From assembly GCF_006345805.1 (NCBI RefSeq), contig NC_043002.1:104904001-104968000 (forward strand): a stretch of DNA of 64,000 bases, given 5' to 3'. How positions within the stretch are numbered: the first letter of the stretch is position 1; every line of letters starts with the position of its first letter. The stretch is from Octopus sinensis. Lineage: Eukaryota. This document shows positions 1 through 64,000 of the stretch, in pieces. Below the pieces are notes generated by a model. The model was not told the origin of the DNA. It worked only from the letters and a program-made list of their open reading frames with translations, and searched no databases. The translations under genes were made by a program, and so were the position numbers.

Positions 1-943
1 TTATTGTTGTTGCGTTTCTGTTTATATCATAACAATGATATAATAATAACAACACCAATAATAACACTCGTTTCAAATTTTACAGGAATTCAGTTTGAAA
101 TGTAGGAGCAGGTCGGATTTCATCGACACCAGTATTTTACTGGTACACCTAAATAATATTGTCCGATGTATGGTGACAGTCAAAACCTGAATTAAGGAGA
201 GTGTGGAAAATAATTCTGATGGCGCCCACCCAAATATTCCTGAACATTCAAGCTAATATATAATGTTTATGAATAACAAAAGGTGTTTTCATTTATACTC
301 CATAAATAATTGTCTGTTCCCTAAAAATAAATGCAAATTTTTAGGACTAGTTAATTCGAATGCGTTGCTGTAGTAACTAGCCTAACATTCTATCTAAATA
401 CACCTTGTAAAAAAGGGCATAATTAAAATCTGGAAATATATTTTGAAATGTGGAAAGCTTTTAGAGATCGTTCCTAACCAATTTTCTTTAACCTGTCGTT
501 CTGATACTATAAATATATCTTCAGAATAAAAAAAGAAAATTCAGAGGTTATAATTGCCGCTTGTGAATTCCAAACCATCTGTGTGTGACTGAGTTAAAAC
601 CAATTTAAAAGTTTCATTTCTTATCTGACGAACCTATAATGTTGTAAATGAATTTGCTCGTATAGGCAACATGCTGAAGACAAAATAAGAGGGAAATGTA
701 CTTTAATTAAAGGTATCAGTCTTGATTAAGACATAGGAATGAAAGATTTGTTTTTAGAACCATCAAAGAAGTATTATTAGGAGACGAAGCTGTGGACATA
801 AGGTCACGAAATGATTGGGAAAAGGAGAAAAGCATAAGGCCGAACATTCAGAATATTCTAACCAATCGAAATCCATGATATATTCCTGTAAGGTAATGTG
901 TAACTTATTCAATCGTGTTAAGGTATTCTAGACATTATCTAAC

Positions 944-1012
<69 letters not shown>

Positions 1013-1140
1013 ATTATATATATACATTGTTATATTTCGGAATGGTCATTTTACCAGTTTAGCCAATAAAGACACACGCACTGTATAATTGGTGTTACTG
1101 TGCTTCAGTGTTATTTATTTTTTACATTAATCTTAATCTT

Positions 1141-1187
1141 ATTTCGGCCACAGTTCTTTTGTTACACTCCTGTGACCACATCAGTGG
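1141..1187 (-). ncRNA. Degenerate hammerhead-like motif in a (TA)n-abutting PLE-like terminal repeat
   Basis: Minus strand reads CUGAUGU-GGUCACAG-(16 nt)-CUGUGGCC-GAAAU. There is an 8-bp stem II between a CUGAUG(A>U) core and GAAA, but stems I and III are not intact. Confidence 0.45.
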
Positions 1188-3064
1188 TCCTTTGTTTTCT
1201 TTCTTATTTACGTCTCTCCTTACTAACCGTCAGCCATTTTGTATTTCTATTGTATGTCTTCATTTGCGCATGCTTATAACTCTATGTGCGTCTATGTTTA
1301 TATATAAATATACATATACTTATATATATGCATTAACATATGTGTGCCATATGGTTCGTCTTTTTTGACACCCAAAGTAATTATATAAGTACTTCTAGAA
1401 GTTTTTTTAAACTTCGCTGATTTTACTTGTTTATTTCCATATGATGCCTGTTTCGATCCCAACTTTCCTATTCGGTGCACACACGAAACAATCCCTTCTT
1501 AGATATTATTTATATTCAATACATTAGCCATTCAAAGTTCACAACCTGTGTCCCGTTTTTATTTATAGACCCAAAACCTTTAAAAAAAATTCCCTAATGA
1601 AATTTCAAATGAATACGTAACAGACATTAAATGTCGTTGTTTTTTTATTCCATATCCAAAAAAAAAAAAAAACGGTGAATACCGACTTTCTTTCACAAAA
1701 TATATAGATAATCTAATCACTGTATTTTTCTTCGAAATTATTTTTATTTTGCCTTTCTTATCGTATTTTTTACGAATATTAACATCACACCTGGTAAACA
1801 TATATTCCTTATAGTAACTAATTTCTTAACTGGAACCTCGATATATTCTCGTGCTAGTTTCTTTCTGTTTAGCGCTATTAACATAATATCTATTTTTATT
1901 TATATATCAAACCTGTGTACAACACACATAAACGTAAGTAATTTATAGATTATTAACAACCGTATTCATCTTTTTTTTCCATATACTCTGTTAATCTGTT
2001 CTCCAAATAACTTCCTAAAAGCCAGTATTACTAATATGAAATCAAATTTGATTTTTAAGCATCTACTATATCACTTAGCCTAATAATCTACCTTGAAATT
2101 AAATACCTTTTAGAACTATCCCCCCCCCTTTGTTTTCCCTACAAACCCCCTTTCCGCTATATTTTTCCAATGTCCCTACCTATTTGTGTTTTTTTGTCTG
2201 TATCCATATCCATACGCCTGTATATACTTTTTTTCATATACATACATGCGTGTGTTTATACTTATGGTTTGAGTTTAACTATACGCATGAATCTATGTGC
2301 GCAGATATACATGTGTCCATATGCATGTTTATTTATATATTTTATTCATTTTCTGCATATATATGCTCAATTAAAATACGTAAGAGCCACTATATACTTG
2401 ACATTTCCTATCCTATTCTTGCTAGCTCCTCAAATACGTTCCAATATGCACCTGCATACCCTAATCAGTAACGGTCGATAATTAAGCTCCACTAGTAAAT
2501 CATTGCCGCGACACTTTTTCAAATTTCTACCCATTCTGAATTATGACAACATATATATCTCTCACTAAACCAATAAGAATCATCCATAGAATTTAGTTTC
2601 TTCTTATATTAAATTTATTGTATATTATATTACTTTCTATATTTGTATCTTTATTCTTATTTCACTTTATTTTATTTTTTGTCTTAATGTTCTGACAGTC
2701 ACCTTTTTAATTTATCATAATATAAGAATCGTATTTAATACTTTTGCATATTTTTTCTTCTTATAATAATAATAATAAATGTCCTTCAAATTACATTCTA
2801 TCGTGTAGAGTAAAAGAGAACACGCTGCCTGATGTACTCCTAGAAACACATTGATCTCGAAGGGAAAGAGCAGCTTATGGCGAGAAGGACCTTGATCGAA
2901 GATCCATTTGATCGTGGCTTACACGGGAGCTAAACAACCTCAACAGCAACACTAACAAAAACAACATAACCACCATCAACAAGAACTACAGAAGCAGAAC
3001 TTAAACAAAAACAGCAGATAGTGTATATAGACTGACATCCAATACAAATGAAAGTATATATATA

Positions 3065-3293
3065 TTTCTTTACTACCCACAAGGGGCTAAACATAGAGGG
3101 GACAAACAAGGACAGACAAAGGGATTAAGTCGATTACATCGACCCAGTGCGAAACTGGTACTTTATTTATCGACCCCAAGAGGATGAAAGGCAAAGTCGA
3201 CCTCGGCGGAATTTGAACTCAGAACGTAACGACAGACGAAATACCGCTAAGCATTTCGCCCGGCGCGCTAACGTTTCTGCCAGCTCGCCGCCT
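3065..3293 (-). mobile_element. tRNA-derived SINE (family A), full length, with target-site duplication
   Basis: Minus strand starts AGGCGGCGAGCTGGCAGAAACGTTAG (A-box-like), has GAGTTCAAATTCC (B box) and ends CCCCTTGTGGGTAGTAAAGAAA. ATGAAAGTATATATATAT flanks both sides (3048-3065 and 3299-3316). More than 10 related copies occur in the window. Confidence 0.9.
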
Positions 3294-3631
3294 CTTTGAT
3301 GAAAGTATATATATATATATATATATACTTTTATTTGACGTTATATAACTCAATATTCTATAAAGGGGCACCGACAATAACGAAGAAGTTTATATATGGA
3401 CGGTATGCACGTATGCACATGTCTCTGCATCAATTTAACTGACATGTGGAAAAACAGAAAAATTAAGTCCTAATGATGTTTTCATTAATAGAAATTAAAT
3501 ATTCATTGAAGTGTGCATGTGTAAACGTGTGTTAACTCACAAATATCTCGTTTATTTCCATCTCACAATCTATTCCTACACGATAATTCAAAATGAGTGT
3601 GTATGCGCTGGGTTCTGTATGTATGTAGATA

Positions 3632-3672
<41 letters not shown>

Positions 3673-3730
3673 ATATATGTGTTCGTGTGTAAACACACAC
3701 ACACATGTGTATGTATATATATATATATAT

Positions 3731-4048
3731 ATTATATAAAAGGGCTTAGTAAAATAAATTACTTTGCCGCATACTGAACTCATTAGAAATAGCAGCTAAA
3801 AAACTTTTTTAAAACTATTTCTAATACTTAAAGAAAATCTCTCTCATATATAGTGTTTGCTTAATTCAACTCACAAAAGTTTGGGGGTAAGGACATCGAA
3901 AAAGTAAGTATGCGGCAAAGTAATTTATTTTATTAAGCCCTTTTATATAATGTAATAATTTGAATTCGCCTTGAATGGTCCCTTTGCATACTGAACACTT
4001 GGTGAAATTGATTAATAATTAATTAATTTTGCCCTCAATTGTTGAAAT

Positions 4049-4050
<2 letters not shown>
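3731..4050. mobile_element. Fold-back short element between (TA)n tracts
   Basis: 45-bp inverted arms at 3731-3775 and 3907-3951 (1 mismatch). The end AATGGTC...AATTAATTAATTTTGCCCT resembles the end of the 48640-48895 element. Confidence 0.7.
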
Positions 4051-4089
<39 letters not shown>

Positions 4090-4236
4090 ATATACGTTTA
4101 CACACACACATTCGTACACGCTCTCGCTGGCTAACACACTCGCAAGTTCTTTCTCGCGCTGTGCCTTATCTCTTTAATATTTGTCTCTCACAATCACTCT
4201 TTCACGTTTGTCATCCTCCGCACAAACATTCTGTTT

Positions 4237-4308
4237 GAGGAGGCTCTCTAAAATAACATTATAGCAAAACAGAAGAGCCACAGCTGTGAGCTGAAACAAT
4301 ATATATAA

Positions 4309-4346
<38 letters not shown>

Positions 4347-4784
4347 CACACACACACATATATATATATAGTGGAAATTTAGAGAAAAACAAAAGACGAA
4401 GACAGGTGCTTGAACAGCAAACACGTGTATACGTTTCGAGCCTACACATTTCACCAGAAAGGATTGAGAGAAAATACACCCACGTACACATATATAGTCT
4501 TTTTCTCTCTTCCTTCCTCTTTCCACCCTCTCTATTCACTCTTCGCAACATTATGATTGTCCTTTCTCTGTGTCTGGTACTTTGTTCTTCCTTCTTCCCC
4601 GCTTATCCCACCAGCGTCTTTTCTCCCTCTAAGTTCCGCTTCTTCTCTCAAATTAGCTTTATTTCAATCATATTTTTCATGTCTTTCATAATCCTAATCT
4701 GCCGCACACACCTCATATCTACTGAGTGATTCACTCTCCCTCTCTCTCTTCTCCTCTCGCTCTTTCTCTTTCGTATATATACTT

Positions 4785-4815
<31 letters not shown>

Positions 4816-5131
4816 ACGGTGAGATAAGGGGTACAGCAGAGAGAAAGTGAGAGAGATGAAGGAAGTGAGAAAAAAATTATATGTGTACGTGTGTGAATTT
4901 GCGTGCGTGTGTTTGTGTGTGTGTATATGTATATATATATGTGTGTATGTGCGTGCGTGCGTGCGTATGTGTGTCACCATGCTCGATTAATAAATCCACA
5001 AGTTTTTTTTTATTCTCTGTGTGTGTATTTTCTCTCAATCCTTTCTGGTGAAATGTGTAGGCTCGAAACGTATACACGTGTTTGCTGTTCAAGCACCTGT
5101 CTTCGTCTTTTGTTTTTCTCTAAATTTCCAC

Positions 5132-5170
<39 letters not shown>

Positions 5171-5302
5171 TGTGTGTGTGTGTGTGGTGTGTGTGTGTGT
5201 GTGTCTGTGTGTGTGTGTGTGTGTATGTATTTATATATATTGTTTCAGCTCACAGCTGTGGCTCTTCTGTTTTGCTATAATGTTATTTTAGAAAGCCTCC
5301 TC
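4237..5302. repeat. Inverted duplication (arms 4237-4479 and 5021-5302)
   Basis: The arms are near-identical reverse complements, including an internal (CA/TA)n tract and a fragment of the GGCTCGAAACGT (HHR-like) repeat family. Confidence 0.9.
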
Positions 5303-5329
5303 TAATATGTGGCATTTGATAAAACCCTC

Positions 5330-5450
5330 ATTTTCAACTCTTGCTGCGATGTAGGTTCATCTTGAAAAGCTCCATCTTTGATTTGAAAACACGTACAACC
5401 ACTCTGTGTAGGTATCCCAGAATCTCTGGGAGAAACCGGGGAACATAGAG
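5330..5450 (-). mobile_element. CR1-like LINE 3' fragment
   Basis: Minus strand translates LPEILGYLHRVVVRVFKSKMELF...DEPTSQQE, homologous to the end of the 21253-21950 LINE (MDLREVDVSVFMAK). Confidence 0.55.
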
Positions 5451-5495
5451 GCTAATATCTCTTTAAGAGCTATATATCTTCATGATAATATTTAC

Positions 5496-5733
5496 TTCTT
5501 TATTGCCCACAGGGGGCTTAACACAGAGGGGACAGACAAGGACAGAAAAGGGGATCAAGTGTAATACATCGACCCCAGTGCGTAATAATATATCCTAGCT
5601 TTGAAGGCGGTGAGTTGGCAGAAACGTCAGGATGCCGGGCGAACATTAAGTAACCGTTGCGTACTGGGTTTGATCTCATGGAGTAGCCCTGTCCCCCAAA
5701 ATTTCGGGTCTTGTGCCTAGAGCAGAAAAAAAT
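5496..5733. mobile_element. Two SINE family A fragments (5496-5585 minus, 3' end; 5606-5733 plus, internally deleted)
   Basis: Direct similarity to the 3065-3293 copy (TTATTGCCCACAGGGGGCTTAACACAGAGGGGACA; AGGCGGTGAGTTGGCAGAAACG). Confidence 0.8.
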
Positions 5734-6982
5734 ACATCCTGAGTTTAAAAGCAAATACTGACTTTAAAGTTGACCAAGCGATTAAGAACATTATATTGAT
5801 AGTAAAATATAAACGTCTTCCAATCTTCCTTAAAATCTTAATCATGTTAGAAAGTGCATATCCCACTGCTCCTCGCTTGAGGGATCATTTTTCTATACTC
5901 CTCTTGCGACACATAAACATTAAACTGTCAAGTGTAGTTATTTGAGTTTTACTTTGGTAATTGAAACCCTAACATCATTCAAAGGAAGCTTCAGACTGAA
6001 ACTGATTCAATCATTGGCTCAGTGATTCCGACCGCATTCTCGTAGTTTCGGTCGGCAGAAACTTTTTCAGAATTGTTGTATTGATATGCACCAATGGTAG
6101 AATGACTTCGTCTGTAAACAAAACAGTGTAATGGCACTTAATTTGTCTCAGTAAAAAGGAAAAAATCCATTGCTTCTCTTGTAATATCTCCACTTAGACC
6201 TATCACGGCTAACCTATATCAGAAATCATTATGGTTAATAATACTGCCGAGACATGACCATGTATACAGTCTACATCCACAAGAAAGTACTTACAAAATA
6301 CTATTTTTCATTTTTTGTAGCTGAACTTTAAAATGTTGGTCATGTTGCTTTTGTTATTAGTGAAAGAAGATAATACATCAGCTATTAAGTCGATATTAAC
6401 TTTGATTATGCAGCTTTTTATGCCTCCTGTAGTTTTCTTATTGATGGTTTCACCGTAAACCTGATATCCTCTGTCAGATAATTTTATTGTTTTGAATAAA
6501 TTGTTCAATGCAATCTTTCGTGCGTTTTTAACTGCAGAAATGTTTTACAAATTTAAAATGTCTATAAAAAAAATAGCGACTGGTGATTTTATTTGGATTA
6601 TGGAGCATTAAGTTAGCGACAAACTGTCTCCTTTGGAAAGTGGTATATCAAATATGGAATATTTTTTTATGGAAATGATAAGGAGACTAACGACAGGTGA
6701 TTCTATATCGCTCTTTGGAGGAAACTATATGTGTTGGTCAAAAAGTGATGTATGTGCATTGAAAGCGTATATGCAACTACATATCAACTAATATGTATAC
6801 ATAGAAACATAAGGTGACGTAGGGATATACATTAGCACGCCGGAAGAAATTCGAAACCGCTATGTGTACATATAATTGGAGTCAAAAGCACATCTCTTCT
6901 TGGTTTAAACATTTCCCTATACATTTTTTGTTATATTGTCTTTAACCCGTTCCCCACGCATTCAGCCGTTTTAAGTCTAGGA

Positions 6983-9736
6983 CAGGCATTGGCTAACTAT
7001 GGCGCGCGTGCCATGCATGACACATGGTCCAATTTACAATGTCACGCACGCCTCTTGGTAAAAGATAAACGTAAATTTTTGTTTATAAATATAATTCAAC
7101 AAGCGCCATCATAATAATTAAATTACATCGTTACATGTCTTTTTTTATGATCCATCTATTCTAACCTAAACTATCAGAAGTTAGCTGTATTTGGTAGCAT
7201 TACATTTCCTTAAACATATATTACTACTGAACACAAATAATTTTGGCGACACCAAATTATAAATGTTAGCACAATTAAGTCATTTGTAAACTGGCGCTGA
7301 ATGTATTTATACGTACTTTATTACTTAAGCCAGCAGCTAGACACGCAAACGCCTATTGTTTTAATCTGTTGTATCTTTAGCAGTGCAGATCATGATATGT
7401 TAAAATCAGTTAACTACCTTACAGTGGCCAATCTCAAAAAAGACATCCTTAAAAATGGGCTCCTACTGTCATCTATAAGTAGACTCTTTTAAAATTATTA
7501 TCTTATTCTGAGGCCAGTTTTATATTAAATAGGAAAAAATCCTTAGTGAGAAGGGTTTTCAAAGACAAGCAAACATAAAATGTCAAAAGTTATACATATT
7601 TTCTTTGGTTTGAATGTCTCCTTTGTGACTGTTTTTTTACTGTTTATTCTTACCAATTATTTTAATATAATTATTTTTATTATTACGGAAATTTATTCAC
7701 TAAATTTATTTCCTTATTTCACTTTTTTACATTTTTTCTTTTAATCTCATTATTTTTATTTAGTTATTTTTATTTCTATTTGTAGAATCTGGTTTAAGGG
7801 TTTATATACCTGTTAATATTAATTATCAATATATAGTGGCCGAAGATGAATAACAAAAGACAAAAACTTGACGGTCGTTAATTTCAAGATTTCTGGAGAA
7901 CTGATTATGGATTTCTACAACAAAATGATGGCGCTGTGTGTATATTCTGTCGTGAATACTTCGTATGTCGTACAAGTGTACAAACGACACTATCAAAATA
8001 GACACCTGACTACATTTAAAAACTCTGATGAGAAAACTGAAACCATCAAAAGATTTATTTCTAGTTACAAAAAATGCCTTTCTGTTTTTGTTCAAATGCT
8101 TGAAACCAAAAGTAAAGCCAACTAATGTAGTTACACATTTGCTCACTTTTACACTTTTACAGACGCAGAATTTATCTAAAATGCTTTTCTGGGAAGTGAT
8201 AACATTGATTTACCAAACGCTGAAACAATAGTCTCGAATTAAAGAAATACCAGCTTCTGCAAGATCAGTTAAGGGACGTATAACTGATACGGTTGAAAAC
8301 AACAATAAAACAAAAAGTTGGATTACAAAAGGCTGCTGCATTCAGTGACGCTATCAATGAAAATACTGATGTGAATGACATAGCGTGCCAAGCAATTTTG
8401 GTAAGATACTGTGAGAATGATCGTATTTATGAAGAATTATGTTATATGATTCCTCTTACCAATATAACTACGGGACAAGACATTCTGACTGCATTTGTAA
8501 ATTAACTTGAATATGAAGCCATTAATATAAATAAAATATTTTGTATGACTAATGATTGTACACGTGTAATGGTTCGAAAGGAAAAAAGGGTTTGTTAAGC
8601 TTCTTGGAAATCATATTGGACGCAATGTAATGAGTTTTCATTGCATCAGGAAGATTTAGTTGTAACACTTTCTTCACAAAGCTATGTATCTGTCATGGAG
8701 ACTCTTGTTAAAATAGTTAACTTCTTATTCCTTGCATCCACTGACTCACAGACAATTTAAGTCCCTTCTGCAAGAATTGGACAGCGAATGTGCAGACCGC
8801 CCGCTACACAGTAATGGCTGTTGGCTTCGACAGGATAATTTTTTGAACAGATTTGTATCATACTTCGTTGAAATTATATATTTTTTGGCATAGTATACTT
8901 AGCAACACTTACAAATGCTTTCCAAACGTAGAAGCTTATTCTAATTGATGTAATGTTAATAATACCGAACTTCAAAAATATAATGCAACGTTACTAGAAG
9001 AATTTTCCAACCGAAATAAGGATTTCGAAACTTACGTTCCTATATTTTCTTTTCTTGGCAAACCCGACTTGATTGATTTGATAACGAATCCATTTGATCG
9101 ATCACTATTTGAGTGGATGCCCGTCGGTATTTTTGAAATGGAAATGGTTGAAGTAACAACTTCAGAATTGGGGAAAACAAAAGAAGCTTCTTGTAGAAGT
9201 CTGTTGCCATTTTCAATTGCTGTATGTCGTTGGCTGAAAGATTCAATTCTTTGAAGAAAATCTCACATGCTCTACTTTCAGCCTTTGGCTCAACATATAT
9301 ATGGGAGGAAATGTTTTCCCATATGAAATCTGTTTTCAGTCCACAAAGAATTTATCAGACAATTCAACATTCGGAAGATTGCGTGAAGCTAAAAGTCACA
9401 AATTATGCAACTGATATTGAGAAATTAGGCAAAAATGTACAGGGACTATGTTCCCATTAATTTACAGAAATTTAATGTAACTGTTGTTAATAGCTTGTTT
9501 ATAATTTTGTTCTGTTGTTTATAATGTGTAATACTTTTTAAAATTAATTATTGAAATAAAACTATATTTGTTTCCATTCAATTTGAATTATTAAAGAATT
9601 AATAAACTAGATTTCTGTTATAGCGAATTTCAAAAGCATAAATTCTACTAATAAAAGTACCAATATGAAGTTGGCACGCGCAATGCTTTTGGGAGCTAGG
9701 TTTGGCACTCCATTTGCAAAAGGTTGCTGACGCCTG
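6983..9736 (+). mobile_element. Full-length decayed hAT DNA transposon (Buster/SPIN/Charlie-like)
   Basis: Imperfect ~16-bp TIRs: CAGGCATTGGCTAACT at 6983 and AGGTTGCTGACGCCTG ending 9736. The 8-bp TSD has a central TA: GTCTAGGA (6975-6982) and GGCTAGGA (9737-9744). An internal transposase remnant is present. Confidence 0.9.
7836..9460 (+). pseudogene. hAT transposase pseudogene (GTF2IRD2/SPIN-like), many stops and frameshifts
   Basis: Motifs FSDAINENTDVNDIACQAILVRY (cf. FSLALDESTD..D.AQL.IFVR), TTGQDI, VMSFHCI, HSNGCWL (cf. H..VRWLS) and C-terminal LSAFGSTYIWEEMFSHMK (cf. FGSTY.CE..FS.MK). Confidence 0.9.
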
Positions 9737-12700
9737 GGCTAGGATATATATTAACAACATTCCTTCTTTCCACTCTTCTTTCTTTCGTTCCCCTCTCTCA
9801 CAATATTCCCTACATTCACAACAAATGTGGCCACATTCCTGATTAATTTTCATTTAAGAAAGTTTAAATTACTTTGAACTTAATCTATTATACCAATATC
9901 AAACCTGGTATTGATATGTTAACTTTCTTATTAATGGCTTGTTAATATAATTTCACATTTACCAATAACCATGCATAGACTAAGCATTATAATTACCTTG
10001 CTAAATATCTTATATCACCCTACAATTTTGCTGTCCGAACATGACGCCAAAACTCCATCCCCACCACACACACATTAGGATATTTACCATGTGAATTACG
10101 ACTAATCACTTGGACTATAAATTATAGGCCAAAGTATCCATACCTCGCCACTTACCATGAGAAACATTAAAGAATCTTTAATATCGTCAACTCTAATAAC
10201 TCTACAGCACTTTCTAGTGCGCAAACGTATTCTTCTCCATTCAACTGGGATCTCCTCAATCGTCGCTTTTTCATTTTTCTTCTTTTTATGCGTTTTATTT
10301 ACTTTGTAGTTATGTTTCCTAAATACCACAGCAAACTTCCAGCGTTAGCATTCAGAATATCACAGGGATTGATACGTATCTATACATGGACATACACATA
10401 CGTACATACATACATTTATACATACATACATACATACATACAACATACATACATACATACATACATACATACATACATACATACATACATACATAATACA
10501 TACATACATACATGCATGCATGCATGCATACAAACATACATATATATATATATATGCACCTGTTGTTATGTACTATTATTTGCATTTCTATTTGTGTACC
10601 ATTTCTCCGTTTCTTTTTCCGTCCTTGATTTCGTACACATTTGCTGCTTTCCTCCAAGGAATCTAGTGCACTTAGCTTAGTATTTCCTTGGACTGGCCAG
10701 ATTGGAGCAATCTTGAGTATAACCAGCCGAAATTGCAAAATAATCTGGAACTCGAATGAGGAAAGAAAACTTCGAATGACTCGACGTTGTTTTTTCTTGT
10801 CCCTCTTTTTGTATCATCTGTCTGGATGTTTTGCATTCTTGTCCCATTTTTCTATTTCTTTTTATATACGTATGGTGGCGTACGTATCTACTTAGATTTC
10901 CATCTACAGCTTTCCTAATCTAGTTCTCCCTCTTGTCTCAAACCGATGTTAGGAATAACGAACTCACTCAGACTGTCCCAGCCTTCTTCGGTGTGTCCAA
11001 TACATTTCTTAGCTTAGAATATATTTTTAATGTAAATAGAATTATTTTGAGGGATGTTTTCGTTTGCTTTGTTCACGAAGTTATGTTTAATTTTTCTACT
11101 TTCCAACTTTTGGCAATTAAGAGTTATTTTTCTTTTGTTATTACAATTCATTTTTAACAAAAGATAATTAAAAGCGTTCCATATGGAATTGATGTATAAT
11201 GGCACGAATTCGCATAGTAATCCATGTGTTATTTCACACGTACGCACTCTTAATTTGTGTATTTTAATATATTGTAGATATTATGAAGAATTCATTTTCA
11301 TCTTATTCGTTCAGGCATTCAATGTTATGCATGTTATTTTACTTCAACAAATATTATGGGAGTATACGTGTGTGTGTGTGAGAGATAGAAAGAGAGAGAG
11401 AAGAGTGTATGTATGTGTAAGAGAGAGAAAGAGAGAAGGAGAAGAGGGTGTGTGTGTAAGAGAGAGAAAGAGAGAGAAGAGTGTGTGTGTATGTGTGTGT
11501 GCGTGGGCTTCCGTTTGTTTGTTTGTGTGTGTGTGCGTGGGCTTGCGTGTGTTTGTGTGTGTGCGTCTATATGCATATATGCAAATTATATGTGTATATG
11601 TGTGTGTATGTATGTATATATATATATATATGTAAAAGCGCATCTCTACGTATATTTGTGTTGTGTGTATATGGCTTGTAAGACTTATTGCTTGTTCTAT
11701 GATTAATAACATAAAGGCTTGCGTTCCTGCATTTAGTCATTTGCTGTCACCATAACAATATGAATCTCGGTAGTTCATTAGTAAAGTGGGGTGGGAGCGG
11801 GGAGGACAAATGTACATTCAAATAAATGCATCTATTAGCAATTTACTTTAGCTCACGATTTTACAACACGAAACTAAAGAGTTTCGTGATCCAGTATGAA
11901 CTATTCATGTAACTATACATATATGTTAGAGATACACACACAATTTACTCTACACATATCCATGTATTCGAATTACGTATACATTTTTTGAAAAACCAAT
12001 ATAAACTATTGTTTTGGGCAGGAACTATTCTAATTTCAAACAACTTTTTAATACGAATTATAAGAACCTATACAATAACATACATTTTGTAGTCAGTTCG
12101 TATACAATTGCAAGAACGTGTGCCATCATGGTAGCACATAAATCAAAGGTGATGGATACCCGTGTAAAAATACACAAAGTAATACTTATCTCTCATTTTG
12201 GAGATGTGGCTCTCATGGTGCCTCGTATTTATTTGGATAAATGTATGCAGCTGATGTCGTTGTATTCTCCTCAAGAGATTTTAGAACATTGAACAGCCTA
12301 GAAAGAATATAATAAATACCAATTTCAGAACACCATTTTTACATGGATTAATGCTATTCTAATCTCCTTCCCAGGTTATTCAAAAAACGATGCAGTTGGT
12401 AAAGCTCCAAGATGTACTCACCTATAGATTATTGTGAAGAAAACATTTATCAGCCTAAAATATCAGTAAACTTTGAGGGTTACAATGTGATCCATGGATA
12501 TTACCAAGAGGAATTGCTAAACAGGTAAGATTGAGGATAGAAAGATCAGACATAGTCTGGACAAAGAGGATGTTAAGTATCTAGTACTTATACCATGGAT
12601 AAATAGAATCAGGTCTACCAGTCACGTTTCCTCATTTGCCGGCGAAATTTGTACTCTTGTTCATCTTTTGACTAACAAGAAGCCACAGATAGAAGTAACT

Positions 12701-12819
12701 CTTGAAGGTCGCGTTGCTAAATGGTAAGGGGAATTTGTAAACAGAAAGAAGCAGAAAGACTTGCTCATACCAGAACCTAGAAGGGATAGAGCCCTAATAA
12801 AAAAAACATTCTGGCGAAA

Positions 12820-12855
<36 letters not shown>

Positions 12856-12897
12856 TGTATGTATGTATGCATACATACACACAAACACACACACACA

Positions 12898-12944
<47 letters not shown>

Positions 12945-13236
12945 GCACATGCACATATGGATGCAGAGCGTCACCAAGAGCAAAGAACAGCTCATACACT
13001 CCTCTCCATACACTTTCTGCAACTTTGCGTTGGCCTCCGAGGAGGTATTGCCAAGACAACTTTCTCTGCCATAGTCATTGCAACAATTGCACGCTACACA
13101 CCTTCCTTCCAAGAACTGCTATAAATAGCGGAAGCGAGCTAGAACGTCAAAACTTAGTGCACCTGCACTAAGTTGTTACTATGGCAACTGTTCCGATACT
13201 TATTGATCAGACCACTTGTATATATATATGTGTATA

Positions 13237-13327
<91 letters not shown>

Positions 13328-13379
13328 ATATATAATATATATATATATAATATATATATATATAATATATATATATATA

Positions 13380-13525
13380 GTGAGAATTTACAAAAACACA
13401 AAAGTTGAAGATGGGTGTGTAAATAACAAAGAGATGTTTTAGTTTAACGCTCGGGAGATGAGAAAGTATTTTACTTTTCGAGCGTACGCTCTTCTACAGA
13501 AAGGAACACAGAAAGAGAAAAGTTC
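13380..13525 (-). mobile_element. Short (TA)n-abutting repeat with variant hammerhead-like motif (13469-13503)
   Basis: Minus strand reads UUU-CUGUAGA-A-GAGC-GUAC-GCUC-GAAA-AG-UA-AAA. Related copies lie at 4371-4479, 5021-5131, 21075-21232, 26975-27160, 27599-27782 and 29851-30008. Confidence 0.7.
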
Positions 13526-13571
13526 AAAAGGTTCAAACGTCGTGGTGTATTGGAGCGATTTCTCATCAAAG

Positions 13572-13660
13572 GAAGAGTCCAGTGTAATCTATAGTTAGGA
13601 GATGTGCAGCCGATATGTTGGGAAGACAGGATAAAACTGCTGCGACCACGTGAGCATTAA
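13572..13660 (+). pseudogene. GIY-YIG endonuclease remnant (Penelope-like)
   Basis: Reads SSVIYS*EMCSRYVGKTG* and then REH after a frameshift, matching the VIY..C..YVG.TG...R..EH pattern of PLE GIY-YIG domains. Confidence 0.5.
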
Positions 13661-13995
13661 ATATGTGATAATCGGAAAAGGTAGTGCTCTGAACGAAAAA
13701 TAATATTCCTTTTAATACTATTGTATTATCCTGTTTTCACTTCATGAAACCAAACATACGGATTCAGCTTGCAAAGAAGAAAAAAATGTGTGCGACGCAA
13801 CGCCTCCTAAATGAATTTACCAATCGACATGTCTCATTTTATTGATGTATCTCAATATTCAATACGTTAATATTTCAAAATATGCTCCGTTTACATTCTC
13901 TTTTTGCACACCGCTAGTATTAAGGCGGCATGCATGAAAAATCAAATGTGACTATTCTACGCGACATGCTAATATTCAGTTAGATTTTTATACTG

Positions 13996-14050
<55 letters not shown>

Positions 14051-14053
14051 CTC

Positions 14054-14085
<32 letters not shown>

Positions 14086-14530
14086 ATTGTGGTTATAGAC
14101 TGATGTTTTGGTTTCCATATTTTTAATGAGTTATTATTTTTGTGTCTCTTGGTAGGGTGATTTCTTATGATCTGAAACTTGGCATACACGGCTTTTTATT
14201 GAATTTCACTGTCTATTATTTACTATAATGTACATCAAACATTATTACATAAAATTTAACTACATTTGCATATAAATATGTAAGGTTTAAACTAAACTTT
14301 TATATTGACTCTTAGATCTTTTTATAGACCTAATATTAGCGAGCGTAAATTTCATTCAAATATTAATCTACATGATTCAATGTTTTAGTATGCACTAGTC
14401 TATTATTTGTAAAAATTCCATAAGCTATTTCGCAAGATATTTGCATAACAATATGTTTTCGTCCTTAAATTAGATTAATCATGTCAATTTAATTCGTAAT
14501 TAACAATCATATTTTATCATAACATATATA

Positions 14531-14586
<56 letters not shown>

Positions 14587-14757
14587 TATATATATTTATG
14601 TATGTGTGTGTGTGTGTGTGTGTGTATATTTATATGTTTGTAAATAAATATATTATTATAATTTTATCTGGGCGTTTGCAAAAAGTAAATAGTTTGTGCA
14701 CTGCCATAAGCACTGTCTTAAATATAATTTGTCTATTCAGCAAGTAGTCAATATAGA

Positions 14758-14823
<66 letters not shown>

Positions 14824-14826
<3 letters not shown>

Positions 14827-15163
14827 AATTAAGGACTGAACACGAAAAGGTGGACAGTCAACATGCTAGATATAGACGTCAAATCGCCATTCTCCACACA
14901 GATTTTGTTCTCAAATAAAAATAAAATTCAGCACGACCTAAAGCAATGGATGAGACAAAGAAAAATACTAAATGGAATAATTACCTACGTACTGCAGTTT
15001 CAGCTATTAATATCACAAGGATATCTGTAACTTCATCAGCGTAGTCTGTTATGAGCATAATATGCTGTACTAGATGAAAAACGGTACCGGAGTCCCGCAT
15101 GCAAAAAGTACAACCTATTACGTTCGGATGTATCTTTCGAATGCCTCTACTTTTGGCGCGCTG
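14824..15163 (-). mobile_element. HHR-bearing non-autonomous element flanked by (TA)n on both sides
   Basis: Homologous to the 23581-24084 unit (ACCAATTAAGGACTG...GTCAAATCGCCATTCTCCAC; CTACTTTTGGCGCG). (TA)n lies at 14762-14823 and 15167-15225. Confidence 0.85.
14985..15044 (-). ncRNA. Type I hammerhead ribozyme, intact core
   Basis: CUACG-CUGAUGA-AGUUA ca GAUAUC cuugu GAUAUU aa UAGCU-GAA-ACUGCAGU-A-CGUAG. Stem I is CUACG/CGUAG, stem II is AGUUA/UAGCU, stem III is palindromic and the cleavage triplet is GUA (predicted cut between 14990 and 14989). Confidence 0.88.
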
Positions 15164-15174
15164 ATAATATATAT

Positions 15175-15230
<56 letters not shown>

Positions 15231-15954
15231 TGCAGTTTGTAAATAGCTGTTTTAAAAATATTACTTTAGAGCTTAACTGAATATTTACGCTTTTATAACA
15301 ATAAAAATCTTTTAGATGGAGATAAATATTGAATTTGAAAGAAAGGAGCACTGGTTAGTCATGGAAAGAACGTTTCTCGAGTGATGAATACACTCACCTG
15401 TTGTGTCGGTAACTTTCGATGGAATGGCACCGCATAAAATACTGCACGAAGGAGGTTCTAAATTCCCTGGCATGATAAATGTCATGGAATATATTCAGAT
15501 TGTCTTTAAGCATCCATATGTGTTTATGTGTGTTCGTGTCTGCGAGTGTATGTTTGTATAATGTGTCTATGTGTGTGTGTGTATGCATGTACAAAGAATC
15601 CGGAAATAATACACTTTACAGGGACATCAACACCCAACCAGAAGCGAATTCGCCAGACCAAAGAGAATGCATTAAAAAATTAATACTTTACAAAGACAAA
15701 TTTAATAAATATGACGAAAGAAAACACGGGGCAAAACAACAAAAATGTCATCCAAAAAAGCTTTACCACTGGAATAAAATACGGCACCCATTTGCAATTG
15801 TAATAAAATTTGATTAAACAAACCTTTCTACAATTTAGTCGTTTGTGTAATGCACCTAACATTTTTCAAACAATATATGTGTCATAAATAGCATTATTTC
15901 GTTTTTGGATTTGGTTTGCAAGATTCTTTATATGAGTTCGTGTGTTGAAGCATA

Positions 15955-16154
15955 TTCTGTTGTGTCTGGGGAGAGTCATTTTCTTTTTGTGCCTTATAAT
16001 GTAACACACTCACCGGTAAAATTTACACTTATTTCTTATTTTTATTTTTATTTTTATTTTTATGAAAATAAGAAATAAGTGGAAATTTTACCGGTGAGTG
16101 TGTTACATAATAAGGCAGAAAAAGAAAATTATTCTCTCTCCAGACACAACAGAA
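15955..16154. repeat. Fold-back (~90-bp arms) of a dispersed repeat; third copy at ~23425-23548
   Basis: TTCTGTTGTGTCTGGGGAGAGTCATT...CACCGGTAAAATTT...TTATTTCTTATTTT and its reverse complement at 16065-16154. Confidence 0.85.
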
Positions 16155-17750
16155 AAAATAGCATTTGTATACTAAAACTGGTAACTATATTAGCAATGGG
16201 GGCTTTCACGAGGACAGAAATTACGACAAGGGTTTAGATTACTAAAGATTGACACATTCCAAGCATTATAAACAGCTCCCTGCTCTAAATTACATCTAGT
16301 TTATCCCGGACAAAAACTTCTTTTGAACGAGATTTCAACACACATAAAATCTGAGTTTTTAAGCAGTAGTGACAGCCAGAGAACTGCAGCAATATCGTTG
16401 CAACTAGAGCTGTTTACATTCTAAACAGCACATACCAAAACCCACCCTAACCCAGCAACAAACACACTAGCCCAGACGTGAATTTCCTCTCCTCACATCA
16501 ACGCCTGTTTACCTCTAAAACTTGGCAATAATTTTCTTTCTTTTCTCAAAGTATCTACTTATCATTACAGTAAACTTGCACATCAATCAAATAAGCTACA
16601 TCTTCAGTAACGACAAACTATAAATAAAAAGAAATTGGAATGAATTTCACCGAGAAATAGAATCAAACTTTCCATAATTCAGCAACATCACAATCACCAT
16701 CATAAAGCGTTGCGGTGCGCAGAGAGAGGGAAATAATTATAGACAAATCTACAAATATATCTCACAAGGCGAAATAAAGAGTTAAAACACGGCAACAAAC
16801 CAGAAATAAGCTCATAAAACCCAGAGATAACCTCAAAAGTGATACACCAAAACGGCTCACAACTAAAGTAAAATTCAGGATCAAACGACCAAACAAGGAA
16901 GTGATAAAAATAACCATAAAAATAGAAAATTGGTAAACACTTGTAAACAAAAATAAATCAAAACACGAATATGAAACAAACCATTTTGAAGAGTTAACCA
17001 GAACAAGTCACGTTATATCCCGTTGCAGCTCGAACAATCTCAACATATACGCTCACATTGCGATGCACAACAAGCCTCAATAAAATATTTCTTTAAAACT
17101 TTCCACCAAAACACTTGTAACGAAAGAAGAGGGAGAGAGAGAGAGAGAGAAAAAGAGGGGAGATAACGAGAAGGTGGAGAGGGAGCGAAGGAGAGAGAGA
17201 GAGAGAACAAACAAAAATGCTGACCGTAGCCATAAGGCAATGTTTCATACCCATAAGATATGCAAATAGAAATATGAGAGTTTAAAATCACAAGGGTTCA
17301 AGTCTGACGAAATCCGTGTTGAATATTTAAAACAGTGTTTCAGAAATTTAATGAACTCCTGAACACCAATGACATCTAGTTGTCATACTTATATTGATTT
17401 TATATTTTAGCACAAGGCCTGCAAGTTCGGTAAAATTAGTAAATTGATTGCATCAGCTCCAATGCTCAACCGGTATATAATTTATCGACCTCAAAATAAT
17501 AAAAAGCGAATTCGACATGAGCGCAATTTGAGCTCAGAACATAAAGACTGACCAGTCGCACTAATATAAAAAACTTGGGTTTCGAAGAGTTGAGCTAAAA
17601 CAACAAAAATAAAGTTTAAATCTGAAGTAAAATAATCCAGTCTTGACCCAATCCTATGCTTGACCAAAATACTTCTAAAAGTTCTGATCCTTGCCATTAA
17701 TATATGAAATATCCACGTTTTAACTCTTAACACTGATTTAGAACACTCGA

Positions 17751-18117
17751 TGCACACCATCGGTTACGACGACGAGGGTTCCAGTTGATCTCATTAATGG
17801 AACAGCGTGTTCGGGTAAATAACATGCAAGTGACTGAGCACTCCACAGACACGTGTACCCTTAACGTAGTTCTCGGGGAGATTCAGTGTGACAAGTCTAG
17901 CCCTTTGAAATATAGGTACAACAGAAAGAGGTACAAAGAGTGAGAGAAAGTTGTCGTAAAAGAGTACAGCAGGGTTCGGCACCATACTCTGCCGGATCCT
18001 CGTGGAGCTTTAGGTGTTTTCGCTCAATAAATACTCACAACGCTCGATCTGGGCATCGAAACCGCAATCTTATGACAGCGAGTCTGCTGCCCTAACCACT
18101 GGGCCATTGCACCTCCG
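17751..18117 (-). mobile_element. tRNA-derived SINE (family C), tail variant 1
   Basis: Minus head GGAGGTGCAATGGCCCAGTGGTTAGGGCAGCAGACTCG...GGTTTCGATGCCC (A and B boxes). The first ~190 nt are shared with 42704-43010. Confidence 0.85.
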
Positions 18118-19988
18118 CTTTAGACCACTATATCATGTATGGGTGCTGTAAATGTTGTACGCATTCTGCATACAACAGCCTATGTTTGTCTTCCTGCCTG
18201 CAAGAATGTGTATATGCGCACGTGTGAGCGTGGATATGGTTGGGCGTAACTTTCAATTGTATTTGAGGTTTTCTAGTATAGCTGATAAGAAAGGAGACAT
18301 ATATTTCACTCCTTATTTTAAGCTTAATTAAAATACATTTCTGCCGTCCCACAAAATAGGAATATTGACTCATTCACACGTAACAGCATAATGCCATTTT
18401 GCCACTAGTTTGCAGACACTGTTTTACAAATACAAACCTTGATCATCATCAAAATCTTTAAAGCAACACCGACCGAAGTTATATTCCCATTTGTTACTAA
18501 CAACTCCAGAGAAAGTTGAAGATAAGAAACGCATACATAAATGTAAGCTCATCTCTCTCTAACACATATATACTCGGTTAAGTTCTTGGTGTGTGTGTGA
18601 GAGAGAGAGTGTATATGCGTGTGTGCGTGTGTGCATGCGTGTGTATGTGTGTGTGTGCATGTGTGTGTGCATGTGTGTGTGCATGTGTGTGTGCATGTGT
18701 GTGTGGGTGTGTGCGTGGGTGTGTGTGTGTGTGTGTGTATGTCAACTTCCATGGTCTTAGATCTTCTAAGGTGTCTATTTATCTGCTCCGCGCTCCGAAT
18801 ATCTTCGCGTCTATTCTCAATAAACATCAAAGAGTGAAGAATGACAGAATGGACATCAGTGCATTATACATGGAGTACATGCACGACGAAGATGAAATTA
18901 TGAAAATAAAAGAGCAGATGTTTATAAGAAGAAAACAGTTTGTGGTTGCCGCGAGGATAGAAACCCCGATGTCTCTCCCTGCTCAACAATAACTTACACA
19001 TACTCATATACAACAGACAAAATTCTTCAACATAATTTCAATACTCTCACTCTCACACCCAAAGAAACTAGGAAGGAACAGGATAGTGGGGAGAACGGAA
19101 TATGACCAAATATTCTGTTCTACATAAATTTCGACAAAGAAGACGTCGGTGTGAAACAGCTTAGTATGGTCATCCACAAGCTGGAGTCACCGCATGGCGA
19201 GGAGGACCCATATGAGCTTCATGTTTCGTCTTCGAAATGATTGCATGGGTGCAATGCAACCGTTTAAATAAGGCCCGACTTGGGGCTTATAGCACGTAAA
19301 TATACTACTATTTTTACTGCATTCACCAGCCTTAACTTGTTTATGTATGACAAATTGCTCTTCTTCTCACACGCATTGAAACGGACTGGACCAAGACGTT
19401 ACGGTCACCGCTTAAATGATGCGTGTGCGTGTGTTTGAGTGCGTGTTTTCAAGGAGATACGTATACACCTAGAGAATGCTAGATCCACTTGAACATCAAT
19501 GTAAAGTATAAATAAACACATAGATTGAAGATACATCGATATCGAGAAACACACATACATTAACAGACACACACACACACACATGCACACACATACGCAA
19601 TCAGGCGCACGTATATGAACACGCAATCAACGGAAGGAAGCAAAAGTCGAAAAAGAAAACACTTTCTAGCAAATATATCCACGTACCTACACGCATGCGT
19701 ACATCCACATATATGTACACACAATTCTGCACACACATGCACGTGTCCACATTAACACACACGCTACACATGCACTCAAATTAGAATTGGAAAGTCAAAC
19801 ACAAGTTAAAAGCCACGCACAGTATATAACCATCAGCCTCTGTGTGTGTGTATGCATATATATATATATACGATATACATAGGTATGTATATCTATAAAT
19901 ATATATATGTGTGTGTAGGTATTTATGTATCTATATATGTATATATATATATACATATATACATACACATAGCCTTGTATATTCATAA

Positions 19989-20019
<31 letters not shown>

Positions 20020-20053
20020 CGAATGTATCTGTGTATGTAGGTATGTATGTACG

Positions 20054-20080
<27 letters not shown>

Positions 20081-20095
<15 letters not shown>

Positions 20096-20132
20096 CACGA
20101 ACAAACATTTATATGTGATTGTGTGCGTGTAT

Positions 20133-20177
<45 letters not shown>

Positions 20178-20214
20178 CACGAACAAACATTTATATGTGA
20201 TTGTGTGCGTGTAT

Positions 20215-20263
<49 letters not shown>

Positions 20264-20300
20264 CACGAACAAACATTTATATGTGATTGTGTGCGTGTAT

Positions 20301-20335
<35 letters not shown>
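20081..20335. repeat. Three-unit compound minisatellite (~80-90 bp units with variable (TA)n)
   Basis: ACATATACATATATACACGAACAAACATTTATATGTGATTGTGTGCGTGTATAGGTATATA... repeated three times. Confidence 0.9.
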
Positions 20336-20342
<7 letters not shown>

Positions 20343-20801
20343 CGCATATAAATGCATACACGCGCAGAGGCGCGCGCGCGTACGATAGAATTTAATTTCT
20401 TGCGGGATTTCGAGTTATTGATTTTTATTCGTTTAGCCTAATTAATTTGGTTGGTTGGAGGAAATATTTTTAGACGTAACAGATTGTTCGTTTGCACTTA
20501 AAGGAAATAGACGGATGCTTAGCTTTTAGTTAATTAATATAAAAACAGTTATAATACCAGCAGAGATTCTAATTTGATCGCTTGAAAATCAACGTTTTAA
20601 GAACATCACATATTGCCCGTATGTTAATTAAGTCGAGGGCAAAGCTGTCGAAATCCTGGCTTTCTTTTATTCAAAACATGTCATACTGATGTTATATCCA
20701 CATAACTATGTAATCTCAAAATGTAAAGAATAAAAGTGGGAGTACATGACATCACATACATTGATAGATAGGTAAGGAGGTAAAGTGGTGTATATATATA
20801 T

Positions 20802-20843
<42 letters not shown>

Positions 20844-21012
20844 TTCTTACCAACCTACCTATATAGAATATTTAGGCGGCGAGTTGCGAGAAAGGTTAGA
20901 ACTCAAGGCCAAATACTTAGCGGTATTCCGACTGGCCCCCTCCGGAGGAAGTTCGGGCCTTGTGCCTAGAGTAGAAAAGTATATATGATATATATATATC
21001 ATAAATACTTTT

Positions 21013-21057
<45 letters not shown>

Positions 21058-21252
21058 TATATACTTTTTTCACGAAAAAAAAACAAAAGATGAAGACGGG
21101 GGATGTAGGAAACAAAGAGATGTATTAGTATAACGCTCTGGAATTGAAAACAAAACCTACGCTCTTCCACAGAAAGGAACACAGAACGAAACAAGGAGAG
21201 AAAAAATGCGTGTAGTGGATCTATCATGGCGATTATATATATATATATACAT

Positions 21253-21950
21253 ACACGAACGTCTCGCAGATAATACAAAACCCTAGAGATGTTGCAGCCA
21301 TGCAGCAGGTGCTGGACGCAATTTACAGAAGGGCTGAGGACAATAATATGCAGCTTAATGCTTGAAAATTCCAGGCCCTACGCTACTAGCACCCGAAATT
21401 GGACAGGAAACATACAGGGTACATTGACCAAACGGAGATTACAAGTGTAGACGACCGGCTAGATCCTGAGAACCTTGAGAACCAGAGAGAAGGATACACG
21501 ATGGTCATCTGAAGGACATTCATCCTTAGACACATGGACTACTGTCCCCAACTATGGTCACCCCTCAGTGTAAAATTAACAGCGGACCTTTAAGGAATTC
21601 AGTGAAGCTACACAAAGAGGAACGTCTCGTTGCAACAGCTCAGCTACTGGAAAAGGCTGAAACAGCTAAGACTCTACCCCTTGGAGCGAAGGCGAGCGAG
21701 ATATGCAGTAATATACATCTGGAAGAGCATGGAAGAGAATGTACCAAATTTTGTCATTTAAAGCTGCACAAATGCGAGAACGGGTCGCCACTACACAGTG
21801 CCAAAACTCCCAACACTGCCAACGTGTTTCAGGACCAATTACTGCAATAGCCTCGGTTTCAAGGGGCCACAGTTTTTTTAATTCGCTCAAAGAGCCTGAT
21901 GGACCTACGCGAAGTGGATGTAAGTGTTTTCATGGCAAAACCACCAATGA
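21253..21950 (+). pseudogene. CR1-clade LINE ORF2 (RT C-terminal) remnant
   Basis: Translates VSQIIQNPRDVAAMQQVLDAIYRRAEDNNMQLNA*KFQ, HMDYCPQLWSP, LSYWKRLKQLRLYPLERRRARYAVIYIWK and NSLGFKGPQFFNSL, all typical of CR1-group ORF2 ends. Confidence 0.85.
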
Positions 21951-22566
21951 GATGGCAGTTTCGTTACCACGCCGAGGAAAATGCTTATCAGCATCTCATT
22001 CAGCTTTACGTTCTGTGTTCAATTTCCGTCGAAGTCTGCTTTGCTTTTCGTCATTTTGCCTTTGCGCCAAAACTTGGAAACAATATTGTTTGCACTGCCG
22101 AAAATTAAGGCTGACATGTTTGAGTGAACGTGTCTAGTGACAGTCCAAAATACTTCAGGATCATTACGTTTAATCTGTTAAGTGTTAGAATGGGCAGGAG
22201 TCGTTTATGTGTTGTCAAGTGGGTGAATACTTGTCATTTGTAAATTTGAACGAGGGCATAACATCTTCTTCTCATCTACATTCGTACGTTAGAGTCATAC
22301 AAGAAAAAGTCACGAGTGTACACAGAGTTTAAGTTATTAGTTGCTTAAATCCAACACACCAAGTGACAGAATGATTATGTGTTTCAGTAGATGTTGCTAA
22401 ATATTTTAACTTTGTTAAATATATTAAATTCGAAGCTAATTCAGTCTTGGTTTGTATGAATATAGCTAACAACTTTAGCATGTATATATATATTTTTTAG
22501 CATATATATATATATATATTTAGCATATATATATATATATTTTAGCATATATATTATATATATAAT

Positions 22567-22600
<34 letters not shown>

Positions 22601-22765
22601 AATATATATATATTTAGCATATATATATATATATATTTAGCATATATATATATATATTATATATATATATATAATAATATATATTATATATATATATATA
22701 TTTAGCATATATATATATATTTTTTTTTTCCTCTGTCTTCCCTTCTCGGTTCTTTCCTTCTCCTT

Positions 22766-22800
22766 GTTTCCGACGAAGAGCTCCACTCGAAACGTTAAAC
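22766..22800 (+). ncRNA. Minimal variant hammerhead motif in a short (TA)n-flanked element (~22720-22898)
   Basis: GUUU-CCGACGA-A-GAG cucca CUC-GAA-ACGU-U-AAAC. Stem I is GUUU/AAAC, the core has U4C plus an extra A, stem III is the ACGU palindrome and the triplet is GUU. Confidence 0.7.
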
Positions 22801-22897
22801 CCTCCTTCCCTTCTTTCCTGACCGTCAAATAATACTTTAATTGTTCCACGTCCTCGCGTTGCTGTGTTTTTTTCTGTGTTTTCTTGTTTGGATTAAC

Positions 22898-22939
<42 letters not shown>

Positions 22940-23580
22940 GTATAATTAATATTCAGCAGAAGTAAAGGAGTGACTCAAGGTCCGGAGTTTCAAACGTTGG
23001 CACTTTATTGAGCGTTGAGTGCCAACTCACCGAACATTCCTACCTTGAGTCACTGTAGTACTTACGCTAAGCATTAATAAAAAATATTCAATTTTGTGTT
23101 TGCACCAATATACTATATGAATACGTTCATACATACATATATACGTGCATGATATATAAAGGACAAATAAATCTACATTCAATCTTTTCTCACCTACACA
23201 CATACATAGAAAATACACAAACACGGAATGCAAGCCCATGAGTGTACAGGATTCATACATACAGATGCACACACACATACACATATATATATACATACAT
23301 ATGCATACATACATACACACATACATACGTACACGCATGCATGCATAGGTACACACACACACACTGACCCACACACATGCGCACAAACAAACTAAAAGGA
23401 ACGCAGTGTAAATAACGGACAGAGTCAAGACTATTGAAAAGGTTGCAAGACGCAACGGAAATTTTATGAAAATAAAAATAGGAAATAAGTGGAAAATTTA
23501 CCGGTGAGTGTGTCACAAAAAGAAATGACTCTCCCCAGACACAACAGTATGTATATAAATATATATATATATATATATTT

Positions 23581-24385
23581 ACCAATTAAGGACTGCACAC
23601 GAAAAGTGGACAGTCAACATGCTAGATATAAACGTCAAATCGCCATTCTCCACAAAAAGTTTATGTTCTCAGATCAAACTCAACAAAACCAAAGCAATAA
23701 ACAAGTGAAAAATATACGAAATAAATATTTACCCATGTACTAAATTTAGTTTCAGCTGTTATTTTCCGCAAGGAAAAGTGCAGCATCATCAGCATGGTCC
23801 CATATAAAATGTAATTTGCTGGACTAAATGCCAACACGACACCAAAGTATCGCGTGCATGGAGTCCGGCCTATTACATTTGAAATATATATTTCAAATGC
23901 CACTACTTTTGGCGCGATGAGACCCGAGAAAACTAGCCTGCAGCTAATAGTTAGCAGCAGTTAATTTATCGGTTAGAGAACAAATATTTATAAAATTAAA
24001 TTTAGGGTAAAAATTGATATTTATCAATTAGAACCGTGGTCTAGCATATTAAAAAAGAATCCGAAGATTAAAATATTTATATATACCAATTAAGGACTGC
24101 ACACGAAAAGTGGACAGTCAACATGCTAGATATAGACGTCAAATCGCCATTCTCCACAAAAAGTTTATGTTCTCAGATCAAACTCAACAAAACCAAGTAA
24201 TAAACAAGTGAAAATATACGAAATAAATATTTAACCATGTACTAAATTTAGTTTCAGCTGTTATTTTCGTGTGCAGTCCTTAATTGGTATATATATAATA
24301 TTTTAATCTTCGGATTCATTTTTAATATGCTAGACCACTGGTTCTAATTGATAAATATCAATTTTTACCCTAAATTTAATTTTAT
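23581..24385 (-). mobile_element. HHR-bearing element with a 504-bp unit, partial tandem copy and inverted terminal segment (PLE pLTR-like architecture)
   Basis: Units start at 23581 and 24085. The second unit is truncated at ~24268 and joined via TTTTC microhomology to an inverted copy (24264-24385) of ~23989-24109. Both ends abut (TA)n. Confidence 0.88.
23733..23797 (-). ncRNA. Type I hammerhead ribozyme, intact core
   Basis: CCAUG-CUGAUGA-uGCUG cac UUUUCC uugc GGAAAA uaa CAGCu-GAA-ACUAAAUUUAGU-A-CAUGG. Stem III is a 12-nt palindrome, the triplet is GUA, and there is a U.U pair at the base of stem II. Confidence 0.85.
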
Positions 24386-24389
24386 ATAT

Positions 24390-24498
<109 letters not shown>

Positions 24499-25369
24499 TT
24501 TATTATATATATATATATTTATATATATATATATATATTTATATATATTTATATATATATATATGTATGTATGTATATGTGTCTTCGGGCGTACGTGTCG
24601 GTGGTGAGTGTGTGTGAGAGTGAATGTGTGTGTATGTGTGCGTGGATGTAAGTGTATTTGTGTGTGTGTGTATATATATATATATACAAACACAAATACA
24701 CGTATCTACAGCAAGTTGGGTGAAAAGTTAGCAACGTTTTGGACCATGAAGAATTTGTACCGCATTTTTGCAGGTTTGAATGTTTTTAAGTATTTTTTTG
24801 CAATTTTCTAATAATAAGACGTTCCCAAATGCATCAATAAATAAACATTCATATTGTTTTCACTGTTTTTACAATCATCTGAAATGGAACTGTGAATGCG
24901 CGATATTCGAGCAATTTTGCTATTCAACTACAAAACACAACGCAAGGCAGCAAAACCTCTCGCGTTATTAACAAAACGTTTGTTGAAGAAATGAGTGGTC
25001 ATCTCGAAAATGGTTTAAACCATTTATCAATGGAGACCTGAACCTTGAAGTTGGTGAGCGTAATGTATTTGTATACGTAGATATACTTACCTGAACATGG
25101 ATCTATATAAGCATATATCACCGTATATTTATCTGTATGCATGCAAGTATAGGAGTTCTGTATCTGTGTGTATGATTTATACATCACCTGATCCTACAAA
25201 ATAATTTTAGCATCAAAGGAAGTCGAAGATTTAAACGAGATAAATATTTTATTAATAACCTAACCTCCAGTTCCTTCCTATCTTGTGACGTTACTGTTTC
25301 TCGATAACTTAACACGATCCACTTTTAACACCCACCCACACCCACACATACATATACATACACACACAC

Positions 25370-25408
<39 letters not shown>

Positions 25409-26084
25409 CTAGTAGATAAGATTTTGTGAGATAAAACAAGCATATACACATTATCTTTCATAAAAAGAGCTTATCCTATATATCCACACTTTAACACAGA
25501 GTCATATAAAATATATATATACACTGACATGTATAATATATAGATATATATATGAATTTCTATGTATGTTTGTATATGTATATTTATTATTATATACCTG
25601 CACACACATAAATTTACATATATACTTACCTTTCGTATAGGTATATAGATAGATAAGCAAACAAGTTTTATATGTATTTTCGTATCACTAATACAAATAC
25701 GTGGACTTTGTAAATGCATTCATTCCTGCTACAGTATGACTGGAAACCAATCCCCTTGTATGTCTTCTGTATGTCGCTGTATGGATCTTATGTTCGATGA
25801 GAACTTGTAGCATTAAAATTAATAATCACCAATATCTCCGTAATCTGTGGCAGCATGACACTTTCATCTATCATTAATTAAGTTTAAATGGTGAAGCAAT
25901 TGTATATTTTTCATGTTGCGCGTTTTGATGCCCAAATATTACACGGAGAAAACTTAGGATTTTTTTTATATCTAACATTAATTAATAATGAAATGCGGTG
26001 AAGCCAATTTGTGCATTTAGGTGATAAGTGTTTTTATTTCCAAACGTGAAACTTAAGCTGATTAATATTTGTTCTGTACATGTA

Positions 26085-26297
26085 AGGCAGGAAGCTGGCA
26101 GAATTCATTACAAAGCAGGACAAAATGGGTAGCGGCATTTCTTCCGGCTTTACGCTCTGATTTCAAATACCGTCGCGGTCAACTTTCCTTTCATCTTGTC
26201 GGGGTATATAAAATTAGTACCATCTGAGTACTAGGGTCCACGTAATCAATTTAGCCACCCCCCGAAACCGCTCGACTTGTGCCAACGTTTGTAACCG
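26085..26297 (+). mobile_element. Diverged SINE family A copy
   Basis: AGGCAGGAAGCTGGCAGAA...TCTGATTTCAAATACCG...GGTCAACTTTCCTTTCATC, similar to 32830-33060. Confidence 0.75.
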
Positions 26298-26740
26298 CAA
26301 TTTCTTCCTGATATACGTCATTGCGTAAGTATTTCTGCCATTATCTCTGACTATAAACAGGAAGAATATACTTCCACTTTTGATGTTTCAGTTGCTTTAA
26401 TCACTGCTGAAGCAGCGACTTGATTTTTCCAGCCGATCGAATTAATCCAGTTACGATAATAACCAACAAAGAAAGGTTGCTTAAGACGCTGTGCCGTCCG
26501 ACGTAATTTTATATCGCATGATGATCAGATGGTCCTCCAATTGTGTTAGTGTCGGATCCATAGCAGTTCCTTGCACATCCTTTGACATTTCAGATTCACT
26601 GAACCTAGTTGGTACGTGTTACATATATTTTTGATAAAACTTCTAGTCAGCGTCACATGACTCCGTGATCATCCCGATGGTCTAATTAGAGGAACATGAA
26701 GCTCGTTGTCATTTGGTGCTGAAGCGAACCGGCATTAAAT

Positions 26741-26775
26741 ATGCTGAAGAAGACATATCCTCGAAACGTCAAAAC
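26741..26775 (+). ncRNA. Degenerate minimal hammerhead-like motif
   Basis: CUGAAGA-A-gacauauccuc-GAAACGUC. The core and ACGU palindrome are present, but stems I and II have decayed. Confidence 0.45.
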
Positions 26776-26873
26776 CCTTTCCTTTTTATCAAGCGTCAAA
26801 CTAAGATATCCCATGTGCTGGTCCTTTTGTTGTTGTGTTATTGTTATTGTCAATGACCGATTATTCGATTTAA

Positions 26874-26958
<85 letters not shown>

Positions 26959-26961
<3 letters not shown>

Positions 26962-28166
26962 GCATAAATATAAGCGGAGAATTCTCAAGAAAAACAAAAG
27001 ACGAAGAGAGCTGATGTAGACTACAAACAGATGTATTAGTTTAATACTTGGGAAGTGAATAAATTGTTTAACGTTTCGAGCAGACGGTCTGCCACAGAAA
27101 TGAACACACAAACAAACAAGGAGAGAAATAAAGAATGTGTAGTGGCTAGCGATCTGTCATGGCGAATACCGGACAGAGGGATCACACAGGAGAGCTAGGA
27201 AGAAGGGGTGATAATAAAGTAGTGGTGATCCTAAAACGAAGGGGGCGCGTGTGTGTGTGTGTATAAGAGAGAATGTGTGTGCGTGTGGAAGCGGGGTGGT
27301 GACTTTGACGTGTGCGTGTGTGCATGTGTAGGTGTGTGGATAATGGTATGGGGCTGGGACGTGGTCACTGCTAGTGTGTGCGTGGGGGTGTGATGTGATG
27401 TGGTTTTGTGTGGTATGGTGGTGCATGGTTTGTTGGTGTGTTGTGTGGTGTCGTGCTGTGGGATATCGGGAAGGCGAGAATGGGGAAAGCAAGGGCGGGT
27501 GTGAGTTAGGCTGAGGGTCGGAGTAGAGGTGGGATACTGTGTGAGTGTGTGTGTGTATATATATATATATTATATATATATACATGCATAAATATAAGCG
27601 GAGAATTCTCAAGAAAAACAAAAGACGAAGAGAGCTGATGTAGACTACAAACAGATGTATTAGTTTAATACTTGGGAAGTGAATAAATTGTTAACGTTTC
27701 GAGCAGACGGTCTGCCACAGAAATGAACACACAAACAAACAAGGAGAGAATAAAGAATGTGTAGTGGCTAGCGATCTGTCATGGCGAATACCGGACAGAG
27801 GGATCACACAGGAGAGCTAGGAAGAAGGGGTGATAATAAAGTAGTGGTGATCCTAAAACGAAGGGGGCGCGTGTGTGTGTGTGTATAAGAGAGAATGTGT
27901 GTGCGTGTGGAAGCGGGGTGGTGACTTTGACGTGTGCGTGTGTGCATGTGTAGGTGTGTGGATAATGGTATGGGGCTGGGACGTGGTCACTGCTAGTGTG
28001 TGCGTGGGGGTGTGATGTGATGTGGTTTTGTGTGGTATGGTGGTGCATGGTTTGTTGGTGTGTTGTGTGGTGTCGTGCTGTTGGGATATCGGGAAGGCGA
28101 GAATGGGGAAAGCAAGGGCGGGTGTGAGTTAGGCTGAGGGTCGGAGTAGAGGTGGGATACTGTGTG

Positions 28167-28180
<14 letters not shown>
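26959..28180. repeat. Near-identical 624-bp tandem duplication of an HHR-like family element
   Basis: CATGCATAAATATAAGCGGAGAATTCTC starts at 26959 and 27583. The copies differ only by single-base indels and are bounded by (TA)n. Confidence 0.92.
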
Positions 28181-28198
<18 letters not shown>

Positions 28199-28461
28199 GA
28201 TATATATATATACTGTATATACTCGCACACACACTCGTGTTTGCATGGGTGTATTCATTTGTGCGTGTGGCTATGTGTGTATGTTTGTGAGTGCTGGAGA
28301 ATGAGAGAAAGGAAGAGATGCTATTCCACAACAGCAGTTGTTGAATCATGACGTAACAAATGATAGAAATTGCAAAGAGAAGCAACAAATTTTCTGCGGT
28401 CATTGCGTCCGATTAATCAGTCCTTTTGTTGATACACACTTGCACACACTTACACACACAG

Positions 28462-28533
<72 letters not shown>

Positions 28534-29615
28534 TAACATGCACATTCGTACTCACTCACAGGTACATAAACGTATACACATTTACACACACATACAACTA
28601 CTCAGACATATGCATTAACACAAGCGCACGCGGACATACGAAATAACCAGATGTACACACATGCATACACATTCTCATTCTCGAGAGATCTTGTGAATTC
28701 CTTCAGTTTGCGACCAAATTTATCACTACTTCCTCTTTCTCTACTTTCGGAAACCTCACCAACCATCTGCTATAACTCACCACCACTACCACAACAACCA
28801 TCAACGGCACCATTACCACCACCATCACTTTGGCAACAAGCACACCCAGTCACCATTCTGTGTTTCAATAATTTAATAAATTTAGCATCTGCTGAGATTT
28901 TCTCGGTGAAGAAAAATAAATTATTTAAGAGTTTGATAATATTTCCTGAACAAATTAGCTTGATCGAATTTTCGAGGGAAAGAGGGTTACAGTGGTAGTG
29001 GTAGTGGTAGTGGTGGGAGCAGTGGTGAGAGTGGGGTGGCGATGGTAGATCTGACAGAAGAGTGACTAGTGTGGTTAGATTATAGGATACGAGTAGCAGG
29101 GAGAGGGATATCAAAGAGGTGTAGCAACATTAGCGTTGAACTGGAGGAGTCGGCAAGTGGTCGCTTAGAATGCATGCTTGATTTATTTGTTAGTAATCAC
29201 TACGATCGTGTTTCAAATCTCACTGAGGTCAGATTTGCATTCATCCTTTCAGGGTCGACGACAAAAGTTTCGAATTCAAGGCAATGGATTAGAAGAAACA
29301 TTGGAATCGAGGACAATGCGGGGGAACACACGTGTGTCTATCTGTCTGTTGTGCTCCTTGTGTTCTGAGTTCAACTCAAGCTATGGCCTAATTCGATGAG
29401 AGAATTAATCCATAGCTCTTTTTAACACAGCAATCTGGTTTCTTGGATGCTTTTGGAGGAATCCAATCTATTGCATCCTTTCAGGCCGGTTTCTGGCTTG
29501 GTCTTACCTTCCAACTGTTCCCACTTCTGTCTCGGTGGCCCTCTAGCGGCTCAGAAGCACGGCCGTTACTCGTAAGCATAAAATATTCCTTTCACATCAC
29601 CCGAAGTCAATGAGA

Positions 29616-29663
29616 GCGACAGATACCAATATTTCGTGGTTCCGTTCCGCTCATCAGTGTCAC
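29616..29663 (-). ncRNA. Type I hammerhead ribozyme, near intact
   Basis: GUGACA-CUGAUGA-GcGG aacggaa CCaC-GAA-AUAUUGGUAU-C-UGUCGC. Stem I has 6 bp, stem II has one mismatch, stem III is near-palindromic and the triplet is AUC. Confidence 0.78.
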
Positions 29664-30030
29664 ATACTCACTTCGTTGAGTTTCGGGCCGATTTCGCATC
29701 ACTTAGCTTTGAAACATGATGCGATTTTTATTTTCTTTTTAACTCTACAGTTCTTTAAAGGGATATCCTTTATACGAGATACTGCAGCTTTGTGGCATTT
29801 AGCAACATATATATATTTAGCAACATATATATATATTTAGCAACATATATATTTCTGTAGGCTCGAAACGCTAAAGACTTGTTTTATTTATATTTCCTGA
29901 GCGCCATACTAATACAATTGTTTGTTTGTATTCCACCTGCCTTCGTCTTTTGTTTATTTCCGTAAACCTGCCTTCGTCTTTTGTCTATTTTCATGAAGCT
30001 TCCCGTTATATATATACATATATATATATA

Positions 30031-30197
30031 TTGGTAAAAACGGTAAGATAACAAAAGAAAGAGATATCAATATTATGTAAATAGAGGAAATTTATCTGTA
30101 AAATAATATGTGACAATTATTCAACAGCCAAGATAAAACTCTGAGATTCGGATGCCGAGGTGGAAATCCACAACACCATCACTTCGGTTTAAAGAGC
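30031..30197 (-). mobile_element. (TA)n-abutting short element with degenerate HHR-like motif (30133-30190)
   Basis: Minus strand reads CCGAAGu-GAUG..GUGGAUUUCCAC..CAUC-c-GAAu-CUCAGAG-UU-UUAU. It has a long stem II and a CUC-A-GAG stem III like the 49120-49153 motif. Confidence 0.5.
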
Positions 30198-31334
30198 AAT
30201 TCTGTCACCGAATTAGGCCATAGCGTGTGTTGAACTCAGAACACAAGGATTTTTCTTTCGCCTAGCTTTGAATTATGCTTTGCTATTTTCACGCTTAACG
30301 TCTTTAAAGGAATCGAGCTGGTGTTTAACAATACGCATGTATTTCTTTTTATAATTTTGATACTGTTTAGTTAGTTTGTGTATTTGAGAATTTCCCTATT
30401 GCGTGAAATGAACTGCATATATACATTGGTGCGGAAACCAAACGCGAGTTTGTAAATAGAAACCCAGACTTAATGAAACGAACTTCTCTGTGATGTTTGG
30501 TCTGCGAAATTCTATACAGATCCAATTTAAGTACTGACCCCTTCAGTTAGTAACATTTCTGCTTTATTTTTGTTATTTTGGTGCATCTATCCAACGAAAT
30601 TGTACACATATTTATTCATTATTAACAAAAGAAGTAAATAAGCGACAACAAAGTCCTCATGTAACTTCAAATGCTTCTTTGAATGAACTGATTCAGTTCC
30701 TTATATTGTGCAGATAACTTGATATTCTGTAATCGAAGTCTCAGATGAGTGTTTTCGGCCGAAAAGCACCTATGGAAATATGGAATTGATTAGACAGAAA
30801 TATAAGCCTTGATTTAGGAATAAAATTATTAAAAAAAGAGAGATACTTGTCAACTAAAAAATAATGTCAGCGCTCCGATATTAGGATAAAATGAATGCGG
30901 GTTTCCCCTTTCTCAATTTGTTGGTCGCTTCTCAAAGAAGATTTAGCAAATCTCCTCCTTCACTCCGTACCACAGAATTCTTATATGTATCAGTCGATCA
31001 TACGGCTATTGCTTTGGCAATTAACGTGTATATTTTTGCTTTAAAATATTCGTCATTAAACGTAGGGTGCATGTTGTATGTGCAATACAGATTAAAACTG
31101 ATTTTCAGAAATGTAGTTGAATATTATAAAAACTTAAACTTAATTATCAACAACGTAACAGAGTAAACATATTCTTTATATATCTACATGTCTATGGGTA
31201 TAAATATTCATGTGTATGAGCATGCATCTGCGTATAAAAGTACATATATAAACATATACGTATCTATATTTACATATATATATGTATGTGTGTGTGTATG
31301 TATATATCTATATATATATATATATATATAATAA

Positions 31335-31513
31335 ATATTAGGGAATATATCCAAATTTACAGGGAAAAAAAATCAGATTTAGGATTAAATCCAATTTTAT
31401 AGTAAAATATTATAAAATATTATTTGAGACACTATTTATTAAATTTTATGTATTGATTAAGTCTTTCCTTGTTTGTTTTGCAAAATAGTGGTTTTGTCTC
31501 AAATAATATTTAT

Positions 31514-31514
<1 letters not shown>
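31335..31514. mobile_element. Short fold-back element between (TA)n tracts
   Basis: AAATATTATTTGAGAC..ACTATTT (31415-31437) is inverted at 31483-31511. The element begins ATTAGGG next to (TA)n. Confidence 0.55.
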
Positions 31515-31555
<41 letters not shown>

Positions 31556-31564
31556 AATATATAT

Positions 31565-31566
31565 AT

Positions 31567-31618
<52 letters not shown>

Positions 31619-31714
31619 TAGATAGATAGATAGATAGATAGGTAGATAGATAGATAGATAGACAGATAGACAGACAGACAGATAGGAGAGAGAGAGAGAG
31701 AAATAGATAGATAA

Positions 31715-31771
<57 letters not shown>

Positions 31772-31800
31772 CAGACAGATAGATGGAACGATAGATATAT

Positions 31801-31831
<31 letters not shown>

Positions 31832-31852
31832 TAGATTGATAGATAGATAGAT
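31565..31852. repeat. (GATA)n microsatellite array
   Basis: Direct reading. Confidence 0.95.
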
Positions 31853-31854
31853 TT

Positions 31855-31995
31855 TAATCCCTTGCCATGTGGCGGGGTTCACATATCGCACCCTCAGTAT
31901 ATCGCGGGTTTCTGTGGCCAATAGCTATTTATATTTTTTTTTACATTTCTGCGAGGTTTTGGAACACAACCCCCGCGATAGTCGAGGGAATACTG
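31855..31995. mobile_element. Tc1/mariner (Tigger/pogo-like) MITE remnant
   Basis: The right end reverse-complements to TA|CAGTATTCCCTCGACTATCGCGGGGGTTGTGTTCCA. The left end is AATCCCTTGCCATGTGGCGGGGTTCACATATCGC with internal TATCGC repeats. Confidence 0.5.
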
Positions 31996-32829
31996 TATAT
32001 ACGGTTATTACATGCGCACGCACACTCACACCCTCATACACAGAGACACACCCACATATAAGTGTACATGCACACATTCTCACACTTGTATATTTATAGC
32101 GAAAAGATAGCAAGATAATAGATATGTAGATGAAGCACTGTGCGGATGTCAATTACTTTCTGCGTCTCTGTAATAATCTCGCTTATGAGTCTGACCTATA
32201 ACTCCACCGTCTTAATAAACCTGTTTTTCCAGCCCCACCCAGAATATTATCATGACATAACAGTTTACCACACCTCATTTTTAAATTTCTCTTCAATCAT
32301 TTACCAACCCTTGTGTACTCTAACTTCATAATACTGGCTATTCCTTCCACTCCTTATTTCCTAACCTTGCAATACACCCACTGACTCGCCGAGGGGAAGA
32401 TGTGCCCATAATACCCCAGAGCTGCTAATTAACCCAAATAATGTATATCATTCCACTTGCCTAAAAATTATATTTGTACGTAGTATGTATATATACTTCT
32501 TTTCTACTCTAGACACAAGGCCCGTACTTAGTGTATATATAGAATAGAATAAGAAATATATAAATTTGAAAAAAAATATATGGATAGAAATGGCTTTTCT
32601 GATAATTTTCCCACTTTAATGATTAGATGTCTATAAGTTATAAACATCTAATGATTAAAGTGGACAATCATCAGAAAAGCCATTTCTGTTCATTTTTTTA
32701 CAAAAAATATATACGCACCAACGCACACACGCAAACACACAAACACCCACACACACGCAAACACACATATATATATATAATATATTATATATATATATAT
32801 CTATATATATATATATATATATATACAAA

Positions 32830-33060
32830 AGGCCGCGAGCTGGCAGAAACGTTAGCAGGCTGGGCGAAATGCGTAGCCGTATTTCGTCTGTCGTTACGTC
32901 GTGAGTTCAAATTCCGCCGAGGTCGACTTTGCCTTTCATCCTTTCGGGGTCGATAAATTAAGTACCAGTTACGCACTGGGGTCGATGTAATCGACTTAAT
33001 CCGTTTGTCTGTCCTTGTTTGTCCCCTCTATGTTTAACCCCTTGTGGGCAATAAAGAAAT
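32830..33060 (+). mobile_element. SINE family A, full length, inserted in (TA)n
   Basis: AGGCCGCGAGCTGGCAGAAACGTTAG...GAGTTCAAATTCCGCCGAGGTCGAC...CCCCTTGTGGGCAATAAAGAAAT. Confidence 0.92.
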
Positions 33061-33144
33061 ATATATATATATGTGTGTGTGTATGCATGCATACACATAT
33101 ACACGCGCACACGCACATATATATAGATATATGGATGCATGCAT

Positions 33145-33175
33145 ACACACACGCACACACACACATACACACACA

Positions 33176-33220
<45 letters not shown>

Positions 33221-34135
33221 CATACATTTCATATTACGCTAAGAAGCGATGCACGGTACCAGGATGTTCGAATGGAGTCGATAAACACACGCACGTACGC
33301 CATCAGCTTTCTCCATCTCTTACATCTACGAGCTTTGGCTCGGTTCTCAACGTAAGCTTTTCTTCCCCGCTGTCCACGTATGTCCCTTGCGCTGGATCTT
33401 GTTGCACGAACTCACGAATTTGGCTTTGCTTTTCTTCACTGTTTCCATTCCTCACACCCACGCATATAGGTGTGCGTGTTAATACCTGCATGTATAAGTC
33501 TACACACACCTGTGTAATCATTTTATTAGATCTTGCCATTACACTACATCATCTTAACAGACAATTCTCCCTTAGTACCCAGAGAACCACATCCTACACC
33601 CATGTATTCACGTTTCCATTCCACTAATCTTACTATATAAGACAATACTGCAATTGTAAAATCGGATATCGGAAACACTCAGCAACGGAGCAATGATATA
33701 TAAAATAAAACGTGTAGGGAACATTGCGGATCCTTCAGGATGCATTAAGCTAATGTCGTCTAGTTTATGCTATCTCTTGACTTGATCTTTGTCACTTTGA
33801 CTTCTCTAATAACATCCTTTTTTTCTTTAATTCCATTATTAACCTTCTCAAGAAAATTGCTTTGTGGGCTTTTCATTTAGCAAATTGACTGCCTCTTCTT
33901 TTTTCCATTCAAGTTGTCACATCAGAAACGAACAGCGCTGATATATTTCTAGAATGCGAAGAAAAGTAAATCAGGGGAAAGTGAAATTATATGCGTTGGG
34001 CCAACTACCTCTATCCCTCACTTCCTTCTCTCTACTTTCTACGTCACTATATACATATGTATGGACACACACGCACGCACACGCACACACTTACACACAC
34101 ATAGACACACACGCACACACACACATACACACACA

Positions 34136-34180
<45 letters not shown>

Positions 34181-35080
34181 CATACATTTCATATTACGCT
34201 AAGAAGCGATGCACGGTACCAGGATGTTCGAATGGAGTCGATAAACACACGCACGTACGCCATCAGCTTTCTCCATCTCTTACATCTACGAGCTTTGGCT
34301 CGGTTCTCAACGTAAGCTTTTCTTCCCCGCTGTCCACGTATGTCCCTTGCGCTGGATCTTGTTGCACGAACTCACGAATTTGGCTTTGCTTTTCTTCAAC
34401 TGTTTCCATTCCTCACACCCACGCATATAGGTGTGCGTGTTAATACCTGCATGTATAAGTCTACACACACCTGTGTAATTCATTTTATTAGATCTTGCCA
34501 TTACACTACATCATCTTAACAGACAATTCTCCCTTAGTACCCAGAGAACCACATCCTACACCCATGTATTCACGTTTCCATTCCACTAATCTTACTATAT
34601 AAGACAATACTGCAATTGTAAAATCGGATATCGGAAACACTCAGCAACGGAGCAATGATATATAAAATAAAACGTGTAGGGAACATTGCGGATCCTTCAG
34701 GATGCATTAAGCTAATGTCGTCTAGTTTATGCTATCTCTTGACTTGATCTTTGTCACTTTGACTTCTCTAATAACATCCTTTTTTTCTTTAATTCCATTA
34801 TTAACCTTCTCAAGAAAATTGCTTTGTGGGCTTTTCATTTAGCAAATTGACTGCCTCTTCTTTTTTCCATTCAAGTTGTCACATCAGAAACGAACAGCGC
34901 TGATATATTTCTAGAATGCGAAGAAAAGTAAATCAGGGGAAAGTGAAATTATATGCGTTGGGCCAACTACCTCTATCCCTCACTTCCTTCTCTCTACTTT
35001 CTACGTCACTATATACATATGTATGGACACACACGCACGCACACGCACACACTTACACACACATAGACACACACGCACAC
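33145..35080. repeat. Near-identical 960-bp tandem duplication
   Basis: CATACATTTCATATTACGCTAAGAAGCG occurs at 33221 and 34181. Differences seen are single-base indels, and the junctions lie in (CA)n/(TA)n. Confidence 0.92.
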
Positions 35081-35218
35081 ACCACACGCACAAATACATA
35101 TACAGATACACACACATGCCTACAGATGTTCGGTTTATACATATACTATATTTTTTTACTAATGTAAAACAAAATTGCTAAATTTCAATGTAGAACTCAA
35201 TACATTACACATATGTAG

Positions 35219-35363
35219 GTGTTGTTATTATTGTTATTGTTATTGTTGTTGTTGTTGTTATCATTATTACTATTATAATTATTATTACCATTATTATTAT
35301 TATTATTATCATTATTATTATTATTATTATTATTACTATTATTAATATTATTATTATTATTAA

Positions 35364-35398
<35 letters not shown>

Positions 35399-35453
35399 GT
35401 AGTAGTAGTAGTAGTAGTAGTAGTAACATTATTATTAGTAGTAGTAGTATTAT

Positions 35454-35497
<44 letters not shown>

Positions 35498-35523
35498 TCA
35501 TTATCATAAACATTATTATTATT
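35219..35523. repeat. (TTA/TTG/TAG)n trinucleotide array
   Basis: Direct reading; source of the poly-N/poly-I spurious ORFs. Confidence 0.95.
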
Positions 35524-35568
35524 CAGCATAATTAAATATCAGAATGAGATTGAAACAGTAATCGCTCG

Positions 35569-35757
35569 ATAATGTAAAGTATAGAAGCCATCTTATCATG
35601 GCTAACCACATTGGGGAGGGGGTGTTACTGTAGCTTTATAGCCCCAAGAATCTAAAGCCAGCTAGAGACGACGATCTCTTGGGGCTATAAAGCTACAGTA
35701 ACACCCCCTCCCCAATGTGGTTAGCCATGATAAGATGGCTTCTATACTTTACATTAT
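35569..35757. repeat. Essentially perfect ~81-bp fold-back next to (ATT)n
   Basis: ATAATGTAAAGTATAGAAGCC...GCCCCAAGA (35569-35649) and its reverse complement at 35677-35757, with a 27-nt loop. Confidence 0.92.
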
Positions 35758-37912
35758 TATTATTATTATTATCATTATAGTCCTTCCTGCGTGCATTTTA
35801 TTTCATGACTAAAATATTCAAATACAGTGTATGCGCATAATCCGTAACAGAATCTGAATTGGAATGTTCCCTGAAATTACTTCACTCCTTTCTTCTCGTT
35901 TTGCAAAATGAAATAGGAATCAGACTCAACCATTTGTTGTTTCTGTGTATTTGAGGTGGTGGTGGTGGTGGTGGTGGTGGTGGTGGGACCTTTATAATGG
36001 TTGCCTGTTCTTCCATGTTATCATAATGTTCTGGTCTTTGTACCTATGGGTTTTCGCAGGTGCCTGTAGCATACAGTCATGATTCCGGAGTTTGGAACCA
36101 AAGTTTTTAGGAAAAACTGCAGAGGTAAATTATTGTTGATTCAGTGTTAAATTTGATTCAGGTTAATTAACAATTTCTGGTGAGTTTAATTGCTGGAGTG
36201 TGGTCTCTTCATTTAGTCTGAATATAGCCTGGATATATAAATGTGAAATCCGCTTGATTATTACCTTTGTTTTTGTATAGGATCTTGAAGATTACTTTCA
36301 CAAGGGGTTCAATGCAGTGGAATAGTGAAAGACATTAAATGTGATTTCTTACGATAAAAGCGATGTCTAATAGTCTCTCATTTGCATATCGTTACATTCG
36401 TGAGTTATGCCAATTAATTATCTGAAGTAATGAGACTGTGTTAATTGGTTGTGAATTGTAAATAAATTTACGTGCCTACGTTTAGTAAACAAGAAACTAC
36501 CTTCAGTCTGCAAAGAGACCCGCTGATTAATGAACAGTTCTACCCTGTATATATGGCCCAATAATACATTGCTCACTGCGCCTCGAATCGACATTCTCAG
36601 TGTGATGTCTGCAAATCGTTTGAACTTGCAAAACTAAAAGGCTCCAGAAACAACACGGAACACATTAATTATTCCTATTTACCCAATGAATTCCTAGATC
36701 CGTGTAAAGTACACATTGTACTGTGTTTGTAATTTTTTATGGCAAGTATGAGAGTGCTTGCACCTGAGCACGCATGTTGCAGTGTTCTAAGGGAAGGAGT
36801 GTCAAGCAGCGACATAGTCCGGACTTCGATCTCTGAATGTATGTGAATCTCACGTCAGACATAACCTCAAAGCAGATGCAAGACTGAAATGTTTAAACGA
36901 TGCCCAATGTAACTCATTTGCTGTCAGTGTCATCAGCTCTACTCTCTGTTATATTTAACGCTCTTAATGTCTGCTTGTGTGATATTTTGGTTGCTGGTAC
37001 GAAACTTATGAACACTTGAGATGAAAGCTAAAAATAGACCTTGTTTAATTTTAGCTCATAACGTAAAGAGTCGAGGGCCGGAAAAAGCAGTGCAAAGAAA
37101 TATTTCTTGCATTCTAACATTCCGTCAGTATGACTCTTTCACTGTCATAAATAATGTTAACATGTTATAGTACCAATCAAATATATGATATATAAATACT
37201 GAATTTCTTTATTTTGATATCATCTGCGAAAAAGGAATGTACTTTTTTAGCTTCTTTCATATTTCAACAAAATGGTAGTCAGAAATGATGAACGTAGCAC
37301 CCTTCGAAATTAAGCATTACCGCTTGGGCTAGTGACGGGAGGGGAAGGCAGAATGTAATAACCAAATATTATCAATGGATGGGAGATATGTTTGGAACAA
37401 ATCAGTGACCGATTGCTAAAAGAAGACACACAGTCTTGTTAAACAGAAGACAAATGATGTAAAACTACGTGGCAACAGTTACGAAATACGAGCTTCAAGT
37501 TTGGAAAAACAGATGACAAGACAGAACGGATTCATATCGGATTACAAAATTCCATCTCAGTATGAGCTGTCCATGGGAGTAACAAAACATGCCACCAAAC
37601 CGATGACTCTGTCGCAGTTCATGTCCAACAAGTTTCCCTCGTGAAAAATGTTTAACTCGTTGCAACGATAAAAGATATCTAAACAAAATGCCACGCACTG
37701 AGGTTGAAATCCGAACCTTCTAGTTACAAAACAAACGATTTAATCACACGTCTATACGTGCACAAGTATATGTGCGTATCTGTAGATCAGGTTTATCTTT
37801 CTGCTTGAATTCCAATATGATTGGCTACAACTAGAGCTTTGAAACTGAATTTGTTGGTTTGCGTGTGAGTCCCTCTCTCTCTCTCTCACTCTCTCTCTCT
37901 CTCTCTCTCTCA

Positions 37913-37960
<48 letters not shown>

Positions 37961-38354
37961 TATTATATAAATGTGTGTGTGGGTTGTGTGCGAGTAAATG
38001 TGAAATACGAAAATGCTCACCATAACTATAGCACGGCAGTAAACACGGAGATAATGTAGGAATGGCAAGCACTTCCGTTCTGTCTGAATTCTTCCAGATT
38101 GATATTTTCACAAATAGAAGCGTGAATTAACCCGACCGTTAGATTTCCTCTATACCAGAGCTCTACCTGTCATTCCATAATTACATGTACATATATAGAT
38201 TTACCTATATGGATCTCTGCTTGTACAAAAGTATGTTGCATGCAAGCGTCTACTCACGTAACGTAAGCCTGAATATATCTATGCATACGTATCTATATGT
38301 ATAATTGTATGCACATAAAAATTTACTCATATATATGTGTATATATATGCATTG

Positions 38355-38448
<94 letters not shown>

Positions 38449-39227
38449 TATGTATTTATGTATGTATGTTTGTATATACATATATACATGCGTCTTTCTT
38501 ATTCTTTCTTTATGTAAACACGCATTTACTCGTATGTACGTGCATATACATACACATATACACACACAGATTTTGATACTCGTTGAATGATACATACAGT
38601 CATGCATACAAAATGCGTTTGAAGTGCGTACACAAATAGTTGTAAGCTCAAAATGGAAGCGGTCAGTGCACTTACGGTGTAACGTAACATTTAGATAATT
38701 GCCCTGATCTCGTAGTGACGAAAGACGAGCGTCAAGTTTGGAAACATGGATGACAGGGCAGAGCCGATTCACATCCGGTTGCAAAATTTCATCTCAGTAT
38801 GAATGAGCTGTCCAATGGAAGCAAGAATACCGTAAAATCATCAATGTCCCACAAAATATCCATCCATGTTTGCTTATGCATCCAAATGCTGGTCATCCCG
38901 GTGGAAACAAAACACTGTCGGAGAGAATATATGACAAGAAAGAATCAATAAGTGATGGTATTCTTTTGATTTTTTAGGGAACCCCTATGTCTCTCCTTCC
39001 AGATGCTCCTCCAGGAAACTAAACATAGAAAGTGCATCGTAGACACACACACACACTCACACGCACACAGCACGCTCACACACACAAACGCGCACACATA
39101 CACACGTACACGCTCATAGAGTATGGGACAGAATGTTATCGACCTCTCGTTGTTTGTTAGTAAATTTAGGCAAGTGTAACCATGGTGGTTTCACTTGATG
39201 CACGCCAAGGGTTTGCTTTCCTAAGGT

Positions 39228-39449
39228 TTCTTACTCTCTTTACTCTTTTACTTGTTTCAGTCTGTTGACTGCGGCCATGCTGGAGCACCGCCTTAAATCG
39301 AGTAACTCGACCCCGGGACTTATTCTTTTGCAAACCCAGTACTTATTCTATCGGTCTCTTTTGCCGAACCGCTAGGTAACGGGGACATAAACACACCAGC
39401 ATCGGTTGTCAAGCAATACTAGGGGGACAAACACAGACACACATACACA

Positions 39450-39487
<38 letters not shown>

Positions 39488-39653
39488 TACGACGGGCTTC
39501 TTTTAGTTTCCGTCTACCAAATCCACCCACAAGGCTTTAGTCGGCTCGAGGCTATAGTACAAGACACTTTCCCAAGGCGCCACGCAGTGAGACTGAGCCC
39601 AGAACCGTGTGGTTGGTAAGCAAGCTACTTACCACACAGCCACTCCTGCGCCT
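39228..39653 (-). mobile_element. tRNA-derived CORE-like SINE (family B) with internal microsatellite
   Basis: Minus head AGGCGCAGGAGTGGCTGTGTGGTAAG, CORE-like GCCTTGGGAAAGTGTCTT, internal (TA)n(TG)n and tail CAAGTAAAAGAGTAAA. Other copies at 49221-49615, 53978-54265 and 62422-62572. Confidence 0.88.
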
Positions 39654-39783
39654 ATATATTTAAACAGTTAAATTTGCGATTTATTTTGCATCATCTTGTG
39701 TTTGTATGTATGTGAGTTTATATTCATGTTGTAAGGTGTGGCATTGATCTAAGATATTATGCCCTTTATATGTATATATATAT

Positions 39784-39827
<44 letters not shown>

Positions 39828-39828
<1 letters not shown>

Positions 39829-40050
39829 CAATGAGGGAGATGAATTGATATTAATTTAATTAATATCAATTTAAAACCAGTAGCCTAGCATATAAGAAAT
39901 CTGAAATATTAGAAAAATTAAATGCATGTGTATATTTAGGAATAAGCTACTAAGTGGGTAATCAATATGCTAGAAGAAGATCACATACGATCTAACTACA
40001 AAGAAAGAATGTTCTCCAGAGAAAATTCACCGAACAGCAGAACATAGGCG
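39828..40050 (-). mobile_element. Diverged relative of the 14824/23581 element family, abutting (TA)n
   Basis: AATTGATATTAATTTAATTAATATCAATTTAAAACCAGTAGCCTAGCATAT resembles AATTGATATTTATCAATTAGAACCGTGGTCTAGCATAT; AAGTGGGTAATCAATATGCTAGA resembles AAGTGGACAGTCAACATGCTAGA. Confidence 0.55.
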
Positions 40051-40319
40051 GGCAAGATATATTATATATATATACATTTATTATGATATAGAGTTACTTC
40101 ATTGAATTAAACCATCTGCATATTATGCGTTAATGATTGAGGACAGCGATCGCCACATCATCTTTGCGCTACAAAATGTGATTTTATTATTTAGCCTGCT
40201 TCCATATGCGACATCAAGATGCGCAATACGATAAAACTTGCATGTGAAATCTGTCTATTGAATGTCTGAAATGCAGTATACAATATGAAATAGAAGAGCA
40301 ACGAGAAGAAACTATCAAA

Positions 40320-40713
40320 TCTTTATATATAAAACTGTAGTTGTGTGAGTATCTGTCCCCTTCGATTTAGATTCCTAACTACTCCCACATTTTGCGGTGC
40401 AGTTTAACCAAAACCGGGTATCTTATAGTCGTGATTCATATCGAGCCCTTCTGGGCATTAGCTCGCGTCTACAATGAGTCTACGATTTTAAAAATAATTT
40501 ACCATCATTTTTTTCCATTTTCATGCATATTTTTTTAAAGGGAAGTAACTCTCTAAAAATGTCTACGATGAGTCTACGATTTTTAAAAAAATTGACCATG
40601 ATATTTTTTCCATTTTTAATGAATTTTTTTGCTAATTTTTGGCTATAACTCTCTAAAAATGCTGTATAGTTATTTCCCTTACAAACCGGAGCAACGCCGG
40701 GCGATACTGCTAG
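40320..40713 (+). mobile_element. Non-autonomous Helitron
   Basis: 5' TC after host A (40319), 3' CTAG before host T (40714), subterminal hairpin CCGGAGCAACGCCGG about 10 nt upstream of CTAG, and an internal ~95-bp duplication. Confidence 0.88.
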
Positions 40714-41637
40714 TATAATATAAATTCTGGCCGAGATACAGGCTGCGTCCCGCCGAGAAACTAATGAATCTAAATGAATGCCTTGCTTCAGAATTATATC
40801 TCAACACCAAGACAAATAGTTCAGTTGCTGCATCGACGAGTACCATGTTTGCCAAGCAAAGGGGCGTCACTCTCCACCTACGCACTGAATATTTTCTACT
40901 GAAACTTTCGTAATGCATTTCCTGGAATTTTGTTTCCCCCTTATTCACTTCTTCCCCCCCTTCCTATACAACTTCCTCTCACTTAATATATCTTACTTTC
41001 TTTGCATCCCCCCCCCCAAAACGACTGACTTCCTCTCTCCTCTTCCCATCTCTAACTCTGTCTCTCTCGCTCCCTCTCTCTTCCCCTTTATTTATGGCCT
41101 TTCTTTCCTCTTCTTCCCATCTCTCACTTATTCACAATCTCTATGTCACTCTCGATTAAGTCACGTGCAATAAAGCTTAGGGGCCTTAAGCGTTAAGAGC
41201 GAATCTCTCTACGGGTGTGGGTTTGTGTTCTAGCGTGTGGCTATGTGTGTTTGTACACATATGTGTACAGAAGTGGGTGCCTTTTCGAGTGAAATAAGGT
41301 TTGCACGAGGAACTATGAACATGCCTCGTAGATAGCCTATGTCTATTATTATTCAAGTAAGTTAATGTATGTGAGTGTGGGTCGGTATGCGCGCGTGTTG
41401 GTTGCATTCCAATTAACAATTTTGGTTTAGTGATATTTGGAAACACACACACACACACAGTAACAAACAGAGACACACACAAGCGTATATATATATAAAT
41501 GTCAGTAATACACCTATATATAAATATATATCTTATATATATATATTTATAATATATATATGTATGTGTGTATATATGTGTATATATATGTATATATATT
41601 ATATAATATATATAATATCCATACATACCTACACACA

Positions 41638-41676
<39 letters not shown>

Positions 41677-41799
41677 CATGGGTAAATTAGGAAATGGAGT
41701 CAAACGCAGGTGTTATTCAAACCATTTACACTTCCATCATATGTTCCGAGAGAGACATTGACATTATTCCGGAGGGAAAAGTGATGTAAAACAAGGCAT

Positions 41800-42702
41800 T
41801 CATTTCGTCCTAAACAACCTTGTTTTATTTTAAAAGAACACAAACCAATTTTTTAATAATCCAACTTTGCGACTTATTTGTCCTTCTAGCTCGCAAAAAT
41901 ATTCTTGATAAATATACTCATTCTTTACTTAAAAAATTAAAACTTAATTTATGGGCGAATTCGTTCCAAGTGGGTGAATAGTTTAATTCTTTTAATAACA
42001 AGATCTCAACTAAGTTTACTCAGTTCGACATTTCTACTTATTATTCTTCTATTAATCCAATTGTTTTTAACAAAACATTCTGGTTTGCGCACAAACAAAG
42101 CCGGTCACACACGGGATAAAATTAATGTGGTTTTGGCTGCCAGAAAATCAATCATTAAATTAGAAAATATGTTCTGGGTTCGTAAAGATAGGCCTGATTG
42201 TTTTGACATTACGATGGGAAGTTCAGACTCCGCACAAATTTCTGATTTCGTCGGTATCTATATCTTTCTGAGATGATTGACCAATTCCCAACCATCAAAG
42301 GAAGTTTATATCGTGATGATTGTTTACATTATCTTCAAAATATTTCCAACCAAAAATTACAAAGGGTTAAAAATAGATTAGTTAAATTTTGGGGAAACAT
42401 GAGCTTAAACATTATTTTCGATGAAGATATAACTAAAACCAACATTTTAGATATTAGCCTTAACTTATACAATGATTCATATTTCCCATGCCATAATTTA
42501 AAATATAAGAGCGTTTTTAGTAATCACCCGAGGACTATAACAAGAAACTTAGCTAAAAATATCTACTTAGACTTTCATGAGTATCTGCTAATGTTGATAT
42601 ATTTAATGATAAAGCTGAATCTTCTTAACTCTGCTTTACTTAAAGCAGGCTATAAAGAAAAACTTACGTGTCTTAACATTAATTCTGCTTCTATTACTCA
42701 AT
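41800..42702 (+). pseudogene. Penelope-like element reverse transcriptase remnant
   Basis: Collinear PLE RT motifs: FILKEHKP..NNPTLRLICPS, LNLWANS, FTQFDISTYYSSI, WVRKDRPDCFDITMGSSDSAQISDFVGIYI, SLYRDDCL, NILDISLNL, SNHPRTI and ALLKAGY. The sequence is frameshifted and truncated by a SINE. Confidence 0.88.
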
Positions 42703-42703
42703 A

Positions 42704-43010
42704 GTGGAGGCGCAATGGCCCAGTGTTTAGGGTAGCGGACTCGCGGTCGGAGGATTGCGGTTTCGTTTTCCAGACGTGTGTGTGTTTATTTAGCGAAAAC
42801 ACTTGAAGGTCCACGAGACTCTGGCAAGGTGTGGTGGCGACCCCTGTTGTACTCTTTCGGCTGAATTTTCTCTCACTCTCTCATCCGTTTCTTGAGTATC
42901 GCTGCGATGGATTGGCGTCCCGTCTAGCTGAGGGCAACACATACGCCACAGAAACCGGGAAACCGGGCCCATGAGCTTGGCTAGTCTTGAAAAGAGGCAT
43001 AAATAAAATA
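42704..43010 (+). mobile_element. tRNA-derived SINE (family C), tail variant 2
   Basis: GTGGAGGCGCAATGGCCCAGTGTTTAGGGTAGCGGACTCG head; tail CGCTGCGATGGATTGGCGTCCCGTC...CAGAAACCGGG...ATAAATAAA. Confidence 0.85.
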
Positions 43011-43059
43011 TTAATCAAGAGATTAACACACATCCTAAACACTATACAAGCACTGAAAA

Positions 43060-43849
43060 TGGGTGGGTAAAGAAAAATGCATGGTCAATTTCATAGGCAT
43101 GTTGAAGATAAGACAGACAGAGAAAACAGATGACTGTGAACGACTTAAAGTGATTTAAAACCACAAACGGAGGCTCTAATCTGTGTTGCCCAAGAGCAAG
43201 CACTAAGAACAAGCTAAATAAATTATAGAATAGACAACACAGCAGAATGTGATAAGTGCAGATTCTCTGGACAAAGTGGTGAAACTGTATGACATATTAC
43301 CAGCAAAATGTACGCCCCTAGCCCAGAAGAAATATAAGAGACGCCACGACAATATAACCAGGCTTGTCCATTGGACACTTTGCAATAAATATGGATTTGA
43401 CAGAGTAATAAATTGGTACGACCACAAACCTGAAGGTATCGTCGAAAATAGAAATGCAAAGATCCTGGGGATTTTATGATTCAGTGTGACCATGAGATAG
43501 AGAATAGGAAGCCAGAGATAGTCTTAATTGAGAAAGAAAACAAACTATGCTGGATTATAGACATAGCATGCCCAGCTGACAACAACGTATGCGATAAGGA
43601 AGAAAGAAAAGTTGAGAGATATGACAGGTTAGCTTGGGAAGTTAAGCAGTGGTGGTCGATGAAAAAGTTAGCAGTATAACCAATAATTGTCGAAGCCCTA
43701 GGAACAGTGAGCAACAATCACGAGAAGAACGTGGAACAGATATGGGCTGTAATAAGAGTGGAACACTTGCAGAAAAGAGTACTGCTCAGAACCGCTCTAA
43801 TACTCCTAAAGGTGCTCAAAAAATAAGAGGTGTTGCCTCAGTTCCCTGG

Positions 43850-43850
<1 letters not shown>
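43060..43850 (+). pseudogene. R4/Dong-clade non-LTR retrotransposon C-terminus (CCHC knuckle plus restriction-like endonuclease)
   Basis: MHGQF, LKPQTEALICVAQEQALRT, CRFSGQSGETV*HITSKC, YKRRHDN, WYDHKPE, NRKPEIVLIEK...IIDIACPAD..KEERKVERY and ALGTV. Confidence 0.9.
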
Positions 43851-43899
<49 letters not shown>

Positions 43900-44101
43900 G
43901 GGGGTGTATGTTGTGTGTGCGTATGCATGTGTGTGTACCCTTGTATTAGCAGGTTTGTATTAGGGATGAAATATTCACAATTGCACAGATCTACAATTAA
44001 GTTTCTTCTTGAATATGGCATGGTAGAAATATATGTGTGCGCGCACGCACGTGTATGAAAGCATAAAGACTCACACACACACACACACACACACACACCA
44101 C

Positions 44102-44147
<46 letters not shown>

Positions 44148-44707
44148 CTTGTCTCGTTTTCAATTGAATGAAATATTTATCGCTACCATTCACACAGATA
44201 TACGATGTTTCAACATATTATCTATTTGATTTCTAAAATCCTACACACACACACACACACACAATTTCATGTACATGTGTATATGTAACCATACATCCGC
44301 TCGCTTACACATGCACACTCACATGTCTTTTGCGTGTGATTGCTTGCATGTATGTGTGTCGGTACGTAGAGTGTCTGTATCGCTGCGTACGTAATTACCC
44401 GTATGTGATACATACACACATACACACATGGACACACATAGATATATAATCCTTCCTTACAGTAGACATGTTAAACTATTTCCCGTTTCACTCTCTCACG
44501 AACAACAATTCCAAGCTCTTATATAACCAGTTCACTTTTTTATTGATCTCCGCTGCAGAATCATTAAATATCTATTATGATCGATTATGTGTAAATGTAC
44601 TCGCTAACCTATACAAAATGGATCCTCGCAGTTTTGTTAAATTCTTTCAAACATATGTGACAATTGTATGTATGTGATAATGCAATGCGGATTTCATTAT
44701 AAATATC

Positions 44708-44739
<32 letters not shown>

Positions 44740-45231
44740 GGCGAGTGTACCAAAGCTTCTGCCAGATATGTTGCACTCAATTCTGACTCTACTGTATTAA
44801 ATGGGATCGACAGAATCCATTATGCTGTCCTGTAACGTTGGCTCATCCACGACCAATCTCAATATTAACAAAAAGACAACAGAAAGTGACACGTTTCATA
44901 TAGATAAGCATAGAATTAGTAGACTGAGAAAATGCCTCGCATATTTTTCCGGTTAAAGAAATGAAGAAATGAGATTGATGTAATCGTCAAATCACTTCCA
45001 CCAAACTTCATGCGTTGATTCGCACGATTATATTAATAATTTTTCGAGGGGAAAAGAGGGAGTCGACTACGTTGACCCTAGTTCTTGAGTGCTAGCCATT
45101 TTATCGATTGCGAGGGGTGGAAGACAATGCAGACCCTCGGCAGAATTTGAGCTCAGAAACTTAGACGACCAATATACAGCTATTTATCGTGGCCTGCTAT
45201 CGCTTCTATAAGCTCGACGCCTTTATAATTA

Positions 45232-45785
45232 AAATGGTGGCTGCCCCCTCGTTATCGAGTATGGCCATTGCACGAAGCTTTATCAATGTTGTTATCGTGC
45301 AATGCCTGTGCAAGAAGATTTGTTTTTAAATGAGGAAAGGCTGTGCACTCAGTCAATCCCACTCACTAAGCAACAGCAGCCATAATCCGAAAAGAAGAAA
45401 AAATCAACATCATCGGTAACCACTGAGCCGCAGGTTTATGTCGGAGTTATCCCAGTTACCTGGGTCACCTTCTCCTAGAAGGATGCCCTAACAAAGGCTA
45501 GGAGTCCTTCACTCCCAATGGTTTAACCGCGCGATCGGGTATTCAATCCGATTATTTCTATGTCCCCACGTATGATACAGCCTTAAGACATTTATTGGAT
45601 GGTCGTTGACTCTCAAGAGTTCCTCCGCCCTTTGACGTGACGGGTTTTGTTTTTCATCCCGCAGGGTGTCCAATAAACACCAAGCAAGCTTGGTGGGGCT
45701 GCCGCTTTAGTCGCCGATGACCCGACCATGTAACAGGTTGTACTGGGTCACATGTTACCAGTAGCACTTGAAAGTGATTTGACAT
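45232..45785 (-). mobile_element. Probable non-autonomous RTE-derived element (5' UTR fused to 3' end)
   Basis: Minus strand contains CTCCTAGCCTTTGTTAGGGCATCCTTCTAGGAGAAGG (RTE 5'-UTR-like) and ends ATGGCCATACTCGATAACGAGGGGGCAGCCACC. It is a GC-richer island with no ORF. Confidence 0.5.
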
Positions 45786-46224
45786 AATAATTAAAATACT
45801 ACTACTAATAATAATAATAATACCACGAACTGGCAGATTTGTTGTTGCATCGGGCACTGTACTTAGTGGCATTTAAGATCTGCGGTCGCTGAAGTCAACT
45901 TCGCTTTCCATTCTTTCAGGGTCGATTAAATAAATACCAGTCAAGTAATGGGGTCGATGTAATGGATTACACACTTCCATCAAGATTGATGGACTTGTGC
46001 CAAACTTAGAAAGAATTAATATTTTTGTTCACATCTATGTCATGTCTTGTCTCCTTCCCGCAGCTCAGAAACGCAGCACTTACCTCATCTCACGAGCAGC
46101 TCCTAGTATTGCTGCCAACTGAAGACTTCCTATGAAGTTTGGTATTTGCTATCATTGTTGTTGTTGTTGTTGTTGTTCTCGCTGTAATTGTTGTTGTTGT
46201 TGTTGTTAATGATCTTTGTGCTGC

Positions 46225-46273
<49 letters not shown>

Positions 46274-46279
46274 GCTATT

Positions 46280-46415
46280 AATTCCGTCGAGGTCGACTTT
46301 GCCTTTCATTCTTTCGGGTTCGATAAAATAAGTACCAGTCAGGTACTGGGGTCGATGTGATTGACTTACCTGCTCCCCACAAATTTCAGTCCTTGTGACT
46401 ATAAAAGAAGGGATA
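46280..46415 (+). mobile_element. 5'-truncated SINE family A copy (other fragments at ~45045-45222 minus and ~45865-46015 plus)
   Basis: AATTCCGTCGAGGTCGACTTTGCCTTTCATTCTTTCGGGTTCGATAAAATAAGTACCAG. Confidence 0.8.
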
Positions 46416-46438
46416 ATTTTTATTTATTTATTTATTTT

Positions 46439-46672
46439 GGTTTCACTCAGATTTGCTCTTATTCCTGGCAGCGTTTAAGTGGATAGCAGGTTACTACTAG
46501 TAACCTTAGGTATTCAGAAGTTTTCAGCAATCTTTCAAGTGCTTACAACCTCCTGATAACCTTTGCTGTCCCAAAGAGTCAAACTTTCTCTGGGAGTTCT
46601 ACTGGGAATTGTATTCCAATCTCCCTCAGCCTCTGGTCTATAAATTGGCTTACTGTTCCCAGCACACCAATA
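46439..46672 (-). mobile_element. R4/Dong-clade LINE 3' fragment
   Basis: Minus strand translates IGVLGTVSQFIDQRLREIGIQFPVELPEKV*LFGTAKVIRRL, homologous to the end of 43060-43850. It is flanked by (TTTA)n and (TAA)n. Confidence 0.7.
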
Positions 46673-46798
46673 TATAGTCCAGTGGCTATAATAATAATGA
46701 TAATAATAATAATAATAAATTAATCTTAACTTTTTATTATTATTAGTAGTAGTAGTAGTAGTAGTAGTAGCAGTAGTAGTAGAGGCGGCAGCAGCAGC

Positions 46799-46829
<31 letters not shown>

Positions 46830-47483
46830 AAACGTTAAACACGTTACTAGTTGATGTAGCTATGTTTAATAGCTCTCTAAATGTTTTGAGACTCAGAAAA
46901 GAGAATATAATTTTCCTCTGTGTCTGTGCATCAAGATTATATTGTCAACTCTAAATTTTGCATCCAGGAAAAAAATATTGGTGTTGAGTGCAGTCGAGAG
47001 AACCGAACATATTTTATTGGTATTTTTTTTTTAAACCACGAACGATTAAAGGCAATTTTGTTACTTCGTTGAATTTGAATGGAGAACAAAAAAGAATGAT
47101 GAAACTAAATAGCAAAGCCTTTTTAACCAAACATTAGTTTGAAGGTCACTTGTGTACGTCGTGTACAAACGTGTAAATTAACTGTTATTTATGTTTGTCT
47201 TTTATAAATTGTTTCATCTTAATGTTCGTACAACTTAACCGCTCTCACTATTCGTGTAAAGGCGCTAACGAACCCGTAACCAGCTACCACAAGAGAATGA
47301 CTATAAGCAAACACATCTGAGTCTAAGAGACTTGAAAAACAAAAAAGTAAATAGATAACTTAAATTGAATTTAAAGAAGAATATGAGTGGATACGTTTCT
47401 AAACTCATATAATATATATATTATATAGATATATATATATAATATATGTATAATACGAGAAAGAAGCAACAAGAATGGATTAG

Positions 47484-47574
47484 TTTTAGTACAATTGTTT
47501 CATACAAAGACAGGCTTTATTACAAGTTGCAAAAATTGCAGCAGATAAAAGTGTCCCGTACTCATCAGCTAAAA
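47484..47574 (-). ncRNA. Type I hammerhead ribozyme with long stem II
   Basis: UUUUAG-CUGAUGA-GUACGGGAC...GUCUUUGUAU-GAA-ACAAUUGU-A-CUAAAA. Confidence 0.85.
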
Positions 47575-48339
47575 TACATATGAGTTCTCTAGACATCTTA
47601 GTGGGTGAGGTTATACTCATGAAATATTGGAGATAATTCCATTAAAGGCAGATATGGTTGTAAACAGTTTTCCAAAGTTCCTTAATGATGATGCTCAGTC
47701 TTATCACAGATTTTAAAAAACTTATTAGTTCGAAGAGAAGATGAATTAATCCATAGTGTAGATTTAAATTTCCAGAGATATGAGGAGGATGATGCACAGA
47801 CTTATCACAGGTTTTTAAAAACTTATTAGCTTCACAGAAAGGTGAATTATCCGTAGTGAAGATTTAAATTTCCGCGGTAGAGGAGGAACTTCATACTCAC
47901 AGGCGATGTATTTAACCATTATTAATCCACAATCATTTCATGCTATATGATAAGGTAATTTGCCATACTACTGCTCTCCGTGCAAAACTGATATGTTAAG
48001 ATTTCTAAAGGCTGAAGGAAATTATTTGTGGGGCGAAAGAAAAGAAAAAGAAAAAAGAAAGAGAAAAGAAAAGGCAAAAAAAAAAAAAAAATAAAAGGAG
48101 AAAGAAAGAAAGAGAGAGCAAAGAAGAAAAAGAACAAGAAGACAAAGAAGAAAGAAAAAGAAAAAGAAGACAAGAAAAGGAAAAAAAGAAAAAGAAAAAA
48201 AGAAAGAGAAAAAGAGAAGAGAGAACAGAGAAGATAAAAAAAAGAAAAAGAAAAAGAAAAAGAAAAAAAGAAAAAAAGAAAAAGGAAAAGAAAAAAAGAA
48301 AAAAGGGGAAGAGAGAGAAAAGAAAATAACTCATATGTA

Positions 48340-48430
48340 TTTTAGCTGATGAGTACGGGACACTTTTATCTGCTGCAATTTATGCAACTTGTAATAAAGC
48401 CTGTCTTTGTATGAAACAATTGTACTAAAA
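48340..48430 (+). ncRNA. Type I hammerhead ribozyme with long stem II (inverted copy)
   Basis: TTTTAG(48340-45) CTGATGA(48346-52) GTACGGGAC...GTCTTTGTAT GAAA(48413-16) CAATTG TA(48423-24) CTAAAA. Confidence 0.85.
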
Positions 48431-48591
48431 ACTAATCCATTCTTGTTGCTTCTTTCTCGTTTATAATCACCCCACATTACTGTATGGTTAACACCATATA
48501 GTTTTTCTGGTGCATCTAAGTTAAGTACCACATTCAAGTAAATTCATTGGAATTTACTTGAATCTTAATTGCTTTGATGAATATATATATA

Positions 48592-48639
<48 letters not shown>

Positions 48640-48641
<2 letters not shown>

Positions 48642-48892
48642 TTTATAAATAGGGTTCAGCAACGATTGCTTCACCACATACCGAAGTTTAGAAGTAGCAA
48701 TAAAAAAAATCTTAGCTATTCCTTCTACTTTTTTGACTGCTATTTCTAAACTTCGGTGTATGGTGAAGCGAATCGTTGCTGAACCCTATTATAAAGTATT
48801 AGTTAAGCTTACCATGAAATGGTCTTTTTCATGCCGAATTCTGCTTGGTTAAATTACTGATTACTTCTTAATTAATTAATTTTACCCTTTGT

Positions 48893-48895
<3 letters not shown>
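48640..48895. mobile_element. Fold-back short element between (TA)n tracts
   Basis: ~60-bp inverted arms at 48640-48699 and 48738-48798. The terminus AATGGTC...AATTAATTAATTTTACCCT is like that of 3731-4050. Confidence 0.78.
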
Positions 48896-48938
<43 letters not shown>

Positions 48939-48942
48939 ATAT

Positions 48943-49187
48943 ATACCAGAGTAAGCACATACATGCGAAACAAGGTGGAAAAAAATAGTACTCGAATACC
49001 AGAGGTAGAGTAATATCTTTTATTAAAATGCATCAAAAATATCACGAAAGCTGTTACTCAGATTCTCTCGTTCCCGTTCGTGGAACAGTCATGTTTAGAA
49101 ACATTGTAAACATAATTATCCGACGAACGGGAGCGTAAAACTCTGAGTAACAGTTTTTGTTATATTTTTAATGCTTTTTAATAAAGT
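48943..49187. mobile_element. Fold-back short element with variant HHR motif in both arms
   Basis: Arms at ~49017-49084 and 49119-49187. Plus 49120-49153 reads CCGACGA-ACG ggag CGU-aAA-ACUCUGAGU-A-ACAG, and the minus copy 49051-49088 supplies the 5' CUGU of stem I. Confidence 0.7.
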
Positions 49188-49220
49188 ATATATATATATA
49201 TATATATATACACTTTTATA

Positions 49221-49615
49221 TTTTACTCTTTTACTTGTTTTAGTCATTTCGCTGTGGCCATGCTGGAGTACCGCCTTTAGTCGAGCGAATCGACCCCAGG
49301 ACTTATTCTTTGTAAGCCTAGTACTTATTCTATTGGTCTCTTTTGTCAAACCACTAAGTTATGGGGATGTAAACACACCAGCACCGGTTGTCAAGCGATG
49401 TTGGGGGGGGCAAACACAAGCACACACACACACACACACATATATATATACATACATATATACGACGGGCTTCTTTCAGTTTCTGTCTACCAAATCCACT
49501 CACAAGGCTTTGGTCGACCCGAGGCTATAGTATAAGACACTTGCCCAAGATGCCACGCAGTAGGACTGAGCCCGAAACCATGTGGTTGGTAAGCAAGCTA
49601 CTTACCACACAGCCA
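49221..49615 (-). mobile_element. SINE family B
   Basis: Homologous to 39228-39653, including the internal microsatellite. Confidence 0.88.
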
Positions 49616-51285
49616 AATATATATATGACTTTTACTCTCCACTCAGAGAGAAACTACGAGTGCATGTAAGTATTGCATCTCAAGTGAAAACAACTTGAGT
49701 ATCAAATTAACATTGCCAACCCCACGACTGGGAAATTTCAGAATTTATAGTCGTAGTAATAATCTTTCCGGATTATATGGACATAAAGAATGTTAGAGGA
49801 AGGAAACATAATGAAAATACAAACAGCGAAGAATTGCATAGAGAAAAGAAGAAAAGTAAAAACAGTTCTTAAAATTAAAAATATTGAAAAGATAAATGAG
49901 AGAGATAGAGTTAGGACAGGCAGAACAAACAGAATAATAAAAGACAAGCATAACAAACCGAAAAATAAAAAGACAAGCAAACGAAAACCCAGCATGACTA
50001 CAGAATATTGACCAGCAAAATATTTCTAAGAATAGAAAGTTCTAAAACTGGATATGTTGAACATGCCAATAACGTAAACGTAGAAATTGGTAAGCATTAA
50101 AATCAATAGAATATCTTCCTATGGACTAAATTTAACAATAGCATAGAAACAGCAATAAGAGTAGGCAAACAAGCGTAGACAGAAGGTAATATCAATCTGG
50201 TTGGCCAATTAAGTGTGTAGCAGCGGAGTAGTCAGATAGAAAAGTAGATACTTCCTGAAAACATAATATAACGACATTTAAACCCAGGCAAACATTGTGG
50301 GAGACAAATATACAGACAAAGATATCAAATAAAAGTAATATTTCATATAACGAAATGTAATAAGAAAAGAACATTCTAGAACAAAAAATAAGAAATTCCA
50401 ATGAAATACAAGTTAACAAAAAAAATTGTAGAGGAAATGAAAGATGTAAGGCAAGGGATCCTCGATAAATCGCAAATAGTTCGTACCAACAACTCGGTTC
50501 AAACGAAAACAACTGCAAGACATAAATGTTATTTAAGGGAGGGTTGCTGGAACAATTTAGATTACCTTCGTTAAAAAAAAATTCTAGGGAAATGTTGAGA
50601 AAATAGTAATTGTTGATTTAAATATTATAGAAAAATGGCAACATGAAAAAATGTCGGAACTGAGGGGAAAAAATGCACCAAAATTGATGCTGAAATATTT
50701 ACAAAGTAACATGAATTTCCCGCGAAATACAGAGTGAGAAAATTGTAAGGCACTTCGTGTAATACAAGGATTGTAGAGTCAAGAATTTCTGACCTACACA
50801 GGCTGGAAGGAAATTTGAAAGAATCTGGTATAAATTATACATACAGGGTTACAAGGATGCGGTGCTTTTCCTCAACATTAAAATTATTATAAAATAATTT
50901 TTCCATGAAAACATATAAAGTAGTAAAGATTGAATAGAAATATTCATACAAAAATAAAACAAGATTTTGATTAAAGTACTTTTCTGAACGGAGTCGGACA
51001 ACATAAAAAAATTAAGTGCAGAACTAAAAATTCCGACAGGATTAGGGGAGACAAAAACAGGTAAATGAATACAAACTAGAAGTAGAATCGGAAATGGATT
51101 TACCTATTTCAAACTAGGGTGTATTTACGATTTCACCCACGTTATTAATATTTGATCATTGTGTCAACTGTCTAATTGACAAAAGAAAACAATATTTGCC
51201 AAAGCCAGCACAGCAGTTACAATACAAGAATCGTCCCGCAAAAAATAGCAAAAAAACGATATCGTTAGGCTGGATATAGAATATA

Positions 51286-51470
51286 TATTTCTTTACTACC
51301 CACAAGGGGCTAAACATAGAGGGGACAAACAAGGACAGAGAAAGGGATAAAGTCGATTGCATCGACCCAGTGCGAAACTGGTACTTTATTTATCGACCAC
51401 GAGAGGTTGAAAGGCAAATTCGATCTCGGCGGAATTTGAACTCAGAACATAACGACAGACGAAATACTGA
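51286..51470 (-). mobile_element. 5'-truncated SINE family A with 12-bp TSD
   Basis: ATATAGAATATA occurs at 51274-51285 and 51471-51482; the body matches 3065-3250. Confidence 0.9.
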
Positions 51471-51586
51471 ATATAGAATATAAATGCCAATATTTTAAGG
51501 CACAAGGAAAATATTACATTTGTTAAAGTCGTGGTGTACACAAGCCGAAAGGGAATTTATATTTAATTTATATATATATATATAAT

Positions 51587-51646
<60 letters not shown>

Positions 51647-51693
51647 ATATATATACTATATATATATATATAATATATATATGATATATATAT

Positions 51694-51741
<48 letters not shown>

Positions 51742-51883
51742 CACATATATATATATAATCATTACCATGATTATGAGGTACTGATTTCGATTCACGGACC
51801 GTGCTGTGTTATGTTCTTCAGAAAGACAGTTTATTTCACGTTGTTCCACTTCACTCAGCTGTATAAATGAGTTGCAGTGTCAC

Positions 51884-51920
<37 letters not shown>

Positions 51921-51921
51921 A

Positions 51922-51953
<32 letters not shown>

Positions 51954-51969
51954 ATCTATATATATATAC

Positions 51970-52002
<33 letters not shown>

Positions 52003-52169
52003 AGTGTGTGTGTATGTGTGTGTGTATATATAAATGTATATATATATAAATACATATATACAGTATATGCATGTGTGTATCTATGCATGTATATAGTAAC
52101 TTTTAAATCCAATTAAGTATTCTTATAACACCGAATGTTGCGTCATTAGAGTGTGAATGGCGCTGGAAA

Positions 52170-52213
52170 TATCATATCACGTGATTTCAATCTATTGGGA
52201 GTCATCAGAGACA
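52170..52213 (-). ncRNA. Hammerhead motif with intact core and eroded stem II
   Basis: UGUCu-CUGAUGA-cucccaauagauu-GAA-AUCACGUGAU-A-uGAUA, with a perfect 10-nt palindromic stem III. A partial inverted copy lies at 52273-52292. Confidence 0.6.
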
Positions 52214-52540
52214 AGAACCGGGTGACAGAATGCTAGTGTTACCATGATATATACATTTTCAGGATTAATGCAGTCTCTGATGACGCAAATAGCCAGAAGA
52301 TTTGTTAAGATTTAATTGTTAGCGACGGAAGCAGTGCAAATACGAAAAGGTAATCGTTATACCCAACTAAACGTGGATGCCTTGTTTGAATGCCAAAAAT
52401 TGCGATGAGAGAGGTGAGACATCCCTCATGTTGGCACCTGGTGCGTGACAGCAAACACATAGATCGTAGCAGATGAAACTCATTGCGAATACTGCACATA
52501 TACACACACACTTACACACACAAAAACACACACACACAAC

Positions 52541-52602
<62 letters not shown>

Positions 52603-53717
52603 TACGTTGAGGATGTTGGTGATTCATTTACCAAGTTTATATGGAAATTGTCATACATACATATGATGATAAACGAAAGTCAGTTTGATTAAGACACGTT
52701 CAAAACACTACCCATCAAAATTGTGTACATATTTATGTTCATATACACACATATATGTATGTATGTATGTGTGCGTGTTTGTGTGTGTGTGAGTGTGTGG
52801 TGTGTAAGCATGAGAGAAAATATTGGGAACAGGTTGTAAATGCGTCAAAATTTCTTCTTTATATTCATATAAATATATTTTGCATAATTACAAGTTTTAC
52901 TTTTTAATGTATGTGGAAAGTAGTTTTATTCTATGCATGGAAAATAACAATACAGAGATAAAATTTTCACTGTATAAATGTTTTCGTATTAAATCTGAAC
53001 TGAAAATATACTGGTCTTCGTATCCTCCCGGTGGCTTTGGGTTAAACAACATGTAGAAACTTATATGACAGAAGTGAAAAGGTTGAAAAGGAGCAACGAA
53101 AAATGGAGTCACATGTGGATTCGAGTCTTTTGAATTGAAAATAAATTCTGTGTGTAAAATTTTGAGTTTTGCAGCTAAAATGTTTTATTTTGTGTGTAGT
53201 ATAGGAAAAAAGCAATACATAACAAACCTGGATCCGGTTTCTTTGATATCAGCTTATTTCAAAGATTTCTGTATTTGATAGCATGTACGGATTAATGAAT
53301 AAGTTGGCATGTAGCGTATGATATTCCCGAAACAAAGGGCGTAAATCTGGTTTGTGTTTATCCGTTTCTTGTGATATAAATACGTATGTGTATCTACGTA
53401 TGAATATACATCTGTCTGTCTCTGTATATATATATATATCAATTTGTGGTGTATACAGGTTTACATATAGTCGCTCACATACACATACATATTATGCATA
53501 TATTATATATATACACACATACATACATACACATATATATAGTATATATATATATATATCATATATATATATATTATATATATATATATGTATGTGTGTG
53601 TGTAGCTTGTGTTTGTGTGTATGTGTGTTGTGTGTGTTGTGTGTGTGTTTGGTGTGTGTGTATAGAAATATTAATATTTCTAAGTCTCTCTAAAGGAGAC
53701 TACGCCAGCGTACTGGA

Positions 53718-53928
53718 TATTAATAGTTATCGCCAAGCTAACATGGCAGCCTGTAGATGCCAAACCATCAAAGGGAAGTAGCAGACCAACCCTTTTCGAA
53801 GGTTATAATGGACACAGGTTTGTGTGGCACGTAGCTAGCTATAGAAGGTGGCCTCTTGGAGCTAATCAACGGCAGCATTCGTCCTATTTTTCTGGACTGC
53901 CATGTTAGCTTGGTGATAACTATTAATA
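53718..53928. mobile_element. MITE-like element with 32-bp terminal inverted repeats
   Basis: TATTAATAGTTATCGCCAAGCTAACATGGCAG (53718-53749) and CTGCCATGTTAGCTTGGTGATAACTATTAATA (53897-53928), one mismatch. Confidence 0.65.
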
Positions 53929-53977
53929 CGTGTATATATATATATTTATTTATTTTTACACACACACACACACAAAT

Positions 53978-54265
53978 GGCCGACCAATGCCTTGTGAGTG
54001 GATTTGGTGGATGGAAACTGAAAGAAGCCCGTCGTATATATATATATGTGTGTGTGTGTGTATGTCTGTGTTTGTCCCCCTAGCATTGCTTGACAACCGA
54101 TGGTGGTGTGTTTACGTCCCCGTCACTTAGCGGTTCGGCAAAAGAGGCCGATAGAATAAGTACTGGGCTTACAAAGAATAAGTCCCGGGGTCGATTTGCT
54201 CGACTAAAGGCGTGTGCTCCAGCATGGCTGCAGTCAAATGACTGAAAACAAGTAAAAGAAAAGAA
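53978..54265 (+). mobile_element. 5'-truncated SINE family B
   Basis: GCCTTGTGAGTGGATTTGGTGGATGGAAACTGAAAGAAGCCCGTCG...CAAGTAAAAGA. Confidence 0.85.
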
Positions 54266-54280
54266 TCAAAGCATAAATAT

Positions 54281-54352
<72 letters not shown>

Positions 54353-54372
54353 TATATAATATTATACATATA

Positions 54373-54419
<47 letters not shown>

Positions 54420-55498
54420 ATATACCCATAGGATATGTTATATAAGTATTATGATGCAGCCATATCATCCTGATATGAAGAATTTCCAGAGACTACAAAA
54501 GACAGAACATGAAACACTACAATCATATTGCATTGCATTTCAGATAGAAGTGAATAAATTTTATTTTCTAACTGTTACCTGTTTCGGTAACTGAACGTTG
54601 GGCGCGCTTAAACTTCATTTTCAGGGACTTCCGGAGGATTCTCGATTCTAGTAACTATATTTCATTTTTAAACTTTTAAATCTGTTTATAATGGTTTTAG
54701 CTATAAAAGTATAAAGGTATTAGAATTTTTTAGAATATGATTGGAATTGCATTTGGATATGGGTCAAATTGCTTCTAATGTTATCAGTAGATTCGATTTC
54801 ATGCGAACTATAACAAATAAATAGGAAATGAATAATGTAAATATTGATTGAAGTAGATAGAGTAATTAATGATAAAACAAAGTATAGTAAATGACCAGGC
54901 TAAGTAAAGAAATCTGTGGAAGTAAGTTTATAGATTTTAGTTTAACTAGTATTTATTTTTAATATGTATTACAAGAGAGGTAAAGGGTTGAGCTAGGAAC
55001 TAAGAGAGAAGAATGAAGAAATTAAAAATAGAATAAGGTCAATTAAATTAAATTAAATTAAATTTAGTAAGCTTATACTATATCTGAGCTACATATATGT
55101 GTGAATAATATATTGAATAGCTATAAATAGTTGTTTTACTGCATTTAGATTTATGGAAATCTTTAAAAGTCCTGGAGAGTCTATTATGAACACAAGAGAA
55201 GAACGTGTCATGTTAGAATGTGAACACAGCATATAAGGAAGCGTGATTTTATTCCGTATTTTGAAGAGCGGTCGACCCGGCCCGTGTACTGATGCAGAGA
55301 ATTAAATACTATGCGACATACTGATTTCAAATGTTGGCACAAAGGGATGTGTAAGTCGATTACATCGACCCCAGTGTTCAAATGGCAGTTCTTTTATAGA
55401 ACCCAAAACGATGAAAAAATATCTGATTTTGGCGGAATTTGAACTACGATACTATAGATTAGATAATATACAGTTTTATTGTATATGTATGTTTATGT

Positions 55499-55703
55499 AT
55501 TTATTGCCCACAAGAGGTTAAACATAGAAGGGACAAACAAGATCAAGCAAAGGGATTAAGTCAATTACAAAGACCCCAGTGCATAACTGGTACTTATTTA
55601 ATCGACCCCGCGAGGATGAAAGGCAAAGTTGACATCGGCGTAATTTGAAGTCAGAACGTAGTATTTCGCCCCGCGTGCTAACTTTTCTGCCAGCTCGCCG
55701 CCT
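55499..55703 (-). mobile_element. SINE family A (an older fragment also lies at ~55330-55447)
   Basis: Ends CTGCCAGCTCGCCGCCT and begins TTATTGCCCACAAGAGG, with an internal deletion. Confidence 0.85.
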
Positions 55704-56531
55704 TATTATATATTTATCGCCTACATATGACATGGTGGGGTCATGGCTGGAATGCCTGTGTCCTGAGGTTAAGTAAAGAACATGCAACTGATACACTATA
55801 CGCCACACAAAGCTGAAATACAAAGATAACATCGGCTACATTCGAACGTGACGCGTAAACGTCTGCAAAAATCTAAATATCAAAAGCCCGATTTCTGTTG
55901 TTTAGAATCTGCTAATCCAGAAAATATTGGAATAAACTAACACAAAGAATGTACCTTCGGTGGCATGGCAATTATATTTATAAAGACCACATGAAATTAG
56001 CTGTTCACGCAAATAATTAAATATTTATTTTCTAAATATTAAATCCATAACGTTTAAATTAGGTGACGAAATGGCGGCTACATGTTTGCGCGAATACATT
56101 TGATGTGTGTGTTTGTGTGTTTGTATTTCCTATGTGTAGGTGTAATAAGTGTATGCGTATCAATAATTGGTGTATGTATATTGATGTGTGCGTGTAATTT
56201 TATACATGTATGTGTAAATCCCTAGCATTTAGTGTGTGCTATATTTAAATTCAAACTTTCGCCAAATCACAAGGAAATATTTCAATAATTAAAATTATTG
56301 GAAATTAGACACACGAAGCTAATTAGTCGGGAGTAAACACACAGGCACACATAGTAACACTCTTATTCACGGTGAAAGGAAGACGCATTCATACAGTTAC
56401 CAACACACACCAACACATGTTTTCACATACATCCTACACGTATTGTTTTGCTATGTGTGTTTAATGTATATTATCTCCTTTTTAATCTCTCAAAATGTCA
56501 ATATTTATGTAGACACACACACACACATATG

Positions 56532-56583
<52 letters not shown>

Positions 56584-56636
56584 CATATATATGTGCATGC
56601 ATACATACATACATACATATATACACACACAATATA

Positions 56637-56669
<33 letters not shown>

Positions 56670-58039
56670 GCATGTATGTATATGTGTATGTATGCATAGA
56701 GACACTCATATTAAAATATTTATACAGATGTAATAATATAAATATGTATATAATATATGTATATATATATATATATATGTGTGGTTGTATAATATATATA
56801 TATATGATATATATATAATATATTATATATAATATATATATATATTATATATATGTATGTATATTATGTGTGTGTGCGTGTGTATGTACGTATGTATATG
56901 CGTGTATATGTATGTATATATATATATTGACATTTTGAAAGCTTAAAAATGTCCTTAAAATACATAAAAGAAGATGCGAAACAAAAGAATGAATAATGTA
57001 TTTAAATGGTAATTGTTATTTTTGTTGTTTTTATTCCAACTCGACGCCGAGTTAAAGCTGTGGAGTTTCGACATTGAGATAGAGTTTTATCAAAGAATTG
57101 CAGCCGACACTACATCAATGATGGAATTATGACAGACTTCAATACAATTGTTTGATGATTTGTTTGTCAATCTTAATCAAACATGAATATTATTTTATCA
57201 AAGTGTGCAGTCAATACAGATATTGCTGGAACTTTACAAACAAAATATAAAATATCAAGACAAAAAAAAAAGGAAAAACAGTGAAATAAACAATTCGATA
57301 TTTCAGAAATCTAATATATTTATTTTTGCTTTTGGTGCTAATGCTTTCGTTAGCATTTTGGCCATTAATATGATTGTTTCTGCAGTCTTATTTAGATTGC
57401 GTGCTTTTACAGGAAAACCTAACGGTATTCCCTGCGCCTTACGTACGCGAAATATTCATCCCTTTTTGTTTTGTCTGTTTGTTTGTATAAGTTTTTTGTT
57501 TCTTTTTGTGTGTTTTTTGTTTTCTATTATCTGCACTCTACTCTCCACAATATGTGCTGTGCCTCGCTGCATTACGTATATGATGTGTATATGCAGAAAT
57601 CCAATGTTTATAGTTAGGTTTTTGTCTATATCACGCTGTCGGAATATTTATGAACATATCATTATAATGCAGGGAGCGTATGTTACCAAACCATATACTT
57701 TGTTTTTAGATTATGTATTTGGTTAATTTCTAACCTGTTTTATATAGGGATATATTGCAACACTTTTTTTCTAAAAATAAATACATTCGGAGACAATAAT
57801 ATAAAGAAGAACAGCATTCATCCCCCACTTTAAATGAATTGGTGTTATATTAGCTGAATACCGATTGAGATATAGATATCATGCTATAAGTTGGCCCTCG
57901 TTATCTTACTGTTTTAGTATTTCTTTCCTAATGCTTGCATATTTTCTGTCGAATGAAATACCCTTAATTTTGTCACAGATACACATGCACAGACACGTAA
58001 ACACGTAGAGGCATACATATATATATGTACACACAAATA

Positions 58040-58446
<407 letters not shown>

Positions 58447-60472
58447 GTTTCTTTATTAGCCACACAGGGCTGCACACAGATAGAACAAATTACAAGGTAG
58501 AGCTTTTCTTTTGAAGGTTTAAAAAAATAAAAATAAAAAAAAAAATTTTTTTTTTAAAAATAAATTAATAAATAAATAAATAAAAAAATAAGAAAAAAAT
58601 AAAATAAAATAAAAATAAAATAAAAAAGGGGGGTCGATCAAAAGGGATCGTAAAAGGGAGAAAGAGGACAAAAAAAAAGGGGGGGTTAAAAAAAAAGGGG
58701 GAGGAAAAAAAATTGATCAATAGGGATCGTTATCACAGAAATGTCAATATGAAGTGTAAGGGGGGGACGGTGAGGTTTACCCGTGGAAAGAAAAGCCTAC
58801 GGAAAAGACCACGGTAACCTCGTCAATGAAGTCACATGTTAGATTTCTTTTTTTCTTTTTTTTTGCAAATAAGCAACTCTCTGTATTACTTTTTTACGGT
58901 TCATAGAATCATAGTCAAAGTGGCTTCGTCATTCATACGTGCCATCCTTGCTACATTCACCCATCTTTTTTTAAAACATTCACTAGACAAACTTGCCTCT
59001 CTACTCTCACTTTTTTTCTTCAAGTGATACTTGAAGAAGTTGATGAGAGATTGACCAGAGAAAAGTGTTTGTCTCTAATCCTAATCCTTCAGACCGTCCA
59101 CCAGATACATTCTTTCGCCATAGCCACAAGTATGATAAAAATAGCTCTTTTCCTTCCCGTTTGAAGGAAGGAGGCGTGACGATATTAACGATAGACTCGG
59201 CTGATAAACCGACACGTCCCACACGTGACAGCAGTCGTTCGACATAAGCCCACAGGTGGGAAATTGCTGGACACTGCACGATTGCGTGCAGAGCGGTTTC
59301 GTCGCTCTGCCCGCATCTCGGGCAGGTCGGCCCCGTGTTTCTCGAGCCATGCCTATAGAGCTTATCCCGAACGGGTAGCGCTTCTCGGTAGCACCGCCAG
59401 GCAGGGATCTCTGGAAGTTGTCCATAGGTCCCGGGCCGAAAGTCGTTTGAAACAGGCGGGTCAGGTATTCCTCGTCGACGCCCAGGTTTGCCCCGAGCTC
59501 GTCGTCGTACCTCCCCTCCACTAATCCCCTATAGAATGCTTTGGTTGTGTTGAAGTCACTCAAGGTCGACCCGGACGGCAGAGTTGCTTGAGAGCAACGC
59601 GACACACTCGCGGTGCCATTCGCCCTTCTTCGGCCTCTTTTTGATCCACGACTGTAGTTCGGTCATGGGAACGAGTTGCGGGATGCGTGCCTCACAAACG
59701 GCGACCACACCTGTTCACCGTCGTCTACATAGAGCGGAGATGTCGCAGTCTCAGCGCGTGTCTGCGCATCATCAACCACGGCATGCCCAGCCCTCCTTTT
59801 AACGGGTGTTGACAGCAATGGATCGCCTGACCATCGGGACGCATCCTTTCCACAAGAAGCGGAAGAGATGCGTTCTAGTTTGTGATGGTAGGGTCGGGAC
59901 AAGGTACGACGGTCAAGCGGTAGTAGATGATGGACGCGATGTACGCGTTCACCACCTCCGCCCGACCTTTTAGGGGACAGTTTCCTCTCGGCCCTTGCTG
60001 GGCGAGAGTGACCACCCTACTCGTTATCTCGTTCCAGTTCTTCTCCATTTGGAGGTCCGGACCGAACCAGACCCCGAGCAACTCAACACCGGGCCGTCTG
60101 TCCAGCGTCCCACGACGGAGGTACTGGTGGACGGCATGGGTTTGCTTCTCCAGGTGCCGAGCCGCAAGCCCCACTGATTTTCCCCTCCCGGTTGATTTTT
60201 GCTCCTGTCACCGCTTCGTAGTCTTTCAGTGTCTCGCCGACCCGCTCGATGTGCTCGTTGGCTTGACACTATGACGGTGACGTCGGTCCGCGTATGCAGA
60301 CACACGCTCGTCCCGCATCCTAATTCTCGCGGGATGCCCCTCAGAGTCGCCAGCTTCCGCAGTAGTGGCTCAAGAGTCAATACGTTCTAGAAGCGCCGAG
60401 AGGGGCATCCCTGACGGACCGACGTGCAATGTCGAAGGGTCCTCGATAGATGTCCATTTACGCGAATTACCG
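58447..60472 (-). mobile_element. 5'-truncated Tx1/L1-clade LINE (copy 1) embedded in (GATA)n
   Basis: Minus strand gives SVRQGCPLSALL, LEPLLRKL, frameshifted (A)YAD(D)VTVIV, LLGVWFGPDLQMEKNW, LKGRAEVVNAYIASIIYYRL and CPRCGQSDET..HAIVQC zinc finger. The 3' end is GGCTAATAAAGAAA, with GATA repeats on both sides. Confidence 0.9.
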
Positions 60473-60539
60473 AGATAGATAGATAGATAAGACAGATAGA
60501 TAGATAACTTTCTTTATTGGCCACATAGGGCTGGACATG

Positions 60540-61800
60540 TTTCTTTATTAGCCACACGGGGTGAACACTGAGCGGATAAAATATAAAGTAGTGCTTTTCT
60601 TTATGGGGGGGAACAAAAGGGTGGGGTAGCTTTTCGATTAAAAGGGATCATGTAGAAAAAAAGGGGGCTGATCAATAGGGATCGTATATCACAGAAATGT
60701 TATAACGTAAAAAGGGAAAACAGATTAGGTTTATCCATGGAAAAAAAAGCCTACGGAAAAGACCACGGTAACTTTGGGGAATAATATCATGCAAAAAAAC
60801 AAATTACAGTGACTGTCTTTTTTCCTTTCTTTTTGGGGTTCATAGGATTCTGCTCAAGCTGGCATTCACACGTGCTATCCTTGCTACATTCACCCATCTT
60901 TTTTTAACATTCACTAGACAAAACTTCCCTCTCTACTCTCACCTTCCTCTTCAAGTGATACGTGATCAAGTTGATGGGAGCTTCACCAGAGAGGAAAGTG
61001 TTTTTTTTTTCTAGACCTTTCAGACGCGTCCACCATACACATTCTTTTGCCATAGCGACAAGTACGATGAAAATGGCTCTTCCTTCCCGTTTCAATGAAG
61101 GAGGCGCGACAATATTCACGTTAGACTCGGTTGATAAACCGACACGTCCCACACGCGATAGCAGTCGTTCGACATAGGCCCACATGCTGGAAATGGTTGG
61201 AAACTATACAAGTGCATGTAGAAATGTTTCGTCATTCTGACCGCATCTCGGACAGGTCGGCCCCGTGTTTCTCGAGACATGCCTGTAGAGCCCATCCCGA
61301 ACGGGTAGCGCTCCTCGGTAACAGTACAAGGCCAGGGATCTCTGGAAGTTGTCCATATGTCCCGGGCCGAAAGTCGTTTTTAACAGGCGGCTCAGGTATT
61401 CCTCCTCGACGCCCAGGTTCGCCTCGAGATCGTCGTCGAACCTCGCATGCACCAATCCCCTATAGAATCCTGTGGTTGTGTTGAAGACGCTGAAGGTCAA
61501 CATGGGACGCTATAGTTGCTGGAGAGCAACACGACACTCGCAGTGCTATTCTCCCTTCCTCAACCTCTTTTTGATCCACGATTGCAGTTCGGTCATGGAG
61601 ACCAGCTGCGAGAAAGCGCGCCTTACAAACGGTGACCATACCTGTTCACTGTCGTCTATGTTGAGTCAGAGATATCGCAGTCTCAGCGCGTGCCTGCGCA
61701 TCATCAACCACGGCATGCCCAGCCCTCCTTTTAACGGGTATTTGCAGCAAACGGACCGCGTGACCATCGGAACGCATCCTTTCCACAAGAAGCGGAAGAG
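60540..61800 (-). mobile_element. Tx1/L1-clade LINE (copy 2, diverged), preceded by a 3'-tail fragment at 60508-60540
   Basis: Collinear with copy 1 (FYRGLV, TFGPGHMDNFQRSL, CPRCGQNDETFLHALV, WAYVERLLSRVGRV); GATA repeats flank it. Confidence 0.9.
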
Positions 61801-61811
61801 AATAGACAGAT

Positions 61812-61894
<83 letters not shown>

Positions 61895-62398
61895 TACTAG
61901 GTCACACAGGGATGAACACAGAGGGGGCAAATACAAATAAAAATGTGAAGCTCTTATTTTCGAAAATGAAAAAAAGTAAAATTCTGATCAAAAGGGATCG
62001 AGAATAAAAAAACATCAAAAAGGATCGTATATAACAGAAGAATTTTTAAAATGTAAAACTTAAGATTAGGTTTATCCGTGGAAAGAAAAGCCTACGGAAA
62101 AGACCACGATAACGTCAGGCAGGGAGGGAATAAACACATGGGAGCAAGTTGCGCTCCCTCTCTCTCTCACACTCTCTCTCTCTCTCTTTCTCTCTCTTTT
62201 ATCCATTCACAGGATCATGTTCAAAATGGTTTTGTCACTTGCACGCATCATCTTCGCTACATTCAGCCATCTTTTTTTAAACTTTCACGAGCCAAAACGT
62301 GCCTCTCCATCCTCACCTTCCTTTTCAAGTGGTACTTGAAAAAGTTGATGAGCGATTGGCCAGAGAGGTGTTTGTCTCTAATCCTTTCGCTCTAATCC
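61895..62398 (-). mobile_element. Tx1/L1-clade LINE 3' end (copy 3)
   Basis: Shares GGAAAGAAAAGCCTACGGAAAAGACCACG and the ORF end with copies 1 and 2. The 3' end abuts (GATA)n at 61802-61893. Confidence 0.85.
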
Positions 62399-62421
62399 AA
62401 ACACACAAACATACACACATT

Positions 62422-62572
62422 TTCTGTCAATTTCTGTCTACCAAATCAACTCACAAGGCTTTGTTCGGCCCGAGTCTATAGTAGAAGAGACTTGCCAAAA
62501 GTACCACGCAGTGAAACTGAACCCGGAACCATGTGGTCGGTAAGCAAGCTACTTACTACTCAGTCACTCCTG
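62422..62572 (-). mobile_element. SINE family B 5' half
   Basis: CTACCAAATCAACTCACAAGGCTTTG...GGTAAGCAAGCTACTTAC. Confidence 0.8.
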
Positions 62573-62911
62573 TATTAACCAAGGCATTATTTCAACATTA
62601 AAGTCTTATATGTTTACCTAATATTTGCAAGGTTTTACAATCCTGTTCCGATGTTTCTCTTTCGACGATGTAGTGTTTGTTTTCAAAAGTATTATGCTGT
62701 AAAAATATTCGTTATTTCTTATTCGTTATTTGTATCACAACTGTCCCGTTGCTTCATTTGGGCAATTTGGAGGATGCAGCTTAAGCTACACACGGGAGAA
62801 CATCTTTTCTTTTTCAATGCAAGACTCAAACAGGAAGACATGCACAGGATATCAGATTTAAAACACTTAAAACATGTTGACACCATATACATACTTACAC
62901 GCACACACACG

Positions 62912-62958
<47 letters not shown>

Positions 62959-62967
62959 CCTACATGT

Positions 62968-63011
<44 letters not shown>

Positions 63012-63837
63012 TTCAATACGCATGCTGGGGGCTTGCAGTCGCCAATACCAATGGCCCTTTTTAAATTGTTACTAGATAATAAGAGTCAATGATATCTTCA
63101 CAAATTATTTTATCGTAAATTATTTTCTCTCGTGAATTATTTGCTCCGTATCGAAATCATTTTCTCACTGGTGGCTGCCATGATTTCGGCGCAAAATGAA
63201 TAATTTGCAGCGCAGACTTCAGCACGACGGGTTGTGAGACTTTATCATTGGTAACGCGTGCTGAGGAAGCTAAGACTATTTTTGCCAGTACGGAAACCGG
63301 TCCACTTGAGTCCAAATACTTGAATGTACGTTGTTGGTAGATTGTCTTAGGCCGTTTGCCTTCAGACGGTTGATTTCTGTAGTTATTATCAGTGTATTTT
63401 GGCCTGTTAAGTAAGAGTGTTGACTGCTATTTCCAGCAGGTAGACATACTTAGTATGCCCTTTAATTAATTTTATACATATATATATATATATAATATAT
63501 ATATATATACATACACACACACAGCAGATATATATGCATGTCAGTTTATGGGTGTGTGCATGTTGATATATTCCGAGTGTTCTTATAAGCGTATACCCAT
63601 GCGTACAGGTACGTGATTGTTGGCTGTTCTTGAAAGAGCAGCCAAACTTGTGTGAGCGCAAATAGTCATAAAAACAAGCGAAGTTACGTTCAACAAAATA
63701 GTCATATAATAATATACGCGCCAACCAGAACTGCAAGCTCTGTTGGAATGCGCCTTTTATATATATATTCCAGCGCTAAGGATCATGACGCGCTGCAACA
63801 TGTATTCTCTATCTTCCTATCTCTCTATCTTTCTTTC

Positions 63838-63878
<41 letters not shown>

Positions 63879-64000
63879 AAATCATATGTACACGACATCA
63901 TTTATAGCTTTATACGTTTGTATACTTCCAAATATTTCCCAAAAGATATATCACTTGCCTTTTACTCTCTCAAAGTATATATATATATATATGTGTGTGT

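Follow-up and report, generated by a model that had tools for sequence, protein, structure and literature searches.

Two related hammerheads in one octopus locus

The window analysed here, 64,000 nucleotides of Octopus sinensis contig NC_043002.1, contains two related hammerhead-bearing elements, copies A and B (Table 1), which raise the question of whether RNA structure was under selection as their family spread. A preliminary description had answered this from the two copies, reading compensatory covariation between them as direct evidence of selection. All segments that it quoted were found in the window, on the minus strand, which it had left unstated, and the two elements are 74% identical across an alignment of ~340 nt. 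Each copy carries one complete hammerhead with the type I core (C3 U4 G5 A6 N7 G8 A9, G12 A13 A14, A15.1-U16.1 and H17, with stem I open), and CUGAUGA, GAAA and GUA are identical in both, as described. Judged from their sequence, both minus-strand hammerheads are real. Rfam gave 0 matches in the window at the gathering threshold, and none of its hammerhead models matched copy A or B at E<=5.

The canonical G10.1-C11.1 pair is absent from the window, being A-U in A and U.U in B. The latter is described as an active variant (PMC3088659, PMC7229834), and helix II of axolotl HHR_Amex2 is reported to have a U.U mismatch at its base (PMC7229834). Both copies can equally be read with a 4-bp stem that begins at a G-C pair and leaves one extra base on either side.

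Comparison of A with B bears out the covariation only in part. Stem I pairs in the register given and differs by two double changes. The base of stem II shows one double change, one single change (U.G vs C-G) and one break, located at pair 10.1-11.1. The inner helix has two double changes, a break (G.U vs C U) and one G deleted in A, and the pairing proposed for it (GAUAUC/GAUAUU and UUUUCC/GGAAAA) lies one base off the homologous register. Because of this deletion and the shifted register, what had been taken for a shared CUUG(U/C)G apex forms a loop of 5 nt in A but of 4 nt in B. In stem III one double change stands; the difference is mainly a 4-nt indel, and both versions are perfect palindromes. 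Together, these helices hold 6 doubles, 1 single and 2 breaks, and a further double lies in the stem I extension, which had been overlooked. Since two copies give a single branch, read partly in the wrong register, they are not direct evidence of selection.

Table 1. Features of the two elements, in window coordinates.
Feature	Position	Strand	Remark
Copy A, subfamily A: 5'-truncated repeat monomer, one hammerhead	14825..15168	-	sequence comparison
(TA)n microsatellite, copy A 3' end	14762..14824	.	
Near-invariant 3' block of copy A	14825..14897	-	stops at commonest insertion end
Stem I extension A, 3' side	14977..14984	-	GUAA internal loop and 4-bp helix strand
U1.7 of copy A	14983	-	within GUAA internal loop
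Type I hammerhead fold A	14985..15044	-	10.1-11.1 = A-U; stem III = 8-nt palindrome
Predicted cleavage A, after GUA	between 14990 and 14989	-	inferred from consensus
Stem I extension A, 5' side	15045..15052	-	4-bp strand and 4-nt loop
(TA)n microsatellite, copy A truncated 5' end	15167..15225	.	
Copy B, subfamily B: ~1.36 tandem units	23582..24268	-	period 502-504
Stem I extension B, 3' side	23725..23732	-	U1.7 at 23731
Type I hammerhead fold B	23733..23797	-	10.1-11.1 = U.U; stem III = 12-nt palindrome
Predicted cleavage B	between 23738 and 23737	-	inferred
Stem I extension B, 5' side	23798..23805	-	
Whole unit, predicted cut site to cut site, non-coding	23738..24239	-	502 nt; predicted fold z=-5.9
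Second hammerhead, 3' half only	24235..24268	-	severed by inversion; no CUGAUGA
Inverted terminal piece of copy B element	24264..24383	+	5-nt overlap at join; (TA)n end
(TA)n microsatellite, outer end of inverted piece	24383..24578	.	

A dispersed family of tandem units ending in (TA)n

The window elements represent two subfamilies of a non-coding, hammerhead-bearing tandem repeat with a unit of ~505 nt. Searching the genome with a family pattern returned 543 matches, against 0 for the reversed control, and the 3' block occurs in 1886 exact copies, beside which a further 1052 3' blocks were counted. We identified 36 distinct units of 500-513 nt arranged cut site to cut site in tandem; arrays of 2-5 consecutive units, each with a complete type I hammerhead, occur in subfamilies A and B', and the longest reach 4-5 units. 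Copy A is 98-100% identical to 40 scored genome copies, and the full subfamily A unit, seen in tandem arrays, measures ~506 nt. Neither window copy contains an ORF of at least 120 aa. Among 40 copies chosen without regard to the core, 36 have it intact. A comparison of core with flank (0/12 vs 89/200 variable columns) was set aside as circular because the copies had been selected by core patterns, and the constancy of the 3' block (2/50 columns) is partly circular for the same reason.

We inspected 100 of the 1886 3' blocks, the first 100 on contig C1: 75 lead to a (TA)n end, 21 pass into another unit and 4 have a different kind of end. Across 174 Mb of a single contig, 57 dispersed insertions share two fixed 3' ends and have variable 5' ends. 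Both orientations are present in 22 of the 57; the inversions face outward (head-to-head), and none is convergent. Frequent switches, as inversions and short internal repeats, were also seen in the insertions. Tandem and head-to-head arrays ending in (TA)n are the anatomy of a non-LTR retrozyme.

It is scarcely credible that the repeat is instead a DNA-level minisatellite with a fossil ribozyme, spread by unequal crossing-over or gene conversion. Tandem arrays do occur, as that account expects, and array-specific variants, which bear on whether each array arose from a single circle, are mixed, with one or two present in all units in 4 of 9 arrays and in part of the units in 2 of 9. Several arrays lack variants common to all their own units, which also suits it. 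Dispersed insertions whose 3' end falls at one of two fixed points while the 5' end varies, together with outward inversions, are, however, the pattern of retrotransposition, and young subfamilies (98-99% identity) retain the hammerhead fold.

Paired positions change together across the family

We analysed compensation on a tree. Of 176 units, 55 were set aside because their flank was truncated or inverted, their core was altered or they were unrelated; the first tree lost 2 more of 121 rows, and 11 of 151 rows (indels or missing flank) were dropped to give the final 140 copies. Damaged copies are over-represented among the rows left out, a bias that bears on private but not on shared counts. 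Over 30 pairs there are 18 cases in which one shared branch carries a change in each partner of a pair, and all 18 double changes are complementary, whereas two null models of 2000 rounds each gave means of 0.66 (max 4) and 0.83 (max 6). The double changes fall in all five helices. Pairing was kept and broken in 37 and 12 shared changes but in 57 and 72 private ones (p=2e-4). The structural alignment was drawn by the analyst, so these counts lean toward the proposed structure.

Among 16 hand-picked representatives, 94.2% of cells pair and both sides change in 11 of 24 pairs, vs 0-2 when the pairing is slid. Comparative support for the three hammerhead helices is strong in aggregate, but the covariation check proposed in the preliminary description gave a weak signal when pairs were taken singly: in a home-made, R-scape-like, tree-aware G-test E<0.05 is reached by 4 of the 33 proposed pairs, and none is significant in an all-against-all test, where unpaired flank columns score equally high. 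Most doubles arose once, on long branches. CpG decay was considered as the origin of the stem I double change and rejected, as the tree gives U-A -> C-G, a CpG gain.

A mutational account would attribute most of the compensations to template switching, at DNA replication or in reverse transcription, that mends inverted repeats with no selection for a functioning ribozyme, in a repeat that spreads whether or not it cleaves. Compensatory changes in the stems of RNAs have been reported to arise from such switching (PMC8794818), and the switches in these insertions (inversions, short internal repeats) and the freedom of pair 10.1-11.1 suit this account, as does the fact that the excess of G.U over A.C is not significant (9:2 shared, 33:25 private; p=0.18). 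We nevertheless regard it as very unlikely. Stem I with its extension, where partners stand 55-75 nt apart across a three-way junction, accounts for seven of the 18 doubles; G.U states fixed in whole subfamilies at three positions would not survive DNA repeat repair; unpaired bases in the stem I and stem II internal loops are invariant (see below); and changes confined to single copies break pairs more often than they keep them.

At the level of the family, the claim that the RNA fold was under selection during spread holds, all 18 doubles being complementary. Covarying hammerhead families in Penelope-like elements have already been described, and fold selection has been stated qualitatively for Penelope-type hammerheads (PMC4209133). 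The tree-aware count confirms this expected selection on a genomic hammerhead family during its spread.

A relaxed stem II junction and a candidate tertiary contact

Pair 10.1-11.1 takes six states in the family (G-C, G.U, A-U, U.U, U.C and A.C), and G-C is found in 25 of 140 copies. This differs from the Penelope pseudo-LTR hammerheads of PMC4209133, in which G10.1-C11.1 is highly conserved; loop 1 is poorly defined there, whereas stem I here has a defined internal loop and an extension. Such hammerhead families are probably under-counted, because Rfam misses these motifs and a published screen (PMC3088659) rejected mispairs at 10.1-11.1.

Two features whose bases the search patterns did not fix are unpaired and invariant: U1.7 (119 of 119 A-D copies) and an AA in the stem II internal loop. 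The stem II apex, previously proposed as a tertiary contact, is disfavoured because it varies along shared branches and is not the same in the sister family; U1.7 with the internal-loop AA is the better candidate, as suggested by position and conservation only. According to PMC11875169, full-length Schistosoma and sTRSV hammerheads make a U1.7-A(L2) Hoogsteen contact and likewise have an unpaired U seven bases 3' of the cut site and an invariant A beside the 3' strand of lower stem II, although the A here sits in an internal loop and not in a terminal tetraloop. Tentatively, the internal loop (CA/AA) of the extended stem II, rather than its terminal loop, may dock on U1.7 and thereby free 10.1-11.1 to drift. 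If so, the genome would hold a dated natural series of active core-junction variants in successively amplified subfamilies, copied from RNA circles with priming on both (TA)n strands. The subfamily series offers natural variants for probing both relaxation of the stem II junction and the internal loop as a tertiary contact.

Cleavage activity could be low, because G-C occupies 10.1-11.1 in so few copies and the predicted minimum-energy fold of copy A misplaces stem III. Isolated hammerheads of 71-76 nt fold no better than shuffles (z -1.5 and -1.2). Among predicted frog retrozymes, 8 of 9 did not cut in vitro (bioRxiv 10.64898/2026.07.22.740005).

Whole units and their probable route of spread

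Run on 7 whole units, RNAalifold predicted stems I, II, inner II and III without being given them, and in its prediction stem I brings the unit's ends together. Folded as circles, 6 of 6 units beat their shuffles (z -2.8 to -9.9, 12 shuffles each), with 58-66% of bases predicted to pair; the window unit was scored against 100 shuffles (z -5.9).

Because paired bases change together across subfamilies, the family has likely spread via self-cleaved RNA copied by Penelope-type enzymes, and we consider the repeat most probably a non-LTR retrozyme. Multimeric transcripts would cut themselves after GUA into units, which would close into circles; a Penelope-like reverse transcriptase-endonuclease would then copy these into (TA)n microsatellites. 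Stem I would keep the termini of a cut unit side by side so that they can be ligated, and in tandem transcripts the palindrome of stem III may let cutting proceed as a double hammerhead. New subfamilies would be founded only by RNAs that fold and cut properly, so that pairing persists along shared branches but erodes in individual genomic copies. Since 46 of 100 copies continue past the cut site, the template that is copied would be a circle or a multimer left uncut. In none of 100 copies does the 5' breakpoint fall 3 nt or less from the cut site (nearest +4, -6 and -6, approximate), so run-off from linear cut RNA was rejected as the usual template.

In genomic sequence and predicted RNA folds, the family resembles metazoan non-LTR retrozymes (coral, mussel and axolotl, PMC7229834; vertebrates, bioRxiv 10.64898/2026.07.22.740005). 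Shared traits are non-coding tandem repeats of low GC content that bear a single type I hammerhead in each unit and lack an LTR, many dispersed monomers and multimers, a highly self-paired predicted unit and Penelope-like elements in the same genome. The unit here (500-535 nt) exceeds the 150-450 bp of PMC7229834 but lies inside the preprint's 51-972 bp range, and stem II, unlike theirs, continues through an internal loop into a second helix. PMC7229834 says nothing of (TA)n ends or head-to-head inversions in its main text.

Retrozymes are reported to derive from pseudo-LTRs (same preprint), and the family shares traits of Penelope hammerheads (an additional base following A9, a short stem I, a long stem II and a palindromic stem III; PMC4209133). 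Accordingly, 5' truncation of an autonomous Penelope-like element might have left the units behind as orphaned pseudo-LTRs, and selection would then have acted on the full element's ribozyme rather than on an independent retrozyme. We hold this to be highly improbable: sufficiently extended copies run into another unit or a breakpoint and not into coding sequence, arrays of 4-5 units occur, no coding frame is attached, unlike in the hammerheads of PMC4209133, and no RT + GIY-YIG frame between pseudo-LTRs was found in or adjoining the copies examined. Moreover, none of 42 GIY-YIG loci, from 5029 first-look candidates, shows a copy of the unit or a Penelope-like element sharing the unit's 3' end; of the 1886 3' blocks, 100 were inspected. 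Weak matches in this search (best E 7.5e-4) sit at the ends of other repeats beside a Penelope-like element.

The repeat also resembles the Neptune, Nematis and Naiad Penelope-like elements (PMC8557442), with partial tandems, an inverted 5'-truncated copy beside the insertion, a longer tail at one end, and microsatellite and (TA)n targets. It differs in encoding no protein and in the tail difference between its two 3' ends (~100 nt vs 30-40 bp), and Naiads are there described as lacking canonical hammerheads. Fixed (TA)n ends and outward-facing inversions provide a testable link from retrozymes to Penelope-type insertion. Intact RT + GIY-YIG frames (775-781 aa, CX4CxxC-type linker), a possible source of the enzyme, occur in this genome, and the 3' ends of those elements also run into (TA)n.

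Two window elements from young subfamilies of one repeat

Copies A and B, the two window elements at 14825–15168 and 23582–24268 on the minus strand, each carry one complete hammerhead and are from separate young subfamilies of a ~505-nt tandem repeat (subfamilies A–D, with a sister family E), interpreted as a non-LTR retrozyme in a 2.72-Gb animal genome rich in microsatellites. Among 40 scored copies each, identity was 98–100% in subfamily A and 95–100% in subfamily B. Cut-to-cut units (36 distinct) span 500–513 nt, longer than the extent first assigned to the element in a preliminary description, and are arranged head to tail. Copy A is a unit truncated at its 5′ end and flanked on both sides by (TA)n tracts; copy B comprises 1.36 units plus an inverted end piece of 120 nt. 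Genome-wide, we counted 1886 instances of a 29-nt 3′ block, and hammerhead pattern searches returned 543, 189 and 25 matches, with 0 in reversed controls.

Family E, discovered via loose contig ends (1052 end matches, 280 hammerhead matches), looks older and more decayed. Its hammerhead has U.U at 10.1–11.1, the pair at the foot of stem II, followed by a C-G pair, and a CA/AA loop as in the main family, with an inner helix of 13 bp. One array with its flanks is present twice (L010/L227 on contig C8730 and L011 on contig C13), probably as an assembly duplicate, and many single-base indels within arrays look like sequencing error.

Features discussed in the text, in window coordinates unless a locus (L) is named
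Feature	Position	Strand	Remark
Hammerhead A	14985–15044	−	Quoted helices present
Hammerhead B	23733–23797	−	Quoted helices present
Family E	L238:1660–2125; L258–L287		Unit ~535 nt
Intact PLE frames	L318:1721–4063; L321:2032–4374		781 aa
Intact PLE frame	L319:2745–5069		775 aa
Distant hammerhead	L321:75–140; L321:6010–6075		A-U at 10.1–11.1, U at 1.7
Second hammerhead-like family	47455–47586	−	Core 47484–47574
Second hammerhead-like family	48328–48460	+	Core 48340–48430
CUGANGA...GAAA, short stem II	8025–8057; 26744–26781; 63261–63312	+	Possibly minimal hammerheads
CUGANGA...GAAA, short stem II	29618–29657	−	Possibly minimal hammerhead
Broken reverse-transcriptase fragment	~41880–42700	+	Presumably Penelope-like
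GC-richer frames	59007–59662; 60024–60386	−	Resemble non-LTR retrotransposon

Support for selection on the hammerhead fold

The preliminary description claimed compensatory covariation between A and B in every helix. The elements align at 74% identity over ~340 nt, and the inner helix proved to have been compared one base out of register. In homologous register, the double changes number two in stem I, one in lower stem II, two in the inner helix and one in stem III. Lower stem II also has one single change and one break (10.1–11.1, A-U in A versus U.U in B), the inner helix one break and a G missing from A, and stem III a 4-nt indel. Neither motif was detected by Rfam.

For 140 natural copies (115 A–D and 25 E) we drew a structural alignment anchored on the motif, leaving out 11 of 151 copies (55 of 176 earlier), and mapped changes by parsimony on a tree of 233 flank columns only. 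Across 30 scored pairs, 10.1–11.1 excluded, we counted 18 cases in which the two partners of a pair changed together on a shared branch, and 18/18 were complementary (stem I, 4; its extension, 3; lower stem II, 5; inner helix, 4; stem III, 2). With each branch's substitutions reassigned to random columns, the mean was 0.66 and the maximum 4 (2000 rounds); with stem columns re-partnered, they were 0.83 and 6. Pairing was preserved or regained in 37 shared changes and lost in 12, versus 57 and 72 for single-copy changes (p = 2e-4); without family E the counts were 18/3 and 17/23. In 16 hand-picked representatives, 94.2% of pairs formed, with both-side changes in 11 of 24 pairs versus 0–2 when slid. 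Given seven whole units, RNAalifold predicted stems I, II, inner II and III, but not the stem I extension, and found compensation also in flank helices.

The proposed R-scape-style check, made with a home-made G-test, gave E<0.05 for 4 of 33 proposed pairs and 0.05–0.08 for 4 more; all-against-all, no pair passed and an unpaired flank pair scored highest. The excess of G.U over A.C was not significant. The few G-test passes, the G.U result and our own drawing of the alignment weigh against the complementary doubles; on balance, selection on the fold is supported in aggregate and thinly pair by pair.

A relaxed stem II junction and a candidate tertiary contact

Position 10.1–11.1 was U.U in 47 of the 140 copies, A-U in 46, G-C in 25, G.U in 13, U.C in 7 and A.C in 2, whereas excerpts of PMC4209133 describe G10.1–C11.1 as conserved in Penelope-element hammerheads. 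The same excerpts report an extra base after A9, a long helix II, a palindromic helix III and families rich in compensatory changes. Here an extra base follows A9 in 43/140 copies, and the common stem III types are self-complementary over their entire length.

Stem I contains a 4x4 internal loop, then a 4-bp helix. U1.7, unpaired in that loop, is present in 140/140 copies, although it is pattern-fixed for most E copies and parser-favoured; it also occurs in 119/119 A–D copies parsed without requiring it and in 4/4 E copies found via their 3′ end. The stem II internal loop has two A's on its 3′ side, kept in 140/140 and 139/140 copies. The stem II apex, initially put forward as a tertiary contact, varies on shared branches and differs in family E, which argues against that role. 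Because U1.7 pairs with an A of loop 2 in full-length hammerheads (recounted from another paper in PMC11875169), we propose the internal-loop A as its partner. The relaxed junction and this putative contact merit bench testing.

Insertion anatomy and proposed mechanism

On contig C1 we examined the first 100 3′ blocks, picked independently of the ribozyme; they represent 57 insertions, of which 22 contain both orientations, every one outward-pointing. At their 3′ ends, 44 blocks run into (TA)n at one fixed point and 31 do so ~100 nt further on; 21 continue into the next unit and 4 end otherwise. Copies extend upstream beyond the predicted cut site in 46 cases, with no 5′ breakpoint within 3 nt of it among the 100. 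The whole ribozyme is spanned by 40 copies and its core is intact in 36; the other four trace to three single-insertion events. Directly after the first 3′ end, the unit's own sequence includes a TATATA run that may base-pair with nicked (TA)n at the target.

A likely route is transcription as a multimer, predicted self-cleavage, perhaps as a double hammerhead, and ligation of unit ends held together by stem I. A Penelope-like enzyme would then reverse transcribe the product, using both strands of a nicked (TA)n target as primers, which would yield tandem runs and outward-facing inversions. Candidate enzymes occur in the genome as intact Penelope-like element (PLE) frames with RT and GIY-YIG, 3′ ends in (TA)n and a cysteine linker like the Neptune/Nematis type. 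They are probably recent, because several copies share equal scores and 781-aa frames. No CUGANGA hammerhead lies in the 3′ regions of the three tabulated frames, and 0/42 GIY-YIG loci examined share the unit's end. At L321, which has an additional 479-aa frame upstream, the intact PLE sits between two direct repeats, each at least 630 bp long, that contain the distant hammerhead, whose stem II internal loop ends in AA; a 40-nt stretch downstream bears weak likeness to the unit (E 0.39).

Matching insertion anatomy appears in excerpts of PMC8557442, and those of PMC7229834 define non-LTR retrozymes and report an active U.U variant. The preprint bioRxiv 10.64898/2026.07.22.740005 links them to pseudo-LTRs, with units of 51–972 bp and cleavage in 1/9 tested. 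Among the listed open-access papers on octopus retrozymes and cephalopod hammerheads, none describes this family, which supplementary species lists may include. Judged from sequence, the hammerhead is real and under selection, and the element is probably a new family within a known class.

Other mobile-element traces

The broken reverse-transcriptase fragment is one we take to be Penelope-like from its motifs; a 152-aa piece gave no RT match in Pfam. The GC-richer frames resemble, by eye, a decayed non-LTR retrotransposon, and Pfam returned nothing significant for the single frame searched. The short-stem-II matches are possibly hammerheads of PLE ends, with ~5.6 matches expected by chance. 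At least two more hammerhead families occur at examined loci (L318:5530–5625, L059, L022, L049 and L323), and in one of them the foot of a long stem II again shows a mismatched or additional base. The second hammerhead-like family, unrelated to the first, forms an outward-facing inverted pair with 99% identity; its long stem II begins with G.U, its stem III is palindromic and both arms end near (TA)n.
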